Part shown: in pieces, positions 1 to 64,000 of the stretch
Layout of the letters: each line of letters begins with the position of its first letter
Numbering within the stretch: the first letter of the stretch is position 1
NCBI GenBank assembly: GCA_038045945.1
Contig: JBBSXC010000003.1
Coordinates: 128,001-192,000 of the forward strand
Length of the DNA stretch: 64,000 bases
From: Nanobdellota archaeon
Lineage (GTDB): Archaea; Nanobdellota; Nanobdellia; Pacearchaeales; GW2011-AR1
Reading direction: 5' to 3'
Notes under the pieces: generated by a model
Database searches by the model: none
What the model saw: only the letters and a program-made list of their open reading frames with translations
Told to the model about the DNA's origin: nothing
Translations under genes and position numbers: made by a program

Positions 1-188
1 TAGCTTTCCAATATAAACCATCAACATTGTAATAAGAAAAATCTTTAATCTTTACTGTTTATACCAAAAACTTTTCTTTTAGACATAAAAGATTTAAGCA
101 AAAGACCGTTTTAAAACATTCGTATTTGTAACCACTACATAGTAACATGATAGTAAAGCTTTAAAAGGGTGGAAAGATTTCTTGGTGT

Positions 189-905
189 ATGGTAAGAAAA
201 GCAATAATAATGGGAATTAACCTAGGCAGAATGCTAGTTAACGGCATACCTGAAATGGTTACAGCATTCAAAGGCATTGATGACCCCAAAAGAGGACCAT
301 TATCTTATAAAGAAATGGTTCAGAAGTATAAAGTAAAAGAATTTTTAAAAATAGGTGATGAAGGGATAGTAGAGAGTGCAGTAAGGTATGCAATGATAGG
401 ATATAATGGAAGATGTAGTGAAAATTATGAAGGACAAATACCAAAAGAAAGGGTAGGCTACTGGATAAATAAAAGGGAAATGTTTATCTCCTCAAGAAAA
501 GCTAAAGAACAAAACGGTACTGGAAACTCCCTCGTTGAGAGACTAAGCACTAAAGAACTAAGAAATAACGGAAGGGCAGGACTGATACAGAGAGGCAGAA
601 AACCAGCAGTTGAAAGAATTGAGACAGAGTACATGACTTTCATAAAAGATAGGAAAGAAACAGAATACATGACAATTCTGGGGGAATATGATACGATATG
701 GCAATTAATAAACAACAATGATTATAAGATTAAAGAAGGAAGAACAGCTGGAAAGATAAACCCGGAAAAGGTTAGAATGAAAATTAACGAGTTATTCCAT
801 GAGGGAAAGGATGAAAGATCATACTACGGAATTAACTGCATGATTGGAAGAGTTAGAAGAAAACATAGGATAATTAAGACTAAAACACGAGCTATAGCAG
901 CCTAA
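189..905 (+). CDS. hypothetical protein, paralog of 911..1618
   Basis: 238-aa ORF with upstream AAAGCTTTAAAA TATA-like box; shares motifs with the next ORF. Confidence 0.7.
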   Translation: MVRKAIIMGINLGRMLVNGIPEMVTAFKGIDDPKRGPLSYKEMVQKYKVKEFLKIGDEGIVESAVRYAMIGYNGRCSENYEGQIPKERVGYWINKREMFISSRKAKEQNGTGNSLVERLSTKELRNNGRAGLIQRGRKPAVERIETEYMTFIKDRKETEYMTILGEYDTIWQLINNNDYKIKEGRTAGKINPEKVRMKINELFHEGKDERSYYGINCMIGRVRRKHRIIKTKTRAIAA

Positions 906-910
906 CAAAA

Positions 911-1618
911 ATGATTTTAGAACAAGTAGTGGCTATGAATTCTTGCGCCAGACTAGGAGAAAGAATACAACAAGATTTTCCTGAAATAGCTGAAATGTAT
1001 AGGTCAGGAATAACAGCGGAGTTTATAGCTAGAACAATAATAATGCCGCATTATGGAGTATCAGAAGATTATGCCAGAGTAGGAACTCAAAGAGCACTAG
1101 GAGGATTCAAAGGAAGTAAGGATGTTAAAACATACTACGGACTAATACCAAAATTCGAAATGAGAGAGCTAGAAAAAGCTCACAAAAGTGATTCTGGAAA
1201 AAGAGTAGTAGGAGAAAGAATGAGAGAAAAAGTTAACATGACACAAACATTAACAAACGAAGAATTAGTAAGGCTTGGAAGAATTGGAGGAACAAAATCA
1301 TTATCAGAAGGACTAGGAATACATGATCAATCAAGAATTAAAGAATACATTGAAGCAAAAGGGCAAGCAAGGTGGACAGAAGAAGAAAAAATGTACGCTT
1401 TAGAAAGATATGAAGATGAAAGGTATAAAAAAACAATAATAGGGCACAAAAGGGCAACTGATTTAGATGAAGTGACAAAAGTCGTAAACTACGTTTTTAG
1501 AGGAGAAAGAACGAAGGCAACAGTAGCAACGGTTGTAACAAGATACAAAAAAGAGAGAAAGAAGTTGTTAGGAGAAATATCAAGACTAGTAAGTAGCATA
1601 ATTAACGTAACTACCTAG
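911..1618 (+). CDS. hypothetical protein, paralog of 189..905
   Basis: 235-aa ORF 5 nt after the previous stop; FPEIAEMY, ALGGF, YYGLIPK, LTNEEL..GR motifs echo the upstream ORF. Confidence 0.7.
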   Translation: MILEQVVAMNSCARLGERIQQDFPEIAEMYRSGITAEFIARTIIMPHYGVSEDYARVGTQRALGGFKGSKDVKTYYGLIPKFEMRELEKAHKSDSGKRVVGERMREKVNMTQTLTNEELVRLGRIGGTKSLSEGLGIHDQSRIKEYIEAKGQARWTEEEKMYALERYEDERYKKTIIGHKRATDLDEVTKVVNYVFRGERTKATVATVVTRYKKERKKLLGEISRLVSSIINVTT

Positions 1619-1664
1619 TAATAACAAACAAAAGCTTTAAATATAGCCTAGTGTTATAATAATT

Positions 1665-2609
1665 ATGGGATTTTTTGCGACTCTAGCAGGTAAAGTAAGC
1701 AATGCTGTTAATTCAATAAAAGGATCACCGAATACCAATAATAGGATTAGAGATAAACTTGATTCTAACACTGTAGCGACTAATTCAAAATCTTATAATA
1801 GAAGTCCCAAACCTCAAGACCCAAGATTTTATGCTAAAACAATTGATTATAGTAGCAAGATTGATTACAAAACCACTAATACTTTCCCTTATAAAGAATT
1901 AGACAATGGACAAGTAGAAGTTAGAATAAAGCCCTCAGTAAACTTGAATGACCACAAACCAGGTTATGACTTATTCAATAACAGGGTTGACGCTCTAGAA
2001 AGTATTGTTGAAAAAGACGAAGTAGAAGGAATAAGAAGAATTGAAAGAGCTTATGAAGAAATTACCTCTTTAAGCAATATGACGAATTATGATGGAGTTT
2101 CAAGCAGAATTGACCATCAAGTATCAAGAATGCAGGAAGCTAGAAGGAGAATAAACAAAATATTATCTACCGGGGACATAAAAGATGGAATGATTGTTCG
2201 TTACGATAGCAACAGCAAAAAACTTATCTATTTTAATGTTCAAGTATTATCAGAACTTGCAGACTCATTAAATAACAAAATTAACGAATTCAAATGTTAC
2301 GAAGAAAGAACTAATAAAGTTAAAAGATTCTTATTAAATAAAACTCGCGAAAATTATGGCGAGAGAATAGAATTACCAAACCCTGACTCCCAAGAAATTG
2401 TTGGAGAAACCCCCCTTTCAAGAGTAAGTTCCTATTTTAAGCTAATGAGCAGAATAAACAAAAAATTATTAGAATCAGGAAATGCATCAAAAATGGGAAA
2501 ACAAGAAACTTTCCTAGAAGATAGAGCAAGATATCTAGAAATTGAAAGGAATTACCCAGAATTAGCTGCAAAAAAACTAACTTTTAATTTTTTCACCCAA
2601 GAATCTTAA
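1665..2609 (+). CDS. hypothetical protein
   Basis: 314-aa ORF with upstream AAAGCTTTAAATA; 3' end overlaps the convergent MutS-like gene by 33 nt. Confidence 0.65.
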   Translation: MGFFATLAGKVSNAVNSIKGSPNTNNRIRDKLDSNTVATNSKSYNRSPKPQDPRFYAKTIDYSSKIDYKTTNTFPYKELDNGQVEVRIKPSVNLNDHKPGYDLFNNRVDALESIVEKDEVEGIRRIERAYEEITSLSNMTNYDGVSSRIDHQVSRMQEARRRINKILSTGDIKDGMIVRYDSNSKKLIYFNVQVLSELADSLNNKINEFKCYEERTNKVKRFLLNKTRENYGERIELPNPDSQEIVGETPLSRVSSYFKLMSRINKKLLESGNASKMGKQETFLEDRARYLEIERNYPELAAKKLTFNFFTQES

Positions 2610-4310
2610 GTAGTCGTTATTGTTACCCCTAGCCATCTTCTCAATTATTAATTCTGGTGTTGAACGAGCAAGCCTCCCAATTACAGGATTATGATCGACG
2701 ATTAACTCATTATCAGCTGACAACCCTTTAGCTTCAATACCATCAATACGACTAAAAGGAGGGAGATGATCTTTAATTTCTTGACCAAGATGAGTAGCAA
2801 CTATCATAAAACATCCTTTCTTAATAAAGAATTCTGCAGTAGCACAAATAAGTCTGCTCGCAACTCCTGGTTCAGTAACGGCCTCTATTTCATCAGCAAG
2901 AATTAAAGTTTTATTATTTGATGTCTTAATATCAGACATTTGAGTTAGTAAAGTCTCAAAAGCACCCTTAGTCATACTACCTTTATTCTTAGCAAAATAA
3001 TAAATTTCTGAGAATAACGGAGCCTGGAAACCCCCACGCATAGGAAGACCAAGATTCATTATTGATATTGCTTGAATTAAGTGCTCAATAAGGGTTGTTT
3101 TACCACCAGAATTAGCACCAGTTAGTATTGAGCAACGCGAAGCATTATCCAAATAAAAATTTATCGGTTGAGGCTTCTCTAAGAAAAGGTTTTCTAAATT
3201 ATTAAAATGAATTTTTTCTGAGATAGAAGGATGATGATCATTATTCCTAATCATTTGTTTAATCCCAGAAAAAAAGTCGAATAATAATAACTCTTGCGAA
3301 AGTTGAGACAAAAGACTTGGAATAGCTCTTAATAATTCGCTGTGGAGCTTAACCTTTTCAGCAATACTTGTAAACTCATCAGAATCCTGACTTTTAACAA
3401 ACCTTTCAAATTCCGAATCATCTAAACGTACAGGAATACTAACTTTTAACAAGTGAGTAGGTATACCAGAATTAGAAATTTCTGACTCAATAATATCTAA
3501 TACTTCCTTAGGAATCTTGCCTTGAGAAAGCATTGAAAAAACTGATGCTCCTGAAAGATTCATAAGTTCAAGCCGCATAGAAATACCTTCATTAATCCTC
3601 TCTAAAGCAGAATCAACATCATTTAAGGATATTTTCTTAACAACATCAGATTTAAGTAACTGGAGAGCTGGGGAAAGTTTAGAAACAATATTAAGAATTC
3701 TTTCATTAATAATTCCAGAACTATTAATAACATCAATATTAGCAGACCATGAGGACAAAAGTTCCAAATACCTTTCTAAGTATGCGTCATCACTAGAGGA
3801 CAAAAATACGCTTTGGGGAAGACGTTCTAAAGAAGAACTAAAATTATCACAATCAACAACTTGCACTAAATCATAACTTTCAAGACTCATCAAATCATTA
3901 TCAGTTAACAATAATTGTGCAGGACAATCAGCCTTAGTAAGATTAAGATAAGTCTTCTCATCCTCAGTAGCCACTACAACACCATACTTGGGCTTCCACC
4001 AAGACTTTGGCTTCTTTAAAGACTTTAAAAAAGAATTATTATTAACATCCTTAGATAAAGAAAGGTGGAAAAATTCTTGCCTCCTAAGAATCTCCTTAGG
4101 ATCATCAGTTAAGGGGAAAGCATGCCATAAATCATCAGTTGATGGAAGAACAAATTTTTCGCTAACAGCCCTAATAGTTCTTTGGTGAACTAACTTTGCA
4201 TCTTTAGTTATGAACAAATTCTTTGATTCAGGCTTTATTACAGTTCCCGCCGCTTTATCAAAAGGAGTAATTTTGTTATCAATAATAATCTTAGTCAACT
4301 CTTTAATCAT
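2577..4310 (-). CDS. MutS-family (domain V ATPase) protein, archaeal MutS2/MutS5-like
   Basis: LTGANSGGKTT Walker A, GAFET, LILADEIEAVTEPG, VATHLG; likely start MIKELTK at 4310. Confidence 0.85.
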   Translation of the reverse strand: MIKELTKIIIDNKITPFDKAAGTVIKPESKNLFITKDAKLVHQRTIRAVSEKFVLPSTDDLWHAFPLTDDPKEILRRQEFFHLSLSKDVNNNSFLKSLKKPKSWWKPKYGVVVATEDEKTYLNLTKADCPAQLLLTDNDLMSLESYDLVQVVDCDNFSSSLERLPQSVFLSSSDDAYLERYLELLSSWSANIDVINSSGIINERILNIVSKLSPALQLLKSDVVKKISLNDVDSALERINEGISMRLELMNLSGASVFSMLSQGKIPKEVLDIIESEISNSGIPTHLLKVSIPVRLDDSEFERFVKSQDSDEFTSIAEKVKLHSELLRAIPSLLSQLSQELLLFDFFSGIKQMIRNNDHHPSISEKIHFNNLENLFLEKPQPINFYLDNASRCSILTGANSGGKTTLIEHLIQAISIMNLGLPMRGGFQAPLFSEIYYFAKNKGSMTKGAFETLLTQMSDIKTSNNKTLILADEIEAVTEPGVASRLICATAEFFIKKGCFMIVATHLGQEIKDHLPPFSRIDGIEAKGLSADNELIVDHNPVIGRLARSTPELIIEKMARGNNNDYLRFLGEKIKS

Positions 4311-4417
4311 AATTGGATAACCATTACTCACGTTTAAGAACTTTATTGGGGTCAACCCTCATAAACATATAATCTAAGCTAATAGATTTTAAATAGACAG
4401 AAAATTCTTTGTTAATC

Positions 4418-4699
4418 ATGAGTTTTAGAGAAAACGTAAGAAAAGGAATAAGCGCTTTAGGCCTTGCAGGGATAGTTGGAGGATTAGGAGGAATAGCTTA
4501 CGCAGGACTAGTTGGAGAAGTAAAATCAAACATTTTAGCTTATAGCGACTCACAAACAGTTACTTCTGAGGATATAGAATCAATACAGAGTAAGTACAAG
4601 TGTAGAAATATGAGCGGATTAACAGTACTAGCAGGAATAGGATTATTATACGCTGCTAATCGTAAGAGAAGAGATGATGACGATGACGAACCAAAATAA
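4418..4699 (+). CDS. small two-TM membrane protein
   Basis: two Gly-rich hydrophobic segments; TATA TTTTAAATA upstream. Confidence 0.6.
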   Translation: MSFRENVRKGISALGLAGIVGGLGGIAYAGLVGEVKSNILAYSDSQTVTSEDIESIQSKYKCRNMSGLTVLAGIGLLYAANRKRRDDDDDEPK

Positions 4700-4705
4700 A
4701 ATGTT

Positions 4706-6082
4706 TTATACTTCTTTACTTCTTTCTAACAAATCAATAGGGTAAACCCCATCAAAACACGATAAACTAAGCTTTTCTCTTGGTAAACCAACACCTTTTA
4801 CTAATCCTTCAATTGATAAATAATTAAGACTCGTAGCACCCAAAAACTGCCTTATTTCCTCAACACTTTTAGAAGAAGCAACTAATTGATCTTTTTTAGG
4901 AGTATCAATACCATAAAAGTCAGGAAAACGAACAGGAGGTGAAGAAACTAAGAAGTGTACTTCAACAGCACCAGCATCAAACAACGCCTTAACTATCTGA
5001 GCTGAAGTAGTACCCCTAACAATTGAGTCATCAACAACAGCAACTCTCTTACCCTTAATAATAGAAGTTAAAGGATTAAGTTTAAGCTTAACCCCCAACT
5101 GCCTAGAACGAGAATCAGGCTCAATAAATGTTCTGTGAATATAACGATTCTTAACAAGAGCCATTTCTAAAGGAATACCACTAATAGCAGAATAACCAAC
5201 AGCCACAGGAATAGCAGTTTCAGGCACAGGAATAATAATATCAACGTTTAAAGGGCTCTCAACAGCTAATATTTCACCAAACTTCCTACGAACATCATAA
5301 ACAGGCCTGCCAAGAATTATACTATCAGGCCTAGAAAAATAAACGAATTCGAAAACATCAAACTTTTGGTCAGGATCAGCAAGTTGAACGCAGCGCACAC
5401 CACTAGAATTAATAATAATCATTTCACCAGGCCTAACCTCACGAATAAATTCTGCACCGATAGTGTTAAAGGCACAAGTTTCAGAAGCAACAACATATCC
5501 ACCATCAATCTTACCAAGAGCTAAAGGCCTAATACCGCAATGATCCTTAAAAGCAACAAGAGTATCCTTAGACATAGCAACAACTGAGAAAGCACCAGTA
5601 AACAAAGGATAAGCCTCCATAACAGCCTCACCAATACTACGACCCTGCTCCATAAAATAACCAACAGCATCAGTCATCATCTGCGAATCATTCCTGCTAG
5701 AAACATCAATATCTTTACTTGACAAAAAACTTTGCAAAGCCATAACAGAAGGAAGATTACCATTATGAGACAAAGCAAGTCTCCCATCACGAGAAATAAT
5801 AGGAGAAGCATGATTAATACCAGTACCACCAAAAGTCGAGTAACGATTATGACCAACAGAAATATGACCTTTAAGAGAAGAAATATCACTTTCAGAATAA
5901 GCCTGAGTTACCAGGCCAACATTTTTGAAACAATCAATTTTCCAACCGTTGGATACAGCAATACCGCTAGACTCCTGACCCCTATGCTGTAAAGCAAAAA
6001 GACCATAAAAAGAGAGTCTGCTAACGTCTAAACCCTTACCAAAAATACCAATAACACCACACTTTTCATTAAGTTCATCCAT
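4706..6082 (-). CDS. purF: amidophosphoribosyltransferase
   Basis: propeptide + CGVIG, LQHRGQESSG, GHNRYST, HNGNL, VVDDSIVRGTT; start MDELNEKC at 6082. Confidence 0.96.
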   Translation of the reverse strand: MDELNEKCGVIGIFGKGLDVSRLSFYGLFALQHRGQESSGIAVSNGWKIDCFKNVGLVTQAYSESDISSLKGHISVGHNRYSTFGGTGINHASPIISRDGRLALSHNGNLPSVMALQSFLSSKDIDVSSRNDSQMMTDAVGYFMEQGRSIGEAVMEAYPLFTGAFSVVAMSKDTLVAFKDHCGIRPLALGKIDGGYVVASETCAFNTIGAEFIREVRPGEMIIINSSGVRCVQLADPDQKFDVFEFVYFSRPDSIILGRPVYDVRRKFGEILAVESPLNVDIIIPVPETAIPVAVGYSAISGIPLEMALVKNRYIHRTFIEPDSRSRQLGVKLKLNPLTSIIKGKRVAVVDDSIVRGTTSAQIVKALFDAGAVEVHFLVSSPPVRFPDFYGIDTPKKDQLVASSKSVEEIRQFLGATSLNYLSIEGLVKGVGLPREKLSLSCFDGVYPIDLLERSKEV

Positions 6083-6180
6083 AAAAATCACCCTTGAAAA
6101 AATATCAACATTACAGTATTTAAGGATTATAGTGATTAAGCCATAATAAGACTTATTAACACACAAAAATTAGCAAGGTA

Positions 6181-6423
6181 ATGGGTGAAGTAATAAGATC
6201 AACAAAGTTTATGGCGGACATAATAAACACAGGAACAATAAAGAATTATCAACAAGAAAAACCATTTCTGCCAGAAAAAGATGAATTTCTAGAAAGAAAC
6301 ATTACATTAGGAAATGAAGAACTAATAGAAAAGAAAAAAAGAGACAGAAGAAACGCATTAGCAGTAGCATTGATAGTAGTATTATCAATAATCATAGTAA
6401 TGTTCGGATTATTCACAGCATAA
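6181..6423 (+). CDS. small protein with C-terminal TM anchor
   Basis: 80-aa ORF ending in basic patch + hydrophobic helix. Confidence 0.6.
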   Translation: MGEVIRSTKFMADIINTGTIKNYQQEKPFLPEKDEFLERNITLGNEELIEKKKRDRRNALAVALIVVLSIIIVMFGLFTA

Positions 6424-6434
6424 AAAAATTTCTT

Positions 6435-7172
6435 TTAGTGAGAATGAGCATGAGATCTACTCCTCAAACCCACAGAAGCACTCTTATAACGAGAAGAAAC
6501 AACATTATTAAGTAAAGCAATAGCAACAGAGCGATCAGAAGAAGAACTTGAAGAATCACAACTAATAAATAATGCTTCATCACCAGAAGGAATTTTAAGA
6601 TAAGAAGGAGAAACCCTACCATTAGGACCAACCTCACCCTTAAACATAGCAGTTAAGTAATAAGGACCATCCTGACAATAAAAATCAGATAATAACCTAA
6701 CACCACTAGGCTTAGCAACAGCATTAACCAAAGCATTAGACTCAAAATCAGAACTCTTCTTATCAAAAGAAACAGGAAAAGAGTAGGATAAAGACCTAAC
6801 CTTTCCCAAATTTTCATTCCAAGTAATACCATTAGCATCAGGATGACAACCACTAAGAAAAAAATCACAAGTATTCTGACAAATAGAAAGTTTACCATCA
6901 GCATCAGTTTCAGGACTATCCCAAACGTAAACCTTATCAGGAGTCCAAAGAACACCAGTGTTAGAAAGAAAACGGTGATGAGTCATAGAAAGAAGTGCCG
7001 AAGCACCACTAGAATGAGACTCTTCACAAAGAGCAAGAACTTCCACAAGACCAGAAAAATCAACCATTCTAAGACCATCCTTATAGATTTCACTTCTAAA
7101 ATGGTCAAAACTATCATGACCGTGATAAACCCTAAAACGAGCCTTACTAACCTCGCACTCATAACTATCCAT
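6435..7172 (-). CDS. hypothetical protein
   Basis: 245-aa ORF with the T-ending codon pattern of other minus-strand genes. Confidence 0.65.
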   Translation of the reverse strand: MDSYECEVSKARFRVYHGHDSFDHFRSEIYKDGLRMVDFSGLVEVLALCEESHSSGASALLSMTHHRFLSNTGVLWTPDKVYVWDSPETDADGKLSICQNTCDFFLSGCHPDANGITWNENLGKVRSLSYSFPVSFDKKSSDFESNALVNAVAKPSGVRLLSDFYCQDGPYYLTAMFKGEVGPNGRVSPSYLKIPSGDEALFISCDSSSSSSDRSVAIALLNNVVSSRYKSASVGLRSRSHAHSH

Positions 7173-7280
7173 AAAAAGTTTATATTTTATCCCTATATAA
7201 AACTAACAAAAACATATAATTGTATCTGCACAGTAGTAACAAATAGCAAGCTTTATATAGGCTCAAACCCTTGTCCGAGC

Positions 7281-7823
7281 ATGGATGAACACCATACAAA
7301 CACTGATGAAAAGGAGTGGAGAGAATATGCCAATAGAGAATTTGCAGATGAGAACGGGAAATTCTCAATACATAAACTTTTATTAAGTTTTGCTAAAGAA
7401 GACCAAGCAGTTTTAGATGTAACTAGAAGACTAGATGAGCTAACTGCACAAGTCGAGCAACACCCAAAATGTAAGAGGCCATATGAGGACTTATGGAGAC
7501 TTGTTACAGACAATGCTCATAGAATGACAGATAAAGAAGAAGTAAAAGGAGATTTAGGAAGAGTCGTTAGAGGAAGATTTGGAACAAGCTATAGAACATC
7601 AATAGAAAGTGGGAGAGTCTTAGTACCAAGTTTTATGCCAATAATCTCCCTAGGAATGTCTAATATAGTCCAAATTGAAAAGGGAGTTAGACCAGTAAAG
7701 GACACTTATAGAGGAGTAATCATAAGGAGAATTACTTCAGGATTAGCAAAAGGAAAATTAGAAGGAATGCCATTCTACTATCAAGACTCTAAACTAGTAG
7801 AAGAACCAGGTTACTCAGACTAA
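7281..7823 (+). CDS. hypothetical protein
   Basis: start MDEHH at 7281 lies about 25 nt after GCTTTATATA; the longer 6843 start is a shadow over 6435..7172. Confidence 0.65.
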   Translation: MDEHHTNTDEKEWREYANREFADENGKFSIHKLLLSFAKEDQAVLDVTRRLDELTAQVEQHPKCKRPYEDLWRLVTDNAHRMTDKEEVKGDLGRVVRGRFGTSYRTSIESGRVLVPSFMPIISLGMSNIVQIEKGVRPVKDTYRGVIIRRITSGLAKGKLEGMPFYYQDSKLVEEPGYSD

Positions 7824-7843
7824 GATTCTTATCAAAATACAAA

Positions 7844-8218
7844 ATGCCAAATAAAGATAAAAACGGCAATGAGAAAAGAAGATTATTTTTTAGAGCAAAT
7901 AAGAATTTTGATGCAGGACTTAAAGAAGTTTTAGCCAAAAGATCAGACTCAGAAGATGATGCTAAAATAATAATTCTTACTAGAAAACTAGAAGGAGAAA
8001 AATCTAGAAAAATTCTTTATGATTTAGGAATATCCCACAGCTTAAGGGGATTAAATGGAGACTACGAAAAGGCAAAAACTTACCTTAATAGAGCTTTAGA
8101 GTTAGAAGAAAGTGAAAAGGACAAGGAAGAAGGATTAAGCGACATGGAGATATATGGAGGATTAAGAATGATAGTAACCCTTGAAGAGCAAAGAAAGGCG
8201 AAAGGAGCAAAACAATAA
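7844..8218 (+). CDS. TPR-like helical protein
   Basis: LYDLG...GDYEKAKTYLNRALEL TPR-like pattern. Confidence 0.55.
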   Translation: MPNKDKNGNEKRRLFFRANKNFDAGLKEVLAKRSDSEDDAKIIILTRKLEGEKSRKILYDLGISHSLRGLNGDYEKAKTYLNRALELEESEKDKEEGLSDMEIYGGLRMIVTLEEQRKAKGAKQ

Positions 8219-8273
8219 GTTTATATATTTCCTTACTATTAGTCATTTTATCAAAAGGTGTGATGATTAATTA

Positions 8274-8582
8274 ATGACTATTGATCCAACTCTTTTTAGA
8301 GAACTCTTACTGCCAGCTATTCTTGGAGGAGTTGGTGGACTTACTCGAGGACTTATAGGACTTCTAAAAGCCTTATCACTAAGGAGGAGAATAATTTGGA
8401 ATTATTACGCAATAACAGTAATAGTTGCAGCAATTATTGGAGTATTTATCGGAGTAGTATTCAATTTTGATTATCGCCTAAGCTTACTAGCAGGATACGC
8501 AGGAACAGACGTACTAGAAGGAATTTATAAGAGCTTCCAAGTCCAGAAAATATATGTTAGCAGCTCTAAGGGAAGAAAATGA
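8274..8582 (+). CDS. three-TM membrane protein with AGYAG motif
   Basis: three hydrophobic helices, LGGVGG and LAGYAG; upstream AAGGTG RBS-like. Confidence 0.7.
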   Translation: MTIDPTLFRELLLPAILGGVGGLTRGLIGLLKALSLRRRIIWNYYAITVIVAAIIGVFIGVVFNFDYRLSLLAGYAGTDVLEGIYKSFQVQKIYVSSSKGRK

Positions 8583-8797
8583 CGAAACTATACTTAGAAA
8601 TTGACACAAAACTATACAACGACCTAAAAAACAGAGCTAAAAAGAATTATTTAGAAGTAGAAAAATTATCAGAGGACATCATTAGAAGAAGCATGATAAC
8701 CTACAAGAAAAACTCTATTTCTCAAACAGACAAAAAAGTTGATGATTCATTAGTAAACATTTTCTCAAGACAAAACAAAGGAAGAAAGAGAAAATAA
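8579..8797 (+). CDS. ribbon-helix-helix-like DNA-binding protein
   Basis: beta-strand KLYLEID then LKNRAKKN..VEKLSEDIIRRS; ATGA overlap with upstream gene. Confidence 0.6.
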   Translation: MTKLYLEIDTKLYNDLKNRAKKNYLEVEKLSEDIIRRSMITYKKNSISQTDKKVDDSLVNIFSRQNKGRKRK

Positions 8798-8799
8798 GT

Positions 8800-9285
8800 T
8801 TAGTACCCTTTAGGAGGAAGCTGTTTTTTGCCCAAATAACTAAAGTTTAAGTCTCTCAATTGAGACATAATGTTCTCAACCTCAATCTTAACAACTTCGG
8901 GATCAAGGCCCTTATTCTTAATTATTACAAAGACATCTTCTTTGACCTTATCAAAATCGTTATTGTACTTTTGGTTAATATCTTTCCAAGGAATTCCCTT
9001 TAGAGCCTCACAAACCCCTTTATCATAATTGACCATACCCAGATTCATGAGTAAAGCTATTGCTGGATAACTCAAATAACCTTTATAGTAAGCCGTATTA
9101 TCATTAGACATAATACTCATGCTTAACTTATCAAAAGAAACATCATAATACTTGTTCCTAGATGAAGAATAAACCTTAGCTCTAATAATCCCTGAATCAT
9201 CAGTACCAGTAACTTCTAACCTACCATCAGCTAAGCAACCTAAAGCCTCATAAACCTGTTTTTTAGGAGGAGTATTCCAAAACAT
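8800..9285 (-). CDS. conserved hypothetical protein
   Basis: 161 aa with VYEALG, SSS.NKYY, SNDN, YPAIALL, IPWKDIN motifs typical of a conserved family. Confidence 0.75.
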   Translation of the reverse strand: MFWNTPPKKQVYEALGCLADGRLEVTGTDDSGIIRAKVYSSSRNKYYDVSFDKLSMSIMSNDNTAYYKGYLSYPAIALLMNLGMVNYDKGVCEALKGIPWKDINQKYNNDFDKVKEDVFVIIKNKGLDPEVVKIEVENIMSQLRDLNFSYLGKKQLPPKGY

Positions 9286-9335
9286 AAAGAAATAATACTA
9301 CACATCTTAATAAATCCTTTATTCTAGAGTAAAAT

Positions 9336-9551
9336 ATGATAAAAGTAGACGATGATGAAGAGTGCGCGTACGGAGATTTTTACACATTAGTAAGACACCT
9401 AGACGGGGAAGAATTAGAGGATTATACTAATGATGAAGAAAACTCTCACTATGAAGAGTTACAAGCAATACTGGCAAAATATCCTCAATTCATAGATAAA
9501 TATAAGAAAGAAGACATAAAATTTAGAGAATCAATAAAAGACATAAAATAG
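9336..9551 (+). CDS. small acidic hypothetical protein
   Basis: 71-aa ORF with host-like codon use. Confidence 0.5.
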   Translation: MIKVDDDEECAYGDFYTLVRHLDGEELEDYTNDEENSHYEELQAILAKYPQFIDKYKKEDIKFRESIKDIK

Positions 9552-9625
9552 AAGTTATTCCTTTGTAACACATTCTCTTTTAGTCTACAATAATGCTTAT
9601 AAAATAGTATTTCTAAAAAAAGGTA

Positions 9626-10039
9626 ATGGATCACACAAGAACACACGACCCACAAGAGAGATATAGTTTCCAAGGCATGAGAGAGGGAAATTCCCCACCA
9701 GGACACGAAAGACACTATGATGACTCAGTCAGAAGTAATACTTCATCACACGGAGGCCACAGCATGAGAGTAACACTAGCCGACAAAATAGTTGCCGGAG
9801 GATCAGACTTTTATTGTCCTAGAGTAAAACGTAATGGAACATGGTATAGAAGACCAAAAAGTTCACAGTTAAGAAGAGATCATGAAAGCACGCTGCGAGG
9901 CCAAGAAAAGTCAGGAAACTTAAATGTTTACCAAGCCTTAAACATAATCGGCTATACAGGTTGGAAACCAAGTAAGCGTAAAGTTAAAGGAAACACAGAT
10001 GAGGATCAAGAAATGTCCGCACACCAACCTCTGTACTAA
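9626..10039 (+). CDS. hypothetical protein
   Basis: 137-aa ORF after a GCTTATAAAA box. Confidence 0.5.
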   Translation: MDHTRTHDPQERYSFQGMREGNSPPGHERHYDDSVRSNTSSHGGHSMRVTLADKIVAGGSDFYCPRVKRNGTWYRRPKSSQLRRDHESTLRGQEKSGNLNVYQALNIIGYTGWKPSKRKVKGNTDEDQEMSAHQPLY

Positions 10040-10082
10040 ATCCCTTCATAATCCTTTTAAACGCTGTTAATAGTCTTATTTT

Positions 10083-12077
10083 ATGAGTGAGACTTGGAGC
10101 CTATACGAAGAAAAAGACGGTGTAGAAAGATTACTACCGCCATTAATGTTTAGTAATGGTAAAACTCAAGAAGACGTAGTTAAAGAAATAATAAAAGCTA
10201 TAGAAGAAGGAAACAAACTAATATTCTTAAGAGGAATGTGCGGTACAGGAAAAAGCGCAATAGCACTAAACTTAGCAAAAGCATTCGGAAGAGCAAGCAT
10301 AGTAGTACCAGTAAAAAACTTACAAAAACAATACGAAGAAGACTACAGCAAAAACAAATACATAAAAAAAGATAACGGGGAAAGACTAAAAATATCAACA
10401 ATTAAAGGAAGACAAAACTTCGAGTGCAGATACATAGCAGAATCAGGAAAGAAGTTTGATGAATTAATAACAAAAAAGTCAACATACGAAAACAATAACT
10501 ACACAAGTAATAAAGAAGCTAACAGAAACGTATTCTCATTCACAAGCGGAATAAAAGTTGACAAAGAAAAAAGATCAACAGAAGCAATACCAGATGACAA
10601 AAGCGCAGATAACGACTTCATACCTTGCAAAATAGAAATTAAAGAAAAAAATGGCGGAATAATAAGAGAATACGTAAAAGAAGCAGAAAGAATAAGCCTG
10701 GACAGAATAAGAAAGATTTCACAAGTAAGAAGAGGAAGCGTAGCACCAGCATGCCCGTACTGGTCACCAATAGCACCTAGCGAAAAAGATTTAGGACTAA
10801 ACGGAATAAAAAGAGACTACATGGGACTTAACAACATAAAATACAGTTATTACGAAAGAAAACCAGGATGCAAATATTACGAACAATTCAAAGCATACTT
10901 AGACGCAGACGTAATAATATTCAACAGCCAAAAATACAGAGTAGAAAGCCTACTAAACAGAAAACCAGCAACAAACATAGAAATAATAGATGAATGCGAC
11001 GAATTCTTAGACAGCTTCTCAAACACAAAAAAAATAAATTTGGGGTGGCTCTCATCAGCACTTGAAAGACTATTCTTCGAAGACCCAAAAGCAGAAAGAA
11101 TAGTAAAAGAAATTAATATGTTAATAAGAAACATTTACGAAGATAAGGGAATAAACTCGCAAATAATACGTGAAGAAATAATGCACATTAAAGACACACC
11201 AATAATACAACTAGTAAAATATTTCTTAGAAACAGACTTTTTAGAAAAAGCGGACTATGACGAAGAAAACTACGCTTATGATTGCGAAGAAACAGCATTA
11301 ACATTTGATAACTTCTTAGACGAAACATACGTATCATTCGAAAAAGAAGGAAACAACATATCAGTAAAACTAGTAACAATAAACCTAGAAAAAAGGTTTA
11401 GAGAAGAACTATTAGACAAAAACAAAGTAGTAGTACTAATGAGCGGCACAATACACTCAGAAAAAGTCCTAAAAGACGTATTTGGTCTTGACCAATTCAA
11501 AGTAGTTGATGCAGAAACAGCAGTTAGCGGGACAATAACAAAGAAAAGAACAGGAATGGAGTTTAATTGCAGATACGAAAACTTCAAAAGCGGAGGAGTA
11601 AGCAGAGAACACTACCTAAAAGTATTAGACGAATGTGTTAAACAATCAGTTAAACCAACACTAGTACACGTTAACTCTTTCGCAGACTTACCAACAGAGG
11701 AAGAAAGAAATAATCAAGGGTTAGAACTGATGAGTCAAGAAAACCTTCGCAGTATTCAGGACGATGACTCAGAAGGAGCATTAGTTGCAGAGTTCAAAAG
11801 CGGCAAAACAAAAATTTTGTACTCAACTAAGTGTAACAGAGGAGTTGACTTCCCCGGAGAAACATGCAACAGCATAATAATAACCAAGTATCCTTACCCT
11901 AACGTAGACTCATTATTCTGGAAGATTTTCAGAAAAGTAAAACCAGAACAATACAACGAATTCTACATTGACAAAGCAAAAAGAGAATTCTTACAAAGAC
12001 TATACAGAGGACTGCGAAGAAAAGACGACCACATATACCTAATGTCGCCAGACGTTAGAATATTCTACGGGGTGTAA
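10083..12077 (+). CDS. SF2 helicase, XPD/Rad3/DinG-like
   Basis: Q motif TQE, GMCGTGKS, LQKQY, KGRQNF.C, IIDECD, MSGT, RGVDFPG, QRLYRGLR. Confidence 0.88.
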   Translation: MSETWSLYEEKDGVERLLPPLMFSNGKTQEDVVKEIIKAIEEGNKLIFLRGMCGTGKSAIALNLAKAFGRASIVVPVKNLQKQYEEDYSKNKYIKKDNGERLKISTIKGRQNFECRYIAESGKKFDELITKKSTYENNNYTSNKEANRNVFSFTSGIKVDKEKRSTEAIPDDKSADNDFIPCKIEIKEKNGGIIREYVKEAERISLDRIRKISQVRRGSVAPACPYWSPIAPSEKDLGLNGIKRDYMGLNNIKYSYYERKPGCKYYEQFKAYLDADVIIFNSQKYRVESLLNRKPATNIEIIDECDEFLDSFSNTKKINLGWLSSALERLFFEDPKAERIVKEINMLIRNIYEDKGINSQIIREEIMHIKDTPIIQLVKYFLETDFLEKADYDEENYAYDCEETALTFDNFLDETYVSFEKEGNNISVKLVTINLEKRFREELLDKNKVVVLMSGTIHSEKVLKDVFGLDQFKVVDAETAVSGTITKKRTGMEFNCRYENFKSGGVSREHYLKVLDECVKQSVKPTLVHVNSFADLPTEEERNNQGLELMSQENLRSIQDDDSEGALVAEFKSGKTKILYSTKCNRGVDFPGETCNSIIITKYPYPNVDSLFWKIFRKVKPEQYNEFYIDKAKREFLQRLYRGLRRKDDHIYLMSPDVRIFYGV

Positions 12078-12211
12078 ATAATAATAGAGGAAGAAGAAAC
12101 CTGGGTAAAGGCCACAGACGCGATGGGGAAAGTATTAGTAGAAGAGCAGTGAGCGCAATAGAGAAATTAGCAAGAGAAGAATCTGAGGATTAATATTTTA
12201 TTCTTTAATAA

Positions 12212-12601
12212 TTATTTTGTTAGTACTTCTTCTAAGACCCAAACAGCGATTATAACCCACAAGACCAGATACCACCAATAATCGCGAGTTCTAAGATTAT
12301 TAATTAAAGATTCCCTAAATGTGACCAATTCTTTATTGAATAAGTGCATACCAGCAATGAAAAGCAGAAATAAAAACATACCAGAAACAAAAATTTGTGT
12401 AATAGTTATCTCTCTAAGAAGAAAACTCAAAACTACTAAGGAAAGAATGAATGCAAGCCAAGAAACAATTTTAGGATAAGAGAAAAGTGGTTTTGTCAGA
12501 TTAAACCAAGGCTTAGGAGCAGTGAATAAGAAAAGAACCTTGATAAGAACAAGAACAGATAAAACAATAGCGACCACCTCAACACTTGTGTATAACACCA
12601 T
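12212..12601 (-). CDS. four-TM membrane protein
   Basis: 129 aa, four hydrophobic segments. Confidence 0.7.
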   Translation of the reverse strand: MVLYTSVEVVAIVLSVLVLIKVLFLFTAPKPWFNLTKPLFSYPKIVSWLAFILSLVVLSFLLREITITQIFVSGMFLFLLFIAGMHLFNKELVTFRESLINNLRTRDYWWYLVLWVIIAVWVLEEVLTK

Positions 12602-12625
12602 GGTAATTACTAAACAAGAGAGTTT

Positions 12626-13129
12626 TTAAGAGTTACTAATAAATTCTTTCAACCTAAAATAAGCATTGTCAAGATTATTAGTATCAAGAACTATCAGGCT
12701 AAAATCATAATTTTCCTCAAGATCAGAATAATACTTGTCAGAAAAAGAGAATTGGTAATCCAAATAACTCTTATTAATCTTCCTTTCGCGCGACTCCATC
12801 CTCAAATCACAAATTTTTCTATCACACTTACAATAAACAACAACTACATCAAAAGACTTTAATGCATCTAAAACTTTTGGTAAGTATTCACCAGTTGCAA
12901 ACTCTAAAACATCAAAAGACTTATGAGCAAAAGAATCAATAAACTTGCCCACGACTTCATCTAACAACCCCTTATTACTGTTAGTGACATGACCATACTT
13001 GTCAAGATATGGTTGCATAACTTCCATAATGTCATAAAACTTCAATTTTTTCTCACTAACAAACTCATTAATAATCGTTGTTTTACCAGAACAAGCAGGA
13101 CCAACAAAGACATACTTCTTATTACTCAT
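12626..13129 (-). CDS. P-loop nucleoside/nucleotide kinase family protein
   Basis: GPACSGKTT Walker A; R..SRER lid-like motif. Confidence 0.75.
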   Translation of the reverse strand: MSNKKYVFVGPACSGKTTIINEFVSEKKLKFYDIMEVMQPYLDKYGHVTNSNKGLLDEVVGKFIDSFAHKSFDVLEFATGEYLPKVLDALKSFDVVVVYCKCDRKICDLRMESRERKINKSYLDYQFSFSDKYYSDLEENYDFSLIVLDTNNLDNAYFRLKEFISNS

Positions 13130-13272
13130 AAAATCAAAAGTTTTTAACGATATATAAAACGTTAGGTTTTATCATTTCTACTAGCGAATAACAGCAAGGA
13201 AGGCGATAGCTTTAAAAGAGAAGACTTTATTACATTTATAACAAATTTAGGTGGGAGAAAAGTAAAAATAAT

Positions 13273-13698
13273 ATGTTTAAAGTATTAGACCAACAAAAAA
13301 TAAGATTCTTAACAGTATTCGGAAGAGTAAGCAGAATACCAGTTAGTGACTGCTTCATGTACAACAACAAAGTAGTATTCGCAGTACCGCAAGCAAGACT
13401 AGCAATGGCCATTGGAGAAAACGCAAACAACATAAAAAGAGCAAGCGAAATGCTAATGAGAAAAGTAAGAGTAGTAGCATTACCAAGACCTGGAAACGAC
13501 AGCGACATACCATCATTCATAAGTTCAATAATACACCCAGTAGAATTCAAAAATTTGGAAGTAGTAGGTGAAGAAATACAAATAGTTGCTAACGGAATGG
13601 AAAACAAAGCAGAAATGATGGGAAGAAACAAAGTAAGACTTAAAGAATTACAAGACATAGCAAAACAATACTTCAACAAAAACCTAAGAATAATATAA
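13273..13698 (+). CDS. nusA: archaeal NusA-like KH-domain transcription factor
   Basis: DCF, AIGENANNIK and KAEMMGRN KH motifs, 141 aa. Confidence 0.85.
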   Translation: MFKVLDQQKIRFLTVFGRVSRIPVSDCFMYNNKVVFAVPQARLAMAIGENANNIKRASEMLMRKVRVVALPRPGNDSDIPSFISSIIHPVEFKNLEVVGEEIQIVANGMENKAEMMGRNKVRLKELQDIAKQYFNKNLRII

Positions 13699-13710
13699 TT
13701 TCTAAAAACA

Positions 13711-14445
13711 ATGACATTTTATCTAATAGGATTAGGACTAAATGAGAATTCAATAACAAAAGAATCATTAGACATAATAAACAAAACAAAAAAACTATAT
13801 TTAGAAGGATACACAGTAGCATTCCCATACAACATAGAAACACTAGAAAAAAACTTAGGAAGAAAAGTCACACAACTAAAAAGAGAAGCAGTAGAAAAAG
13901 AAGAATTCCTCAGTGATGCAAAAAAAGAAGACGTGAGCCTACTAGTCTATGGAGCACCACTAAGCGCAACAACACATTACTCAATAATAGAAAAATGCAA
14001 AAAAGAAGGAATAAATTACCAAGTATTATATAACGGCAGCGTAATTGACGCAGTAGCAGAATCAGGATTACAACTTTACAAGTTTGGAAAAACAGCAAGT
14101 ATGCCAAGATGGATAAGCGGAAAGTACGAACCGGACAGCTTCCTAGAAATAATAAAAGACAACAACAAAATCAAAGCGCACACGCTTCTACTAATAGACA
14201 TAGGAATGAGTGCCGATGAAGCAGTCGAACAATTAATGAACGCTCTAAAAAAGAAGTCGCAAAAGATTGACGAAATAATGATTTGTTCAAGATTAGGGAC
14301 GGCAGAAGCAAAATTTTATTATGGTAACGTAGAAAAATTGTTAACACTAACCCATAAAGTTAAAGAACCATTCTGCTTCATAATACCAAGCGAAGAATTA
14401 CACTTTGCTGAAGAAGAAGCACTAGAATTACACAAAAAAGAATAA
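13711..14445 (+). CDS. dph5: diphthine synthase
   Basis: LIGLGL, LEGYT, GAPLSATTH, GLQLYKFGKT, HTLLLID. Confidence 0.95.
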   Translation: MTFYLIGLGLNENSITKESLDIINKTKKLYLEGYTVAFPYNIETLEKNLGRKVTQLKREAVEKEEFLSDAKKEDVSLLVYGAPLSATTHYSIIEKCKKEGINYQVLYNGSVIDAVAESGLQLYKFGKTASMPRWISGKYEPDSFLEIIKDNNKIKAHTLLLIDIGMSADEAVEQLMNALKKKSQKIDEIMICSRLGTAEAKFYYGNVEKLLTLTHKVKEPFCFIIPSEELHFAEEEALELHKKE

Positions 14446-14451
14446 AAAACA

Positions 14452-15465
14452 ATGAATAAAATATCATTTTACGGATTTGGAGCGTTCAACAGTGCACTAG
14501 CACACTACTTTGACAAAGAAAAAAACTTCTCGATGAGTTGTTACGATAAAGACGAGAAAGTAAAAGAATCAATAGACAAAGAAAGAAGACACCCACACCA
14601 CTTCACAAATATGACTTATAGTAAAAAATTATCAGTAACAAATGACCTAAAAGAATTATTATTAGCCGCAGAATTCTTAATAATTGGACTACCAACACAA
14701 ATAATCAGAGAAAACCTAAAACCAATAAAAGACCTCCTAAACAAAGAAACAACAATAATCATAGTATCAAAGGGACTCGAAATAGGAACTAACAAAAGAA
14801 TTAGCGAAATAGTAAAAGAAGAATTAGGACACAGAAAAATAGCCGTTTTTGCTGGAGGAACAGTAGCATCAGACATAGCTAACAGAATACCACTAATAGC
14901 AGAAGTAGCAAGCGAGGATAAAGAAACAAGAGAAAAAGTAGCAGGACTATTCCACAGCGAATCATTAAGAATATACACTAACCCAGACGTAGTATCAGTA
15001 GAACTATCAAGCGCACTAAAAAACATAGTATCAATAGGAGCAGGAATTTGTGACGGTTTAGGATTCACTATAGGAACTAAAGCATCATTCATAACACGAG
15101 CAACCAGAGACATATACAAAATAGCCAAGGCAATGGGGGCACATGACAAAACATTCCTGCCAGGAAGCGCATCAGTGTGGGGAGACATAATACTATCGGC
15201 ATTCGGACCAACAAGAAACTACGAATTCGGAAAAAGACTATGCTCAAAAAACCCAAAAGAGGTATTAGAATTGATGAATAAAGAACACAAAACAATTGAA
15301 GGATACTGGACAGTTAAAGCAGTAAGAACAATGAGCAAAGAAAAAGGAATAGACACACCATGTATAGAACAAGTATACAAAATAGTACACGAAGAAGTAA
15401 AACCGTTAGTTGCACTAAAAGAATTATTCGAAAGAAAAAGAACAAGCATAGACTCAAACGATTAA
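14452..15465 (+). CDS. gpsA: NAD(P)H-dependent glycerol-3-phosphate dehydrogenase
   Basis: GFGAF Rossmann, VSKGLE, ALKNIVSIGAGICDGL, GDIILS, TRNYEFG, IEG. Confidence 0.9.
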   Translation: MNKISFYGFGAFNSALAHYFDKEKNFSMSCYDKDEKVKESIDKERRHPHHFTNMTYSKKLSVTNDLKELLLAAEFLIIGLPTQIIRENLKPIKDLLNKETTIIIVSKGLEIGTNKRISEIVKEELGHRKIAVFAGGTVASDIANRIPLIAEVASEDKETREKVAGLFHSESLRIYTNPDVVSVELSSALKNIVSIGAGICDGLGFTIGTKASFITRATRDIYKIAKAMGAHDKTFLPGSASVWGDIILSAFGPTRNYEFGKRLCSKNPKEVLELMNKEHKTIEGYWTVKAVRTMSKEKGIDTPCIEQVYKIVHEEVKPLVALKELFERKRTSIDSND

Positions 15466-15471
15466 AAATAA

Positions 15472-16218
15472 TTATTTTTTAGAATAATATTTCTCGGCCC
15501 TCTTTCTTAATGAAGGCTTACCAATATCTGACCAAAAACCATCATTTTGCTCCCAAACATAAAAATCCTTCCACCAATTATGAACAGCGCTACCTAAACC
15601 CGCCTCGCCACGCTCACCCATATCTAAGAAGAAAGGAATATTAGAAGAATGGATCATGTGTACATCGAGAATAACTCTTTGCGAATCAAGACTAGTCTGC
15701 GGAGCAAAAGATTAAGAAGCACCAGTAACCTTGCCAAGATTATCAAAACGACACATACCAAAATTCATACTCCCTCCTTCATCAGCATCACAAATCTTGC
15801 CAATATCTCTAACAGGCAGAAGATTAGCACTACCCTCAGACCTATTAAGATCATAAAACCTTCTCATCATAGGAACTAAGGAAAAATCGTAGAGGTTATC
15901 ATCAGCAGCAACTAAAGCATGATTGCCAGTACCAAACTCCTTCAGAGCAGCACAATAAACAAGCAAGGGGGCCTGAGAACCACTATACTCCTTAACATCA
16001 ATAGGTAAACTAAAACTCTTCTTAGCCTCTTCATAAGCAGATTTATGTTCAGGGTTAGTATAAACAAGAACAGGAGTCGTAACCCCTAACTCTAAAAACC
16101 TGTCAAGTTGATGAGCAATAACAGGCCGGTCAGCAAACTTTACAAGTCCACGAATCTCGCCAAGTCTATCATTACCTAAAGAATCATTAGATCCAACCGC
16201 ATTAATGAAAGCTTTCAT
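15472..16218 (-). pseudogene. NTP transferase (sugar-phosphate nucleotidyltransferase-like) with one in-frame TAA at 15712..15714
   Basis: ORFs 15712..16218 and 15472..15657 are in one frame; reading through the stop gives GAS*SFAPQTSLDSQRVILDVHMIH... and the C-terminal WSDIGKP motif; RPVI, ADDNL motifs. Confidence 0.7.
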
Positions 16219-16272
16219 ATAACTGGAAAGTTGTACATTAGCTTTATAAATTCTATTGGGGGTAATAAGATT

Positions 16273-19098
16273 ATGAACATATCTAACAGTCAAACAGAGA
16301 AAGAAATACTTGCTTTTTGGGAAGAAAAAAGAATATTCCAAAAATTAAGAGAGAAAAACAAAGGAAAGAAGAAGTGGTCATTCATAGATGGACCAATAAC
16401 AGCAAACAACCCAATGGGAGTACACCACGCATGGGGAAGAACATACAAAGACTTATATCAAAGGTTCAAAGCAATGCAAGGATACGACCAAAGATACCAA
16501 AACGGATTTGACTGCCAAGGATTATGGATAGAAAGAGAAGAAGAAAAAGAAAGAGGACTAAAAAACAAGTCAGACATAGAAAAGTTCGGAATACTAAACT
16601 TTGTAAACGCATGCAAAGCAAGAGTAGAAAAATTCTCAAAAGTACAAAGAGACCAATCAATAAGACTAGGTCAATGGATGGACTGGGACAACTCTTATTA
16701 CACAATGACAGACAATAACAACTTACACAACTGGCACCTAATAAAAAAATATCATAATAATGGATGGTTATACAAAGGAAAAGACTCAGTACCATGGTGC
16801 CCAAGATGCGGAACAGCAAGCTCAAAACACGACATAGCAACAGAAGGATACAAAGAAGTAACACACACGAGCCTATACATGAAATTTCCAGTAAAAGGAG
16901 AAGAAAACACATATTTTTTAATATTCACAACAACACCATGGACCGTACCAGTAAACGTAGCCATAGCATTAAACAAAGAATTAGAATATGTTAAAGTAGA
17001 AAATGAGGGATCAAAATATTGGATAGCTGAAAGCAGATTATCAGAACTTAAAGGAGAATACAAAATAATTGAGAAAAAGAAAGGATCAGAACTAAAGGGA
17101 AAAGAGTACTTGATGCCATACGCAAATTTAGAAATACAAAAAACATCACCACACAAAGTGTTATTATGGGAATTAGCAAGCGGAGAAGAAGGAACAGGAA
17201 TAGTACACATAGCACCAGGGTGCGGATCAGAAGACTTTGACCTAGGAAAAAGAGAAAAATTGACACCAATATCCCCACTAAACGAAGATGGAACATACAC
17301 TAACGGATTTGAAGAATTCAGCACAAAAAAATATTATGAAGTGAACAAAATGGTATTAGGAGACTTAGAAGAAAGAAAATTCATTTACAAAAAACAACAA
17401 ATAAAACACAGATACCCACATTGTTGGAGATGCGGAGAAGAATTAGTTTTCAGACTAGTTGACGAATGGTACGTAAGCTGCAAAGAAATAAGAAAAAAAC
17501 TAATAACAGCAAACAAAAAAATAAAGTGGTACCCAGAATACGGGAAGGTCAGACAAGAAACATGGTTTGAAAACATGGGAGACTGGTTAATATCAAGAAA
17601 AAGGTATTGGGGATTACCATTACCAATATGGGAATGCGAATGCGGACACACAGAAGTAGTAGGAAGCTTAGAAGAACTAAAAGAAAAAGCAATAAACAAG
17701 AAAAAAGTCGATGAACTACCAGAAATCCATAGGCCATGGATTGATGAAATAAAAATAAAATGCGAAAAGTGCGGAAAAGAATCAGAAAGAATAAAAGATG
17801 TTGGAGACGCATGGCTTGACGCAGGAATAGTAATGTTCTCAACACTCAACTACCTAAAAGACAAAAAATATTGGGGAGAATGGTACCCTGCAGATTTCAT
17901 AACAGAAAACATGCCAGGACAACAAAGAGGATGGTTCAACGCAATAATGTGGGCAGGAATAACACTATCAGAAAAAGCACCATTCAAAACAATACTAGGA
18001 TACGAATCTTTAAGAGATGAGAAAGGAGAGGAAATGCACAAAAGCAAAGGAAACGCAATATGGTTTGACGACGCAGCAGAAAAAATCGGAGCAGACCCAA
18101 TGAGAATGCTATACATGCTACAAGACCCAGGACAAGAACTAAAATTCGGTTATGGAGCACTAAAAGAACCACAAAACAACCTAAACATATTATACAACTT
18201 AGGAAAACTAGTCGAGAATTCACCAAAAGGAGAATTAAGAATCGAAGACAAATGGATAATGAGCAAGTTTAGCACTCTAACAGAAAAAGTTACAGAAGAA
18301 TTAGAAAACTTACACCCACACCTAGCAATGAGAGCCCTACAAAACTTTTGGCTAAACGACTTATCAAGAGGATACATACAGATGATAAGAGAAAGACTAT
18401 CAGAAAACGACCTAGCAGCAAAAACAGTAATTAAAGAAATATATTTAGGATTACTAAAATTATTATCACCAATAATACCATTCACAACAGAGAGAGTATG
18501 GCAGGAACTAAGAGAAAGAAAAACAGTTAGCGAAGAAAGCGTCCACTTGTGCGATTGGCCTAAATCAAACCCTAAACTAGTGGACATAGGACTAGAAGGA
18601 AGATTCGAAAACATAATGACAATAATAGAAGCAGGAATGAGAGAACGTGACAGAGCACAAATAGGACTAAAATGGCCACTAAAAACACTAGACATAACGG
18701 CAAAATTCAACATCGATGAAGAAATGATAGAAGTAATAAAAAGACAACTAAACGTAAAAGAAGTAGTAGCAGAAAAAGAAAAAAATTCAGAAGAATTATC
18801 ATTACAATTCGACACGAAAATGACACCAATACTAGAAGCAGAAGGGTTTGCACGCGAAATTTCTCGCGGAGTGCAAGCAGAAAGAAAGAAAACAGGACTA
18901 GTAAAAACAGACATAATAAACCTAGAAGTAGTAGTGCCAGAAAAATTAGCAAAAAATATTGTTAAGTTCGAAAAATCAATAAAAGAAAGAACAAACGCTA
19001 AAGAAATAGAGATATCCGACGAGAAAAGCATAAAAAAAGAGTATGTAGAAATAAAAATAAAAAATAATTCTTTCTACCTCTACATAAAAAAGATTTAA
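16273..19098 (+). CDS. ileS: isoleucyl-tRNA synthetase (type 2-like, GVHH signature)
   Basis: DGPITAN..GVHH, GFDCQGL, TTTPWT, GTGIVHIAP, HRYPHCWR, DWLISRKRYWG, EMHKSKGN. Confidence 0.95.
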   Translation: MNISNSQTEKEILAFWEEKRIFQKLREKNKGKKKWSFIDGPITANNPMGVHHAWGRTYKDLYQRFKAMQGYDQRYQNGFDCQGLWIEREEEKERGLKNKSDIEKFGILNFVNACKARVEKFSKVQRDQSIRLGQWMDWDNSYYTMTDNNNLHNWHLIKKYHNNGWLYKGKDSVPWCPRCGTASSKHDIATEGYKEVTHTSLYMKFPVKGEENTYFLIFTTTPWTVPVNVAIALNKELEYVKVENEGSKYWIAESRLSELKGEYKIIEKKKGSELKGKEYLMPYANLEIQKTSPHKVLLWELASGEEGTGIVHIAPGCGSEDFDLGKREKLTPISPLNEDGTYTNGFEEFSTKKYYEVNKMVLGDLEERKFIYKKQQIKHRYPHCWRCGEELVFRLVDEWYVSCKEIRKKLITANKKIKWYPEYGKVRQETWFENMGDWLISRKRYWGLPLPIWECECGHTEVVGSLEELKEKAINKKKVDELPEIHRPWIDEIKIKCEKCGKESERIKDVGDAWLDAGIVMFSTLNYLKDKKYWGEWYPADFITENMPGQQRGWFNAIMWAGITLSEKAPFKTILGYESLRDEKGEEMHKSKGNAIWFDDAAEKIGADPMRMLYMLQDPGQELKFGYGALKEPQNNLNILYNLGKLVENSPKGELRIEDKWIMSKFSTLTEKVTEELENLHPHLAMRALQNFWLNDLSRGYIQMIRERLSENDLAAKTVIKEIYLGLLKLLSPIIPFTTERVWQELRERKTVSEESVHLCDWPKSNPKLVDIGLEGRFENIMTIIEAGMRERDRAQIGLKWPLKTLDITAKFNIDEEMIEVIKRQLNVKEVVAEKEKNSEELSLQFDTKMTPILEAEGFAREISRGVQAERKKTGLVKTDIINLEVVVPEKLAKNIVKFEKSIKERTNAKEIEISDEKSIKKEYVEIKIKNNSFYLYIKKI

Positions 19099-19130
19099 CA
19101 AAAAATTAGTCTTTATATAATAATAACAAG

Positions 19131-19145
19131 AAAAAGGTTTATATA
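19131..19145 (+). promoter_or_regulatory. BRE/TATA promoter of the TrmB gene (probably leaderless)
   Basis: AAAAAGGTTTATATA about 22 nt before ATG; the same layout recurs before many genes. Confidence 0.65.
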
Positions 19146-19166
19146 CTACTACTACAATCCTAATAC

Positions 19167-19991
19167 ATGATTGTTAAAGAGGAGTTCTTGAGTAGACTAA
19201 GAAAAATATTCGATCTAAACTTATACGAAGTAAGAGTTTGGACAGCATTGTTATCAAGAGGAACAAGCACAGCAGGCGAATTAAGCAACATCAGCGACGT
19301 GCCAAGAAGCAGAACATACGATATTCTAGAATCATTAGAAAAGAGAGGGTTCATAATAATGAAATTAGGCAAACCAATAAAGTTTGTAGCACTAAAACCA
19401 GGAGAAGTTATTGAAAGAGCAAAAAAGAACCTAGTATTTGACGCACAAGAAAAAAGCAAGAGGCTAGAAAAACTAAAAGACGACAGCGTTCTAGATGAAC
19501 TTAACTCATTATTCACAGAAGGAGTAAAATTTGTAGAACCAAGCGACTTATCAGGAAGTTTACGTGGAAGACAAAACATGTACAACCACTTAGACATGAT
19601 GATTAGAGAAGCAGGAAAAACAGTAACGATAGTAACAACGGCTGAAGGACTAAACAGAAAAATGGAAGCATTAATGCCATCACTGATGAAAGCTAAGAAA
19701 AGAGGAGTAATAATAAGAATAGCAGCAGAAATAAACTCCAGCAACATGAAAATAGCTAAAGAAATGGAAAAAGTAGCAGATATTAGAGACGTTGAAGGAT
19801 TCAAAGGAAGATTCGCAATAATTGATGGTGAACAATTAATGTTCATGCTACTAGACGACGCACAAGTACACCCTAGCTACGACGTAGGAGTATGGATAAG
19901 CACACCATTCTTTGCTCAAGCAATGGAAAAAATGTTTGAGTTAGCATGGAGTAATTTCACACCACTAAGTAAAGTAAGAATCAAGAAGTAA
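19167..19991 (+). CDS. TrmB-family transcriptional regulator
   Basis: LNLYEVRVWTALL, VPRSRTYDILESLEKRG HTH + PLD-like C-terminal domain. Confidence 0.92.
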   Translation: MIVKEEFLSRLRKIFDLNLYEVRVWTALLSRGTSTAGELSNISDVPRSRTYDILESLEKRGFIIMKLGKPIKFVALKPGEVIERAKKNLVFDAQEKSKRLEKLKDDSVLDELNSLFTEGVKFVEPSDLSGSLRGRQNMYNHLDMMIREAGKTVTIVTTAEGLNRKMEALMPSLMKAKKRGVIIRIAAEINSSNMKIAKEMEKVADIRDVEGFKGRFAIIDGEQLMFMLLDDAQVHPSYDVGVWISTPFFAQAMEKMFELAWSNFTPLSKVRIKK

Positions 19992-20026
19992 AGAACTAAT
20001 TCTTTTAAGAACACAACTAGACAACT

Positions 20027-20500
20027 ATGAAAATTGATCATAAATACTTAAATGGAGAGATAGAATGGTTAGCAAGAAACCACGGACAAAAAAGATCAAG
20101 AACTGTTGAGGGAACAAAAATTTATACTTACGAAGTAAAAATTGGGGGAAGAATAGCATTATACTTACAAGAAGAAGACGGAAAAGTAACAGAAAGAAGA
20201 GCAGAAACAATAATAGGCTGTAACAGAAAAACATTTTATCGATCAGGAGTAAGAATACCAGGAAGTAAAACTTATGAAGCAATAAAACCACAAGACGAAG
20301 AAAAAATCTATTTATTAGAAGAAAAACTTAGTCAAAGATGGTTAGAATTCCCAGACTGGAAAATTTACAGAGAATACAACTACGAACCAATTAATGAACT
20401 AATGAAAGAAACAAGAATATACAAAAGAAAAATCGATAAAAGCAAGCTAATCAGAGGAAAACAACTACTATTACCATTCAAGAAAAGAACAACTGCATAA
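20027..20500 (+). CDS. hypothetical protein
   Basis: 157-aa ORF, host-like codons. Confidence 0.65.
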   Translation: MKIDHKYLNGEIEWLARNHGQKRSRTVEGTKIYTYEVKIGGRIALYLQEEDGKVTERRAETIIGCNRKTFYRSGVRIPGSKTYEAIKPQDEEKIYLLEEKLSQRWLEFPDWKIYREYNYEPINELMKETRIYKRKIDKSKLIRGKQLLLPFKKRTTA

Positions 20501-20566
20501 TAAGATGCTTAAGATATAGCATTATCTTGACATAAAGGATTTAAAGCCAAAGTTTCATGAGTAATA

Positions 20567-21109
20567 ATGGACTTATTAAGAACAGACAGAGCAGAAGAAT
20601 TAGTGTTAAGCTTAGAACGACAACACGAAATAAAATTACACCCTGGAAGAAGAGAGGAATTAGTTGAGAGGTTAGCAACAATGCCGGGAATACCAGGAAC
20701 AGATTTTGATCAAACCTTTGACTTTGGAAAAATTTATGCTTCTTCAGTTAATGAATCACCAATAACTTATCGTGTTTACCCAACAGTTTTATTAACAAAT
20801 TACGCAGCCACAAACAAAAAAGCACCAACTAAAGGCGAAATGTACGGCGCAGCTCATGATGAAGTTTTTAGAAAAGGACTAAGAGGATTATGGAAAAGCA
20901 CAGCAAACTTTGTCAACTCAGCCTTAATGGACAGACAACTATTAGCCATCATGGAGAGCGTAGGAAGAGAACACCCATATTCATTACTTGGAAGAATAAC
21001 AATAATTAATGGTGGAAAGTTAAGAGTACCATTTATAGCAGTACCAGGAATAACTCACCATATGGACCTAGATATGATAAGAAAGTTTGGAAAACCAACA
21101 GGATACTAA
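20567..21109 (+). CDS. hypothetical protein, paralog of 21194..21808
   Basis: 180 aa; YSLLG...PFIAVPGI. Confidence 0.65.
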   Translation: MDLLRTDRAEELVLSLERQHEIKLHPGRREELVERLATMPGIPGTDFDQTFDFGKIYASSVNESPITYRVYPTVLLTNYAATNKKAPTKGEMYGAAHDEVFRKGLRGLWKSTANFVNSALMDRQLLAIMESVGREHPYSLLGRITIINGGKLRVPFIAVPGITHHMDLDMIRKFGKPTGY

Positions 21110-21193
21110 TACCCATTAACCTCTAAAGACCAAATATTCTGCCCTTTTAACCCTTTAGTAACTTTTTTAAGCTCCTTTTTCTTAAAGTTAATA

Positions 21194-21808
21194 ATGGTTT
21201 ATGAAACAAGAAGGGATTTCGAAAAATCCTTATTAAACGTTGGAAGAATCCAAGCAGGAACACTAGTCGGAACATTACAACAGAGAATAGGACTAATAGT
21301 ACCGGATGAGGAACTAGTAACAAACTTATCCATAGAAAGCACCCCTAAAGGAGAACAATTCTCAAAAAATCTCGGTTACAATGACAGCACCATAATAATC
21401 CCTAACAGTGAAAACTATGTTATTTTATCATTAGGATCATTACTAAACAATGAAAAACAGGCTCACGAACAACCAAGCCTCTTAGAAATAGCACTAAACA
21501 GAGCCATAACCCTAAGAACAGGAATAAACCTTGACAGACTAGTAGAAAAATTAAGAGAAGAAAGAGAAATATTAGAATTAATGAATAAAGATGCCCAAAC
21601 AGCTTATTCTTTATTAGGACTAGCAAAAACTATGGAAGTTGAAAGAAACGGAGCAGCTTATTCAGCAACAAGACCAATACTGGCAATCCCAGGAATAGGA
21701 AGTAATGAAAGAGTATCTGATTGGGAAAGAAAAAATACTGTTTATAGAAGAGAAGGAAGCTTTAGTTCAACAATAATAAGTGAAGAAGAATACAAAAAAG
21801 CAGCTTAA
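21194..21808 (+). CDS. hypothetical protein, paralog of 20567..21109
   Basis: 204 aa; YSLLG...PILAIPGI. Confidence 0.65.
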   Translation: MVYETRRDFEKSLLNVGRIQAGTLVGTLQQRIGLIVPDEELVTNLSIESTPKGEQFSKNLGYNDSTIIIPNSENYVILSLGSLLNNEKQAHEQPSLLEIALNRAITLRTGINLDRLVEKLREEREILELMNKDAQTAYSLLGLAKTMEVERNGAAYSATRPILAIPGIGSNERVSDWERKNTVYRREGSFSSTIISEEEYKKAA

Positions 21809-21821
21809 AAATTCTTTATTA

Positions 21822-23525
21822 TCACATTTCACTAATTGCTTCTATACCTAAAAGCCATAAAGCATTATTCATAACTGTTCTAAACGACTGAACAAGTGCT
21901 AAACGAAAGTCTTCTTTATCACCACTGCCAATAACTGGGCATTCTTGATAAAAATCATTAAAAGCTTTAGCCAAATCATAATTATAAGAAGCAATAACGC
22001 TAGAATCTAACCTTTTTGATGCTTCTGTAACGACACTTGAGAATTCTCCAAGTTTCTTAACAAGCTCATACTCCTTCTTCTCAACACTAACAACTTTGTA
22101 CTTACCAACCTTTTTCTTAGACTTCTTCAAAATACTACAAGCACGAGCATAAGAATACTGTAAGTAAGGACCAGTATTACCTTCAAAAGATATTGACTCT
22201 TTAGGATTATAAGTCATGTCTCTCTCAACACCAACTTTTAGTAAATGATACTTAATAGCAGACATGGCAATACTTAAACTTCTACTATCAATTTCTTTAT
22301 CCTTTAGTTCTGCATAACGACTCTTAATCTCCCCCTTAACAAGTGTCCTTACTTCGTTAATGAAATCATCAGCATCAACAACTGTCCCTTCACGAGACTT
22401 CATACGACCTTCTGGAAGATAGACCATCCCGTATGATAAGTGGTTTATTGGAGACTTAATTCCAAGAATTTTACAAACTTGTGCTAATACTTTGAAATGA
22501 TGGTTTTGTTCGCTAGCAACAACTATGAGCGACCTATTCGGCTTGAATTCGTCATACTTCATCTTAGCTAGAGCAATATCTTGAGTGATATAGATGGATG
22601 TTCCATCTCCTCTGAGTAAAACCTTTTTACCCAAACCTTCTTTTTCTAAATCAACAATTATTCCACCATTATCATCTTTAGTGAATTTGCCTTCATTAAA
22701 ACCTTTAACAACTAAATCCTTACCATCGTCATAAATCTTGCTTTCAAAATAGTTTTTATCATGCTTAACGTTAAACAACTTGTATGTTTCTTTAAATCCA
22801 TCTAGCGCCCACTTATTCATTTGCTTCCATAATACTATAACTTTTTTGTCTTTTGACTCCCATTTTTGAAGAATCACTTGAGCTTCTTCTTCTAACTTGG
22901 GATCATCTTTTGCCTTTTGAGAAAACAAAACATAATACTTTCCAACAAAATGGTCTGATTTCATATTAGACTTCTGTGGCGTATCTCCTTCCCCCCATCT
23001 TTCATAAGCTAACATTGATTTGCAAATATGAACTCCGCGATCATTGTTAAGATTAACCCTAACAACTTTTTTACCATTAAACTCTAGAATTCTTGAAACG
23101 CTCTCACCTATCGACATATTCCTCATGTGACCCAAGTGTAAGGGTTTATTAGTATTAGGTGAAGGGAACTCAATAAGAACCTTCTCCTTTTCATTAGACT
23201 TACCATAATTGGACTTTTGCTTTAAAACTTCCTTCAAAACTTCCGCAGTTATTGCTTTCTTATTCATAAAAAAGTTTACGTAAGGACCGCTCGCTCTTAT
23301 TTCTTCAAAATGCTTAAGCGTAGAAAAATCAGCAGAAATCTTAGTAGTTAACAAAACAGCAATATCAACAGGACTTTTCTTTAAAGATTTAGATAAAACA
23401 AAACAAGGAAAAGCAAAATCACCAAGATCACTACTAGGTGGAGCAGTCAACAATTTTGACACTTCATCAAGGGACAAACCAGTATTTTTTGATAATGCAT
23501 CAACAATCAACCCTTTAGCATCCAT
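21822..23525 (-). CDS. argS: arginyl-tRNA synthetase
   Basis: GDFAFPCF, SPNTNKPLHLGHMRN, RMKSREG, GNTGPYLQYSYAR; start MDAKG. Confidence 0.97.
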   Translation of the reverse strand: MDAKGLIVDALSKNTGLSLDEVSKLLTAPPSSDLGDFAFPCFVLSKSLKKSPVDIAVLLTTKISADFSTLKHFEEIRASGPYVNFFMNKKAITAEVLKEVLKQKSNYGKSNEKEKVLIEFPSPNTNKPLHLGHMRNMSIGESVSRILEFNGKKVVRVNLNNDRGVHICKSMLAYERWGEGDTPQKSNMKSDHFVGKYYVLFSQKAKDDPKLEEEAQVILQKWESKDKKVIVLWKQMNKWALDGFKETYKLFNVKHDKNYFESKIYDDGKDLVVKGFNEGKFTKDDNGGIIVDLEKEGLGKKVLLRGDGTSIYITQDIALAKMKYDEFKPNRSLIVVASEQNHHFKVLAQVCKILGIKSPINHLSYGMVYLPEGRMKSREGTVVDADDFINEVRTLVKGEIKSRYAELKDKEIDSRSLSIAMSAIKYHLLKVGVERDMTYNPKESISFEGNTGPYLQYSYARACSILKKSKKKVGKYKVVSVEKKEYELVKKLGEFSSVVTEASKRLDSSVIASYNYDLAKAFNDFYQECPVIGSGDKEDFRLALVQSFRTVMNNALWLLGIEAISEM

Positions 23526-23573
23526 AAAAAAGCTAACATAACAAGAGCTTATAAAGATTATGTGCAAGAAAAA

Positions 23574-23936
23574 TTATTCATCAGCCGCAATATACAAATC
23601 ACCATCAATGTAAGGACTTAACCTTTGACCGTCAAGATCACAAGAACTAACAACAATAAAATAATTATTATCATTAAGGTATCTTTGACAAGCATCCCTA
23701 AAGTTTTCTTCAACACCCTTATCACGATAAGCAATAGAAGGTTTAGAAGAATCAGGGATAACAACCTTAACCACTAATGATTCACTAGAAGAACATTCTT
23801 CAACATTAATTCTACCAGCAAGAATTAAACGACCAGGCAATTCACTAAATGGTTTAACTCTAGAAAAACTAAGCCTATCAGCAAAAGATAAACCCAGAAT
23901 TTTACGACCACCATCATTACGTGTACTAACCTCCAT
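23574..23936 (-). CDS. hypothetical protein, paralog of 23939..24355
   Basis: 120 aa; RYL...YFIVVS...PYIDGDLY. Confidence 0.65.
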   Translation of the reverse strand: MEVSTRNDGGRKILGLSFADRLSFSRVKPFSELPGRLILAGRINVEECSSSESLVVKVVIPDSSKPSIAYRDKGVEENFRDACQRYLNDNNYFIVVSSCDLDGQRLSPYIDGDLYIAADE

Positions 23937-23938
23937 AA

Positions 23939-24355
23939 CTACCCTTTCCTCTTATTTGACTCCTTAACCTTCTTCCCAACCTTTTCCTGAGGCTCTGCAG
24001 CAGGCTTTCTTTCGTAAAGAGTCCCAATAATCCTAGGAACAGTTAAACCATCCCTAACTTGACTATAATGACTAACACCAACAAGATAACGACCACTAGT
24101 AAACAAGTAAGAATCAACCTTATTAGGAAAAGGGTAAGCAGTTTGTCCATCAGAAGTAAACAACTCTTGAGGGTTTTCGTCAATACGAACAGTAAGCTTA
24201 TTCATGTTAAAAGCATCCTCATAAATTTCTGCAGCACCAACACAAAAAACTTCATCATGACTCAAACCTAATTGTTCAAGACCACCAGTAGCAAACAAAC
24301 GAGAACCATGATAATTAACCTTCAGAACTGCTAAACCATCACGACTAGTAGTCAT
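23939..24355 (-). CDS. hypothetical protein, paralog of 23574..23936
   Basis: 138 aa; SYL...YLVGVS...PRIIGTLY. Confidence 0.65.
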   Translation of the reverse strand: MTTSRDGLAVLKVNYHGSRLFATGGLEQLGLSHDEVFCVGAAEIYEDAFNMNKLTVRIDENPQELFTSDGQTAYPFPNKVDSYLFTSGRYLVGVSHYSQVRDGLTVPRIIGTLYERKPAAEPQEKVGKKVKESNKRKG

Positions 24356-24445
24356 TAATAAGCTATTAAGAAACCCTTTATAACCATTTATTTAATGAAA
24401 GAGATACTTCATAAGATTCTTAAATGATGAATAATTCCCATTATT

Positions 24446-24616
24446 ATGGCTCACAAATGCGAGTTTTGTAAAGAAAAAATTGAAGAAGACGAAAGAGGAA
24501 AAATAGTTGGAACAATAATAAAAGTAAGAAAAGCAAAAGGAGAAAAAAACGAGTACAAATACTTCTGCAACAAGTGCCAAAAAGAAGGAAAAGATAAAGA
24601 AATAGCAAGAAAATAA
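24446..24616 (+). CDS. 56-aa zinc-finger protein (absent from ORF track)
   Basis: MAHKCEFCKEKIEEDERGKIVGTIIKVRKAKGEKNEYKYFCNKCQKEGKDKEIARK; two CxxC; TATA CTTAAAT upstream. Confidence 0.75.
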   Translation: MAHKCEFCKEKIEEDERGKIVGTIIKVRKAKGEKNEYKYFCNKCQKEGKDKEIARK

Positions 24617-24669
24617 GAGAAAATTATTAATTCATAAGGTTTTAAAATACTCAAAGTCTAAGGGTAATC

Positions 24670-25056
24670 ATGAAGTATAAAGCATTATTCATAATATTTG
24701 GCTTATGCCTAATAGCGTCATTAATACTAGCAATAACACCAACACCACTAATATGCGCTAATGGATGCGACCTAGTACAAACATCAAAATACGCTTATAC
24801 ATTCGGAATAAAAAATAGTTGGGCAGGAGTAGTAATATTTGCAGCACTATTAATAATGGTCTTAGTGTACAAAGCAGAAAAGAGTGTTAAAGTAAAGCAC
24901 ACAATACACACAGGACTAGTCATCGGAAGCATGATAGCAATATACTTCTTATACTTACAAGTATACATACTAAAATCATACTGCAAATACTGCTTAGTAG
25001 TAGACATAGGACTATTATTAGCCATGGCTGTAGCAATATGGAAATGGGAAGACTAA
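24670..25056 (+). CDS. vitamin K epoxide reductase (VKOR) family protein
   Basis: C...GCDLVQTSKYA loop, four TMs, CKYC redox motif. Confidence 0.9.
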   Translation: MKYKALFIIFGLCLIASLILAITPTPLICANGCDLVQTSKYAYTFGIKNSWAGVVIFAALLIMVLVYKAEKSVKVKHTIHTGLVIGSMIAIYFLYLQVYILKSYCKYCLVVDIGLLLAMAVAIWKWED

Positions 25057-25105
25057 GAATACCGATAAAGAAAACAATTAAATAACTATCATTCTAACAG
25101 TTATA

Positions 25106-25600
25106 ATGGAGAATATACAAGTATCCGTATCAAGACAAGACTTCGAAGGAGATAAAATACCAATATGGTACAAAGGAGACTTAATTGAAGGAGCAATAAG
25201 CATAACCCCAGAACAATCATACAGCAAAACAAACAATAAAGGAAAAAATTTTACTAAAGAAGGAAAAGCAACATACCAAATAAGAGGATTGTTAAAATAC
25301 AAAGCCAACAACTGTTTCGTTATAGACTTCGGAGTATTAGGAGTAAGCACAAGCCCCATACCAGAACAAATAAGCCCGCAAATAAGTGTAGGAGAACACA
25401 TAAACGGAAAGTTCAGATTATCAATAAGTTGTTTAATGGAAAAAATGGAAAGGTTAGGAAGAGAATCATCACAAAAACTAATACAAAAATTTAGAATAGA
25501 AAAAATATATTCTCCAACAGGAGCAGAAATAAACGAAATAAAGGGCGGAATGCAAGGCGCGAGCGGAATAATAATAGAATTAAACGCACTAAAGTTCTAG
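25106..25600 (+). CDS. hypothetical protein
   Basis: 164-aa ORF. Confidence 0.6.
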   Translation: MENIQVSVSRQDFEGDKIPIWYKGDLIEGAISITPEQSYSKTNNKGKNFTKEGKATYQIRGLLKYKANNCFVIDFGVLGVSTSPIPEQISPQISVGEHINGKFRLSISCLMEKMERLGRESSQKLIQKFRIEKIYSPTGAEINEIKGGMQGASGIIIELNALKF

Positions 25601-25629
25601 GTGTCTACACTTTCAAAAACGTAGACACC
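25598..25629. repeat. inverted pair of GGTGTCTAC boxes downstream of fic
   Basis: TAGGTGTCTACAC(25598-25610)...GTAGACACC(25621-25629). Confidence 0.8.
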
Positions 25630-25670
25630 CAACAAACATCGACGGATAAATTAATTCTCTGAGAAAAAAA

Positions 25671-25727
25671 TTATTTTTTGAATTTCTTCCTTAAAGTACG
25701 ATACTCTTTAATAAACATCTAAAAAGA
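25671..25727 (-). pseudogene. remnant 3' end of a second Fic allele / mini-ORF MFIKEYRTLRKKFKK
   Basis: in frame directly after the fic stop; encodes the same KEYRTLRKKFKK* with 7 of 13 codons synonymously changed. Confidence 0.75.
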
Positions 25728-26669
25728 CTACTTTTTAAATTTCTTTCTAAGGGTTCTATACTCTTTAAGAATTAATTCAATAGTAGGCCTAATATTACCA
25801 GTGTTTTGGAATTCTCGTAAAGTCTTATAATACTTTTTTCTACTATCAAAAGAAATATTCACAGGAGGAAGATGATGCTTAAGCAAAATATTATTAAGAA
25901 TAAGCCTACCAACCCTACCATTACCATCCTCAAAAGGGTGAATATACTCAAACTGGTTATGAACAACAGCAGCTAAAACAATACCAGGAAGCTTACGCTT
26001 ATTCTTATCATACCAAGTAACAAGCTCAGAAAGAAGAGAAGAAACCCTACTTGATGGAGCACCAAGGTGAATAATATTACCTAAACCATCACGAATACCA
26101 ACCTCAACACCCTTATTCCTAAACTTACCAGCAAAAGCCTTAGAGTTCTCAAAAACAGTTTTGTGCAAATCAAGCATCAACTTTAAAGATAAATGAACTT
26201 TCGTCTTACGAATATACCTAATAGCCTTAGCAACACCATAAGTTTCAGAAATTTCTCCCTTAGGCTTAGTAATAGGCCACTTATTACGACCTAAAATACC
26301 AACAACTTCACTCTGAGTAACAGTTGAACCCTCAATAGCGTTAGTATGATAAGCAAAAATTTCTGTGAAAGCATTCCATTCACTATCAGAAAGATGAAAA
26401 ATCTTAAACTTAGACTTATCCTTTAACAACTTAACAAGATCTAACTCTCGCTTAGTAAAACGATAATTAATAGGACTTCTAATAATTTTAAAACTATTAA
26501 GTTGTTGTATAAGCAAAGTTTTGGCTTTCTCAACACGACCATCAAGAATTTTCTTCTTAAGATTAACACCAATGTAAACTCTAGTCTTCTTAACCTTCCC
26601 ACCCTCACGAAAAGAGTGAGAAAGATAATACTTCAGCCCATGAACAGTTTTACGCTTTTCAAGATACAT
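25728..26669 (-). CDS. Fic-family protein (class II) with N-terminal beta-sheet DNA-binding-like domain
   Basis: HPFEDGNGRVGR catalytic motif; TNAIEG inhibitory motif; N-term KYYLSHSFREGGKVKKTRVYIG. Confidence 0.93.
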   Translation of the reverse strand: MYLEKRKTVHGLKYYLSHSFREGGKVKKTRVYIGVNLKKKILDGRVEKAKTLLIQQLNSFKIIRSPINYRFTKRELDLVKLLKDKSKFKIFHLSDSEWNAFTEIFAYHTNAIEGSTVTQSEVVGILGRNKWPITKPKGEISETYGVAKAIRYIRKTKVHLSLKLMLDLHKTVFENSKAFAGKFRNKGVEVGIRDGLGNIIHLGAPSSRVSSLLSELVTWYDKNKRKLPGIVLAAVVHNQFEYIHPFEDGNGRVGRLILNNILLKHHLPPVNISFDSRKKYYKTLREFQNTGNIRPTIELILKEYRTLRKKFKK

Positions 26670-26719
26670 TAGTGCTTTAACCTCTTATTATAATACATTA
26701 CTACTTGCATATAAATATA

Positions 26720-26763
26720 TAGGTGTCTACATATTTAAATATGTCTACAAAAGGTGTCTACAC
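26720..26763. repeat. three direct (GG)TGTCTACA boxes upstream of the fic promoter
   Basis: TAGGTGTCTACA 26720-26731, TGTCTACA 26742-26749, AGGTGTCTACAC 26752-26763. Confidence 0.8.
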
Positions 26764-26833
26764 AGGGCTACAAGTAAAAAGGTATGCTTTTAGTAAGCGA
26801 TTTGTTTAAATATTAAATTATTCTTGCTTTATT

Positions 26834-27262
26834 ATGGTAGAATCACTTGTCGAAATACTTAACTATCAATCACCTACTTACACTCAAACTTTTGATAGAG
26901 AGGTTGAAGCAGATGAAGGACACAGGTTTTTTTATAATAATGACCCTAAAGATAAAATTTGCGAATGGCTAAAAAATAATTCTTTATGCACCATCCCTCA
27001 AGCAGTACCAGGAGAAGTACCAACTCACACCGGATACTTAATTAATGGTCAAGATGGTTCTTCATGCATTGTTAGAATGAAATTTTACGATTTTTCTGAT
27101 AAGTCTAATGAAGAAAGAAAAGCAATGGTGCCAGAAGGAAGTAGAGACAGACCTTACAAAGTTAGACTGACTATTCGCTCACAACCAGCAAATAGAAGCA
27201 TGCCCAGAGAATTAAGGATTATTCTTAGCCAAATGAATTACGAAAAAATAAAAGAATTATAA
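26834..27262 (+). CDS. hypothetical protein
   Basis: 142-aa ORF with TTTAAATA upstream. Confidence 0.6.
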   Translation: MVESLVEILNYQSPTYTQTFDREVEADEGHRFFYNNDPKDKICEWLKNNSLCTIPQAVPGEVPTHTGYLINGQDGSSCIVRMKFYDFSDKSNEERKAMVPEGSRDRPYKVRLTIRSQPANRSMPRELRIILSQMNYEKIKEL

Positions 27263-27326
27263 TAACAAACTTAGCAAAAGCCGCATAATAAGTATTAAAA
27301 GCATTATAATACAACAAAACATATAC

Positions 27327-27399
27327 GCCTTCGTAGCTCAATGGTTAGAGCGATTGCTTCGTAAGCAATAGGTTGAGGGTTCAATTCCCTTCGAAGGCT
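27327..27399 (+). tRNA. tRNA-Thr(CGT)
   Basis: acceptor GCCTTCG/CGAAGGC, anticodon arm ATTGC-TTCGTAA-GCAAT, TTCAATT T-loop, U73, no CCA. Confidence 0.95.
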
Positions 27400-27447
27400 T
27401 TGCCTAATAGTTAAGTTTAAATTAGTAAAAAATTTGGTGATATTTAC

Positions 27448-27519
27448 GCCTCAGTAGCTCAGTAGTAGAGCACGAGTTTAGTAAACTCGGGGTCGGGGGT
27501 TCAATTCCCTCCTGAGGCT
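27448..27519 (+). tRNA. tRNA-Thr(AGT)
   Basis: acceptor GCCTCAG/CTGAGGC, anticodon arm CGAGT-TTAGTAA-ACTCG, T-arm GGGGG-TTCAATT-CCCTC, U73; D-loop AGTAGTA lacks one conserved G. Confidence 0.88.
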
Positions 27520-27597
27520 TTAATATTATTTTATCTCATAAATACTTATAAACTAGATAATTTTCTCCAACAAGTAAAAAGGTGTTTGATAAAAAAA

Positions 27598-29055
27598 ATG
27601 GTTTATGATTGGCAATTAATAGGAGCAGAATGGGGAGATGAAGGAAAGGGTAGAGGAGTTCAAAACATAGTAAGAAACCAAAACATAAAGCACGTAGCAA
27701 AATACCAGGGCGGAGCTAATTCCGGGCATACGCAATACATAAAAGAGGATATAAAAATAGCTTTACACATGTTGCCCGATGGAGTAACAGAAACGGGAAC
27801 ATTCAACTATTTAACCCAAGGAGTCGCCCTAGACCTCGTACAAACTTTCAAAGAGATAGATGAACTCAAGGGTCACAAAATCTCACTTGATGGGAGATTA
27901 TTCATTAGCCATAGAGCAACAGTAGTAATGGCCGGAGACGTAGTTTCAGATTTCTTAAGCGATGGAAACGGAAGTACAGCAAAAGGAATAAGATATTGTT
28001 ACGGTAGACAATCAAGACCAAGACTGAACATAAGAGTGGAAGACTTATATGGAAAAGTAGGAAACGACGGAAAGCTATCAGAACCAAGAATTTCACAACA
28101 CCTCGAAAGATTTTTAAGAACATATGAAGGAGATCTTGCACAAAGATTAGAGTTAGAAATAGAAAGACTAAAAGAATTAAGATCCTCAAGTGACGAAAAG
28201 ACAAAGATTGAAAGAAGATTAGAAAGAGGTATTAAGTTAAGAGAAGAATTAAGATCTGAAAATGAAGCTACAAGACTTCTAAGACAAGCGGATAGACTTC
28301 TACCATATGTTGCAGACACGACAAAAATGTTAGAAGACGTAGTTAATGGAGATAGAGAAGGAATATTATACGATGGTTCACAAGCAGCACTACTTGATAA
28401 AGATTCAGGCCCAGGAGATGATTTAACATCTTCATCATCAAGTGGAGCAGCATTATTTGCTAATCTAGGATTTTCTTATAATAACAGACAAATGGGCAGA
28501 CTAATTAGAATAGGAGTAGTAAAACACTTACCTACAAGAGTCGGAAGAGCAGGGCACGGTTTCCCAACAAGAGATGAAAAATTAGAAACCGCATTAAGAG
28601 AAAAAGGCGATGAAAGAGGAGCAACAACAGGAAGACCCAGAGAAATGGGACACCCAGATGCCGTAGCAGTTGCTTACGCAGTTAGAATTAGTGGAATTGA
28701 CGGGTTATTCTACACAAAAGCAGACTTAGTAGATGGACAGGGAGAGCAAAAAATAGCCATAGCCTACAAGGACGATGATACAGGAGTAGTTTATCCTAGA
28801 ATGATCACTCATAGAGAAATATTCGACAGTACCAGACTAAAACCAATTTTTGAAACTCATTCTGGATGGGATAAACTTCAAGGCGCTAGAAAAGAAGAAG
28901 ACACACCAGAAAGCTTCAAAAGATTCTTAGGAAGATATACAGATATAATATCAGAAAAAGTCAATAGATACGTCCCAATAGTCGCAATATCCACAAGCCC
29001 AAAAAGCGAAGACTTTATTGATTTATTAGATAGACTACAATTGCAAGAGAGATAA
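27598..29055 (+). CDS. purA: adenylosuccinate synthetase (divergent, with coiled-coil insert)
   Basis: GAEWGDEGKG, QGGANSGHT, PTRVG, ERGATTGRPR, TKADLVD, ISTSP. Confidence 0.9.
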   Translation: MVYDWQLIGAEWGDEGKGRGVQNIVRNQNIKHVAKYQGGANSGHTQYIKEDIKIALHMLPDGVTETGTFNYLTQGVALDLVQTFKEIDELKGHKISLDGRLFISHRATVVMAGDVVSDFLSDGNGSTAKGIRYCYGRQSRPRLNIRVEDLYGKVGNDGKLSEPRISQHLERFLRTYEGDLAQRLELEIERLKELRSSSDEKTKIERRLERGIKLREELRSENEATRLLRQADRLLPYVADTTKMLEDVVNGDREGILYDGSQAALLDKDSGPGDDLTSSSSSGAALFANLGFSYNNRQMGRLIRIGVVKHLPTRVGRAGHGFPTRDEKLETALREKGDERGATTGRPREMGHPDAVAVAYAVRISGIDGLFYTKADLVDGQGEQKIAIAYKDDDTGVVYPRMITHREIFDSTRLKPIFETHSGWDKLQGARKEEDTPESFKRFLGRYTDIISEKVNRYVPIVAISTSPKSEDFIDLLDRLQLQER

Positions 29056-29097
29056 GTTTACCATAAAACTTATAAGTTTCAGTTTAACCTTAATCGT

Positions 29098-29877
29098 ATG
29101 CTTGACTTATCTCCCCATTCTTTTAGAGGAATGAGACCCGATTCTAGGAGCATTATTCCAGACACTACTCTTTGCATGATTGTTCGTGATGAATTAATGA
29201 ATTCTGCTGGAGGAATAGAAAGAATGCTTAGGCATCACATCCCGCACTTCACACAAGTAGACGTTGCTGATACAGGATCAGTTGATGGAACCAGAGAAAA
29301 ACTCGCAGAACTAGAAAAAGAATACGAGCAACTAAGAGTTTATGACCACGCTTTCGATGGTTACGGACCTAGCAGAAACTTCATAAAAAGCAAAGCAAGA
29401 ACAAGACTTGTAGCAATGCTAGATGCAGACGAACTAATAACTCACCAAGACCTATCAAGAATAAGAAGAATAATAAACAATAGAGAAGGACTTGTAGGAA
29501 TACATTTTCCCTTTAGACAAGTAAAAAAAACTATTGGTGAACCAAACTACGAGTTTGGCCACAACCCAAGAATTTATAGAAATTTACCAGACTACAATTA
29601 TAGAGGAAAAGTTTGGGAAAACCTGTTCGACGAAGATGAAGAAGAACAAGTAAGATACACAGTAGGTGATGGAATAGAGAGAGAAAACCTACCAATGGTT
29701 AAAGTACCAATTTACCACTTCGAACCACAAGATGAAGAAGTTTATTTGGATAAAAGAAAAGAATTATACACTGATTTGCAACTAAAAGGAAGGTTTGATG
29801 TACCACCATCAAGAGTTAAAGGCTTCAAATTATGGAAAGCTTTTAATCCCTTGCGAAACGCACCACAGTTTAACTAA
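29098..29877 (+). CDS. glycosyltransferase family 2
   Basis: LCMIVRDE, DTGSVDGT, SRN, LDADE. Confidence 0.88.
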   Translation: MLDLSPHSFRGMRPDSRSIIPDTTLCMIVRDELMNSAGGIERMLRHHIPHFTQVDVADTGSVDGTREKLAELEKEYEQLRVYDHAFDGYGPSRNFIKSKARTRLVAMLDADELITHQDLSRIRRIINNREGLVGIHFPFRQVKKTIGEPNYEFGHNPRIYRNLPDYNYRGKVWENLFDEDEEEQVRYTVGDGIERENLPMVKVPIYHFEPQDEEVYLDKRKELYTDLQLKGRFDVPPSRVKGFKLWKAFNPLRNAPQFN

Positions 29878-29893
29878 AAAATCCTTTTGAAGC

Positions 29894-30208
29894 TTATTTC
29901 TTATTAACTAAGTATTCTTGCATTTGCAAAGCTAAATCAAGACCTAATTTTTTAAGTAATGGGATAGTGAACCTAAAAGTAACAACGCCTACCCCGAAAT
30001 CATCATTATTTAAGTCGAGAAAAATATTTTCGTTAGTGGTATAAGCTAAACTATTAAGATTTTTATCAGTTATAACAAATCTTTGCCCTAATGAATCATC
30101 ACCAACTTTTTTTGATGAAGCATATATCCTAAAAAAGTCTGATAATGACTTATCATCTTTAACTTTAGCAAAAAACTTTTCTTTAATACTACTAATGGAC
30201 TCTACCAT
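29894..30208 (-). CDS. hypothetical protein
   Basis: 104-aa ORF. Confidence 0.6.
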   Translation of the reverse strand: MVESISSIKEKFFAKVKDDKSLSDFFRIYASSKKVGDDSLGQRFVITDKNLNSLAYTTNENIFLDLNNDDFGVGVVTFRFTIPLLKKLGLDLALQMQEYLVNKK

Positions 30209-30259
30209 GGAAAAATAAAGATTAATTAAGCCTTTTTAAACTCTTTTAATAAAGAAAAA

Positions 30260-30343
30260 TGCGGGGGGAAGGAATCGAACCTTCGCAGGCACTAAGCCAT
30301 TGGATCTTAAGTCCAACCCGTTTGACCGCTCCGGCACTCCCGC
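30260..30343 (-). tRNA. tRNA-Leu(TAA)
   Basis: GCGGGAG...TTGGA-CTTAAGA-TCCAA, long variable arm, GGTTCGATTCC, A73. Confidence 0.95.
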
Positions 30344-30365
30344 ATATAATTAAAACATTAAAACA

Positions 30366-31397
30366 TCACTTATAAGGTTTTCTAGAACCAAACTTTTTCT
30401 TAACTACAGCCTTAATAAAGTTCACAGTTTTGTTAACAACTCTCTTGTCATGCATAGCGTAAAGGATGCTAGAAGGGAAAAAGTTTGTTGAAGAAAGATT
30501 GTGGGGCGCCCTAGAAAAAAATTCTAGTTTGTGATTACCAAAAACTTCTATTTCTCTCTCATAATCTTTTTCTTTATCAATACTTCCACGCAAATCCTTA
30601 ACAGAAAAATTATGGTGGTCTTTACCACCAAGGATGAATAGTTTAGGGATACTCCTAAAATCATTAATAGTTTTTGAAGCCTTCTCATCGCCAAGACTGC
30701 TCAAAACTTGTAAGTAATCAATGTAATACCTAGGGTCTTTAGCAACAGAAAAGTATGATTCTAACTCCTTCATATCCCTTAAGAAGAAGTGTGCAAGCTG
30801 GATAGGATAATTCTTCTTAACATAATTAGTTCGGTTAATAGTTCTTGAAAGGTTTATTCTGTGAAAAATAAATTGTGCAATAGGCACAGGCTTTATCAAA
30901 CCATCAAATTTTATAGCTTTAATTAATTCATAAACAGAACCTTTAATGTCCCTGGCAAAACCACCAAGAATTAAAGCATCAAAAACAGGTTTATGATAAA
31001 CTGATAAGGACTTTTTTTTGGAAAAATAGTCTCTTTCTGCTTTAACATCATAATTAGCAGCAGCAAATATCCCAGAATTAGCACCAAAAGAGTACCCCCC
31101 ACCAAAAACTATTTTTGCTCCAAGATTCTTACGCAAATGATTAGCAGCCTTTATTTGTTCTTGCGCAGCCCTGCCAAAAGTGAATTCTTCATCCCACTCT
31201 TGGTGTGATGGAAGATCTAAAGAAATAACGTTAGCATTAACCCTTTTCATTATAGCAACAATATACTTTTCTAAACATGACCAGTTAGGAGTGAAACCTG
31301 CTTGCAAAACAATACCGACCTTTTCATTATTCCCACGAGTAAATAATACGCCATGAATTCCTTTATTAGCTAATGATTTATAAATTATTTTAGTCAT
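30366..31397 (-). CDS. alpha/beta-hydrolase fold protein
   Basis: QAGF, LDLPSH, GYSFG nucleophile elbow, GGKD, APH. Confidence 0.7.
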   Translation of the reverse strand: MTKIIYKSLANKGIHGVLFTRGNNEKVGIVLQAGFTPNWSCLEKYIVAIMKRVNANVISLDLPSHQEWDEEFTFGRAAQEQIKAANHLRKNLGAKIVFGGGYSFGANSGIFAAANYDVKAERDYFSKKKSLSVYHKPVFDALILGGFARDIKGSVYELIKAIKFDGLIKPVPIAQFIFHRINLSRTINRTNYVKKNYPIQLAHFFLRDMKELESYFSVAKDPRYYIDYLQVLSSLGDEKASKTINDFRSIPKLFILGGKDHHNFSVKDLRGSIDKEKDYEREIEVFGNHKLEFFSRAPHNLSSTNFFPSSILYAMHDKRVVNKTVNFIKAVVKKKFGSRKPYK

Positions 31398-31435
31398 AAA
31401 AACCCTTTTTTACCTAAACAATTATTAAAAATTTC

Positions 31436-32029
31436 TTATGGTAATTCACCACTACCAAGCTGTGGAGTGTTCAAAGATGAAGCATCTGCTTTGTAGTAAT
31501 CTTTACTAGAGAAACCAAACATTCCAGCAATTATGTTTGATGGGAATCTCTTAATAGCAGTGTTGTATTCTTGAACTGTTTGAATGTATCTTCCTCTAGC
31601 AACAGTTATTCTGTTCGCAGTACCAGCAAGTTCATCAGTTAAAGAAGTGTATTGTTTGTTAGCTTGAAAAGTAGGATATTGTTCAGCAACAGCGTTAACG
31701 AAAGCAGCAACACCATTACTCATTGCTACACCAGCAGAATCCTTCTGGGCAACAGTTACAGCATCTCTCCAAGCATTCCTAGCAGCAATGACATCCTTAA
31801 CAAAAGCTGTTTCAGCCTTAACAGAACTTGAAGTTACTGAAACAAGATTTGGTATTAGGTCAGCTTGCCTTTGATACTGACTTTCAACTTCACTCCACTT
31901 AGCATTAACATCTTGATCTAGCTTAACAAAGCGATTATAACCGCTAACAAAGTATAATAACAAAATTATAACTAATAATGCTGCAACGATTAAAGAAATC
32001 ATGCCCTTACCTAAACCTTTATTATCCAT
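31436..32029 (-). CDS. lemA: LemA family protein
   Basis: YNRFV..D..V...WSEVESQYQRQADLIPNLV, NRITVAR.RY, FPSNIIAGMFGF; start MDNKG. Confidence 0.92.
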   Translation of the reverse strand: MDNKGLGKGMISLIVAALLVIILLLYFVSGYNRFVKLDQDVNAKWSEVESQYQRQADLIPNLVSVTSSSVKAETAFVKDVIAARNAWRDAVTVAQKDSAGVAMSNGVAAFVNAVAEQYPTFQANKQYTSLTDELAGTANRITVARGRYIQTVQEYNTAIKRFPSNIIAGMFGFSSKDYYKADASSLNTPQLGSGELP

Positions 32030-32060
32030 GATTATAATTTGATGATTATCATATTTAAAT

Positions 32061-32798
32061 CTACCTTCCAGCTCCACCACCACCGCTAGAACCGCCACCG
32101 AAACCTCCGAAACCACCACCAAATCCTCCGCCACCTCCACGAGCCATCGATCCTAAACCAAAACCAATAAGTGTACCTAAAGAACTGCTTCTAGAATGAT
32201 AATAATTCTTTGGTCTAGAAACAGCACTAATAATAATGAATAAAACAATTATCACAATAATCCAAAAGATTATTCTCTTAAAATTATTACCGCCATCAGA
32301 GTTTACTTTAACAGGCTCTACCCCTAAAACTAATTCGTCATGTAAAACTTCACTAAAAGTAGCTATACCTAAAGATAATTCTCCATTATCCCTGTAAGGA
32401 ACATAATAGTCATCAAGCATCCTACCAACTTTAGAATCAGGTAAAACTCCCTCAAGACCATAACCAACTTCTACTTCAATACGGTTATCATCAACAGAAT
32501 ACAAAATTAGCAAACCAGAATCATCTTTCTCTTTTCCAACACCCCAATAATTAAAAAGTTCTGTACGATACTGAACAGGAGTTAAGGGAGAAGTGTTTTG
32601 CAAACTAACAAAAACTAGTTCATAACCAGTCTTTTGGTAAACATCCTGAAAAAGACTACTAATATAAGATGAATCATCAACTGTTAGAACAGAAGCAAAA
32701 TCATTAACAAAAGAATCAACAGGCCGAGGAAAAGTTTGCGAAGAAACAACAAATGAAAAAATTATTAGGCTCACAAAAAATATCAACAACTTTTTCAT
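32061..32798 (-). CDS. TPM-domain (YgcG-like) membrane protein
   Basis: VNDFASVL, WGVG...DSGLLIL, IEVEVGYGLEGVLPD, Gly-rich GGGSSGGGGAGR tail; operon with lemA. Confidence 0.92.
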   Translation of the reverse strand: MKKLLIFFVSLIIFSFVVSSQTFPRPVDSFVNDFASVLTVDDSSYISSLFQDVYQKTGYELVFVSLQNTSPLTPVQYRTELFNYWGVGKEKDDSGLLILYSVDDNRIEVEVGYGLEGVLPDSKVGRMLDDYYVPYRDNGELSLGIATFSEVLHDELVLGVEPVKVNSDGGNNFKRIIFWIIVIIVLFIIISAVSRPKNYYHSRSSSLGTLIGFGLGSMARGGGGGFGGGFGGFGGGSSGGGGAGR

Positions 32799-32843
32799 AA
32801 TACTAAGTAATTATTAACAGTTTAAATAATCAACCAAAAACAA

Positions 32844-33173
32844 TTATTTTATTACGTGCAGAACTCTTTGTGTAACAATCTTGGTCATTTCTAGAGTTGT
32901 TTTTACTTCACTAATAGGCCTTGGTTTTTGCGGTGCTAAAAATGTTGACCTAACAGTTATTTCCGGAACCTTATCCCAAGACAATTGTTCAACTACAGTA
33001 TCATGCATTTTCTTAGTCTTCTGCTTAGCCTCATCTAAACTAACATCTGAAAGTCCATGAAGAAACATCGACATATCCATATCAATATAATCCCAAATAA
33101 GACCATTAAACTTGTAAAAACCACACTGTTCACCACTATACTCCACTTCCTTACCATGAACAATATGAATCAT
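32844..33173 (-). CDS. hypothetical protein
   Basis: 109-aa ORF. Confidence 0.55.
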   Translation of the reverse strand: MIHIVHGKEVEYSGEQCGFYKFNGLIWDYIDMDMSMFLHGLSDVSLDEAKQKTKKMHDTVVEQLSWDKVPEITVRSTFLAPQKPRPISEVKTTLEMTKIVTQRVLHVIK

Positions 33174-33270
33174 AGAATGCCTGAAAGAAAAACGGTTTAA
33201 AACATTAACTAATAACTACGTAGTGGTTACAACTAACAAGATTTATATATCTCTAAAGCTTGAGATTATC

Positions 33271-33750
33271 ATGAATAAGACGCTTGTATTAAGCATCATA
33301 ATCCTTCTATTAGCTTCAGCAAGTGTTTCTGCCATTTCCTTTTCTCAGTCCTATAATCAAGACTTAGTTAGAGTTAAAGAAAAGTGGTCTTACCAGGAGG
33401 ATACTACTGGTAAACTTAGAGGTTTCAACCTCATTCACACTTTTTCTGTCCCTAGAGAAAGAATGGAAGTAACAATCAAGGATAACACTAACACTCAAAC
33501 AACAAGCTTCAGCAGTTCTGGAAGCGGGCACATTAGCCTGGGTTCTTTTGGAAACATTCAAAGTTCCAGCCAGGCATTATCAAACGGTTTTAGCACAGGA
33601 ATTGTTGGTAGCAGTAATTTTGGAAGAGTTGGCGGAAATTTTGGTAGTGATGACGGACTAAACCAAGCTTTTGGCACCTTCAGACAAAACAACAGAGTAG
33701 CAGTAACACCAAGATACTCAAGCGGACGCTTCGTAATAGGATACTACTAA
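33271..33750 (+). CDS. secreted Gly/Ser/Phe-rich protein
   Basis: signal peptide MNKTLVLSIIILLLASASVSA; TATA TTTATATA upstream. Confidence 0.65.
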   Translation: MNKTLVLSIIILLLASASVSAISFSQSYNQDLVRVKEKWSYQEDTTGKLRGFNLIHTFSVPRERMEVTIKDNTNTQTTSFSSSGSGHISLGSFGNIQSSSQALSNGFSTGIVGSSNFGRVGGNFGSDDGLNQAFGTFRQNNRVAVTPRYSSGRFVIGYY

Positions 33751-33754
33751 AAAA

Positions 33755-34066
33755 ATGAGCGGAACATTAACAATTTATACTAGGGCACAAGCCGAAAGGT
33801 TAGCTGAAGAAAGAAGATTTGGTCTAGTAGCAAAAACTGATGATGAACTAAAAGACTTATTTCATCAAGGCAGAGAAAGAGGGGTAACAGGGCCTTGGGG
33901 GATACTATCAGCACCACAAGAATTTTATGATGGAATGGCAGCAGCAAAAATATTAGTTGACAGACACGGAGAAGATTACGTTCTAGGACTTGAGGGAAGA
34001 AGAAAACCTAAGACGATAACAGAAAAAGTTGTTTATGTACTATTTAACCATTTACCAAAAATATAG
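33755..34066 (+). CDS. hypothetical protein
   Basis: 103-aa ORF 4 nt after the previous stop. Confidence 0.6.
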   Translation: MSGTLTIYTRAQAERLAEERRFGLVAKTDDELKDLFHQGRERGVTGPWGILSAPQEFYDGMAAAKILVDRHGEDYVLGLEGRRKPKTITEKVVYVLFNHLPKI

Positions 34067-34074
34067 TATTCCAA

Positions 34075-34833
34075 CTATTTTGTCAAGACACTTTCCAATT
34101 CACTTATCACTTCTAACATTTCTGAACCATCCTGGTAGCGATTCGAAGGTTTTTCTGAAGTTGCTTTATCAATAACATTTTTTGTTTTATTATCACGATC
34201 TTGAAAATATGGCGAACGAGACATAAAATCTAAAACTTTTCCTAACTGATAAATATCATAAGAAAAAGAGATATTATCACTAGACTTGTACTCTGGCGCA
34301 GTATCATTAAGATCTAAACGTTCACGACCAGAATAAGGCCTCCTAGATGCGTCATAATCAAACATTTTTACAGTAATAATAGGAGCCATATGAACAAAAA
34401 CATTCGGCCTTCTAACATCATGATGAACAAAACCAGCATTATGAAAAAATGCTAAAGATGAAGAAATACCCTTAGCTATTTCTATAACTGTGGGAGTATT
34501 CAAGAAACATCCAAATTTTGTCATATCATAAAGAGTGTTTAAGTAAGTATAATCATAAATTTCTTCAAGTTGTCCACTTTCATTAACACTAAAATCTAAA
34601 GGAACTAAAACTCCAGGATTAGGATCACCCATTATAAGCCCCAAGAGATCTATTTGGTCTTGGTGAGCTTTCACTAATCCTCGTTTAACAACAATACCCC
34701 CACCGCCAGGCTTCTTACAAATATAAACCTCTGTAGCTTTACCAGTTTTTACTCTGCGACTAACAATAACCTCTCCAAACCTACCAGCAGTAATCTTTTC
34801 TTCAGGTTGAAGTCCAAACTCATCAAAAACCAT
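34075..34833 (-). CDS. Ser/Thr protein kinase-like protein
   Basis: TGKATEVY, VVK, HHDVRRPN, FDYD, APE, DIYQLG, KPSNRY. Confidence 0.8.
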   Translation of the reverse strand: MVFDEFGLQPEEKITAGRFGEVIVSRRVKTGKATEVYICKKPGGGGIVVKRGLVKAHQDQIDLLGLIMGDPNPGVLVPLDFSVNESGQLEEIYDYTYLNTLYDMTKFGCFLNTPTVIEIAKGISSSLAFFHNAGFVHHDVRRPNVFVHMAPIITVKMFDYDASRRPYSGRERLDLNDTAPEYKSSDNISFSYDIYQLGKVLDFMSRSPYFQDRDNKTKNVIDKATSEKPSNRYQDGSEMLEVISELESVLTK

Positions 34834-34916
34834 AAAAAACACCCTCAAAAACACTATTAAAATATAATGTCAGTCGAATGCAAAACCTTAAAAGTCTTAA
34901 TTACTTCATCATTTTC

Positions 34917-35173
34917 GTGGACCGAGCCGGCGCGTTAGCCCTGCGCCAATTGCAAGCGGGCTTTAGGCAGGCTTAAAGGAGCCAGTGAAATAATTGCTAA
35001 AGAATCTCAAGATGGACGACGACGTTTTGTCCTACTGGATCTTGCTTTTGCAAAACGGGTCAGGCCTTGATCGGAGCAGCCCTAAACATTCGCGTAGATG
35101 CTTGTGGGGTAGCAGAACTGAGGAAGTTTTGAGGTAATTCTTTAATAATTATTAAGCAAACTCCCCGGTCCGC
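34917..35173 (+). ncRNA. ffs: archaeal signal recognition particle (7S) RNA
   Basis: GC-rich island; ends pair (GTGGACCG/CGGTCCGC); Alu-like loops AGCCC/GGGCT; helix 8 GGGTCAGGCC..GGAGCAGCCC; TATA-like CCTTAAAA upstream. Confidence 0.85.
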
Positions 35174-35292
35174 ACTTCTATAAATCTTAAAAAAAAACTT
35201 ATGGCTTTTTTAGGCATAAAAAAATTTTCTTGAATTTCAGAAGCTTTAAAAGGGGAGATTTCGCAAGTAAATCTCCCAAAAGGAACAAAAAA

Positions 35293-35646
35293 ATGACAAC
35301 GATTAAAGGATACTTAGGATGCGGAATATCAAGGTATAATGCAGCAGGAATAGCAGTTAGTCACAACTTTAGAGAAGAATCATTCTTAGAAGGATTGCTA
35401 TTAAGAAATGATGAAGCAAAACAAGAACACGGGCCAGTAATGTACGATGTCTATATTAGTAAAACAAGACATGAAGTGCCAGAAAGACTAGTGGAAGCAG
35501 GAGTTTGTAGCTTGTCAAGACTAGGAAAACTATCAGAATTAACAAAAAGACTACCAGACCACCATGTAAAGATGCCAAAAGAAGTAAGACTAATAAGAGA
35601 TATAGAAAAGCCTAGAAGAGTAAAAATATACATGAGCAAAGACTAA
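35293..35646 (+). CDS. hypothetical protein
   Basis: start MTTIKG; host-like codons. Confidence 0.55.
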   Translation: MTTIKGYLGCGISRYNAAGIAVSHNFREESFLEGLLLRNDEAKQEHGPVMYDVYISKTRHEVPERLVEAGVCSLSRLGKLSELTKRLPDHHVKMPKEVRLIRDIEKPRRVKIYMSKD

Positions 35647-35691
35647 CACTTCTTGAAAAGATTTAATAACCTAAGAACTATTATTTAATTA

Positions 35692-35970
35692 ATGAGTTTA
35701 GAAAAGAGGTTTGGAAGCGAATTAAAGATTAATGAAGGAGACTTAGCAATTCTAGAAATGAATGACGGATCAATAATACTTGGGAGATATAGATCAGAAG
35801 ATAAGTCTAGAAGGCAAGACAACATGTACGTGGATAGTATCGTAATAAAAGATGGAGAAAGAAATCGTTATAACAGACTTCAAGACTGTAAAAGGTTAAG
35901 AGTTAGAGAAGTTGAATCAATAACGATGCTTTCTGAAAGCACGACCTACACGCCAAGAGTTAGAGGATGA
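35692..35970 (+). CDS. hypothetical protein (possibly Sm/SH3-like beta fold)
   Basis: 92 aa, alternating beta pattern. Confidence 0.55.
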   Translation: MSLEKRFGSELKINEGDLAILEMNDGSIILGRYRSEDKSRRQDNMYVDSIVIKDGERNRYNRLQDCKRLRVREVESITMLSESTTYTPRVRG

Positions 35971-36003
35971 AACATTTATAACTAATTCTTTACTAATTTA
36001 TTA

Positions 36004-36573
36004 ATGATGAAGAGGTGGAGTTACGCAAACAAGAGAGGACAATTCTTTCTGCTAGCAGCAGTAATAATAATTACAGGAATAGTCGCAATAGCATCAATAA
36101 AAACATTTGTTAGCGAACCAGCAAGCAACACTCAAGAAAGAGTATACGACTTATCACAAGAATTAGGTTACGAAAGCGCAAAAGTCATAGATTACGGAGT
36201 GTACAACGGAGCATACACAGAAACACTCATGAATTCCTGGATAGAAACATACACAAACTACACTAGAGACAGGGAAGGAATAACAGAATGGTTATTCGTT
36301 TACGGAAACTCCAGCGAAATAAAAATAATAAACTTCACAGCCCAAGAAAAAGGAGAAGTAAACCTGAACTTAGGTGATGAAAGAATAGCATCAAAAGCAA
36401 AAAAAGAATTAAAAAGAGGAGATGAGAAGAAAACACCAACAGGGAAAATAGTAAGCGTTAAAGACACATTAGGAATTGAAAGAGAATTCACACTAACACA
36501 AGGAGAAAACTTTTATTTTGTAGTAGCAAAAATAGATAAAGAGGGAACAGTAATAAACCAAAAGGACAAATGA
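36004..36573 (+). CDS. class III signal peptide (pilin-like) protein
   Basis: KRG|QFFLLAAVIII. Confidence 0.8.
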   Translation: MMKRWSYANKRGQFFLLAAVIIITGIVAIASIKTFVSEPASNTQERVYDLSQELGYESAKVIDYGVYNGAYTETLMNSWIETYTNYTRDREGITEWLFVYGNSSEIKIINFTAQEKGEVNLNLGDERIASKAKKELKRGDEKKTPTGKIVSVKDTLGIEREFTLTQGENFYFVVAKIDKEGTVINQKDK

Positions 36574-37100
36574 TAAAAAATAACCTAAAGGTCATGAACA
36601 AAAAAGGGCTGAGCGAAGTTGTAGGATACGTACTACTAATAGCAATAGCAATATCACTAAGCATAGTAGTATACTCATTCATGAAAAGTTATGTGCCAAA
36701 AGAATCAACAAGCGATTGCCCAAGCGGAACAAGCATGATAATAGCAGACTATAAGTGCGACACAACAAAAAAAGTGTTAAATTTAACATTACAAAACAAA
36801 GGACTCTTCGACATTGATGGATTCATAATAAGAATATCAGTAGTTGATGATGGAGAAAACATACCAAGTAAAGAATTATCATACAATAACGGAACAGAAA
36901 ACGTAAAAACATCAGTAATGTATTTTGATACATTATCAGACTTAACACTACACCCATCACAAAAATTTAATAGGTTATACAACTACTCAGAATACGCAAA
37001 CATTAACAAAATACAAATAATACCACTAAAACTTTACAAAGGAGAAAACCTACTTTGTGGAGGAGCGCAAATAATGCAAAACATGGAAGGATGCCAATAA
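36570..37100 (+). CDS. archaeal type IV pilin
   Basis: KKG|LSEVVGYVLLIAIAI. Confidence 0.88.
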   Translation: MIKNNLKVMNKKGLSEVVGYVLLIAIAISLSIVVYSFMKSYVPKESTSDCPSGTSMIIADYKCDTTKKVLNLTLQNKGLFDIDGFIIRISVVDDGENIPSKELSYNNGTENVKTSVMYFDTLSDLTLHPSQKFNRLYNYSEYANINKIQIIPLKLYKGENLLCGGAQIMQNMEGCQ

Positions 37101-37137
37101 AAAGAGTTATAAAACAAGAAACATTAACAAAAAAGTC

Positions 37138-37554
37138 ATGATGAACAACAAAAGGGGTATAACACCAGTCATAGCAACAATTCTACTAATAGCAATAGTA
37201 GTGATAGTAATAGCAATAATATTCTTTTGGAGTAAAAACTTCATTAAAGAAAGCGTGCAAAAAAAAGGACTCCCCGCAGAACAAGTATGCTCACAAATAA
37301 AACTACAAAAATCATGTTCGGACGGAACAATGACCATAGTAAACTTAGGAAACATACCAGTATACCAGTTTGACGTGAAGAAAAACTTAGGAAGTAAAAC
37401 AATAATACAACACTCAGAAGACTCATTAGGAATAGGAGAAAGTATAGAGTTCGACATTGGAGAATGCCCTGAAAACTACAAAATCATACCAGCAATACTT
37501 GGAGACGTAAGCGGCGGAAAAACAATCTATAGTTGCGTAAATAACGAATTCTAA
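37138..37554 (+). CDS. archaeal type IV pilin
   Basis: KRG|ITPVIATILLIAI. Confidence 0.9.
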   Translation: MMNNKRGITPVIATILLIAIVVIVIAIIFFWSKNFIKESVQKKGLPAEQVCSQIKLQKSCSDGTMTIVNLGNIPVYQFDVKKNLGSKTIIQHSEDSLGIGESIEFDIGECPENYKIIPAILGDVSGGKTIYSCVNNEF

Positions 37555-37566
37555 AAACCTTTATAA

Positions 37567-37610
37567 ACATAAAAATTTCTCTTAAAATTTTGTGGCTTAA
37601 AAATCCAAAC
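37567..37610 (+). repeat. dispersed ~45-bp hairpin repeat, copy 1
   Basis: ACATAAAAATTTCT-CTT-AAAATTTTGTGGCTTAAAAATCCAAAC; other copies at 38325 and 53863. Confidence 0.7.
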
Positions 37611-37649
37611 TGCGAAGGATTTTTAAATAACACTTTAGTAATAGATAGT

Positions 37650-38195
37650 ATGAGGATGAATAACAAAAAGGGGGTTTCGACAATAGTCACAGTTGTTCTA
37701 TTGATACTAGTATCAATAACAGCAGTAGCACTAATAGCAGCATTCGTAGTACCATTCATTAAAGGAAGCTTATCAGAAAGTCAAGAATGCTTCTCAGCAC
37801 TAGGAAAAGTAGAAGTAGTGCAAGGAGACTACACAGGCTACAACTCAGAAAAAGGAGAAACATACGTTAGAATAAAAAGAGGATTCTCCGAAGACATAGA
37901 AGTACAGAGTTTAGCAGTGGTACTAGCAGGCGGTGGAAAGAGTAAGAGATATGACATAACACCAAGAGATGCTATAGCAGTAGGAAGTCCATCAGAAATA
38001 GTAGGAGAATGGGTTAATGATACGGACTCAGGATTTAGGAACAGCTTAAGCTTACCAGCAGAAGGAGAAGAAAACACTTATGCATTCAACGTAGCAGGCG
38101 ACTTAACAGAAGTTGACTCAGTACAAGTGTCTCCAGTTCTAGCAAGCGATAAGATTTGTGAAGCAACAATTGCCAAAATCCCCACTTACGCATAA
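37650..38195 (+). CDS. archaeal type IV pilin (copy A)
   Basis: KKG|VSTIVTVVLLILV; start 37650 by analogy with 38400. Confidence 0.9.
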   Translation: MRMNNKKGVSTIVTVVLLILVSITAVALIAAFVVPFIKGSLSESQECFSALGKVEVVQGDYTGYNSEKGETYVRIKRGFSEDIEVQSLAVVLAGGGKSKRYDITPRDAIAVGSPSEIVGEWVNDTDSGFRNSLSLPAEGEENTYAFNVAGDLTEVDSVQVSPVLASDKICEATIAKIPTYA

Positions 38196-38204
38196 AGAAG
38201 GAAA

Positions 38205-38232
38205 ACAAAAAATTTTTATTTTTTTATTTTAA
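38205..38232 (+). terminator. oligo-T terminator
   Basis: ACAAAAAATTTTTATTTTTTTATTTT; similar tracts follow the 38915 pilin and, on the minus strand, dsbA (58562-58600). Confidence 0.55.
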
Positions 38233-38324
38233 TGTTTTCTAAAAGAAAAAGAGAAGGAAGAACGATAAGAACAGATAATTCTAATAATAGTAATTGTAAG
38301 CAAACATATCAAAAACCTTTATAA

Positions 38325-38366
38325 ACATCAAAATTTCTCAAAAATTTTGTGGCTTAAAAATACAAA
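38325..38366 (+). repeat. dispersed hairpin repeat, copy 2
   Basis: ACATCAAAATTTCTCAAAAATTTTGTGGCTTAAAAATACAAA. Confidence 0.7.
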
Positions 38367-38399
38367 GGATTTTTAAATAAGTAATTAGTAATAGATAGT

Positions 38400-38915
38400 A
38401 TGAGGATGAATAACAAAAAGGGGGTTTCGACAATAGTCACAGTTGTTCTATTGATACTAGTATCAATAACAGCAGTAGCACTAATAGCAGCATTCGTAGT
38501 ACCATTCATTAAAGGAAGCTTAAGCCAAAGTAATGAGTGTTACGCGACTTTAGGAAAAGTTGACGTGGTGGCTGGAAGTAACACATGCTTTGATGCAACA
38601 ACGAACACAGTTAGAGTTAACATAAAGAAAGGATTCGTTGAAGGGTCAGAGATAAAAGCAGTAGCAGTTGTTCTTTCAGGAGATGGTAAGAGTAAGAGAT
38701 ACGATGTATCAAACGGCGGCATGTCAGCAAACATAAGAGAACTGTCAGGAAGCTATAATACAGCTTTATCCTTGCCAGCAGACGGTGAATCAAACACTTA
38801 CGTCTTTAATGTTACTGATGCAGGAATGACTGTTGTATATGCGGAAGTTTCTCCAATCTTATCAAGCGATAAGGTTTGTGAAGCAGCTAAAGCAGAAATC
38901 CCTACTTGCGCATAA
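38400..38915 (+). CDS. archaeal type IV pilin (copy B)
   Basis: first 41 aa identical to copy A, divergent globular domain. Confidence 0.9.
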   Translation: MRMNNKKGVSTIVTVVLLILVSITAVALIAAFVVPFIKGSLSQSNECYATLGKVDVVAGSNTCFDATTNTVRVNIKKGFVEGSEIKAVAVVLSGDGKSKRYDVSNGGMSANIRELSGSYNTALSLPADGESNTYVFNVTDAGMTVVYAEVSPILSSDKVCEAAKAEIPTCA

Positions 38916-39003
38916 AGAGAACAAAAAATTTTATTTTTTTATTCTTTAAAATTTTTATTTTTATATTTTTGAGGAAAATGAAAGGAATGATCTAATTGCA
39001 AAT

Positions 39004-39561
39004 ATGGAAAATAACCTAAAGGTCACAAGCAAAAAAGGACAAGTATGGATAGAAACAGTGATTTACTTACTTATCGGCCTAGGAGTAATAGGAGTATTAT
39101 TAGCATTCATAAAACCTCAAATTGACGAAGCAATTGACAAAAACATAATAGAAAAAAGCATAGACTCACTAAACAAGATCGACTCACTAATAAGCGAAAT
39201 ATCATACGTACCAGGAAATTCTAGAACAATAATACTAGCACTAAAAAAAGGATCATTATTCATAAACACCACAGCAGATACCATAAAGATAACAGTACCA
39301 AACAGTAAGCACGAATACAGCGAAATAGGAAGAACAATAGAAATACCAGGAACAAGAATACAAGCATTAACAAACAAAACAGGAGAAGTAACAACAATAT
39401 CACTAGTAATGAACTATAACATAACAACAAACATAACACACAACGAAAGAGAAGAAAACGCAGAATTCAAAGCAAGCGAAACATCATACAACCTAATAGT
39501 AAGAAACCTAGGAAGCGAAAACAGAATAATAAACATAGACTTTACAATACCAGGACAATAA
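39004..39561 (+). CDS. class III signal peptide (pilin-like) protein
   Basis: KKG|QVWIETVIYLLIG. Confidence 0.85.
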   Translation: MENNLKVTSKKGQVWIETVIYLLIGLGVIGVLLAFIKPQIDEAIDKNIIEKSIDSLNKIDSLISEISYVPGNSRTIILALKKGSLFINTTADTIKITVPNSKHEYSEIGRTIEIPGTRIQALTNKTGEVTTISLVMNYNITTNITHNEREENAEFKASETSYNLIVRNLGSENRIINIDFTIPGQ

Positions 39562-39568
39562 AAAAAGT

Positions 39569-39946
39569 TTAGTGAGAACCATTAGCAGTCAAATAATTAA
39601 CAATATTCCAAAAACCATCATTTCTGTAAGGAACAACACCAAAATCAGCAAGAGAGAGCTTAAGAACAGGACGATCAGAAGCAACTACTCCAGGAGGATC
39701 ATCCAACCTATGAATACCACTAGGAGTAACAATAATCTGATCACCATCTAATGAATCAAGAACAAAGGTAAAATCAGTACCACTAACATCACAATAAGCA
39801 TGATAAGCCTTACTAGGAACCAAATCATCCTTTCTCAAAACTTGATTAGAAGATCTAACACGACGATCTGAAGAATAAAGAGTAACTGCAGGAGAACCTT
39901 CTAAACAACCACAAAAATCATCCTGAAGACCAAAGCGTCTAGCCAT
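39569..39946 (-). CDS. hypothetical protein
   Basis: start MARRFG; T-ending codons. Confidence 0.55.
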   Translation of the reverse strand: MARRFGLQDDFCGCLEGSPAVTLYSSDRRVRSSNQVLRKDDLVPSKAYHAYCDVSGTDFTFVLDSLDGDQIIVTPSGIHRLDDPPGVVASDRPVLKLSLADFGVVPYRNDGFWNIVNYLTANGSH

Positions 39947-40014
39947 TAAAAAAAATGAAATGATAATCATTTAAAGATGTCGGCAATGAAGGGCAATAAT
40001 TAAAATATTGGTAT

Positions 40015-40431
40015 TTAGAACTCTCTGAACCTACAGTTTCCCGTATGTCCATAAATCTCTAAGAGCAGAGATTTGTTAGAACCAAAATGTGCTGAAAAGC
40101 TCTCTACAGTTTCCTTAAGCTTGGATTCAATTTCTTTAATTATCTCAAATCCTTGCTTAGGCTTAGCTAGATTATTAGAAAGATGCGCAAAAGGCACGAT
40201 AACAGCTTTATTTCTATTTACATCCTTACAAGTCTTAATTATCTCACTTACAATACCATCTACTGCTTTAATCCCATCTCCTTCTTCAACCGTGATAAAT
40301 ACAACAACACAGTCTGTACATTCTTGTTTCTCTTTTCCATTTACTTCCTCATGAAATATCTCTTTAGGCCTATTAGCCAAACTATCAAATTCAACACCGA
40401 AATTCTTAGCATTGACAATTAATGATTTCAT
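40015..40431 (-). CDS. stand-alone archaeal threonyl-tRNA synthetase editing domain
   Basis: VVVFITVEEGD, IVPFAHLSNNLAKP, FG..K.L.L...GH. Confidence 0.88.
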   Translation of the reverse strand: MKSLIVNAKNFGVEFDSLANRPKEIFHEEVNGKEKQECTDCVVVFITVEEGDGIKAVDGIVSEIIKTCKDVNRNKAVIVPFAHLSNNLAKPKQGFEIIKEIESKLKETVESFSAHFGSNKSLLLEIYGHTGNCRFREF

Positions 40432-40991
40432 GGCCTATTCTGTAGTTTTCTTTTCATTACTACAGGTACTGACTGTGGATCACGAATGAATGAGGCAACA
40501 TCCTCTAAGAAAACCTTAGCACTGCGCGGATTTCCATCTTGATACTTAGAAAAAATCCCTCCAAAAAAAGCTTTATGTCGGTCATCTCTTTGCAAAGTAA
40601 CTTCTAATTCACGCCTAGGAGTACACCATCTTCTCATAACAAACTCTTGATAGGCCATATAATTAGTATTAGATGGCCCATTGAATCCTCCCAAGATCAC
40701 TAACACACTTGGTACATCATCATACATTTCTTGGGCCTCACAAAATTTTGCAACATCGACCTGATTACCATCACGGCTTTTATACTCCACACCTATCTTA
40801 ATAAAACGATCATTACATCCAGGGCCACAGTTGTAGTAATCAACACCCATGAGGCTAAAACCGGCTAGTATACGTTTCTCACACACAAGAGAACCTTTGC
40901 CATCTGGTTTCCACTCTTCCATCCTCTTCTCAATAATCTTAGCTAAACCACCAAGGACTTCTCTTGCGTCATTCTTTTCGTTCGTTTTCAT
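40428..40991 (-). CDS. hypothetical protein
   Basis: 187-aa ORF, 4-nt overlap with the editing-domain gene. Confidence 0.6.
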   Translation of the reverse strand: MKTNEKNDAREVLGGLAKIIEKRMEEWKPDGKGSLVCEKRILAGFSLMGVDYYNCGPGCNDRFIKIGVEYKSRDGNQVDVAKFCEAQEMYDDVPSVLVILGGFNGPSNTNYMAYQEFVMRRWCTPRRELEVTLQRDDRHKAFFGGIFSKYQDGNPRSAKVFLEDVASFIRDPQSVPVVMKRKLQNRP

Positions 40992-41067
40992 TACTTCCTC
41001 AAGAACACTCTATTGATTAAACTTATTACTACCTTATTTGTCAAAAGGGAAGATTTAAATACATATT

Positions 41068-42045
41068 ATGCCTTTTAGTCAAGTGTTAGATAGCACCGAT
41101 AAAAAGATACTTTACGAGCTTAATTGGAATGCCCGCCAAAGCAACAACTCTATAGCTAAAAAACTAAGGATATCAAAACAGGTCACTAACTACAGAATTA
41201 AGAGAATGGAGAAAGACGGAATAATATCAAGTTATCACGCAGTTATAGATTGGAGAAGACTAGGATACAACGCCTTGCGAGTTTACATAAAATGGAACAA
41301 TATAACACTTGAAGAAGAAGCAAAAATTCACGAACATATAAGAAAAGACCCACTTTTTATGTGGTCTATAAAATTTGGTGGAGAGATTGATCTAGGATTC
41401 TACGTTTGGATAAAAGACATACCATCTTTTTCTAAACAATGGCAAGAATTCATAACAAAATACAAACAATTTATACAAAAATACGAAATTTATGAATCAG
41501 TAGAAATGATACATTACCCGATGAAGTTTCTGTGGCCAGAAAAAAAGAATACGGAAGAATTAACAATAGGACAAGAAAACTTTATTGATTACGATGACAA
41601 AGACTACCAAATACTAAAAGCAATAACAATAAACGGCAGAATACCAATACTGGAACTCTCAACAAAGATTAGACTAACACCAAAATCAATAATTAACAGA
41701 ATAAAAAATCTTGAGAAGAAAAAAATAATTGTTGGATACTACACACTAATTAATTCTGAACTAATAGGCTACCACTTCTACAAGGTAGACTTTTACCTTA
41801 ACAACCTAAAAAATATCAAACTAATGAACGACCACGCTAAAAACCATAATAACATTGTTTACAGAATGAACACGATTGGAGGACCAGATTTTGAAATTGA
41901 AGTAATGGTAGAAAACGTGGATGCTTTAGAAAAGATTATTACAGAAATAAGGAAAAATTTTGCTAAAGACATTAACTATTACAGAACTCACAGACTAGAA
42001 AAAACTATAAAACAGGTATACTTGCCAGGAGAAAGCACGATATGA
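41068..42045 (+). CDS. tandem Lrp/AsnC-family transcriptional regulator
   Basis: two LDxxDxxIL..L..N.R HTH + RAM modules. Confidence 0.9.
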   Translation: MPFSQVLDSTDKKILYELNWNARQSNNSIAKKLRISKQVTNYRIKRMEKDGIISSYHAVIDWRRLGYNALRVYIKWNNITLEEEAKIHEHIRKDPLFMWSIKFGGEIDLGFYVWIKDIPSFSKQWQEFITKYKQFIQKYEIYESVEMIHYPMKFLWPEKKNTEELTIGQENFIDYDDKDYQILKAITINGRIPILELSTKIRLTPKSIINRIKNLEKKKIIVGYYTLINSELIGYHFYKVDFYLNNLKNIKLMNDHAKNHNNIVYRMNTIGGPDFEIEVMVENVDALEKIITEIRKNFAKDINYYRTHRLEKTIKQVYLPGESTI

Positions 42046-42124
42046 GAATAATGAAGATAAGCTTTATAATGACTTTCAGACTAAATAAACTAATGAAAAG
42101 AGGTCTTTTGTAAAAAAGTTCTAG

Positions 42125-43666
42125 ATGGGAATAAAGATTAATGATTTAGAAATGGATTTAAGTCCGGCAGTACCAGCACTAAAAATGATGAGTGATAAAA
42201 CTCAAGTAGACATAAGGTACCCTTTAATATCACCATTCGCATACGCGCACATATACTGGAATGAAGAACAAGGAGAATTACTATACGAATTAGAAGAACC
42301 AGTAATCACAGAACAAGAAAAAATAATACTAGAAGAATTAGAAGAAGCAATGAGAGACATAATAAACGTTGATGTAGTACACGAAAGAGACTTACAATCA
42401 CTAGTAGAATACACAGACAAAACAGCAAGACTACTAATATCAGAACTAAGCATATCACTAGACGAAGAAACATACAACAAACTATTCTACTACTTATTTC
42501 GAGACTTCGTAGGACTAAACGAAATAGAAGCAATAATGAAAGACTACTTCATAGAAGACATAGAATGTAACGGAGTAGACGCACCAATATACATAGTTCA
42601 CAGAATATACAGAAACATAAAAACAAATATTGTTTACAAAGATATTGAACAATTAGCAAGCTTCGTAGAAAAACTAGCACAAAAAGGCGGAAGGTACATA
42701 TCATACGCAAACCCATTACTAGACGCAACACTACCAGACGGAAGTAGAGTTAACGCAACATACACAAAAGACATAACAAGCAGAGGACCAACATTCACAA
42801 TAAGAAAATTCACAAAGATACCATGGACACCAATAAAACTATTATCATTCAACACGTTAAGCCCTGAGATGTTAGCATACTTTTGGATACTAGTACAACA
42901 CAGAGCAAACATACTAATAAGCGGGGGAACAGGAACAGGAAAAACAACCCTACTAAACGCAATAGCATTCTTCATACCACCAGAAGCAAGAGTAGTATCA
43001 ATTGAAGACACAAGAGAATTACAATTATCTAGAGAAAACTGGTTACCAACAGTGGCTAGAAGCGCATTATCAACAGGGCAAAGCGTTGGAGAAGTGGATA
43101 TGTTCTCACTGCTAAAAAACTCTTTCAGACAAAACCCCGATTACGTAATAGTTGGAGAAGTAAGAGGAAAAGAAGCTTCCGTTTTATTCCAAGGAATGGC
43201 ATCAGGCCACGCCAGTATGAGCACAATACACGCAGATAGCGTGCAAGGAGTAATAAGAAGACTTGAAACACCACCAATAGAATTATCACCAAGCCTTCTA
43301 GAAACATTAGACGCAGTAGTAATAATGAGTCATACTGTAGTAAACAAAAAAGAAACAAGACGCCTAAGAGAAGTCGTAGAAATAGTTGAAATAAACGATC
43401 ATGGAGAAGCAAAAGTAAACACACCATTCGTATGGAACCCTATAGGAGACACATTCTTCTTCAAAAAAGAAAGCGTAGTACTAAAAAAAATAGCTTACAA
43501 GTATGGAATAACATACGAAGAATTACAAAAAGAGTTCATGCTGAGAACAAGACTAATATACTCACTATACAAAAAAGGAGTTAACGACTTTGAAGAAATA
43601 CAAAGGATAATCCTAGACTACTACAAAGACCCTAATTCTGTGCTAAAAAAATACGGAGTAATATAA
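42125..43666 (+). CDS. type IV pilus assembly ATPase (FlaI/TadA/VirB11 family)
   Basis: IEDIECNG, LPDGSRVNA, FTIRKF, GGTGTGKTT, RQNPDYVIVGEVRG, GHASMSTIHA. Confidence 0.95.
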   Translation: MGIKINDLEMDLSPAVPALKMMSDKTQVDIRYPLISPFAYAHIYWNEEQGELLYELEEPVITEQEKIILEELEEAMRDIINVDVVHERDLQSLVEYTDKTARLLISELSISLDEETYNKLFYYLFRDFVGLNEIEAIMKDYFIEDIECNGVDAPIYIVHRIYRNIKTNIVYKDIEQLASFVEKLAQKGGRYISYANPLLDATLPDGSRVNATYTKDITSRGPTFTIRKFTKIPWTPIKLLSFNTLSPEMLAYFWILVQHRANILISGGTGTGKTTLLNAIAFFIPPEARVVSIEDTRELQLSRENWLPTVARSALSTGQSVGEVDMFSLLKNSFRQNPDYVIVGEVRGKEASVLFQGMASGHASMSTIHADSVQGVIRRLETPPIELSPSLLETLDAVVIMSHTVVNKKETRRLREVVEIVEINDHGEAKVNTPFVWNPIGDTFFFKKESVVLKKIAYKYGITYEELQKEFMLRTRLIYSLYKKGVNDFEEIQRIILDYYKDPNSVLKKYGVI

Positions 43667-43670
43667 AAAC

Positions 43671-43835
43671 ATGGATGACAGAAAAATAGAATTAATAACA
43701 CAACTAGTAGAAACGATGAATGACGACCTAACAAAACTTAAAGAATCATACGAAAAAAAAGATATTGAAAAATTAAAAAAAATAAAAGAAGAAATGATAA
43801 AAATTCAAAAAAAGATAGAAGAAGTAACAAAATGA
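43671..43835 (+). CDS. 54-aa helical protein in pilus operon (absent from ORF track)
   Basis: MDDRKIELITQLVETMNDDLTKLKESYEKKDIEKLKKIKEEMIKIQKKIEEVTK; ATGA overlap with the next gene. Confidence 0.7.
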   Translation: MDDRKIELITQLVETMNDDLTKLKESYEKKDIEKLKKIKEEMIKIQKKIEEVTK

Positions 43836-45154
43836 CACTACAAAACTTATCAGACAACATAAAAAAACAAAGAGAACTAACAAAAGAACTAAAATACTTT
43901 AATGAATACTTAGAAAGAAGACTATCAGATATACCAGAAAGAAAAGATGCAGAGTTAGACTTATTCTCAAGAACTATGAATTCTCTAATGACACAACTAA
44001 AAATAGTAAACTCATCAATACCAGAACTACTAAAAAATTTATCAATATCACAAAAACTACCAGAAAGCAGGAGTTACCAAACAAAAGACGAAGTAAAAAA
44101 CTTAGTAAAAGTAGAATACAACAACTCAAGAAAAAAGTTAGAATCAGTAACACTAAAAAAAGACGATAAACAAAAATACTTCAAGGAATTAAGAATAAGT
44201 TCAGAACTAATAAGCAAACTAAGAGGAAGAATAGAAAAAAAGCCAACAGTTGGAGGAATAAGCTTACAATCACCAAGTTTGTACGGAAAAATATCAAACT
44301 TTTTCTATAGAAAAACATCAAAAAGACTACTAGACAAAGGACACTTCAGAAACCTTAATATTTCTTTAAGAAAAAGTAATAGCCCATTCATAATAAACAC
44401 TTACTTATCAATAATGCTATTCACACTAACAATACTATTACCTGTAGGAATAGTAATATCATCAATACTAGCAAAAATAGGATGGTTAGGATCAGGATTA
44501 ACAGAAGTAATGGTCTTTAAACAAATAGGAGTAATAATAGGAGTTGAACTAGCGGCATGGATAATAATATATTTTTCTCCAGCAATGGACGTATCAGCAG
44601 CAGCAAAAAAAATAGAACAAGAACTACCATTCGTAACAGTGCACATGGCGGCAATAGCAGGAAGTGGAATAGAACCTAGTAAAATATTCTCAATAATAGT
44701 AGCAAGTGACGACTACCCAAACGCAAGAAAAGAAATAATAAAAGTCATAAACCAAATAAACTATTACGGTTACGACTTGGTAAACGCACTAAAAAACGTA
44801 GCTAAAGGAACAAGCAGCGTAAAACTAGCAGAATTATTCAAGGGACTTGCAACAACTATATCAGGAGGAGGCTCACTAGAAGCATTCTTACATAAAAGAG
44901 CAGAAACACTCCTACTAGACTACAGACTAGACAGAGAAAAATACACTCACATAGCAGAAAACTTCATGAATATTTACATAGCACTAGTAATAGCAGCACC
45001 TATGATATTCTTACTATTACTAATACTAATAGGAATAAGCGGAACGGGACTTAACTACACACCATTCCAACTAAGCATAATGATAATATCAGGAGTTATA
45101 ATAATAAACATAATATTCTTAGTAGCAATAAACGCAAAACAACCAACGTACTGA
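43832..45154 (+). CDS. type II secretion system F family (TadC/FlaJ-like) platform protein
   Basis: IEQELPF..HMAAIAGSG, GYDLVNAL, SGGGSL..FL, C-terminal TMs. Confidence 0.9.
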   Translation: MTLQNLSDNIKKQRELTKELKYFNEYLERRLSDIPERKDAELDLFSRTMNSLMTQLKIVNSSIPELLKNLSISQKLPESRSYQTKDEVKNLVKVEYNNSRKKLESVTLKKDDKQKYFKELRISSELISKLRGRIEKKPTVGGISLQSPSLYGKISNFFYRKTSKRLLDKGHFRNLNISLRKSNSPFIINTYLSIMLFTLTILLPVGIVISSILAKIGWLGSGLTEVMVFKQIGVIIGVELAAWIIIYFSPAMDVSAAAKKIEQELPFVTVHMAAIAGSGIEPSKIFSIIVASDDYPNARKEIIKVINQINYYGYDLVNALKNVAKGTSSVKLAELFKGLATTISGGGSLEAFLHKRAETLLLDYRLDREKYTHIAENFMNIYIALVIAAPMIFLLLLILIGISGTGLNYTPFQLSIMIISGVIIINIIFLVAINAKQPTY

Positions 45155-45218
45155 CAAAGGTTCAAAGGAAACAAGAGCTATAAAACAATTTAAATATAAC
45201 AAAAATCTACTAATAAGC

Positions 45219-46454
45219 ATGAAAAGGTTAATGATTTTTATACTAGGACTTATTTTAGTAACAACTCTTGTTATGGCTTCACCACCATCACCTCCCTCTC
45301 AAGCAGCATGCTCAGTACCAATATGTGATGGAAGAGTCGATACAGGAATTAAAGACAGTAACGGATGCACAATCTATGACTGCCCAACAACCCCAATAAC
45401 TTGCTCAATGCCAGCATGTGAAAATTATGAAGTAATGGGCAAAGACCCTAACACAGGATGCTCAATCTATGCTTGTCAAACAACACCAGGACCAAAATCA
45501 TGCACAGCACCAATTTGCGAAGGAAGACAAGACAGCGGAAATAAAGATGCTAATGGCTGTCCGATATACACATGCCAAACACGAAGCAACGATTACGTAA
45601 GCGAAACAATAACATGCAAATTTATTGATTCTAAAGAAGAACAAGGATGCTACGCAGTATCAGGAAGCTCAACAACAGTAGAAGCTAACACACAAAAAAT
45701 TACAAGTTGTAAAGGCATAGAAAGTTGCAGTTTCAAATTCAATTCACAAAAAGGAGAAAAAGTAACATGGAAAAGCACTTGTGGAGGATACGGATACACG
45801 ACCCAAGATGGTAATGATGAAGAAATAAAGTTTTGTGATACCCAAGAAACAAGACCAGGAGTAACACCAATCGAGATAAAAGGTGACGGATTCATGATAG
45901 CTTACTGGCAATGTCATAACGGTGAAGAACAAAAAGAGTCAGAAGAAGAATGTAAGTCATACGCAGAATGGCAAAGTAAAGCTTCAGAATCATGCTATAA
46001 TAAGTGCTCAAATACAAACGGAGTTGACAAATGCGGAGTTAACTCATTCAGCCTAATAAGAGAATGCCACCTAGAAAAGGAGGATGAAAGCTCAGGCGGA
46101 AGCGGTGGAGGCTCATCAGGAAGCGATTCGTCAGACAAATGCCCAGATTACAAAGAAGCATGCGACTTTGGCAAGGAAAGTGCTTGCAAAATATGGAAAG
46201 AAGAATGTGGTATTGACGAAAAAGTAACTATTTGTAAAGATTCATGCTCACTTGACAGCAAGTGTTACCCATTTGGGTATAGAAAGAGCGGGAATTATTG
46301 TTCTGATAGTGGCTCTTTCACAAAACAATTTGAATCAGAATCACAATGCGATAACAACTTTGAGTGTGGAAGCAATTTGTGTGTTTCAAACCAGTGCGTA
46401 AGTCAAGGACTAATAGAACAAATAATGGCTTGGTTTAAAAGCATATTCGGATAA
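45219..46454 (+). CDS. secreted Cys-rich surface protein with three antistasin-like repeats
   Basis: signal peptide; 3x C..P.C...KD.(N/T)GC.IY.C; C-terminal CDNNFECGSNLCVSNQC + WFKSIFG amphipathic tail. Confidence 0.8.
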   Translation: MKRLMIFILGLILVTTLVMASPPSPPSQAACSVPICDGRVDTGIKDSNGCTIYDCPTTPITCSMPACENYEVMGKDPNTGCSIYACQTTPGPKSCTAPICEGRQDSGNKDANGCPIYTCQTRSNDYVSETITCKFIDSKEEQGCYAVSGSSTTVEANTQKITSCKGIESCSFKFNSQKGEKVTWKSTCGGYGYTTQDGNDEEIKFCDTQETRPGVTPIEIKGDGFMIAYWQCHNGEEQKESEEECKSYAEWQSKASESCYNKCSNTNGVDKCGVNSFSLIRECHLEKEDESSGGSGGGSSGSDSSDKCPDYKEACDFGKESACKIWKEECGIDEKVTICKDSCSLDSKCYPFGYRKSGNYCSDSGSFTKQFESESQCDNNFECGSNLCVSNQCVSQGLIEQIMAWFKSIFG

Positions 46455-46458
46455 AAAA

Positions 46459-46746
46459 ATGGTTAGAATAGAAAACCCTCTTGCAATAGCTAGTACATTT
46501 CTTGTAATGGGATTATTCTTATTAATAATAGGTTACTTCATATACAGAAAACCAGAAAAATTTATAGGAATACGTTTCGTTAGAGGAGTGGGAGGGTACA
46601 ACTTAAGCAATAAAGGTTTCTGGAAAACTTATAATCAAAGGTACGGAAAAGAAAAAGCCATAAAATACATGAAGATAAACGGGGCAATACTAATGATTCT
46701 TGGAATAATTATGACCGTTTTTGGTATAATAAAGTTCTTTATATAA
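46459..46746 (+). CDS. two-TM membrane protein
   Basis: 95 aa, two hydrophobic helices. Confidence 0.6.
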   Translation: MVRIENPLAIASTFLVMGLFLLIIGYFIYRKPEKFIGIRFVRGVGGYNLSNKGFWKTYNQRYGKEKAIKYMKINGAILMILGIIMTVFGIIKFFI

Positions 46747-46750
46747 AAAA

Positions 46751-47875
46751 TTATTTGTTATCTACACCTATTGCTTGGCTAATATTATCATAACCGTCAT
46801 TAGCAAGAAGCTTTGCTAATCCCTCATTAATTTCACTAATAACACTAGGACCGTTATAAATCATACCAGTAATCAGTTGAATAAGTGTTGCTCCAAGCTT
46901 AATCTTCTCATAAGCATCAATAGCCGTAAAAACGCCACCACAACCAATAATTACGAATCTCTTACCATAATTCTTGTAAGCAAAAGCAATAAGCCTGTTA
47001 CTTAGCTCTTTAGTTGGTAAACCACTAAGAGCGCCCTTACGATTAGCCAAAAGTGCTACCTCACTTTTGTCCAACCGAGGATTATCCCTATTCTTAGTTA
47101 AGTTACCAAAAATTAATCCACTAACATTATGCTTTAATGCAACCTCGCACAAACCCTTAGTCTCAAAAATCGATAAATCAGTCGGCATCTTAAGAAAAAC
47201 AGGTTTACTTATATCAAGTTTATCAATCTTTGATAATAACTTATTAAGCTTCTTAGGAGTAGTAAAGGGTTCACCACCAAAAGCGTTAGGACAAGAAACG
47301 TTTATTTCATAAAAATCACCCACACCATTATCAACTAGTAACTTTAGGGTATCAAAATAGTCATTAATCCCTTGCGCTTCATTAACTGTCCTTTCACAAT
47401 TAGTTTTAGCAACACTAACACCTAAAGGTATAGAGAAAGCCTTATTTTTTAAAGAAAAAACTATTTTTTTTGCGCCAAGATTCTTAAGCCCCTTATTAAC
47501 AAGAATAGACTTAGAATTAGGAAGTCTTAGAAGTCTAGGCTTAGGATTACCTTCATAAGAACCCCTAGTTATTGAACCAATAGTCGAAAAACCAAAACCT
47601 ACACTAGGAAGAATTTGTGTAAGACGGCCGTTATAATCAAAACCAGCAGATAAACCAATAGGGTTAGAAAAATTTATTCCAAGAACATTCTGATTTAAAA
47701 CTTTGTTATTATAAGAAAAAAAACTTTTAGTTAAAGTTTTAGTTAAAATGTTAGAACCTAAACTTTCCCCTATAGAAACAAAAGAGTCATGAACTACTTC
47801 AGGATCAAACTTAAAGAGTATTGGCTTAACTAAAACCCTATAAACAAAACCATTAATTTTTTGACGAATAACCAT
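46751..47875 (-). CDS. pyrD: dihydroorotate dehydrogenase, class 2 (quinone)-like
   Basis: DPEVVH, NPIGLSAGFD, GNPKPRL.RL, NVSCPN, GALSGLP, IIGCGGV, QLITG. Confidence 0.92.
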   Translation of the reverse strand: MVIRQKINGFVYRVLVKPILFKFDPEVVHDSFVSIGESLGSNILTKTLTKSFFSYNNKVLNQNVLGINFSNPIGLSAGFDYNGRLTQILPSVGFGFSTIGSITRGSYEGNPKPRLLRLPNSKSILVNKGLKNLGAKKIVFSLKNKAFSIPLGVSVAKTNCERTVNEAQGINDYFDTLKLLVDNGVGDFYEINVSCPNAFGGEPFTTPKKLNKLLSKIDKLDISKPVFLKMPTDLSIFETKGLCEVALKHNVSGLIFGNLTKNRDNPRLDKSEVALLANRKGALSGLPTKELSNRLIAFAYKNYGKRFVIIGCGGVFTAIDAYEKIKLGATLIQLITGMIYNGPSVISEINEGLAKLLANDGYDNISQAIGVDNK

Positions 47876-47880
47876 TTTTT

Positions 47881-48285
47881 TTATTCAACTATAAGTGTTC
47901 CAGTACCCATGCCCATACCACACCTAAAAGTGAATGATCCTTTTTTGTCAGGGGTGAAATTAATAGTATCGCTAGGCGATGATGATAACTCATCAACACC
48001 AAAGTCAGGGATGACAAAACTTCTAAAACAACCACTAACGCTACTATCAAGAGTAATACTAACAGGCAGACCCATCTTAACTCTTATAGTATTAGGATAA
48101 TAATTATAGTTTTTGTAACTAATAACAACTTTTTGAGCATTAGAATCAATAGTGCCGTTATCAGAACCGCCAGAATCAGAAGAGTTAGACTTAACAAAGA
48201 AAACTATAGCAATAACAACTATTAGAACTAAAGTAGCATACTTCCAAAACTTACTCTTATCAATAGTTATTGTATCCTCGCTCAT
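47881..48285 (-). CDS. membrane-anchored cupredoxin-domain protein
   Basis: YYPNTIRV, GC, FTPDKKGSFTFRCGMGM. Confidence 0.85.
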   Translation of the reverse strand: MSEDTITIDKSKFWKYATLVLIVVIAIVFFVKSNSSDSGGSDNGTIDSNAQKVVISYKNYNYYPNTIRVKMGLPVSITLDSSVSGCFRSFVIPDFGVDELSSSPSDTINFTPDKKGSFTFRCGMGMGTGTLIVE

Positions 48286-48968
48286 TATCCAAATAATGCA
48301 CTCCTAGGCCCGTTTACTATTATCCAAGTAGTTAATGCTATAAGCACAAAAGTTACCATTATAGTACTAAAGTTGTCATCACTCTTAACAGTGTTCATCT
48401 CCCTCATCTCTTTATAAATCATGTAGTTTAAACCAAACATGATTATTGCTGAAACTATGAAAACTATCACTGATATAGCTTTTAAGTTATCATTAAGCAT
48501 CATCACAGCAGTCATAGGACCCATAAGTCCGCCCATGAATCCAGCCATTGTTCCTTCCATGACCCCCATTATTCCGCAGCATTTACCGTTATACACTCCC
48601 ATTGTTATGCCAACTATTAATCCGAAAACACTCCCAACAAACATTCCATTAGTTGCACCAATATAGAATCCTGATAAGAAACCAGCAATCATACCAATAG
48701 TCATACCAACCATCATACCAGCCATACAACCCATTTCACGATAAGCCCTAACTTGTTTAAGAGTAGGAATAATCAAAGCATAAGATAAAGCAGCAAAAAC
48801 TAAGAAGAACCCGTACTTAGGCATAAAGTCAGTTATTGTCTTAAACTTAAAAAAATAGAGCAAACCTAAAAAAACTATAGAAGTAATAACTGAATAAACC
48901 GCAGTCTTAACTATTTCTCCCTCAACCCTACTACCAAATAATTCTTTACTAAATTGTTTGAATGACAT
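48285..48968 (-). CDS. Met/Gly-rich multi-pass membrane protein (metal-associated)
   Basis: CMAGMMVGMTIGM, CCGIMGVMEGTMAGFMGGLMGPM. Confidence 0.75.
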   Translation of the reverse strand: MSFKQFSKELFGSRVEGEIVKTAVYSVITSIVFLGLLYFFKFKTITDFMPKYGFFLVFAALSYALIIPTLKQVRAYREMGCMAGMMVGMTIGMIAGFLSGFYIGATNGMFVGSVFGLIVGITMGVYNGKCCGIMGVMEGTMAGFMGGLMGPMTAVMMLNDNLKAISVIVFIVSAIIMFGLNYMIYKEMREMNTVKSDDNFSTIMVTFVLIALTTWIIVNGPRSALFG

Positions 48969-49025
48969 AAAATAATTATTATTCGGACCTATATAAGCCC
49001 TTTTATGAAACTAGTTTCATAAAAA

Positions 49026-49442
49026 CTATTTCTTATAAATCCTTAATAATTCTCTCCAAAAGAAGAATCCGATTATGGGAAAAGCTAAAGCACTTATTAA
49101 ACCAGGATAATAACCTCCAACAATAATTGCTTTGTAAAAGTGGTGTAATTCATAGACCATAATAATCCCAGGCACTATCATCATTCGTAACTGCCATTTT
49201 GGACTTTTAATCATAAAATAAGTAACAATCAAAGCAAGCCAAAACATTATCTGAAAAGTTAAGAAGATTGAAGCCATAGGTGTCATATTCTTAACAAAGC
49301 TAAAGACAAACAATACATGAGAATCTATGTTATAAAAGCCGGTTGCTAATTCTTCAATGCCATGTATAATCCATAAAATAATTCCAATTAAAAATAAGTT
49401 CTTCAGTTTCTTAGAAATAACAACATCCCTTGAAAATTTCAT
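49026..49442 (-). CDS. HXXEE-domain membrane protein
   Basis: HGIEE, ELHH, YYPGLISA. Confidence 0.8.
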   Translation of the reverse strand: MKFSRDVVISKKLKNLFLIGIILWIIHGIEELATGFYNIDSHVLFVFSFVKNMTPMASIFLTFQIMFWLALIVTYFMIKSPKWQLRMMIVPGIIMVYELHHFYKAIIVGGYYPGLISALAFPIIGFFFWRELLRIYKK

Positions 49443-49921
49443 TTCAACACCACTATATTATTCATTCCTCTTCTCTTCCGCTCTATGAATCCCCGGTTTT
49501 CTAAACGGTCAAGAATTCTAGACATACCAACTTTTGATATCCCAGTCTTATCAATGAGGTCTGCTTGGAAAACTGCCTTGTTCTCTTTTAGAATCTTAAG
49601 TATTTCTTTTTCTTGATTATCAAGATGTGATTCATCAAGTTTCTTAGTTATTATTTTTTCTTTGACTTTCCTTATAATAACTCGTTCTTTAGGTTTGTTA
49701 AAAACAAGAACAAAACCTATTATTACTAGTACCCCAACTATTGCCAAAGAAAGATAAGTCTGTTGCGTTATGGTTTCATAAGCTGGACAAAAACCATCCA
49801 AGTGTTCAACAGTGCATGTAGAATCAACAATGTCTTTCATGGCAGTGTTGAATAAGAAAATGATACCAATTATCAAAACAGAAATACCAATAATTAACCA
49901 ACCAACATTCTTATTCTCCAT
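49439..49921 (-). CDS. membrane-anchored winged-HTH (MarR-like) regulator
   Basis: two TMs flanking C...H...CP loop; FQADL...SKVGMSRILDRLE.RG.IER.RRGM.N. Confidence 0.85.
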   Translation of the reverse strand: MENKNVGWLIIGISVLIIGIIFLFNTAMKDIVDSTCTVEHLDGFCPAYETITQQTYLSLAIVGVLVIIGFVLVFNKPKERVIIRKVKEKIITKKLDESHLDNQEKEILKILKENKAVFQADLIDKTGISKVGMSRILDRLENRGFIERKRRGMNNIVVLK

Positions 49922-49998
49922 GATATAAACACACTAATAATCGTTTAAATAAGTTATGAAATACAAATATAAAAACAAAAAAAAGATTAAACTAATAC

Positions 49999-50304
49999 TC
50001 ACTTTCGTTTATTAGCGTTTTTTATTAGCCAATAAATCGCAGCTACTATTAAAGCGATTATAAGCAAGTATGTTATCCAACTTAGGAATATGAATCCTCC
50101 GCCGTAGTTGCCGTAACCCCACATAGCCTGCATCATTCCACCCATACCATAACCGTATCCGCCATTGGCATTATCTACTTGATAGAATTGCCCGTTACTT
50201 CCCATCATACCATAACGATAATTATCACTTTGAGCAGAAACTAAACTTACAGCTAATAAAAGAAGTATTCCAAAAACCATTAATAAATTATTATTTTTCA
50301 TCAT
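49999..50304 (-). CDS. Gly/Met/Tyr-rich small membrane protein
   Basis: signal peptide, YGMMG and GMGGMM motifs, C-terminal TM. Confidence 0.7.
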   Translation of the reverse strand: MMKNNNLLMVFGILLLLAVSLVSAQSDNYRYGMMGSNGQFYQVDNANGGYGYGMGGMMQAMWGYGNYGGGFIFLSWITYLLIIALIVAAIYWLIKNANKRK

Positions 50305-52319
50305 ATCCTCTTCCTCCTCAACAGGTTAGCATTAGTAACAACTGTTATTGATGAAGCAGCCATAGCAATTTCAGCAATGATAGGGTGAAGAAGACCACTA
50401 ACAGCTAAAGGAATAGCAACAACATTATAAGCAAAAGCCCAGAAAAGGTTTTGCTTAATCTTCTTGAAAGTAGCCTTGCTAAGATTAATAGCATGAACAA
50501 CGCCCATTAGTGAACCTTTAGTAAGGACTAAGTCCCCAGCTTCAATAGCGATATCAGTTCCAGTACCCATGGCGATGCTAACATTCGCTTGTTTTAGTGC
50601 AGGAGCATCATTAATACCATCACCAACAAAAGCAACCATCCCCTTTCTCTGCAATTCTTCAATCTTCCTAGCTTTCTCTTCAGGTAACACGTTAGCTAAA
50701 ACACCTCTAATACCAACCTGTCTAGCAATGGCCTTAGCAGTCTTTTCGTTATCACCAGTAATCATGAAAGTAATGTAACCAGACCTATTAAGAATAGAAA
50801 TAGCTTGAACAGAATCTTCCTTAATAGCATCAGCAACAGCAATAACACCAATAGGTTTAGAATTTTCCACAATAATCATAGTAGTTTTACCCTCACTTTC
50901 AAAAGCGTCAATGTTTTTAGCAATAATACTTACATTGATTTTTTCTTCATTCATGAGCGTTTGGTTACCAATAAGAATTTTTTTCTTACCAATACTTCCC
51001 TGCACTCCTCTACCACGCAATATCTTGAAAGATTTTACTTCTTTGAAGTTTTTAATTCCAGCAGCACTTGCTTTATCAACAATTGCCCTAGCAATTGGGT
51101 GCTCACTTAATTTTTCCAAACTAGCAGCGATCTCAAGCAAGTATTTTTCACCAACAAGAGAATGAATATCAGTAACTTGCGGTTTGCCTTTAGTTATAGT
51201 TCCAGTTTTGTCAAAAGCAACAATCTTAACTTCTTTCATGGTTTGAATAGCCTCACCTTTTCTAATCAAAATACCGTTTTTGGCACCAATACCAGAACCA
51301 ACAGTAAGAGCAATAGGAACAGCCAAACCAAGAGCGCAAGGACAAGCAATAACAAGGACAGCAATGGACGCTGCTAAAGAACGAGTGAGGTCCCCACTAA
51401 AGACCATCCACCCAGCGAAAGTTAGAACAGTAAGAACTAAAATTGATGGAACAAAAATACTGGTTATTTTATCAGCAAGCTTCTGGATAGGAACTTTAGT
51501 TCCACTAGCCTCTTCAACAAGCTTTATTATATGAGCAAGGAAAGTATCAGAACCAACTTTTGTTACTCTAACATAGAGTATTCCATCTTGATTAATAGTT
51601 GCTCCAATAACAGGACTTTTAACAGTTTTATCATTAGGCATACTTTCACCAGTAACCATTGATTCGTCCACTGCACTAGCACCCTTTATGACAACTCCAT
51701 CAGTAGGAATTTTTTCACCAGGCTTAACGACCAAAATGTCACCAACAACCACTTCACTAATATCAATCTCAATCTCCACTTCTTTCTTTCCCTCTTTTCT
51801 TAAAACTCTAGCCTTCTTAGCACCAAGCTCTAAAAGTTTCATTATTTCTCTAGTAGCTCTACCTCTAGCTTTAGCTTCAATATATTTTCCAGTTATGAAT
51901 AATGACATAATCATAGCTGCAACACCAGAATAATCGGCAACAATGCCGAAAAGCGCCCCAAAACCAGTAAGATAAGCGACAACAGTACCAAGAGCGATAA
52001 GAGAATCCATATTAAAATAAAAAGTGAATAATCCCCTAAATCCACCCTTAATAGTACTCCAACCAAAAAAGAATATTACAGGGAAAGCAATAACCAAAGT
52101 GAAAATGATCATTAATTTTTCGTTACTCATCAAAACTTCAAGCTCAAAAATTCTTTGCAAAAACATCAAGATAGCAATAGGTATAGTGAAGAGCCATGCA
52201 CCAAGAATCTTCTTTTTCCAAAGAGCGATTTCCTCATCCTCAACAGGTTTAGAATTATCGTTATGATTCATGCTGGACATTTGACTGCTCTCTATATTAG
52301 AAATTTCATGATTTTCCAT
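50301..52319 (-). CDS. copA: copper-translocating P1B-type ATPase
   Basis: TGES, ACPCALG, DKTGT, SEHP, GDGINDAPAL, YN..AIP, MAASS. Confidence 0.93.
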   Translation of the reverse strand: MENHEISNIESSQMSSMNHNDNSKPVEDEEIALWKKKILGAWLFTIPIAILMFLQRIFELEVLMSNEKLMIIFTLVIAFPVIFFFGWSTIKGGFRGLFTFYFNMDSLIALGTVVAYLTGFGALFGIVADYSGVAAMIMSLFITGKYIEAKARGRATREIMKLLELGAKKARVLRKEGKKEVEIEIDISEVVVGDILVVKPGEKIPTDGVVIKGASAVDESMVTGESMPNDKTVKSPVIGATINQDGILYVRVTKVGSDTFLAHIIKLVEEASGTKVPIQKLADKITSIFVPSILVLTVLTFAGWMVFSGDLTRSLAASIAVLVIACPCALGLAVPIALTVGSGIGAKNGILIRKGEAIQTMKEVKIVAFDKTGTITKGKPQVTDIHSLVGEKYLLEIAASLEKLSEHPIARAIVDKASAAGIKNFKEVKSFKILRGRGVQGSIGKKKILIGNQTLMNEEKINVSIIAKNIDAFESEGKTTMIIVENSKPIGVIAVADAIKEDSVQAISILNRSGYITFMITGDNEKTAKAIARQVGIRGVLANVLPEEKARKIEELQRKGMVAFVGDGINDAPALKQANVSIAMGTGTDIAIEAGDLVLTKGSLMGVVHAINLSKATFKKIKQNLFWAFAYNVVAIPLAVSGLLHPIIAEIAMAASSITVVTNANLLRRKRI

Positions 52320-52325
52320 TTTTTA

Positions 52326-52544
52326 TTATTGAATTTTAATATCAGTAGCGGAATAACCTGTCCTTTTTACAGCATCTGCAAGCTGTGCCGCACTGACTGA
52401 ATCATCCATCTCTACTGTTGCTTTCTTAAATAACAAGCTGACCGTCGCACCCTTTATGCCGCCAACTTTCTTTAAGCTCTTCTCAATATTTGATGAGCAT
52501 GAAGCACAGTGCATTCCACTAATCATTATAGTTGCTTTCTTCAT
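52326..52544 (-). CDS. copZ: heavy-metal-associated (CopZ-like) chaperone
   Basis: GMHCASC HMA motif, 72 aa. Confidence 0.9.
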   Translation of the reverse strand: MKKATIMISGMHCASCSSNIEKSLKKVGGIKGATVSLLFKKATVEMDDSVSAAQLADAVKRTGYSATDIKIQ

Positions 52545-52903
52545 TTTTTCACACCTCCGTTTAATATGTGTATGCAGTACTGGGACATGTGCTTATCAAT
52601 CAAAGACATTAAAGGCTTAATCGTCTCACCATTAAGAGAGTACTCTCTAAATTTACCATTAACATCTACTTTAACAAAACCACACTTCTTAAGGCGAGAC
52701 AGATCATGACTAACAGCAGTCTGATCCATCTTTAATTCTCCAATAATTTGAGAAACATTTTTCTTACCATCACGTAAAAGATTAATTATTTTTAAACGAG
52801 AATCAGAAACAAGAGTGCCAAAGAATATTTTGTAAGCATCAAAAACTTCGTCACTGTCAAAACCCTCTTTATGACAGGAATGTAGTATGTTCTTATTTAT
52901 CAT
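52541..52903 (-). CDS. ArsR/SmtB-family metal-responsive repressor
   Basis: SRLKIINLL, QTAVSHDLSRL, REYSL; His/Cys at termini. Confidence 0.9.
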   Translation of the reverse strand: MINKNILHSCHKEGFDSDEVFDAYKIFFGTLVSDSRLKIINLLRDGKKNVSQIIGELKMDQTAVSHDLSRLKKCGFVKVDVNGKFREYSLNGETIKPLMSLIDKHMSQYCIHILNGGVKK

Positions 52904-52929
52904 ATGAGTATAACAAACATATGAGTATA
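52901..52929. promoter_or_regulatory. putative ArsR operator overlapping TATA box and start codon
   Basis: CATATGAGTATA twice (52901-52912, 52918-52929). Confidence 0.65.
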
Positions 52930-52954
52930 TAAATGTTTGGGGGAAGACTAATAA

Positions 52955-53791
52955 CTAATTTTTATTCTCTCCGTTCCCATTATGACATATGCATCCTGCT
53001 TCATAATGTAACCTCTTAACTTTTGCTGCATCTATGCCAGTCTTAATTACTATTTCCTCAACACTTAATTTTAGTAAGTCCCCAGCTAACATTAACCCGG
53101 CGTTTCCTAACTTATCAATTATCGCCCCCCTAGCTGATTGGAGTATTGTTACAGGATAAAGCTTTTTTTCTTCTATTAATGACTGGATGCTATTAGTGAG
53201 AGGATAATTCCAAGAAGTAATCCTCATACCCACACCTTCACCATAAGCAATAGCATCTGAGGAAAACTTAGTGTTGGAAACAAGCCAAGGACCATCAAAA
53301 AACTTTTTTAGATCCAAAAACCTAGCATAAGTATAAAGTGTTGCTTTAACATCAGTGTATATCCCAGGCTGATTATGATACTTACACTCAATCATGAAAC
53401 GCTTATTAGTCTTAGGCTCCTTAGCTGCAACATCAACCTCATGATTAACATTTTTTCCGGGCATTATCTGATTAATCTTAGTTTCATAACCATAATTTCT
53501 CAGCACTTCTGCGAAGAACTTTTCGAAAGCAAAACCAGCAGGACCTAAGGTCATAACTGCTTGTTTAAGATTATACCTCATAGCTATTTCTGGCCTATCA
53601 CCAAGCTTCTTTAAAGCTACTTTTAGTATCTCTTTTGTTGTTGAACCATCATATAACTCTCCTTCTATCTGTTTTACTATTCCCCTTGCATGTTCAGTAT
53701 CACTCCCAGCTCTTATTAAAGAATTAATTATCTTGTTACGATTATACTTAACCCTTTCACCATTAGCTTTTATAACCCAATAAATAGACAT
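52955..53791 (-). CDS. ATP-cone + Mrr-like restriction endonuclease domain protein
   Basis: VIKANGERVKYNRNKI ATP-cone; GFAFEKF, HEVDV, IECKYH PD-(D/E)xK. Confidence 0.88.
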   Translation of the reverse strand: MSIYWVIKANGERVKYNRNKIINSLIRAGSDTEHARGIVKQIEGELYDGSTTKEILKVALKKLGDRPEIAMRYNLKQAVMTLGPAGFAFEKFFAEVLRNYGYETKINQIMPGKNVNHEVDVAAKEPKTNKRFMIECKYHNQPGIYTDVKATLYTYARFLDLKKFFDGPWLVSNTKFSSDAIAYGEGVGMRITSWNYPLTNSIQSLIEEKKLYPVTILQSARGAIIDKLGNAGLMLAGDLLKLSVEEIVIKTGIDAAKVKRLHYEAGCICHNGNGENKN

Positions 53792-53862
53792 ATTTTTATC
53801 ACCAGATTTATAAAATTGGTATATGATTATTAGTTTATATAACTAATGATTAGAACTTTAAC

Positions 53863-53907
53863 ACATAAAAATTTCTAAAAGAAATTTTGTGGCTCAAAAA
53901 TTCAAAC
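53863..53907 (+). repeat. dispersed hairpin repeat, copy 3
   Basis: ACATAAAAATTTCT-AAA-AGAAATTTTGTGGCTCAAAAATTCAAAC. Confidence 0.7.
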
Positions 53908-53909
53908 CA

Positions 53910-55106
53910 TCAAAATTTTTGGACTTCTGCTTCTTTTACTGCTTCTTGCACTAATTCTTCTTTCTTATCAATTCTTTCTTCAGCAAGCATTATTTCACTT
54001 AAACTTGCATGAGTTTGAGGACTTTTAGCAATCATGAAAGAACAACAATCATTCCCTGGAATTATTGAAGTATCAAAAGTACCTAATTTCTTAGCCATAG
54101 TAACAGTTTCTTCTTTATTAGTGCCTATTAGTGGAGAAAGAACAGGCAAGACCGAAGCATCATTAATACAAATAAGATTATCAAGAGTTTGAGAAGCAAC
54201 CTGAGCAACAGAGTCACCAGTAACAACTGCCTTAGCATGCTCCTTAGCAGCAACCAAATTAAGAATCTTCATCATGAAACGACGATAAACAATCATCCTA
54301 AGCTTAGGATCAACAGACATAATAATATGCTTCTGAATCTTATCAAAAGGAACAATGTACAAATAAGTATTAACACCAGGCTGATAAGAAGAAATAATTT
54401 TAGATAAAGAAATAATTTTATCCTTAACAACAGCTCCCTGAACACTATTATTATGAATGTGCACTAGAATAGCTCTACAACCACGCCTCATTATCATACA
54501 TGTTGCAACTGGTGAATCAATACCACCAGATAAAGAAACAACAACTCTACCGCTAGGACCTGTAGGCAAACCACCAACACCCAAAAACTTATCAACATAA
54601 ATATAAGAATCTTTTTCTGAAATCTCAACATAGACTGTTATTTGCGGATTCTTCAAATTAACACTTACAGGACCCTTAATGTTTGAGTCACCATTATAAT
54701 GATCTAGAATTTTCTCACCTAACAACCTGTCAATATCATCAGATTTAAGAGGAAACTTCTTATTAGTCCTTTTGGAAGAAACCTTAAAAGTAATAAACTT
54801 TTTTGTGTCAAGTATCATTAAAGACTTCTTAATAATCTTATCAATGTCCAACTCCTCTTTGTAACAAGGAGAAAAGTTTACTATACCAGGAGTTTTTGAC
54901 AAAGTACTCATTATTGCTTCTATACCAGCACCTTTTTTTAAGTCAACAATTATTTTACCATAAAGCTTCCTCAAAGTCCCCTCAGATTTAGGCAAAGACT
55001 TCTTAATATTCATAACTAGCGCATCCTCAAAGTCTTTACGGTTTCCCGCCTTAAGAGCTATCTCCGAGTAATGAACAACGATAGAGTCCGGTATAATTAT
55101 AGTCAT
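53910..55106 (-). CDS. thiI: tRNA 4-thiouridine synthase (no rhodanese domain)
   Basis: YSEIALK..NR, THUMP, SLSGGIDSPV PP-loop, TGDSVAQVASQTL.N, DCC. Confidence 0.94.
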   Translation of the reverse strand: MTIIIPDSIVVHYSEIALKAGNRKDFEDALVMNIKKSLPKSEGTLRKLYGKIIVDLKKGAGIEAIMSTLSKTPGIVNFSPCYKEELDIDKIIKKSLMILDTKKFITFKVSSKRTNKKFPLKSDDIDRLLGEKILDHYNGDSNIKGPVSVNLKNPQITVYVEISEKDSYIYVDKFLGVGGLPTGPSGRVVVSLSGGIDSPVATCMIMRRGCRAILVHIHNNSVQGAVVKDKIISLSKIISSYQPGVNTYLYIVPFDKIQKHIIMSVDPKLRMIVYRRFMMKILNLVAAKEHAKAVVTGDSVAQVASQTLDNLICINDASVLPVLSPLIGTNKEETVTMAKKLGTFDTSIIPGNDCCSFMIAKSPQTHASLSEIMLAEERIDKKEELVQEAVKEAEVQKF

Positions 55107-55158
55107 AAAAATAGAAGAAAATAAGGTTATTTAAAGGTACATACTTATTATTTAGAAA

Positions 55159-56400
55159 ATGAGAACTCGCAGTAACATCATCCACTGGGTCTTGTACGAC
55201 TTTGCTAATTCCCTAGTATCAATAGTGTTCTTCCTTTATTTTTCTCAATGGGCAGTCATTGACAGAGGAATAAGCGACCTAAACTTCAACTTAACATTCA
55301 CAATATCAGCACTACTATTACTAATAAGCGTTCCTTCAACAGGAATACTACTTGACAAACATTGGAGAAGAATAACAGGTCTAAGAATAACAACGACTTT
55401 CGCAGCAATATTTTACGGAACTTGCGCAATCATGGCAATAAACAACAATAATACTGGAGCAATAATATTCTTCACATTAGGACTATACTCATACTTATTA
55501 TCATTCACATTTTACACACCACTAATAAACGATATATCAACAAAAGAAAACATTGGAAAAATATCAGGATGGGGTATCTTCGCTAATTACCTAGGACAAA
55601 TAGCAGGACTACTATTAGTACTACCAATATCAAAAGGAACAATAAGCCTCTTTGGAGGATCAGCAAGAGCAGAAACACTCCTGCCAGCAGTAATAGCATT
55701 CTTCATACTATCCCTACCAATGCTAATATTCTTCAAAGAACCTAAAAAAAATAAACCGACAAACAAAGAAGGATTCTTAGAACACATGAAAAACACAATA
55801 TTTGAAACTAAAAAACTCTTAGCAATTAAGAGTGTTGGGTTATTCTTACTTGCCTACTTTTTGTTTAATGACGCAATACTAACAGCAGTGAATAATTTCG
55901 GAATATTCTTAGAACAAGTATGGCACGTATCTGACACGACTAAAACCTTCATGCTACTAGGAATAATGATAACATCAGCAATTGGAGCATTAATATCTGG
56001 CAGAATTGCCGACAAGTACGGACACAAAAAAACACTTATGTATGTACTAATAATTTGGGCAGTAGTATTCCCATTCATCGGACTTATTCAAAGCTTTAAC
56101 TGGTTCATAGTCGCATGCGTCATTATGGGCTTAGCTTTCGGCGCTAACTGGACAGTTAGCAGATCAGTAATGTCTTACATATCACGCGATGGAAAACACA
56201 ACTTAGCATTCGGATACTTCGGACTAGCAGAAAGAGCAAGCTCACTACTAGGACCAATAGTATGGGGCCTGGTAGTTGGAGGACTAATAAACTTAGGCGG
56301 AACAAGATACAGAATAGCAATATCAGCACTAACAATATTCATAATACTAGGACTAATAGCACTAAGAAAAGTAAGAAGCGATAAAGAAAAACTATTTTAA
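55159..56400 (+). CDS. MFS transporter (ATG22/BtlA-like)
   Basis: WVLYDFANS, about 12 TMs, GRIADKYGHKK. Confidence 0.88.
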   Translation: MRTRSNIIHWVLYDFANSLVSIVFFLYFSQWAVIDRGISDLNFNLTFTISALLLLISVPSTGILLDKHWRRITGLRITTTFAAIFYGTCAIMAINNNNTGAIIFFTLGLYSYLLSFTFYTPLINDISTKENIGKISGWGIFANYLGQIAGLLLVLPISKGTISLFGGSARAETLLPAVIAFFILSLPMLIFFKEPKKNKPTNKEGFLEHMKNTIFETKKLLAIKSVGLFLLAYFLFNDAILTAVNNFGIFLEQVWHVSDTTKTFMLLGIMITSAIGALISGRIADKYGHKKTLMYVLIIWAVVFPFIGLIQSFNWFIVACVIMGLAFGANWTVSRSVMSYISRDGKHNLAFGYFGLAERASSLLGPIVWGLVVGGLINLGGTRYRIAISALTIFIILGLIALRKVRSDKEKLF

Positions 56401-57039
56401 AACTTTTCCTGTTTCTAAATACCATAGGCATAAGTCTAACTCTGAAAGACTCATATTTAGCTTACTGGCAAGTTCTCGTAAAACTTTTTCAACAAGCAAA
56501 TAACGATTCTTATTAAGGCCTTTTTTTCTAACAATACCACTACCCTCTAACATTTTATGCTCATTAAGGATGTCAATAATGTGAAAATCAACAATAGCGT
56601 AATCACGAAAACCAATATTCCTCAAAAAGTGTGATGACTCCTTAAGACCAAGGCCTTTAACGTTATCAACAAACCAATCCCTCAACTCAAGACCTGACTT
56701 TTCATTAATTATCCTCTTAATATGAGGTAAGTGTTTCCTAGCAAGAACAATCCTTTCAGCCCTCTGAGGCCAAAACCTATGACCCATAAACTTAAGTTTT
56801 TTAGCAAGTTCATCCTCACTCATAGTAAGAAATCCTTCACCCAGCTCTTTTTGAATAATCAAGGACTTTTCAGCCTGAAAATTAGCGGTCATCAAACAAA
56901 AAGCAAGCTCTAAGAACAAGTCCTCATTAGAAGCCTTGTCAGAAAGAAAATAATCAAATTCTTTAAGACGACCATCAATAACTTTCCTAATAGGAGTATT
57001 ATCTAGAGATTTAACCTTATCAATAATCATTTGCATCAA
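56392..57039 (-). CDS. ogg: 8-oxoguanine N-glycosylase/DNA lyase
   Basis: ELAFCLMTAN, GHRF, VKGLGLKESSHFLRNIG, AIVDFH, ETGKVLK. Confidence 0.93.
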   Translation of the reverse strand: MMQMIIDKVKSLDNTPIRKVIDGRLKEFDYFLSDKASNEDLFLELAFCLMTANFQAEKSLIIQKELGEGFLTMSEDELAKKLKFMGHRFWPQRAERIVLARKHLPHIKRIINEKSGLELRDWFVDNVKGLGLKESSHFLRNIGFRDYAIVDFHIIDILNEHKMLEGSGIVRKKGLNKNRYLLVEKVLRELASKLNMSLSELDLCLWYLETGKVLK

Positions 57040-57087
57040 TAATAATTATGAGTAATAACTTAAAAAGTTAATTATTAAGAAAAAAAT

Positions 57088-57771
57088 TTATTGCGAAGAA
57101 CCATCATAACTTTGCGTGTCAAACATACCTAAACTTTCACCCTCACCATAACCCATAACCATTTGTGAACCAGAACCTTTAGGGCTAATACCTAAACCAA
57201 TGAATGGGCTTTTACCACCGCTACTTTCTGATTCTTTATTAAAAAGAAGAGTATAATTCTGAGTTTGAATTCCCATAGAAGCAAAATATTCAGGGGTTAA
57301 ATCACCAAGTTGACCTATAGTCCAACCTTTATCTAAAGCAGCAAGTTTATACCAGTCATAAACAGTTTTTGCAGAATCATCAGAAACAGACTCAATAATT
57401 ATGAATCCAGCAGCCGTGAAAAAAGAGTTCTTTAGAGAATCATAATTTTCAAAAGTCCTAATATCAGTAACACAAAGTATTTTTTGGTTAGGATAAAGAG
57501 GTATGTCAGAACGAAAATCGCTAGGCAAGTTTGTGCCAAAAGGACAGTCAGAGTCAACCTTTAAGGGTAAATTATTGATAGGATTAACACCAGGGTTTGA
57601 ACTATTAAGATTATTCCAATAAAAGAATCCCCCAGCAGCAATTAACAAAATAACCGTTCCAATAATAACAAAGACAATTTTTTTACTACCGCCAACTGTT
57701 GGAGCAGAAGGATAAGAACCATCTTGGTTCATAGAATTGTTAACTTCTTGGTTGTTATAATCATCACCCAT
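57088..57771 (-). CDS. single-TM anchored surface protein
   Basis: N-terminal TM; LPSDFRSDIPLYP motif. Confidence 0.65.
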   Translation of the reverse strand: MGDDYNNQEVNNSMNQDGSYPSAPTVGGSKKIVFVIIGTVILLIAAGGFFYWNNLNSSNPGVNPINNLPLKVDSDCPFGTNLPSDFRSDIPLYPNQKILCVTDIRTFENYDSLKNSFFTAAGFIIIESVSDDSAKTVYDWYKLAALDKGWTIGQLGDLTPEYFASMGIQTQNYTLLFNKESESSGGKSPFIGLGISPKGSGSQMVMGYGEGESLGMFDTQSYDGSSQ

Positions 57772-57802
57772 GAGTTTTATTAATGATAAGAGTATTTAAT
57801 TC

Positions 57803-58480
57803 TTATGATTTATCCTTTATTTCTCTAACAACGCCCATTATTTCTGAAGAAAAATCGCCAGGGCCTATAGCAATAACTTTACTATCACCCTTAACATAAG
57901 CGGATAATAACTCTTTGTTTACACGACTATTAACATAACCCTTAACTTCTTGACGAGTTATAAGGAGAACAAGATTTTTAGGGCATGAGGAAAAAATACT
58001 TTTTATTTCATCTTCCAAAATAATATCTTCTTTAGTCTTATTAGAATAAATTAACACAACATTTTTTATTTCATTTCCCCTATCGTCTTTAAGACTTCTT
58101 AGCAGAGATAAAAATTTAGTTATCCCCGAACCAGCAGCTATGAATAAATGATTATTGTACTTTTCAGGCTTATAATCAAGATTGCCAAATGGCCTGCTAA
58201 CAAGTAAATAATCACCAATTTTTAGTTTGTCCATAGCCTTAGTAACCCCCTCTCTCTCATTATAGATCTTAATTATTAATTCTAAATAGTTATCATTAGG
58301 CTTTGATGAGATAGTAAACTCTCTAGGTTTATCCCTCCAAGAATCATCATCAATAGCTGTAAACATTGATTGTCCAGAAACAAAAAAGTAGTTTTCAGGC
58401 TTTTCAATTATGAAACTCTTAGTATCATGAGTAAGACTCTTTATGCCTAAAATCTTAACTTTTCTTAGTATTATATCCAT
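57803..58480 (-). CDS. FAD/NAD(P)-binding oxidoreductase (FNR-like)
   Basis: REFTISS, GVT, PFG, FIAAGSGIT, YSNKT. Confidence 0.88.
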   Translation of the reverse strand: MDIILRKVKILGIKSLTHDTKSFIIEKPENYFFVSGQSMFTAIDDDSWRDKPREFTISSKPNDNYLELIIKIYNEREGVTKAMDKLKIGDYLLVSRPFGNLDYKPEKYNNHLFIAAGSGITKFLSLLRSLKDDRGNEIKNVVLIYSNKTKEDIILEDEIKSIFSSCPKNLVLLITRQEVKGYVNSRVNKELLSAYVKGDSKVIAIGPGDFSSEIMGVVREIKDKS

Positions 58481-58600
58481 GATTTTAAAATAATGAGAAC
58501 GAGTTATAAAACTATTGTTTTAAAAAATTCAAACAACTAACACCATTAAGAAAAATCCTTCATAAAAAAAACACAAAATAAAAATAAAAATTTTGTTTTT

Positions 58601-59362
58601 TTATTGAACTTCTCCTATTACTTGCTCAAGACCTGCAGGGCTATTAGCGCTTCTCTTACTGTTGTAAGGTACAGCTCCAGAAACTACTCCAGTCTTTCCG
58701 TTCTTATTATTAATAACGACAAAGTATGGTGTTCCTTGACCCCCAGCGATTATTGCTTCTTGAGTATCGCTTGAGACCTTATCAGCAGCTTCATCATTGT
58801 CAAGGCACTTGTTGAAAGTAGCAGTGTTTAATCCTACTGTTTCAGCATAAACCTTTAGTGATGAAATGCCTAACTTATCTTGATTTTCGAATAATAAATC
58901 ATGGTATTCCCAGAAATTATCATTACCTTGGTTGAATGCGCATAAGCTTGCCTCAGCAGCCTTTTGAGCGCTAGGGTGTATTTGTGTTAATGGGAATTGT
59001 TTAAAGACCAAATTAACATCACCATTCTTAAAATATTCGCTTCCTTTAAAATCAGATATTGGTCCTAAGTATGCTCTAGCACAGAAAGGGCACTCAAAAT
59101 CGGAGAATTCTACTATACTAACAGCAGCGTTAGCACTTCCAAGAACAGGGTCCTTGTCAGTTATACTAATTTGTAGTTCACTAGTATCAACACTTCCTGA
59201 ATCGTCATTATTACCAGGGTTTGATCCTCCACTCCACATTCCAAATCCTCCAGTAAATAGAGAAATAACGAATAATACTGCTAATACAGCAACAGCTCCT
59301 TTCCAAAGAGTGTCTTTCTTAATAGTTAAAGTTTCATTCTTATGTTGTTCGTGTTCAGTCAT
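58601..59362 (-). CDS. DsbA-family membrane-anchored thiol-disulfide oxidoreductase
   Basis: EFSDFECPFC, FPL..IH, GTP. Confidence 0.92.
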   Translation of the reverse strand: MTEHEQHKNETLTIKKDTLWKGAVAVLAVLFVISLFTGGFGMWSGGSNPGNNDDSGSVDTSELQISITDKDPVLGSANAAVSIVEFSDFECPFCARAYLGPISDFKGSEYFKNGDVNLVFKQFPLTQIHPSAQKAAEASLCAFNQGNDNFWEYHDLLFENQDKLGISSLKVYAETVGLNTATFNKCLDNDEAADKVSSDTQEAIIAGGQGTPYFVVINNKNGKTGVVSGAVPYNSKRSANSPAGLEQVIGEVQ

Positions 59363-59429
59363 TTGTATATTTTTTACCTCCTTTCAATAAATTGATCGTG
59401 ATAATAATTGTTAATAAGGCTTTAAATCA

Positions 59430-60059
59430 TTAACGCTTAACTGCTTTGTTATAATACTCATTAACTTTTTCCCAATTAATAATGTTAAAAAAAGCCTTTA
59501 TGTAATCAGCACGCATATTCCTATACTTCAAATAATAAGCGTGTTCCCATAAGTCTAAGCATAATACTGGTTGCTCTTTATTACTTATAGGGCTGTCTTG
59601 ATTAGCACTATTAGTTATTTCTAGTTCGCCTTGCGAGTTTACTACTAGCCAAGTCCACCCACTGCCAAAAAATGTGCTTGATGCAGTAGTGAACTGTTCA
59701 ACAAACTTATCTAAGTTGCCAAACTTTTTGTTTATTGCTTTAATAACATCTAAACTTATGCTTGGTTTTACATCTTTTCTTAGAATAGTCCAAAAAAATG
59801 CGTGGTTGTAGTGTCCCCCACCAAAATTCTTAATTCCCTTCAATGCATCCTTAGGAACTGTGGATAAATCTTTTAGTAAAGTGAAAGGGTTACTTCCAAG
59901 CTGATTTTTTTCTGATACTTCTCTAAATTTATCAGCGTAAGTTTTGTGATGTTTTCCATGATGGATTTTCATGGTTTCTCCATCCATGTAAGGCTCTAAA
60001 GCATCATAATTATAAGGTAAAGCTGGTAATTCGTAGTTTAGTTCTTCAACATTATACAT
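59430..60059 (-). CDS. sod: Fe/Mn superoxide dismutase (Mn-type residues)
   Basis: LPYNYDALEP, HHGKHH, GGGHYNH, NQD, DLWEHAYY. Confidence 0.96.
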   Translation of the reverse strand: MYNVEELNYELPALPYNYDALEPYMDGETMKIHHGKHHKTYADKFREVSEKNQLGSNPFTLLKDLSTVPKDALKGIKNFGGGHYNHAFFWTILRKDVKPSISLDVIKAINKKFGNLDKFVEQFTTASSTFFGSGWTWLVVNSQGELEITNSANQDSPISNKEQPVLCLDLWEHAYYLKYRNMRADYIKAFFNIINWEKVNEYYNKAVKR

Positions 60060-60166
60060 AGTTTACTCTTGAGCATTTTAGTTTATAAGGATTATGAAAG
60101 AAGAGTTTTTATTAGTATATTAACAAGTCAATAAATGCTTAAATAAGCAAATATTGTCATTTCTAG

Positions 60167-60556
60167 ATGGCTGACTCAAAATTTCAAGGAAAACTAGAAG
60201 ACTTACCAGCATATAGAGAATTTCCAAGAGCTGATGGAACTAAAGGCAGATATCATGCAGAAATATTTGAAACCGCAACAATAAGACTAAGAGAAGCACC
60301 AGGAGCAAGACATATTCCAGAAATTTATGTAGGAGTAATCGGACGTAATCCTAAAAGAGAAAGTTTATATCTAGCTACAGAATCAATGATAATAGGTGGA
60401 AGAAGATATGCTCACCCAACAGGAATAAGAGAAGTGCCAATTTTTGAAGTAGATTCGTACACAGTTATGGATGATAAATCCACAAGGACAGTACACCCCA
60501 TAACTACCGATGAGCTAAGAAGAAAAAGAAAAGAGTTTGTACCAGAAAAAGATTAA
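60167..60556 (+). CDS. hypothetical protein
   Basis: 129-aa ORF after CTTAAATA. Confidence 0.6.
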   Translation: MADSKFQGKLEDLPAYREFPRADGTKGRYHAEIFETATIRLREAPGARHIPEIYVGVIGRNPKRESLYLATESMIIGGRRYAHPTGIREVPIFEVDSYTVMDDKSTRTVHPITTDELRRKRKEFVPEKD

Positions 60557-60569
60557 TATTTTTTAAGAA

Positions 60570-60866
60570 TTATGAAAGAGAAACTATATCCTTCTGCTTA
60601 ATCTCTCTTTTATTCTCATAAATTATAGTATTTCCTCTGTTCATCCTTTTGATATTTACGAGAACTAATTTTTTATCATCTTCATAAATTTTCAGTATGT
60701 GAGTAGGAAGTATGGATTTATCCCCCGCCAGGTGTAATCTTATCTCTCTTAGCTCTATATCAAAATTTTTACCTTCAACTTCAAAGTTGCTATCTATAAC
60801 ACCATATTCTCTACCTTCAATTTTTATTTTACCACCAACTGGGCAAATTATCATCTTAAAACTCAT
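60570..60866 (-). CDS. hypothetical protein
   Basis: 98-aa ORF overlapping the ferredoxin stop. Confidence 0.5.
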   Translation of the reverse strand: MSFKMIICPVGGKIKIEGREYGVIDSNFEVEGKNFDIELREIRLHLAGDKSILPTHILKIYEDDKKLVLVNIKRMNRGNTIIYENKREIKQKDIVSLS

Positions 60867-61125
60867 CGTACTTTATTTTTACTTCTCCTTCCATTATTCT
60901 ACACTGACACATGAGTCTGCGATTCTCTCCCTCGTCTAAACCATAATCTTTTTCTTCAGGAGTTAGTGGCGAAAGGTTTTCTTCACCTTCTTCAATATTA
61001 GTAAGGCATGTACCACAAGTCCCACTTTCACAAGAAAATAAAACGCCAAGCTCGCCCGCGGCGTCTTTTATTGGTTCTCCATCAGGAACCTCAATTTCCA
61101 AATTATCATTCTTAAGAATAGCCAT
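60856..61125 (-). CDS. fdx: [2Fe-2S] ferredoxin
   Basis: CESGTCGTC...RLMCQ. Confidence 0.92.
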   Translation of the reverse strand: MAILKNDNLEIEVPDGEPIKDAAGELGVLFSCESGTCGTCLTNIEEGEENLSPLTPEEKDYGLDEGENRRLMCQCRIMEGEVKIKYDEF

Positions 61126-61131
61126 AGTTTT

Positions 61132-61755
61132 TTATTTGCAACAAGCACAACCCTCATTATTCATACTTGCAGTAATCTTAAAACCTTTGCTTTCACCATC
61201 GTTAGCGTAATCAATACTTATTCCAGAAAAATTATCTAAGTGATCCTTATTAAGAACGATTTTAACGCCCTCTTTAGCAGTATCAACAATAACATCATTC
61301 TTTGATGGTTTTGCTTCAAAACCTAAAGAGTAAAGGTTTTGGCAACAAGAATCTTCACTGGCACCATTAAAATTAATTCTTAAAAAAACATCTTTTTTAA
61401 GTTCCTTACTCTTACGAGACAAAATATCACTTAGCATAAGTAATGCTTGCTTACTAACTATTATACTATCATCTTCATCTTTTGATGATTCTTTCTTCTT
61501 ACTAACAACCTTGTTCATATCATCAACTAAAGAATTAATTATATCCTCATCAAAACCGTGGCCTTCACATCCTTGCTCAACAGTCTCAAACTGGTTAGCG
61601 TTACAACCAACACAATGAAGACCGTACTCTGTCATAACGTCTGAAAGCTCATCAATATGCTGGGGGAAACGTTTGAAAATATCACTAATGGTCCAATCTT
61701 TACCAATCCTTAATGATTTTACTTCTTTTTTAGAAAAACTTTTTTTATTAGGCAT
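61132..61755 (-). CDS. DUF1858 domain + IscA/HesB-like A-type carrier fusion
   Basis: YGLHCVGC...ETVEQGC.GHG; SCC..YSLGF, IDY...GFKI, C.C tail. Confidence 0.8.
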   Translation of the reverse strand: MPNKKSFSKKEVKSLRIGKDWTISDIFKRFPQHIDELSDVMTEYGLHCVGCNANQFETVEQGCEGHGFDEDIINSLVDDMNKVVSKKKESSKDEDDSIIVSKQALLMLSDILSRKSKELKKDVFLRINFNGASEDSCCQNLYSLGFEAKPSKNDVIVDTAKEGVKIVLNKDHLDNFSGISIDYANDGESKGFKITASMNNEGCACCK

Positions 61756-61760
61756 TATAA

Positions 61761-62465
61761 TTATCCTCCGTAATACTTCTCCATGTAGAATTTTATTAGT
61801 TCTTTAACTTTTGGTATGCAAGACTTATCACTAATACCCACTTTTGTTTTCTTCTGAACTGCTTCAAAATCTTGTGCTCCTTCAAGAACTGCTTCCTCAA
61901 TATCCTTATCAGTAATTTTAAGCACCATATCAATTACTTGAGCCCCCTCAACAACAATCCTGCTGTGCTGTTCTGTCTTCTTGAAATAATCATTAATAGC
62001 CTGACGTAAAGCCTTATCACCTAAGACTGAACAGTGGAATTTTCTTTGAGGCAAGTCACCAAGACGCTTTACTATATCCTGAGGCTTTATTTTAAGTGCT
62101 TGCTCCAGAGGCATACCACCATTCTCTGTTATCATAACAGTTAATATTGATGTGCTCGCTATTGCTGAACCACAACCAAAAGTTTTGAATAAGCAACCAA
62201 CAATTTTATCATTAGCAGTATCAACTTTTATCCACATATCCATCTTATCCCCACAAGCCGGAGAACCAACACTTCCATAACCGTTAGCCCCGAAGTCTTT
62301 TAGTTGCGATTCGCTTCGCAACAAGTTTCTTGGGTTGAAAAAGTGTTCCTTAACAGTATCAGTATAAAACCACCCCTCAGTTTTACCAGCCTCAACTTTT
62401 ACCTCAACATCCTTATGCCTCATAGGCTTAAACTCAACAAAAGTTTTTAATTCATCATCAATCAT
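61761..62465 (-). CDS. iscU: IscU/NifU-type Fe-S scaffold with C-terminal BFD-like domain
   Basis: EHFFNPRN, GSPACGD, FKTFGCGSAIAS, LP..K.HCSVLG. Confidence 0.92.
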   Translation of the reverse strand: MIDDELKTFVEFKPMRHKDVEVKVEAGKTEGWFYTDTVKEHFFNPRNLLRSESQLKDFGANGYGSVGSPACGDKMDMWIKVDTANDKIVGCLFKTFGCGSAIASTSILTVMITENGGMPLEQALKIKPQDIVKRLGDLPQRKFHCSVLGDKALRQAINDYFKKTEQHSRIVVEGAQVIDMVLKITDKDIEEAVLEGAQDFEAVQKKTKVGISDKSCIPKVKELIKFYMEKYYGG

Positions 62466-62467
62466 GA

Positions 62468-62821
62468 TTAAGCTAATACTCCCTCAAGTTTTGATTCTTT
62501 AATTGCTAAATTCATGCCGGCTCTTGAACAATATGCTCTTTCATATTCTTCTTTAAATCTCTCATCAACTCTTCCAAAATCTTTAAGATGTTCTTTAGTT
62601 CTTTTATAAGCTTCATATGTAGAAAAAGCATTTCCAAAAGCCCCAATTATTGTAATAACTAGTAACATTGTTGGGGGAGTACCAATAATAATTTTATTAA
62701 CAATTTTATCTTGTGATTCTACTAGATTATAACCAGTTATCCCTGCAGCTGAAGCAAGACCCAAACCCACCAGAGAACTTTTATTCTCCCAGGCACACTT
62801 AACATAATCTTTAACACTCAT
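62468..62821 (-). CDS. hypothetical two-TM protein between iscS and iscU
   Basis: 117 aa; start overlaps the iscS stop. Confidence 0.6.
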   Translation of the reverse strand: MSVKDYVKCAWENKSSLVGLGLASAAGITGYNLVESQDKIVNKIIIGTPPTMLLVITIIGAFGNAFSTYEAYKRTKEHLKDFGRVDERFKEEYERAYCSRAGMNLAIKESKLEGVLA

Positions 62822-64000
62822 TTTCCTATTGGTAAAACCTCATCCATTTTAAGATTAACAGGACTGATTTCTCTCAAACGTTCAATAATTCCAGGCAGAA
62901 CTTGGATAACTTTATCAATTTCAGCCCTAGTAGTTGAACGACCAAGAGTGAAACGAATACTACCATGAGCAACTTCGTAAGGCCGCCCGCACGCAAGAAT
63001 AACGTGAGAAGGATCCAGTGTTTTAGAAGTACAAGCACTGCCGCTTGAAGCACAAATACCAGCAACTTCATTCATCATAAGCATAATAGCTTCACCCTCA
63101 ACATCAATGAACGAAATATTAACATTATTACAAAGCCTCATAGTAGGATGACCATTAAGCATAGTTTTAGAAATCTTACTCATAAGACCCTTAATCATAT
63201 AATCCCTAAGTTCTGTAAGCCTCTTAACTTCAAAAGTTTTTTCTTCTTCAGCAATCTCTAAAGCTTTAACAAAACCCATAATGCCAGCAAGATTTTCAGT
63301 ACCACTACGAAGGCCTTTCTCCTGACCTCCACCAAACATAATAGGTTTAATCAAGACTCCTGTTCTAACATAAAGTATCCCAACACCTTTAGGACCGTAA
63401 AGCTTACTACCATTAAGAGTCATCAAGTCAACACCAAGTTTTTTAGTATCGATATCTAAGTATCCTGCTGCTTGACAAGCATCAGTATGGAAAAAGACTT
63501 TTCTTTCCTTACAAACCTTAGCCAGTTCGCTAATGTTATTCACGCTACCAATCTCATTATTAGCATACATTATAGTAACAAGTAAAGTATCATCCCTAAT
63601 AGCAGCTCTTAACTTCTCTGCGCTGACTATCCCAAACTCATCAACATCTAAATAAGTAATAGTAAATCCTGCAGTTTCTAAGTATTCACAAGTTTCTAAA
63701 ACAGCTTTGTGTTCAACTTTACTTGTGATTATGTGCTTCTTTTTACCATTAGCATAAGCTCTAGCAACACCCTGTAATGCAATATTGATACTTTCTGTCC
63801 CACTACCAGTAAAGATTACTTCACTAGCAGAACAATTAATAATTTTTGCCATTCTAGCACGAGCATCATCCAAAGCATTCTTACCACGTAAACCTATAGT
63901 GTTAAAGCTCCCAGGATTACCATACACTCCTTCCTTACCCATATACTTTTCCATCTCAAGAATAACTCGCTTATCAGTATAAGTCGTAGCTGCATTATCC
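62818..64000 (-). CDS. iscS: cysteine desulfurase (5' end beyond window)
   Basis: frame continues to window edge (DNAATT); GNPGS, FTGSGTE, HTDACQ, SKLYGPKGVG, SSGSAC. Confidence 0.96.
   Translation of the reverse strand, partial: DNAATTYTDKRVILEMEKYMGKEGVYGNPGSFNTIGLRGKNALDDARARMAKIINCSASEVIFTGSGTESINIALQGVARAYANGKKKHIITSKVEHKAVLETCEYLETAGFTITYLDVDEFGIVSAEKLRAAIRDDTLLVTIMYANNEIGSVNNISELAKVCKERKVFFHTDACQAAGYLDIDTKKLGVDLMTLNGSKLYGPKGVGILYVRTGVLIKPIMFGGGQEKGLRSGTENLAGIMGFVKALEIAEEEKTFEVKRLTELRDYMIKGLMSKISKTMLNGHPTMRLCNNVNISFIDVEGEAIMLMMNEVAGICASSGSACTSKTLDPSHVILACGRPYEVAHGSIRFTLGRSTTRAEIDKVIQVLPGIIERLREISPVNLKMDEVLPIGK

Follow-up and report, generated by a model that had tools for sequence, protein, structure and literature searches.

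Paired sequence boxes at both ends of an archaeal fic gene family suggest a self-regulated Fic module

We found that a fic gene of a Nanobdellota archaeon lies between two clusters of short sequence boxes in a 64-kb stretch of DNA (the whole of which we analysed and refer to as the window), and that the genes of its relatives carry the same layout built from boxes of their own. The boxes are selectively conserved cis elements, fixed in position with respect to the TATA element, the ATG and the stop codon, and linked only to this gene family. We infer that they are bound by the N-terminal domain of the Fic protein itself, and we favor, with moderate confidence, the reading of the unit as a one-gene Fic module under its own control, whose potentially toxic product would repress its own promoter through this binding. 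The features of the window locus are listed below.

25600-25608, plus strand: downstream box D1, GGTGTCTAC
25621-25629, minus strand: downstream box D2, GGTGTCTAC, inverted relative to D1, 21 nt from D1 start to start
25664-25679, both strands: two opposed tracts of oligo-T, T7 at 25664-25670 (fic strand) and T6 at 25674-25679 (plus strand), read directly
25671-25718, minus strand: relic of a second fic 3' end, MFIKEYRTLRKKFKK followed by a stop, in the fic reading frame and 9 nt beyond its stop codon
25728-26669, minus strand: fic coding sequence, 313 aa (ORF plus Pfam Fic)
25905-25940, minus strand: Fic motif HPFEDGNGRVGR, aa 244-255, read directly
26328-26345, minus strand: inhibitory motif TNAIEG, aa 109-114, read directly
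26490-26669, minus strand: N-terminal beta3-alpha domain, aa 1 to about 60, from the modelled structure
26680-26686, minus strand: Shine-Dalgarno-like AAGAGGT, 10 nt before the ATG, read directly
26709-26721, minus strand: TATATATTTATAT, alternative TATA candidate adjoining box U1
26722-26730, plus strand: gene-proximal upstream box U1, GGTGTCTAC (GTAGACACC on the fic strand), starting 61 nt before the ATG
26729-26744, no strand: perfect 16-bp palindrome ACATATTTAAATATGT containing TTTAAATA
26741-26748, plus strand: upstream box U2, ATGTCTAC, a one-mismatch box, (A)TGTCTAC, with a 7-nt copy
26753-26761, plus strand: distal upstream box U3, GGTGTCTAC, 31 nt from U1 start to start

In class II Fic proteins, an inhibitory helix with the motif (S/T)xxxE(G/N) precedes the core on one and the same chain, and by its sequence the window protein is an autoinhibited, class II-type Fic AMP-transferase. 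The Pfam Fic/Fido domain (PF02661) scored 70.3 bits against a cut-off of 24 over residues 160-262. TNAIEG is placed at the end of a modelled helix (95-112), before the Fic core, and T109, N110, A111, E113 and G114 were invariant among 30 aligned homologs. The catalytic motif, given as HxFx(D/E)GN(G/K)R in the available part of the source (PMC2686095), is present at aa 244-255, with H, P, F, E, D, G and N of aa 244-250 invariant in 30/30 aligned homologs. Residues 106-302 had FICD as their best PDB match both by sequence (E 1e-28) and by fold (Foldseek E 3e-10), which bears out the class II assignment of the first-pass annotation; FICD differs in its TPR N-terminus and membrane anchor. The PADLOC SoFic model matched residues 106-303 (E 5.9e-32) over model positions 61-259 of 361 only. 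We rejected a SoFic-type Fic, as there was no full-length match with the C-terminal winged helix (the window Fic ends about 58 aa beyond the Fic motif) and NCBIfam NF046030 scored 44.7 bits against a cut-off of 550. A class I FicT/FicA or a Doc/Phd pair was likewise rejected: no adjacent antitoxin is conserved, no ORF besides fic was common to any two of 10 loci, and Pfam detected no antitoxin among 47 neighbouring ORFs. The homolog family comprised 3117 matches at E <= 0.001, and those with a named source were labelled Pacearchaeota, Nanoarchaeota or "archaeon".

Around the window gene, the 9-mer GGTGTCTAC occurs in exactly four copies in 64 kb, each flanking fic. D1 begins on the final base of the TAG that closes the convergent ORF at 25106-25600, and the 8-mer cores of D1 and D2 are 20 nt apart. 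The three upstream direct repeats and the downstream inverted pair reported in the first-pass annotation were recovered at every coordinate, as was the identical 12-mer said to bound the unit (AGGTGTCTACAC, exact at 25599-25610 and 26752-26763 and one base off at 26721-26732). The 8-mer GTGTCTAC occurred four times on the two strands of the window, against an expectation of 1.0 from shuffles (1/100 shuffles reached four), and all four copies fall inside the two fic clusters. With one mismatch allowed, the 9-mer gained a single extra site elsewhere in the window, at 14585, and was not over-represented (5 observed against 6.75 expected). The motif had earlier been noticed nowhere else in the window; this held for the exact 8-mer and 9-mer and failed for the 7-mer TGTCTAC, of whose eight copies five lie in the clusters and three elsewhere (25000, 28004 and 42206). 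Since the 7-mer total was not above chance (eight were reached in 32/100 shuffles), the signal resides in the clustering, not in the count. When only the promoter-side boxes were used, the 171-nt stop region contained two matches (p = 0.0011 relative to the remainder of the window), and a clustering test without boxes chosen by eye gave p = 0.005 for the window gene. At about 43415-43452 there is a further pair with a spacing of 30 nt; each of its boxes has one mismatch, the pair lies inside a coding region, and we judged it to be chance.

The 31-nt spacing of U1 and U3 is that found in the homologs and, by position, TTTAAATA within the palindrome would be the equivalent of the TATA box flanked by pairs elsewhere. 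The TATA box had previously been placed downstream of all three boxes, at TATATATTTATAT; judged from the other loci, TTTAAATA between the boxes is at least as likely. With two TATA candidates and a proximal box 61 nt from the ATG rather than about 20, the geometry of repression is less clear here than in the homologs. The Shine-Dalgarno-like sequence implies that the window fic mRNA is probably leadered, unlike the apparently leaderless homologs. At the other end of the gene, archaeal RNA polymerase terminates at oligo-T, and the opposed T7 and T6 tracts accordingly resemble terminators of the two convergent genes; the downstream boxes sit beyond the fic-strand T7. The relic and the real fic 3' end differ by six synonymous codon changes over 12 shared residues plus TAG/TAA (nine base changes), and additionally by two amino-acid changes. 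Read-through of the TAG into the relic by a genome-wide code change was ruled out, as TAG ends 9/57 large ORFs.

We compared 11 genes encoding the N-terminal domain, namely the window gene and ten others in nine loci from several archaeal phyla. The contig scan for relatives gave at least 600 stretches, at least 598 of them confirmed, of which 80 were taken, and all relatives returned were at most 52% identical; the proteins of the nine loci were 27-52% identical, in a family that also has homologs of 65-86% identity. The exact window motif GTGTCTAC was absent from 11/11 distant loci scanned. We therefore searched for lineage-specific boxes and observed that each of the nine loci has its own 8-10 nt box. 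The first-pass annotation had counted absence of the motif from homologous fic genes against its own reading; the exact motif was indeed missing, while lineage-specific boxes stood at the same positions, and the association of boxes with this fic family is upheld by promoter pairs that are kept and by stop-region pairs in nine of the ten testable genes.

By eye, all 11 genes have two boxes around an AT-rich TATA-like element no more than 100 nt upstream of the ATG, and the spacing of the promoter pair, just before the ATG, ranges from 23 to 35 nt across loci. A scan with curated 8-mer boxes placed the pair at about -50 and -20 in 8/10 genes and at -92/-61 in the window; the two boxes were 29-35 nt apart start to start in 9/10 genes, window included. 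One gene, L051a, had a single curated-box match at -70, and a different box, TGCCCCCTAA, was read there twice by eye; L051b, outside the curated-box scan, has a pair 23 nt apart. Promoter boxes are repeated in direct orientation in the window and L001 and inverted in most loci. Box sequence differs between protein subgroups, and the consensus frame of the nearest subgroup, GTRnnCACC, is near-palindromic.

A second pair was present at or after the stop codon in most genes: boxes derived from the promoter had two or more further copies within the 171-nt stop region of 9/10 testable genes (Fisher combined p = 8e-16), the miss being L051a. A test without hand-picked boxes found the same nine genes significant (each p <= 0.009, combined 1.2e-15; L051a p = 0.27), and the same test on 45 neighboring control genes gave 0/45 at p <= 0.01 and 1/45 at p <= 0.05. 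In 7/9 genes the two downstream boxes are as far apart as the upstream ones, 29-35 nt start to start, and in the window and L001 they are 20-21 nt apart. The loci are partly non-independent, as they include the close pairs L010/L015 and L002/L003. L010 and L015 share 85.6% of protein, 78.7% of coding DNA and just 53.7% of third codon positions, against about 47/49 identical positions in their promoter modules, and their alignable DNA runs from the distal promoter box to the outer downstream box. Between L002 and L003 (71% protein identity), the boxes were kept and the spacers had diverged.

To what these boxes might bind, the N-terminus of the protein offers a candidate. It was modelled as a three-stranded sheet plus a helix (AlphaFold2, pLDDT 89.8), in keeping with the three strands proposed earlier, and varies hardly at all across 30 close homologs, in which the basic residues R21, K28 and R30 are conserved. 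The proposed kinship with IS1634 transposases and SSV1-type integrases found no support in searches of limited sensitivity. Pfam returned zero matches for eight N-termini at E up to 10, and the domain has no Pfam family; no protein of 549-2000 aa shared it (weak evidence); tblastn found no match in plasmids, and in phages the Fic part alone matched, from query residue 101 onward. A profile search of 1.84 billion proteins returned, among the 150 matches listed, four proteins longer than 500 aa, none of them a transposase by Pfam. The fold search gave no significant match for the domain (best E 0.24 in PDB and 0.028 in BFVD), and in the ESM Atlas residues 1-62 reached a best score of 0.87, to archaeal clusters, below the level that counts. 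A resemblance to arm-type/AP2 folds was sub-threshold (E 0.14-1.2, TM 0.42-0.49 across PDB and BFVD) and agrees in topology: the P4-like integrase arm-binding domains (3rmp, 3jtz, 3ju0) and the phage AP2/ERF fold likewise have a helix after three antiparallel strands. These matches are not significant (PDB E 0.39-1.2, TM 0.42-0.48; BFVD AP2 E 0.14), no sequence similarity was found, and dsRBD-like and Pur-alpha folds score about as well. The same N-terminal domain is also fused to a PEP-utilising enzyme, an acetate kinase, a NuoE-like ferredoxin, a methyltransferase and a nucleotidyltransferase; its fusion to such unrelated enzymes means that it may serve another purpose than box binding.

Fic is the sole gene common to any two of the 10 loci, and Pfam detected no shared regulator among the 47 neighboring ORFs within 2.5 kb of fic (8 loci); the nearest constant candidate for a box binder is therefore the Fic protein. 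We reasoned that its first ~60 residues would form a sequence-specific DNA-binding domain recognising boxes of 8-9 bp (GTAGACACC in the window), two of which bracket the TATA element of the fic promoter at a distance of about three helical turns from each other. The bound protein, probably as an oligomer, would hinder TBP, TFB or RNA polymerase and so keep fic expression low. The second pair, past the gene end, would be a further docking site for the Fic protein; from there it could either work together with the promoter pair, the ~1.1-kb gene between them being looped out, or block transcription that is convergent or reads through. As the boxes are direct in the window and L001 and inverted in most loci, one protein fits them all only if each box is a near-palindrome.

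The closest bacterial parallel is CccR of Yersinia pseudotuberculosis, a Fic protein with a C-terminal HTH, which, in the available part of the source, represses its own promoter via AGATAATCAT-N26-ATGATAATCT (PMC9755527). As described there, CccR also has a class II-type Fic with an inhibitory S/TxxxEG (SARIEG in CccR) and a DNA-binding part on the same chain (in the archaeal protein a predicted one), and its two inverted boxes (10-N26-10) lie over the core promoter, as the two 8-10 nt boxes of the archaeal modules, 23-35 nt apart start to start, lie around the TATA element. This kind of layout, two boxes with a long spacer at the gene's own core promoter, was seen by eye in 11/11 genes. The systems differ in that CccR binds through its HTH at a -35/-10 promoter, whereas here the predicted binder is an N-terminal beta3-alpha domain without a family and the promoter is an archaeal TATA promoter. 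CccR is, moreover, a secreted T6SS effector, and nothing of that kind is suggested here; the available part of its source mentions no second operator at the cccR 3' end (PMC9755527).

SoFic of Shewanella oneidensis, again from the available parts of the sources, is a class II enzyme that binds its own promoter DNA (bioRxiv 10.64898/2026.07.09.737422) and an anti-phage defence gene (PMC12249575) whose target is EF-Tu. The window Fic domain fits the PADLOC SoFic model, and the C-terminal winged helix of SoFic is absent from it. We saw no counterpart of AS1, the small downstream antitoxin of SoFic, in the fic flanks as read; to assign that role to the 15-codon relic ORF would be pure speculation. 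Fic-HTH fusions had been proposed as autoregulators in 2009, according to the accessible portion of PMC2686095.

For CbFic2, the accessible text describes DNA binding that alters the oligomeric state and switches AMPylation to deAMPylation (PMC10628234); it differs in having a C-terminal HTH and no known sequence-specific operator at its own gene. This switch is a possible model for the effect of box docking on the window enzyme. On its pattern, we tentatively raise the idea, which we think has only a small chance of being correct, that Fic is parked as an inactive or de-AMPylating oligomer on both operator modules with a loop of ~1.1 kb, so that the flanking DNA would restrain the toxin, and the AMPylase would be released when the DNA is disturbed by a virus, a nuclease or replication stress: a one-gene toxin with a "DNA antitoxin".

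Next to the self-regulated module, we weighed the boxes as operators of a separate trans-acting regulator, with the Fic N-terminal domain serving in protein or RNA binding or in oligomerisation. This is unlikely. It would suit a domain that has no significant match to a known DNA-binding fold and is fused to several unrelated enzymes, and box binding by that domain is something that we infer. Such a regulator would, however, need to co-vary and travel with fic across several phyla, and no flank gene is shared by the 10 loci; moreover, the exact 9-mer occurs at fic only within the 64-kb window, so that there is no sign of a wider regulon there.

Somewhat less likely still is a mobile cassette, in which the box modules would be the ends of a fic element without a recombinase of its own, moved in trans or exchanged by recombination, with ends recognised by the N-terminal domain or by a foreign transposase or integrase. 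Several observations fit it. The gene context differs at every locus, even at 85.6% protein identity. The identical 12-mer stands at both ends of the window unit, the outer boxes of L010 and L015 are terminal inverted repeats, perfect over 13 bp (GTATGTGCACAAT/ATTGTGCACATAC), and the downstream modules of L002 and L004 are best read, by eye, as inverted copies of the upstream ones. Signs of gene turnover include the relic 3' end in the window, with its mostly synonymous differences, a foreign-type box pair without a gene of its own directly after the L008 gene, as well as the Fic fragment of L003. At three of nine loci scanned (the window and eight others), namely the window, L004 and L008, tRNA genes were located no more than about 1 kb from fic (ARAGORN with introns allowed plus Rfam, default ARAGORN having missed intron-bearing tRNAs), a proximity that is suggestive only.

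Against the cassette, Pfam-searched neighbors held no integrase or transposase, either among the 47 ORFs (8 loci) or among eight neighbor ORFs of the window, and no target-site duplication was seen by eye beside the outer boxes of four loci (L002, L004, L010 and L015). Module orientation is inconsistent, being direct in L005 and at the window outer boxes, and the inverted ends are perfect in L010 and L015 only. The sharp homology boundaries of that pair were dropped as a sign of mobility: at third codon positions the two genes agree in only 53.7%, close to saturation for synonymous sites, so that constraint explains the boundaries. The promoter pair, fixed around the TATA element and the ATG, speaks for regulation, and the N-terminal domain showed no link to transposases in the sequence searches above. 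Some IS elements have a transposase promoter within a terminal inverted repeat, and the fic unit resembles them in having predicted protein-binding repeats at both ends of one gene with the promoter inside one of them; it differs in having no transposase domain, no target duplication seen and no consistent repeat orientation. An insertion sequence or transposon was thus rejected, as a recombinase gene, consistent terminal inverted repeats and a target-site duplication were not found. The first-pass annotation had left the choice between a self-regulated or looped module and a recombinase-less cassette moved in trans; promoter geometry favors the former, and the latter gained no positive support from the flanks.

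We regard it as very improbable that the repeats act as RNA or single-strand hairpins, whether in terminating or stabilising a transcript or as subterminal hairpins of the IS200/IS605 type. The downstream pair of the window can fold as a hairpin of 9-10 bp (DNA, -8 kcal/mol, z -4.4 and -4.8), and most homolog pairs are inverted repeats; however, the upstream boxes of the window, as direct repeats, gave no fold (z about -1.1 to -1.3), and the loops would be 12-25 nt. Further, the promoter pairs stand on either side of the TATA element, from which position they probably lie upstream of the transcription start and would therefore be absent from the mRNA, and in the window the downstream boxes come after the T7 tract, at which the fic transcript probably ends. 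That a short word clustered by chance in an AT-rich genome agrees with the unexceptional 7-mer and one-mismatch 9-mer counts, but is refuted for practical purposes by the confinement of 4/4 exact 8-mers to two short clusters at one gene and by a layout that recurs with different boxes in 9/10 genes and 0/45 control genes.

Overall, a self-repressing Fic is already known in bacteria from CccR and SoFic, both with a C-terminal HTH and neither known to have a further operator at the 3' end, as far as the available parts of their sources go. Here, a large archaeal family displays the cis side of this autoregulatory logic with a different, unclassified N-terminal domain, and adds a feature that we did not find described, an operator copy at the stop codon by which the gene is bracketed; no paper on Fic proteins of these archaea was among the literature matches listed. 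The family thus provides a candidate for an archaeal gene with an operator pair at each end, a directly testable combination of site pair and putative DNA-binding domain from organisms that cannot be cultured, and a lead on a domain that is fused also to metabolic enzymes in these reduced genomes. If the reading of the flanking DNA as antitoxin were true, the beta3-alpha domain would be a new archaeal DNA-binding module that makes enzymes (acetate kinase, the PEP-utilising enzyme and others) self-regulating "trigger enzymes", and the bracketed unit could also be what genomes exchange.

We examined the fic region of the window on both strands and observed short repeats (boxes) at both ends of the gene for a Fic (AMP-transferase) protein, read from the sequence as follows:

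25728..26669, minus strand: fic ORF, 313 aa
25600-25608 (plus), 25621-25629 (minus), 26722-26730 (plus) and 26753-26761 (plus): box GGTGTCTAC
26741-26748, plus strand: box ATGTCTAC
25599-25610 and 26752-26763: identical copies of AGGTGTCTACAC

The boxes reported by the first-pass annotation were confirmed at their coordinates. All four copies of the 8-mer GTGTCTAC in the 64-kb window (both strands; 1.0 expected, and four reached in 1 of 100 shuffles) lie inside the two clusters, and allowing one mismatch in the 9-mer adds just one site elsewhere, at 14585. The 7-mer TGTCTAC is not confined to the clusters, with five occurrences in them and three elsewhere. Because this total of eight is not above chance, the evidential weight of the window boxes is their clustering. 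Only the downstream pair, an inverted one, can form a hairpin (z -4.4 and -4.8); upstream, where the boxes repeat in the same direction, no fold was obtained. The downstream pair lies past a T7 tract that comes after fic, and the convergent ORF 25106..25600 has its stop codon overlapping the first box of that pair.

Class II Fic enzymes carry an inhibitory (S/T)xxxE(G/N) motif. The window protein has a Pfam Fic score of 70.3 bits (cut-off 24) and the Fic motif HPFEDGNGRVGR (aa 244-255), and its TNAIEG (aa 109-114) conforms to the class II motif. FICD/HYPE are the best solved relatives (E 1e-28 over residues 106-302; Foldseek E 3e-10). The PADLOC SoFic model matched residues 106-303 (E 5.9e-32), covering just model positions 61-259 of 361, and SoFic's C-terminal winged helix is missing from the window Fic. 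A word-indexed search gave 3117 homologs at E <= 0.001 from 5045 candidates. The best 120 of the 3117 are 65-100% identical and 283-358 aa long; where an entry has a name, it is that of a Fic family protein from Pacearchaeota, Nanoarchaeota or "archaeon". Thirty of these 120, sampled at intervals down the list, were aligned, and residues 1-35 are nearly invariant among them.

The genome-contig matches listed held only distant relatives, including eight loci, from Woesearchaeota, Nanoarchaeia, Micrarchaeota and a Nitrososphaerales MAG, in which the match extends to the N-terminus at 27-52% identity. A local profile search of 80 listed loci plus the window added L015 and a second L051 gene, and found no further carrier of the N-terminal domain (the first ~60 residues) in the window. 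The comparison set was therefore 11 genes in 10 loci, window included, with true start codons set from the conserved N-terminus before the flanks were read. The first-pass annotation had named absence of the motif from homologous flanks as counting against it. Exact GTGTCTAC was found in 0 of 11 loci scanned, and a lone 7-mer, far from the gene, in just two of the 11, which taken at face value would refute it; however, boxes whose sequence varies by lineage occupy the same positions:

L001: GTAGTCACC twice
L002 and L003: GGTGACTAC / GTGGTCACC
L004: GGTGTCCAC / GTGGGCACC
L005: GTGTTGTCCAC / GTGGACAA
L008: ATGGGCAC / GTGCCCAT
L010 and L015: GTATGTGCAC / ATGTGCCC
L051, second gene: ATAACCAC / GTGGTTAT
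L051, first gene: TGCCCCCTAA twice, by eye

One promoter layout recurs in every gene: a box, then about 12 nt, an AT-rich TATA-like element, a second box, 6-11 nt and the ATG. In the relatives, whose genes look leaderless, the proximal box sits after the TATA-like element and before the start codon, and the distal box about three helical turns further up. Counted from start to start, the two boxes are 29-35 nt apart in nine genes, the window's included, and 23-25 nt apart in the two L051 genes. A second pair, mostly at the promoter spacing, straddles or follows the stop codon, its inner box often within the last codons. The window promoter fits this plan, with GTAGACACC at -92 and -61, 31 nt apart, around TTTAAATA; its peculiarities are an additional box at -79 and a longer leader, in which a Shine-Dalgarno-like AAGAGGT occurs.

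We then searched the 171-nt stop region at the 3' end of each gene for boxes read from the promoter only (8-mers, <=1 mismatch, both strands). Of the 10 testable genes, 9 had at least two matches (per-locus p 3.8e-5 to 0.022; Fisher combined p 8e-16); the first L051 gene was the miss, and the second runs off its locus. A second test, free of hand-picked boxes, counted stop-region positions matching any GC-containing promoter 8-mer, with 1000 windows drawn at random from that locus as background. The same nine genes were significant (p 0.001-0.009; L051 p = 0.27; combined p 1.2e-15), with L010/L015 and L002/L003 being related pairs. Among 45 neighbouring control genes, whose start codons are uncurated, none reached p <= 0.01 and one reached p <= 0.05; matching positions numbered 11-19 in the nine fic genes and at least 11 in none of the controls.

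L010 and L015 encode proteins 85.6% identical in wholly different contexts. Their DNA is alignable only between the distal promoter box and the outer box downstream, both included, and the two outer boxes make a perfect inverted repeat of 13 bp. Identity is 78.7% for coding DNA and 53.7% for third positions, while the promoter module is about 47/49 identical, which shows stronger constraint on the promoter module and downstream boxes than on the coding sequence; L002/L003 gave the same footprints. With third positions at 53.7%, neutral flanks would be unalignable anyway, so the limits of the L010/L015 alignment were dropped as a mobile-element edge. As cis elements the boxes are real and functional, and they are specific to one widespread family of archaeal Fic proteins, whose N-terminal domain is unclassified.

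No ORF except fic is common to any two of the ten loci. By Pfam, the 47 neighbour ORFs include housekeeping genes (LeuRS, EF-1alpha, RNase P Rpr2, PGK) and no common regulator, integrase or transposase. The window neighbours are VKOR, purA, a glycosyltransferase, two tRNA-Thr genes and two unassigned ORFs that flank the fic unit:

25106-25600, plus strand: 164 aa, no Pfam or NCBIfam family; sole match a weak PADLOC Csx1 (E 0.007)
26834-27262, plus strand: 142 aa, no Pfam or NCBIfam family

Separately, three of nine loci scanned (window, L004, L008) have tRNA genes at a distance of up to about 1 kb from fic, and L001 has tRNA-like stretches uncalled by ARAGORN and Rfam:

Window 27327-27399 and 27448-27519, plus strand: two tRNA-Thr
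L004 4966-5186, minus strand: intron-bearing tRNA-Asp and tRNA-Tyr, 40 nt past fic
L008 3218-3290, plus strand: tRNA-Cys, ahead of fic

The L003 fic sits amid toxin-antitoxin-like genes (3321-3810 and 5507-7637: ParE-like toxin, Fic-domain fragment, HTH-nucleotidyltransferase, NYN nuclease).

Fic is the sole constant partner of the boxes, and box sequence shifts with Fic protein subgroup, which together point to the N-terminal domain as the probable box binder. AlphaFold2 placed three antiparallel strands in residues 2-35. A helix follows from residue 39, ending at 57 when the whole protein is modelled (pLDDT 77.8, pTM 0.81) and at 64 for the domain alone (ten diverse sequences, pLDDT 89.8). 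Eight N-termini had no Pfam match even at E <= 10, and the domain had no NCBIfam match. Fold searches gave nothing significant in PDB (best E 0.24) or BFVD (best E 0.028). Below threshold, arm-type domains of P4-like integrases (E 0.39-1.2, TM 0.42-0.48) scored about equal to dsRBD and Pur-alpha in PDB, and BFVD offered an AP2/ERF phage protein (E 0.14) and two integrases (E 0.24-0.28). The models and fold searches thus support the predicted three-stranded sheet but no specific kinship. The proposed relation to IS1634 transposases found no backing in Pfam, plasmids, significant fold matches or longer proteins; for the last, the absence of sharers among proteins of 549-2000 aa is weak evidence.

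When 1.84 billion representative proteins were searched by profile, 385 matched at E <= 0.001. Among the 150 listed, only four exceed 500 aa, three with a PEP-utilising domain and one without a Pfam family, which again gives the IS1634 proposal no support, and many short matches are visibly truncated or frameshifted Fic proteins. In the listed matches, the domain also heads unrelated enzymes, namely acetate kinase, PEP-utilising enzymes, NuoE-like 2Fe-2S ferredoxins, a methyltransferase, a nucleotidyltransferase and QueC (P0147, P0209, P0235, P0263, P0218, P0265, P0249, P0268, P0243), and might serve archaeal enzymes more generally as an N-terminal module.

We also observed a relic of fic and a set of Fic paralogs:

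25671-25718, minus strand: relic second copy of fic's final 15 codons, in frame, directly after the real stop
L051 (Micrarchaeota contig), 3382-4293 (plus), 5132-6361 (minus) and 7556-8218 (plus): three Fic paralogs within 5 kb

The relic, 78% identical to the fic 3' end over 51 nt and followed by the T7 tract, also makes up an ORF of 15 codons that has an ATG of its own. Among the 12 residues it shares with fic, KEYRTLRKKFKK, six codons differ, all synonymously, and the stop is TAG versus TAA (TAG is an ordinary stop here, ending 9 of 57 large ORFs), making nine synonymous base changes in total beside two amino-acid changes. Assuming about one quarter of random changes to be synonymous, we estimate a chance near 1e-4 for this ratio under neutral drift; the relic therefore diverged under selection on protein, and would most simply be a remnant of another fic allele after a replacement event. 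Two L051 paralogs have the beta3-alpha N-terminus, each with its own distinct boxes; the third, whose N-terminus is longer and of another kind, matches nothing in Pfam beyond the Fic domain and lacks the promoter/stop box signature in the control-gene test. L008 carries an L002-type pair, GGTGACCAC-N12-GTAGTCACC (4968-4998, 21 nt apart), immediately behind the downstream pair that belongs to its fic gene; the LeuRS start is about 100 nt further on. No matching fic gene lies in the 7-kb locus; the L002-type pair may be what is left of a module, or a target in trans.

A mobile cassette keeps some weight, as gene context differs at every locus, several loci have inverted outer boxes, one 12-mer stands unchanged at both ends of the window's fic unit and traces of replacement exist; however, no recombinase gene was found among the neighbour ORFs and no target duplication seen by eye, repeat orientation is inconsistent, and promoter geometry suggests regulation. 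A separate regulator acting on the boxes is unlikely, with no neighbour gene common to the loci. Hairpin-based roles, for which the window's downstream pair could serve, fail for its non-folding upstream boxes and for promoter pairs lying upstream of the transcript. Chance is excluded by the comparative tests across loci and control genes.

We favor autoregulation by the Fic enzyme itself. In CccR, the counterpart of TNAIEG is SARIEG, the footprint is reported to be AGATAATCAT-N26-ATGATAATCT over the core promoter, and the dimer holds two DNA-binding domains about 70 Å apart (PMC9755527). SoFic is reported to bind the 100-bp stretch just ahead of its own start codon (bioRxiv 10.64898/2026.07.09.737422). 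Because the archaeal promoter pair resembles the two-box footprint of CccR, and SoFic likewise binds its own promoter, the pair would be an autorepression operator. The 3' pair, without counterpart in the available published accounts of CccR and SoFic, might allow cooperative looping of the gene or form a roadblock to convergent and read-through transcription. By analogy with CbFic2, whose activity is reported to be switched by DNA binding (PMC10628234), docking on the boxes might also control catalysis, which is speculation.

The literature matches listed included no paper on Fic proteins of these archaea. Autoregulation by the Fic enzyme is most likely what the boxes serve. This logic is already known from bacterial Fic-HTH proteins; new here are a different domain, archaeal promoters and what would be an unreported second operator at the end of the gene.
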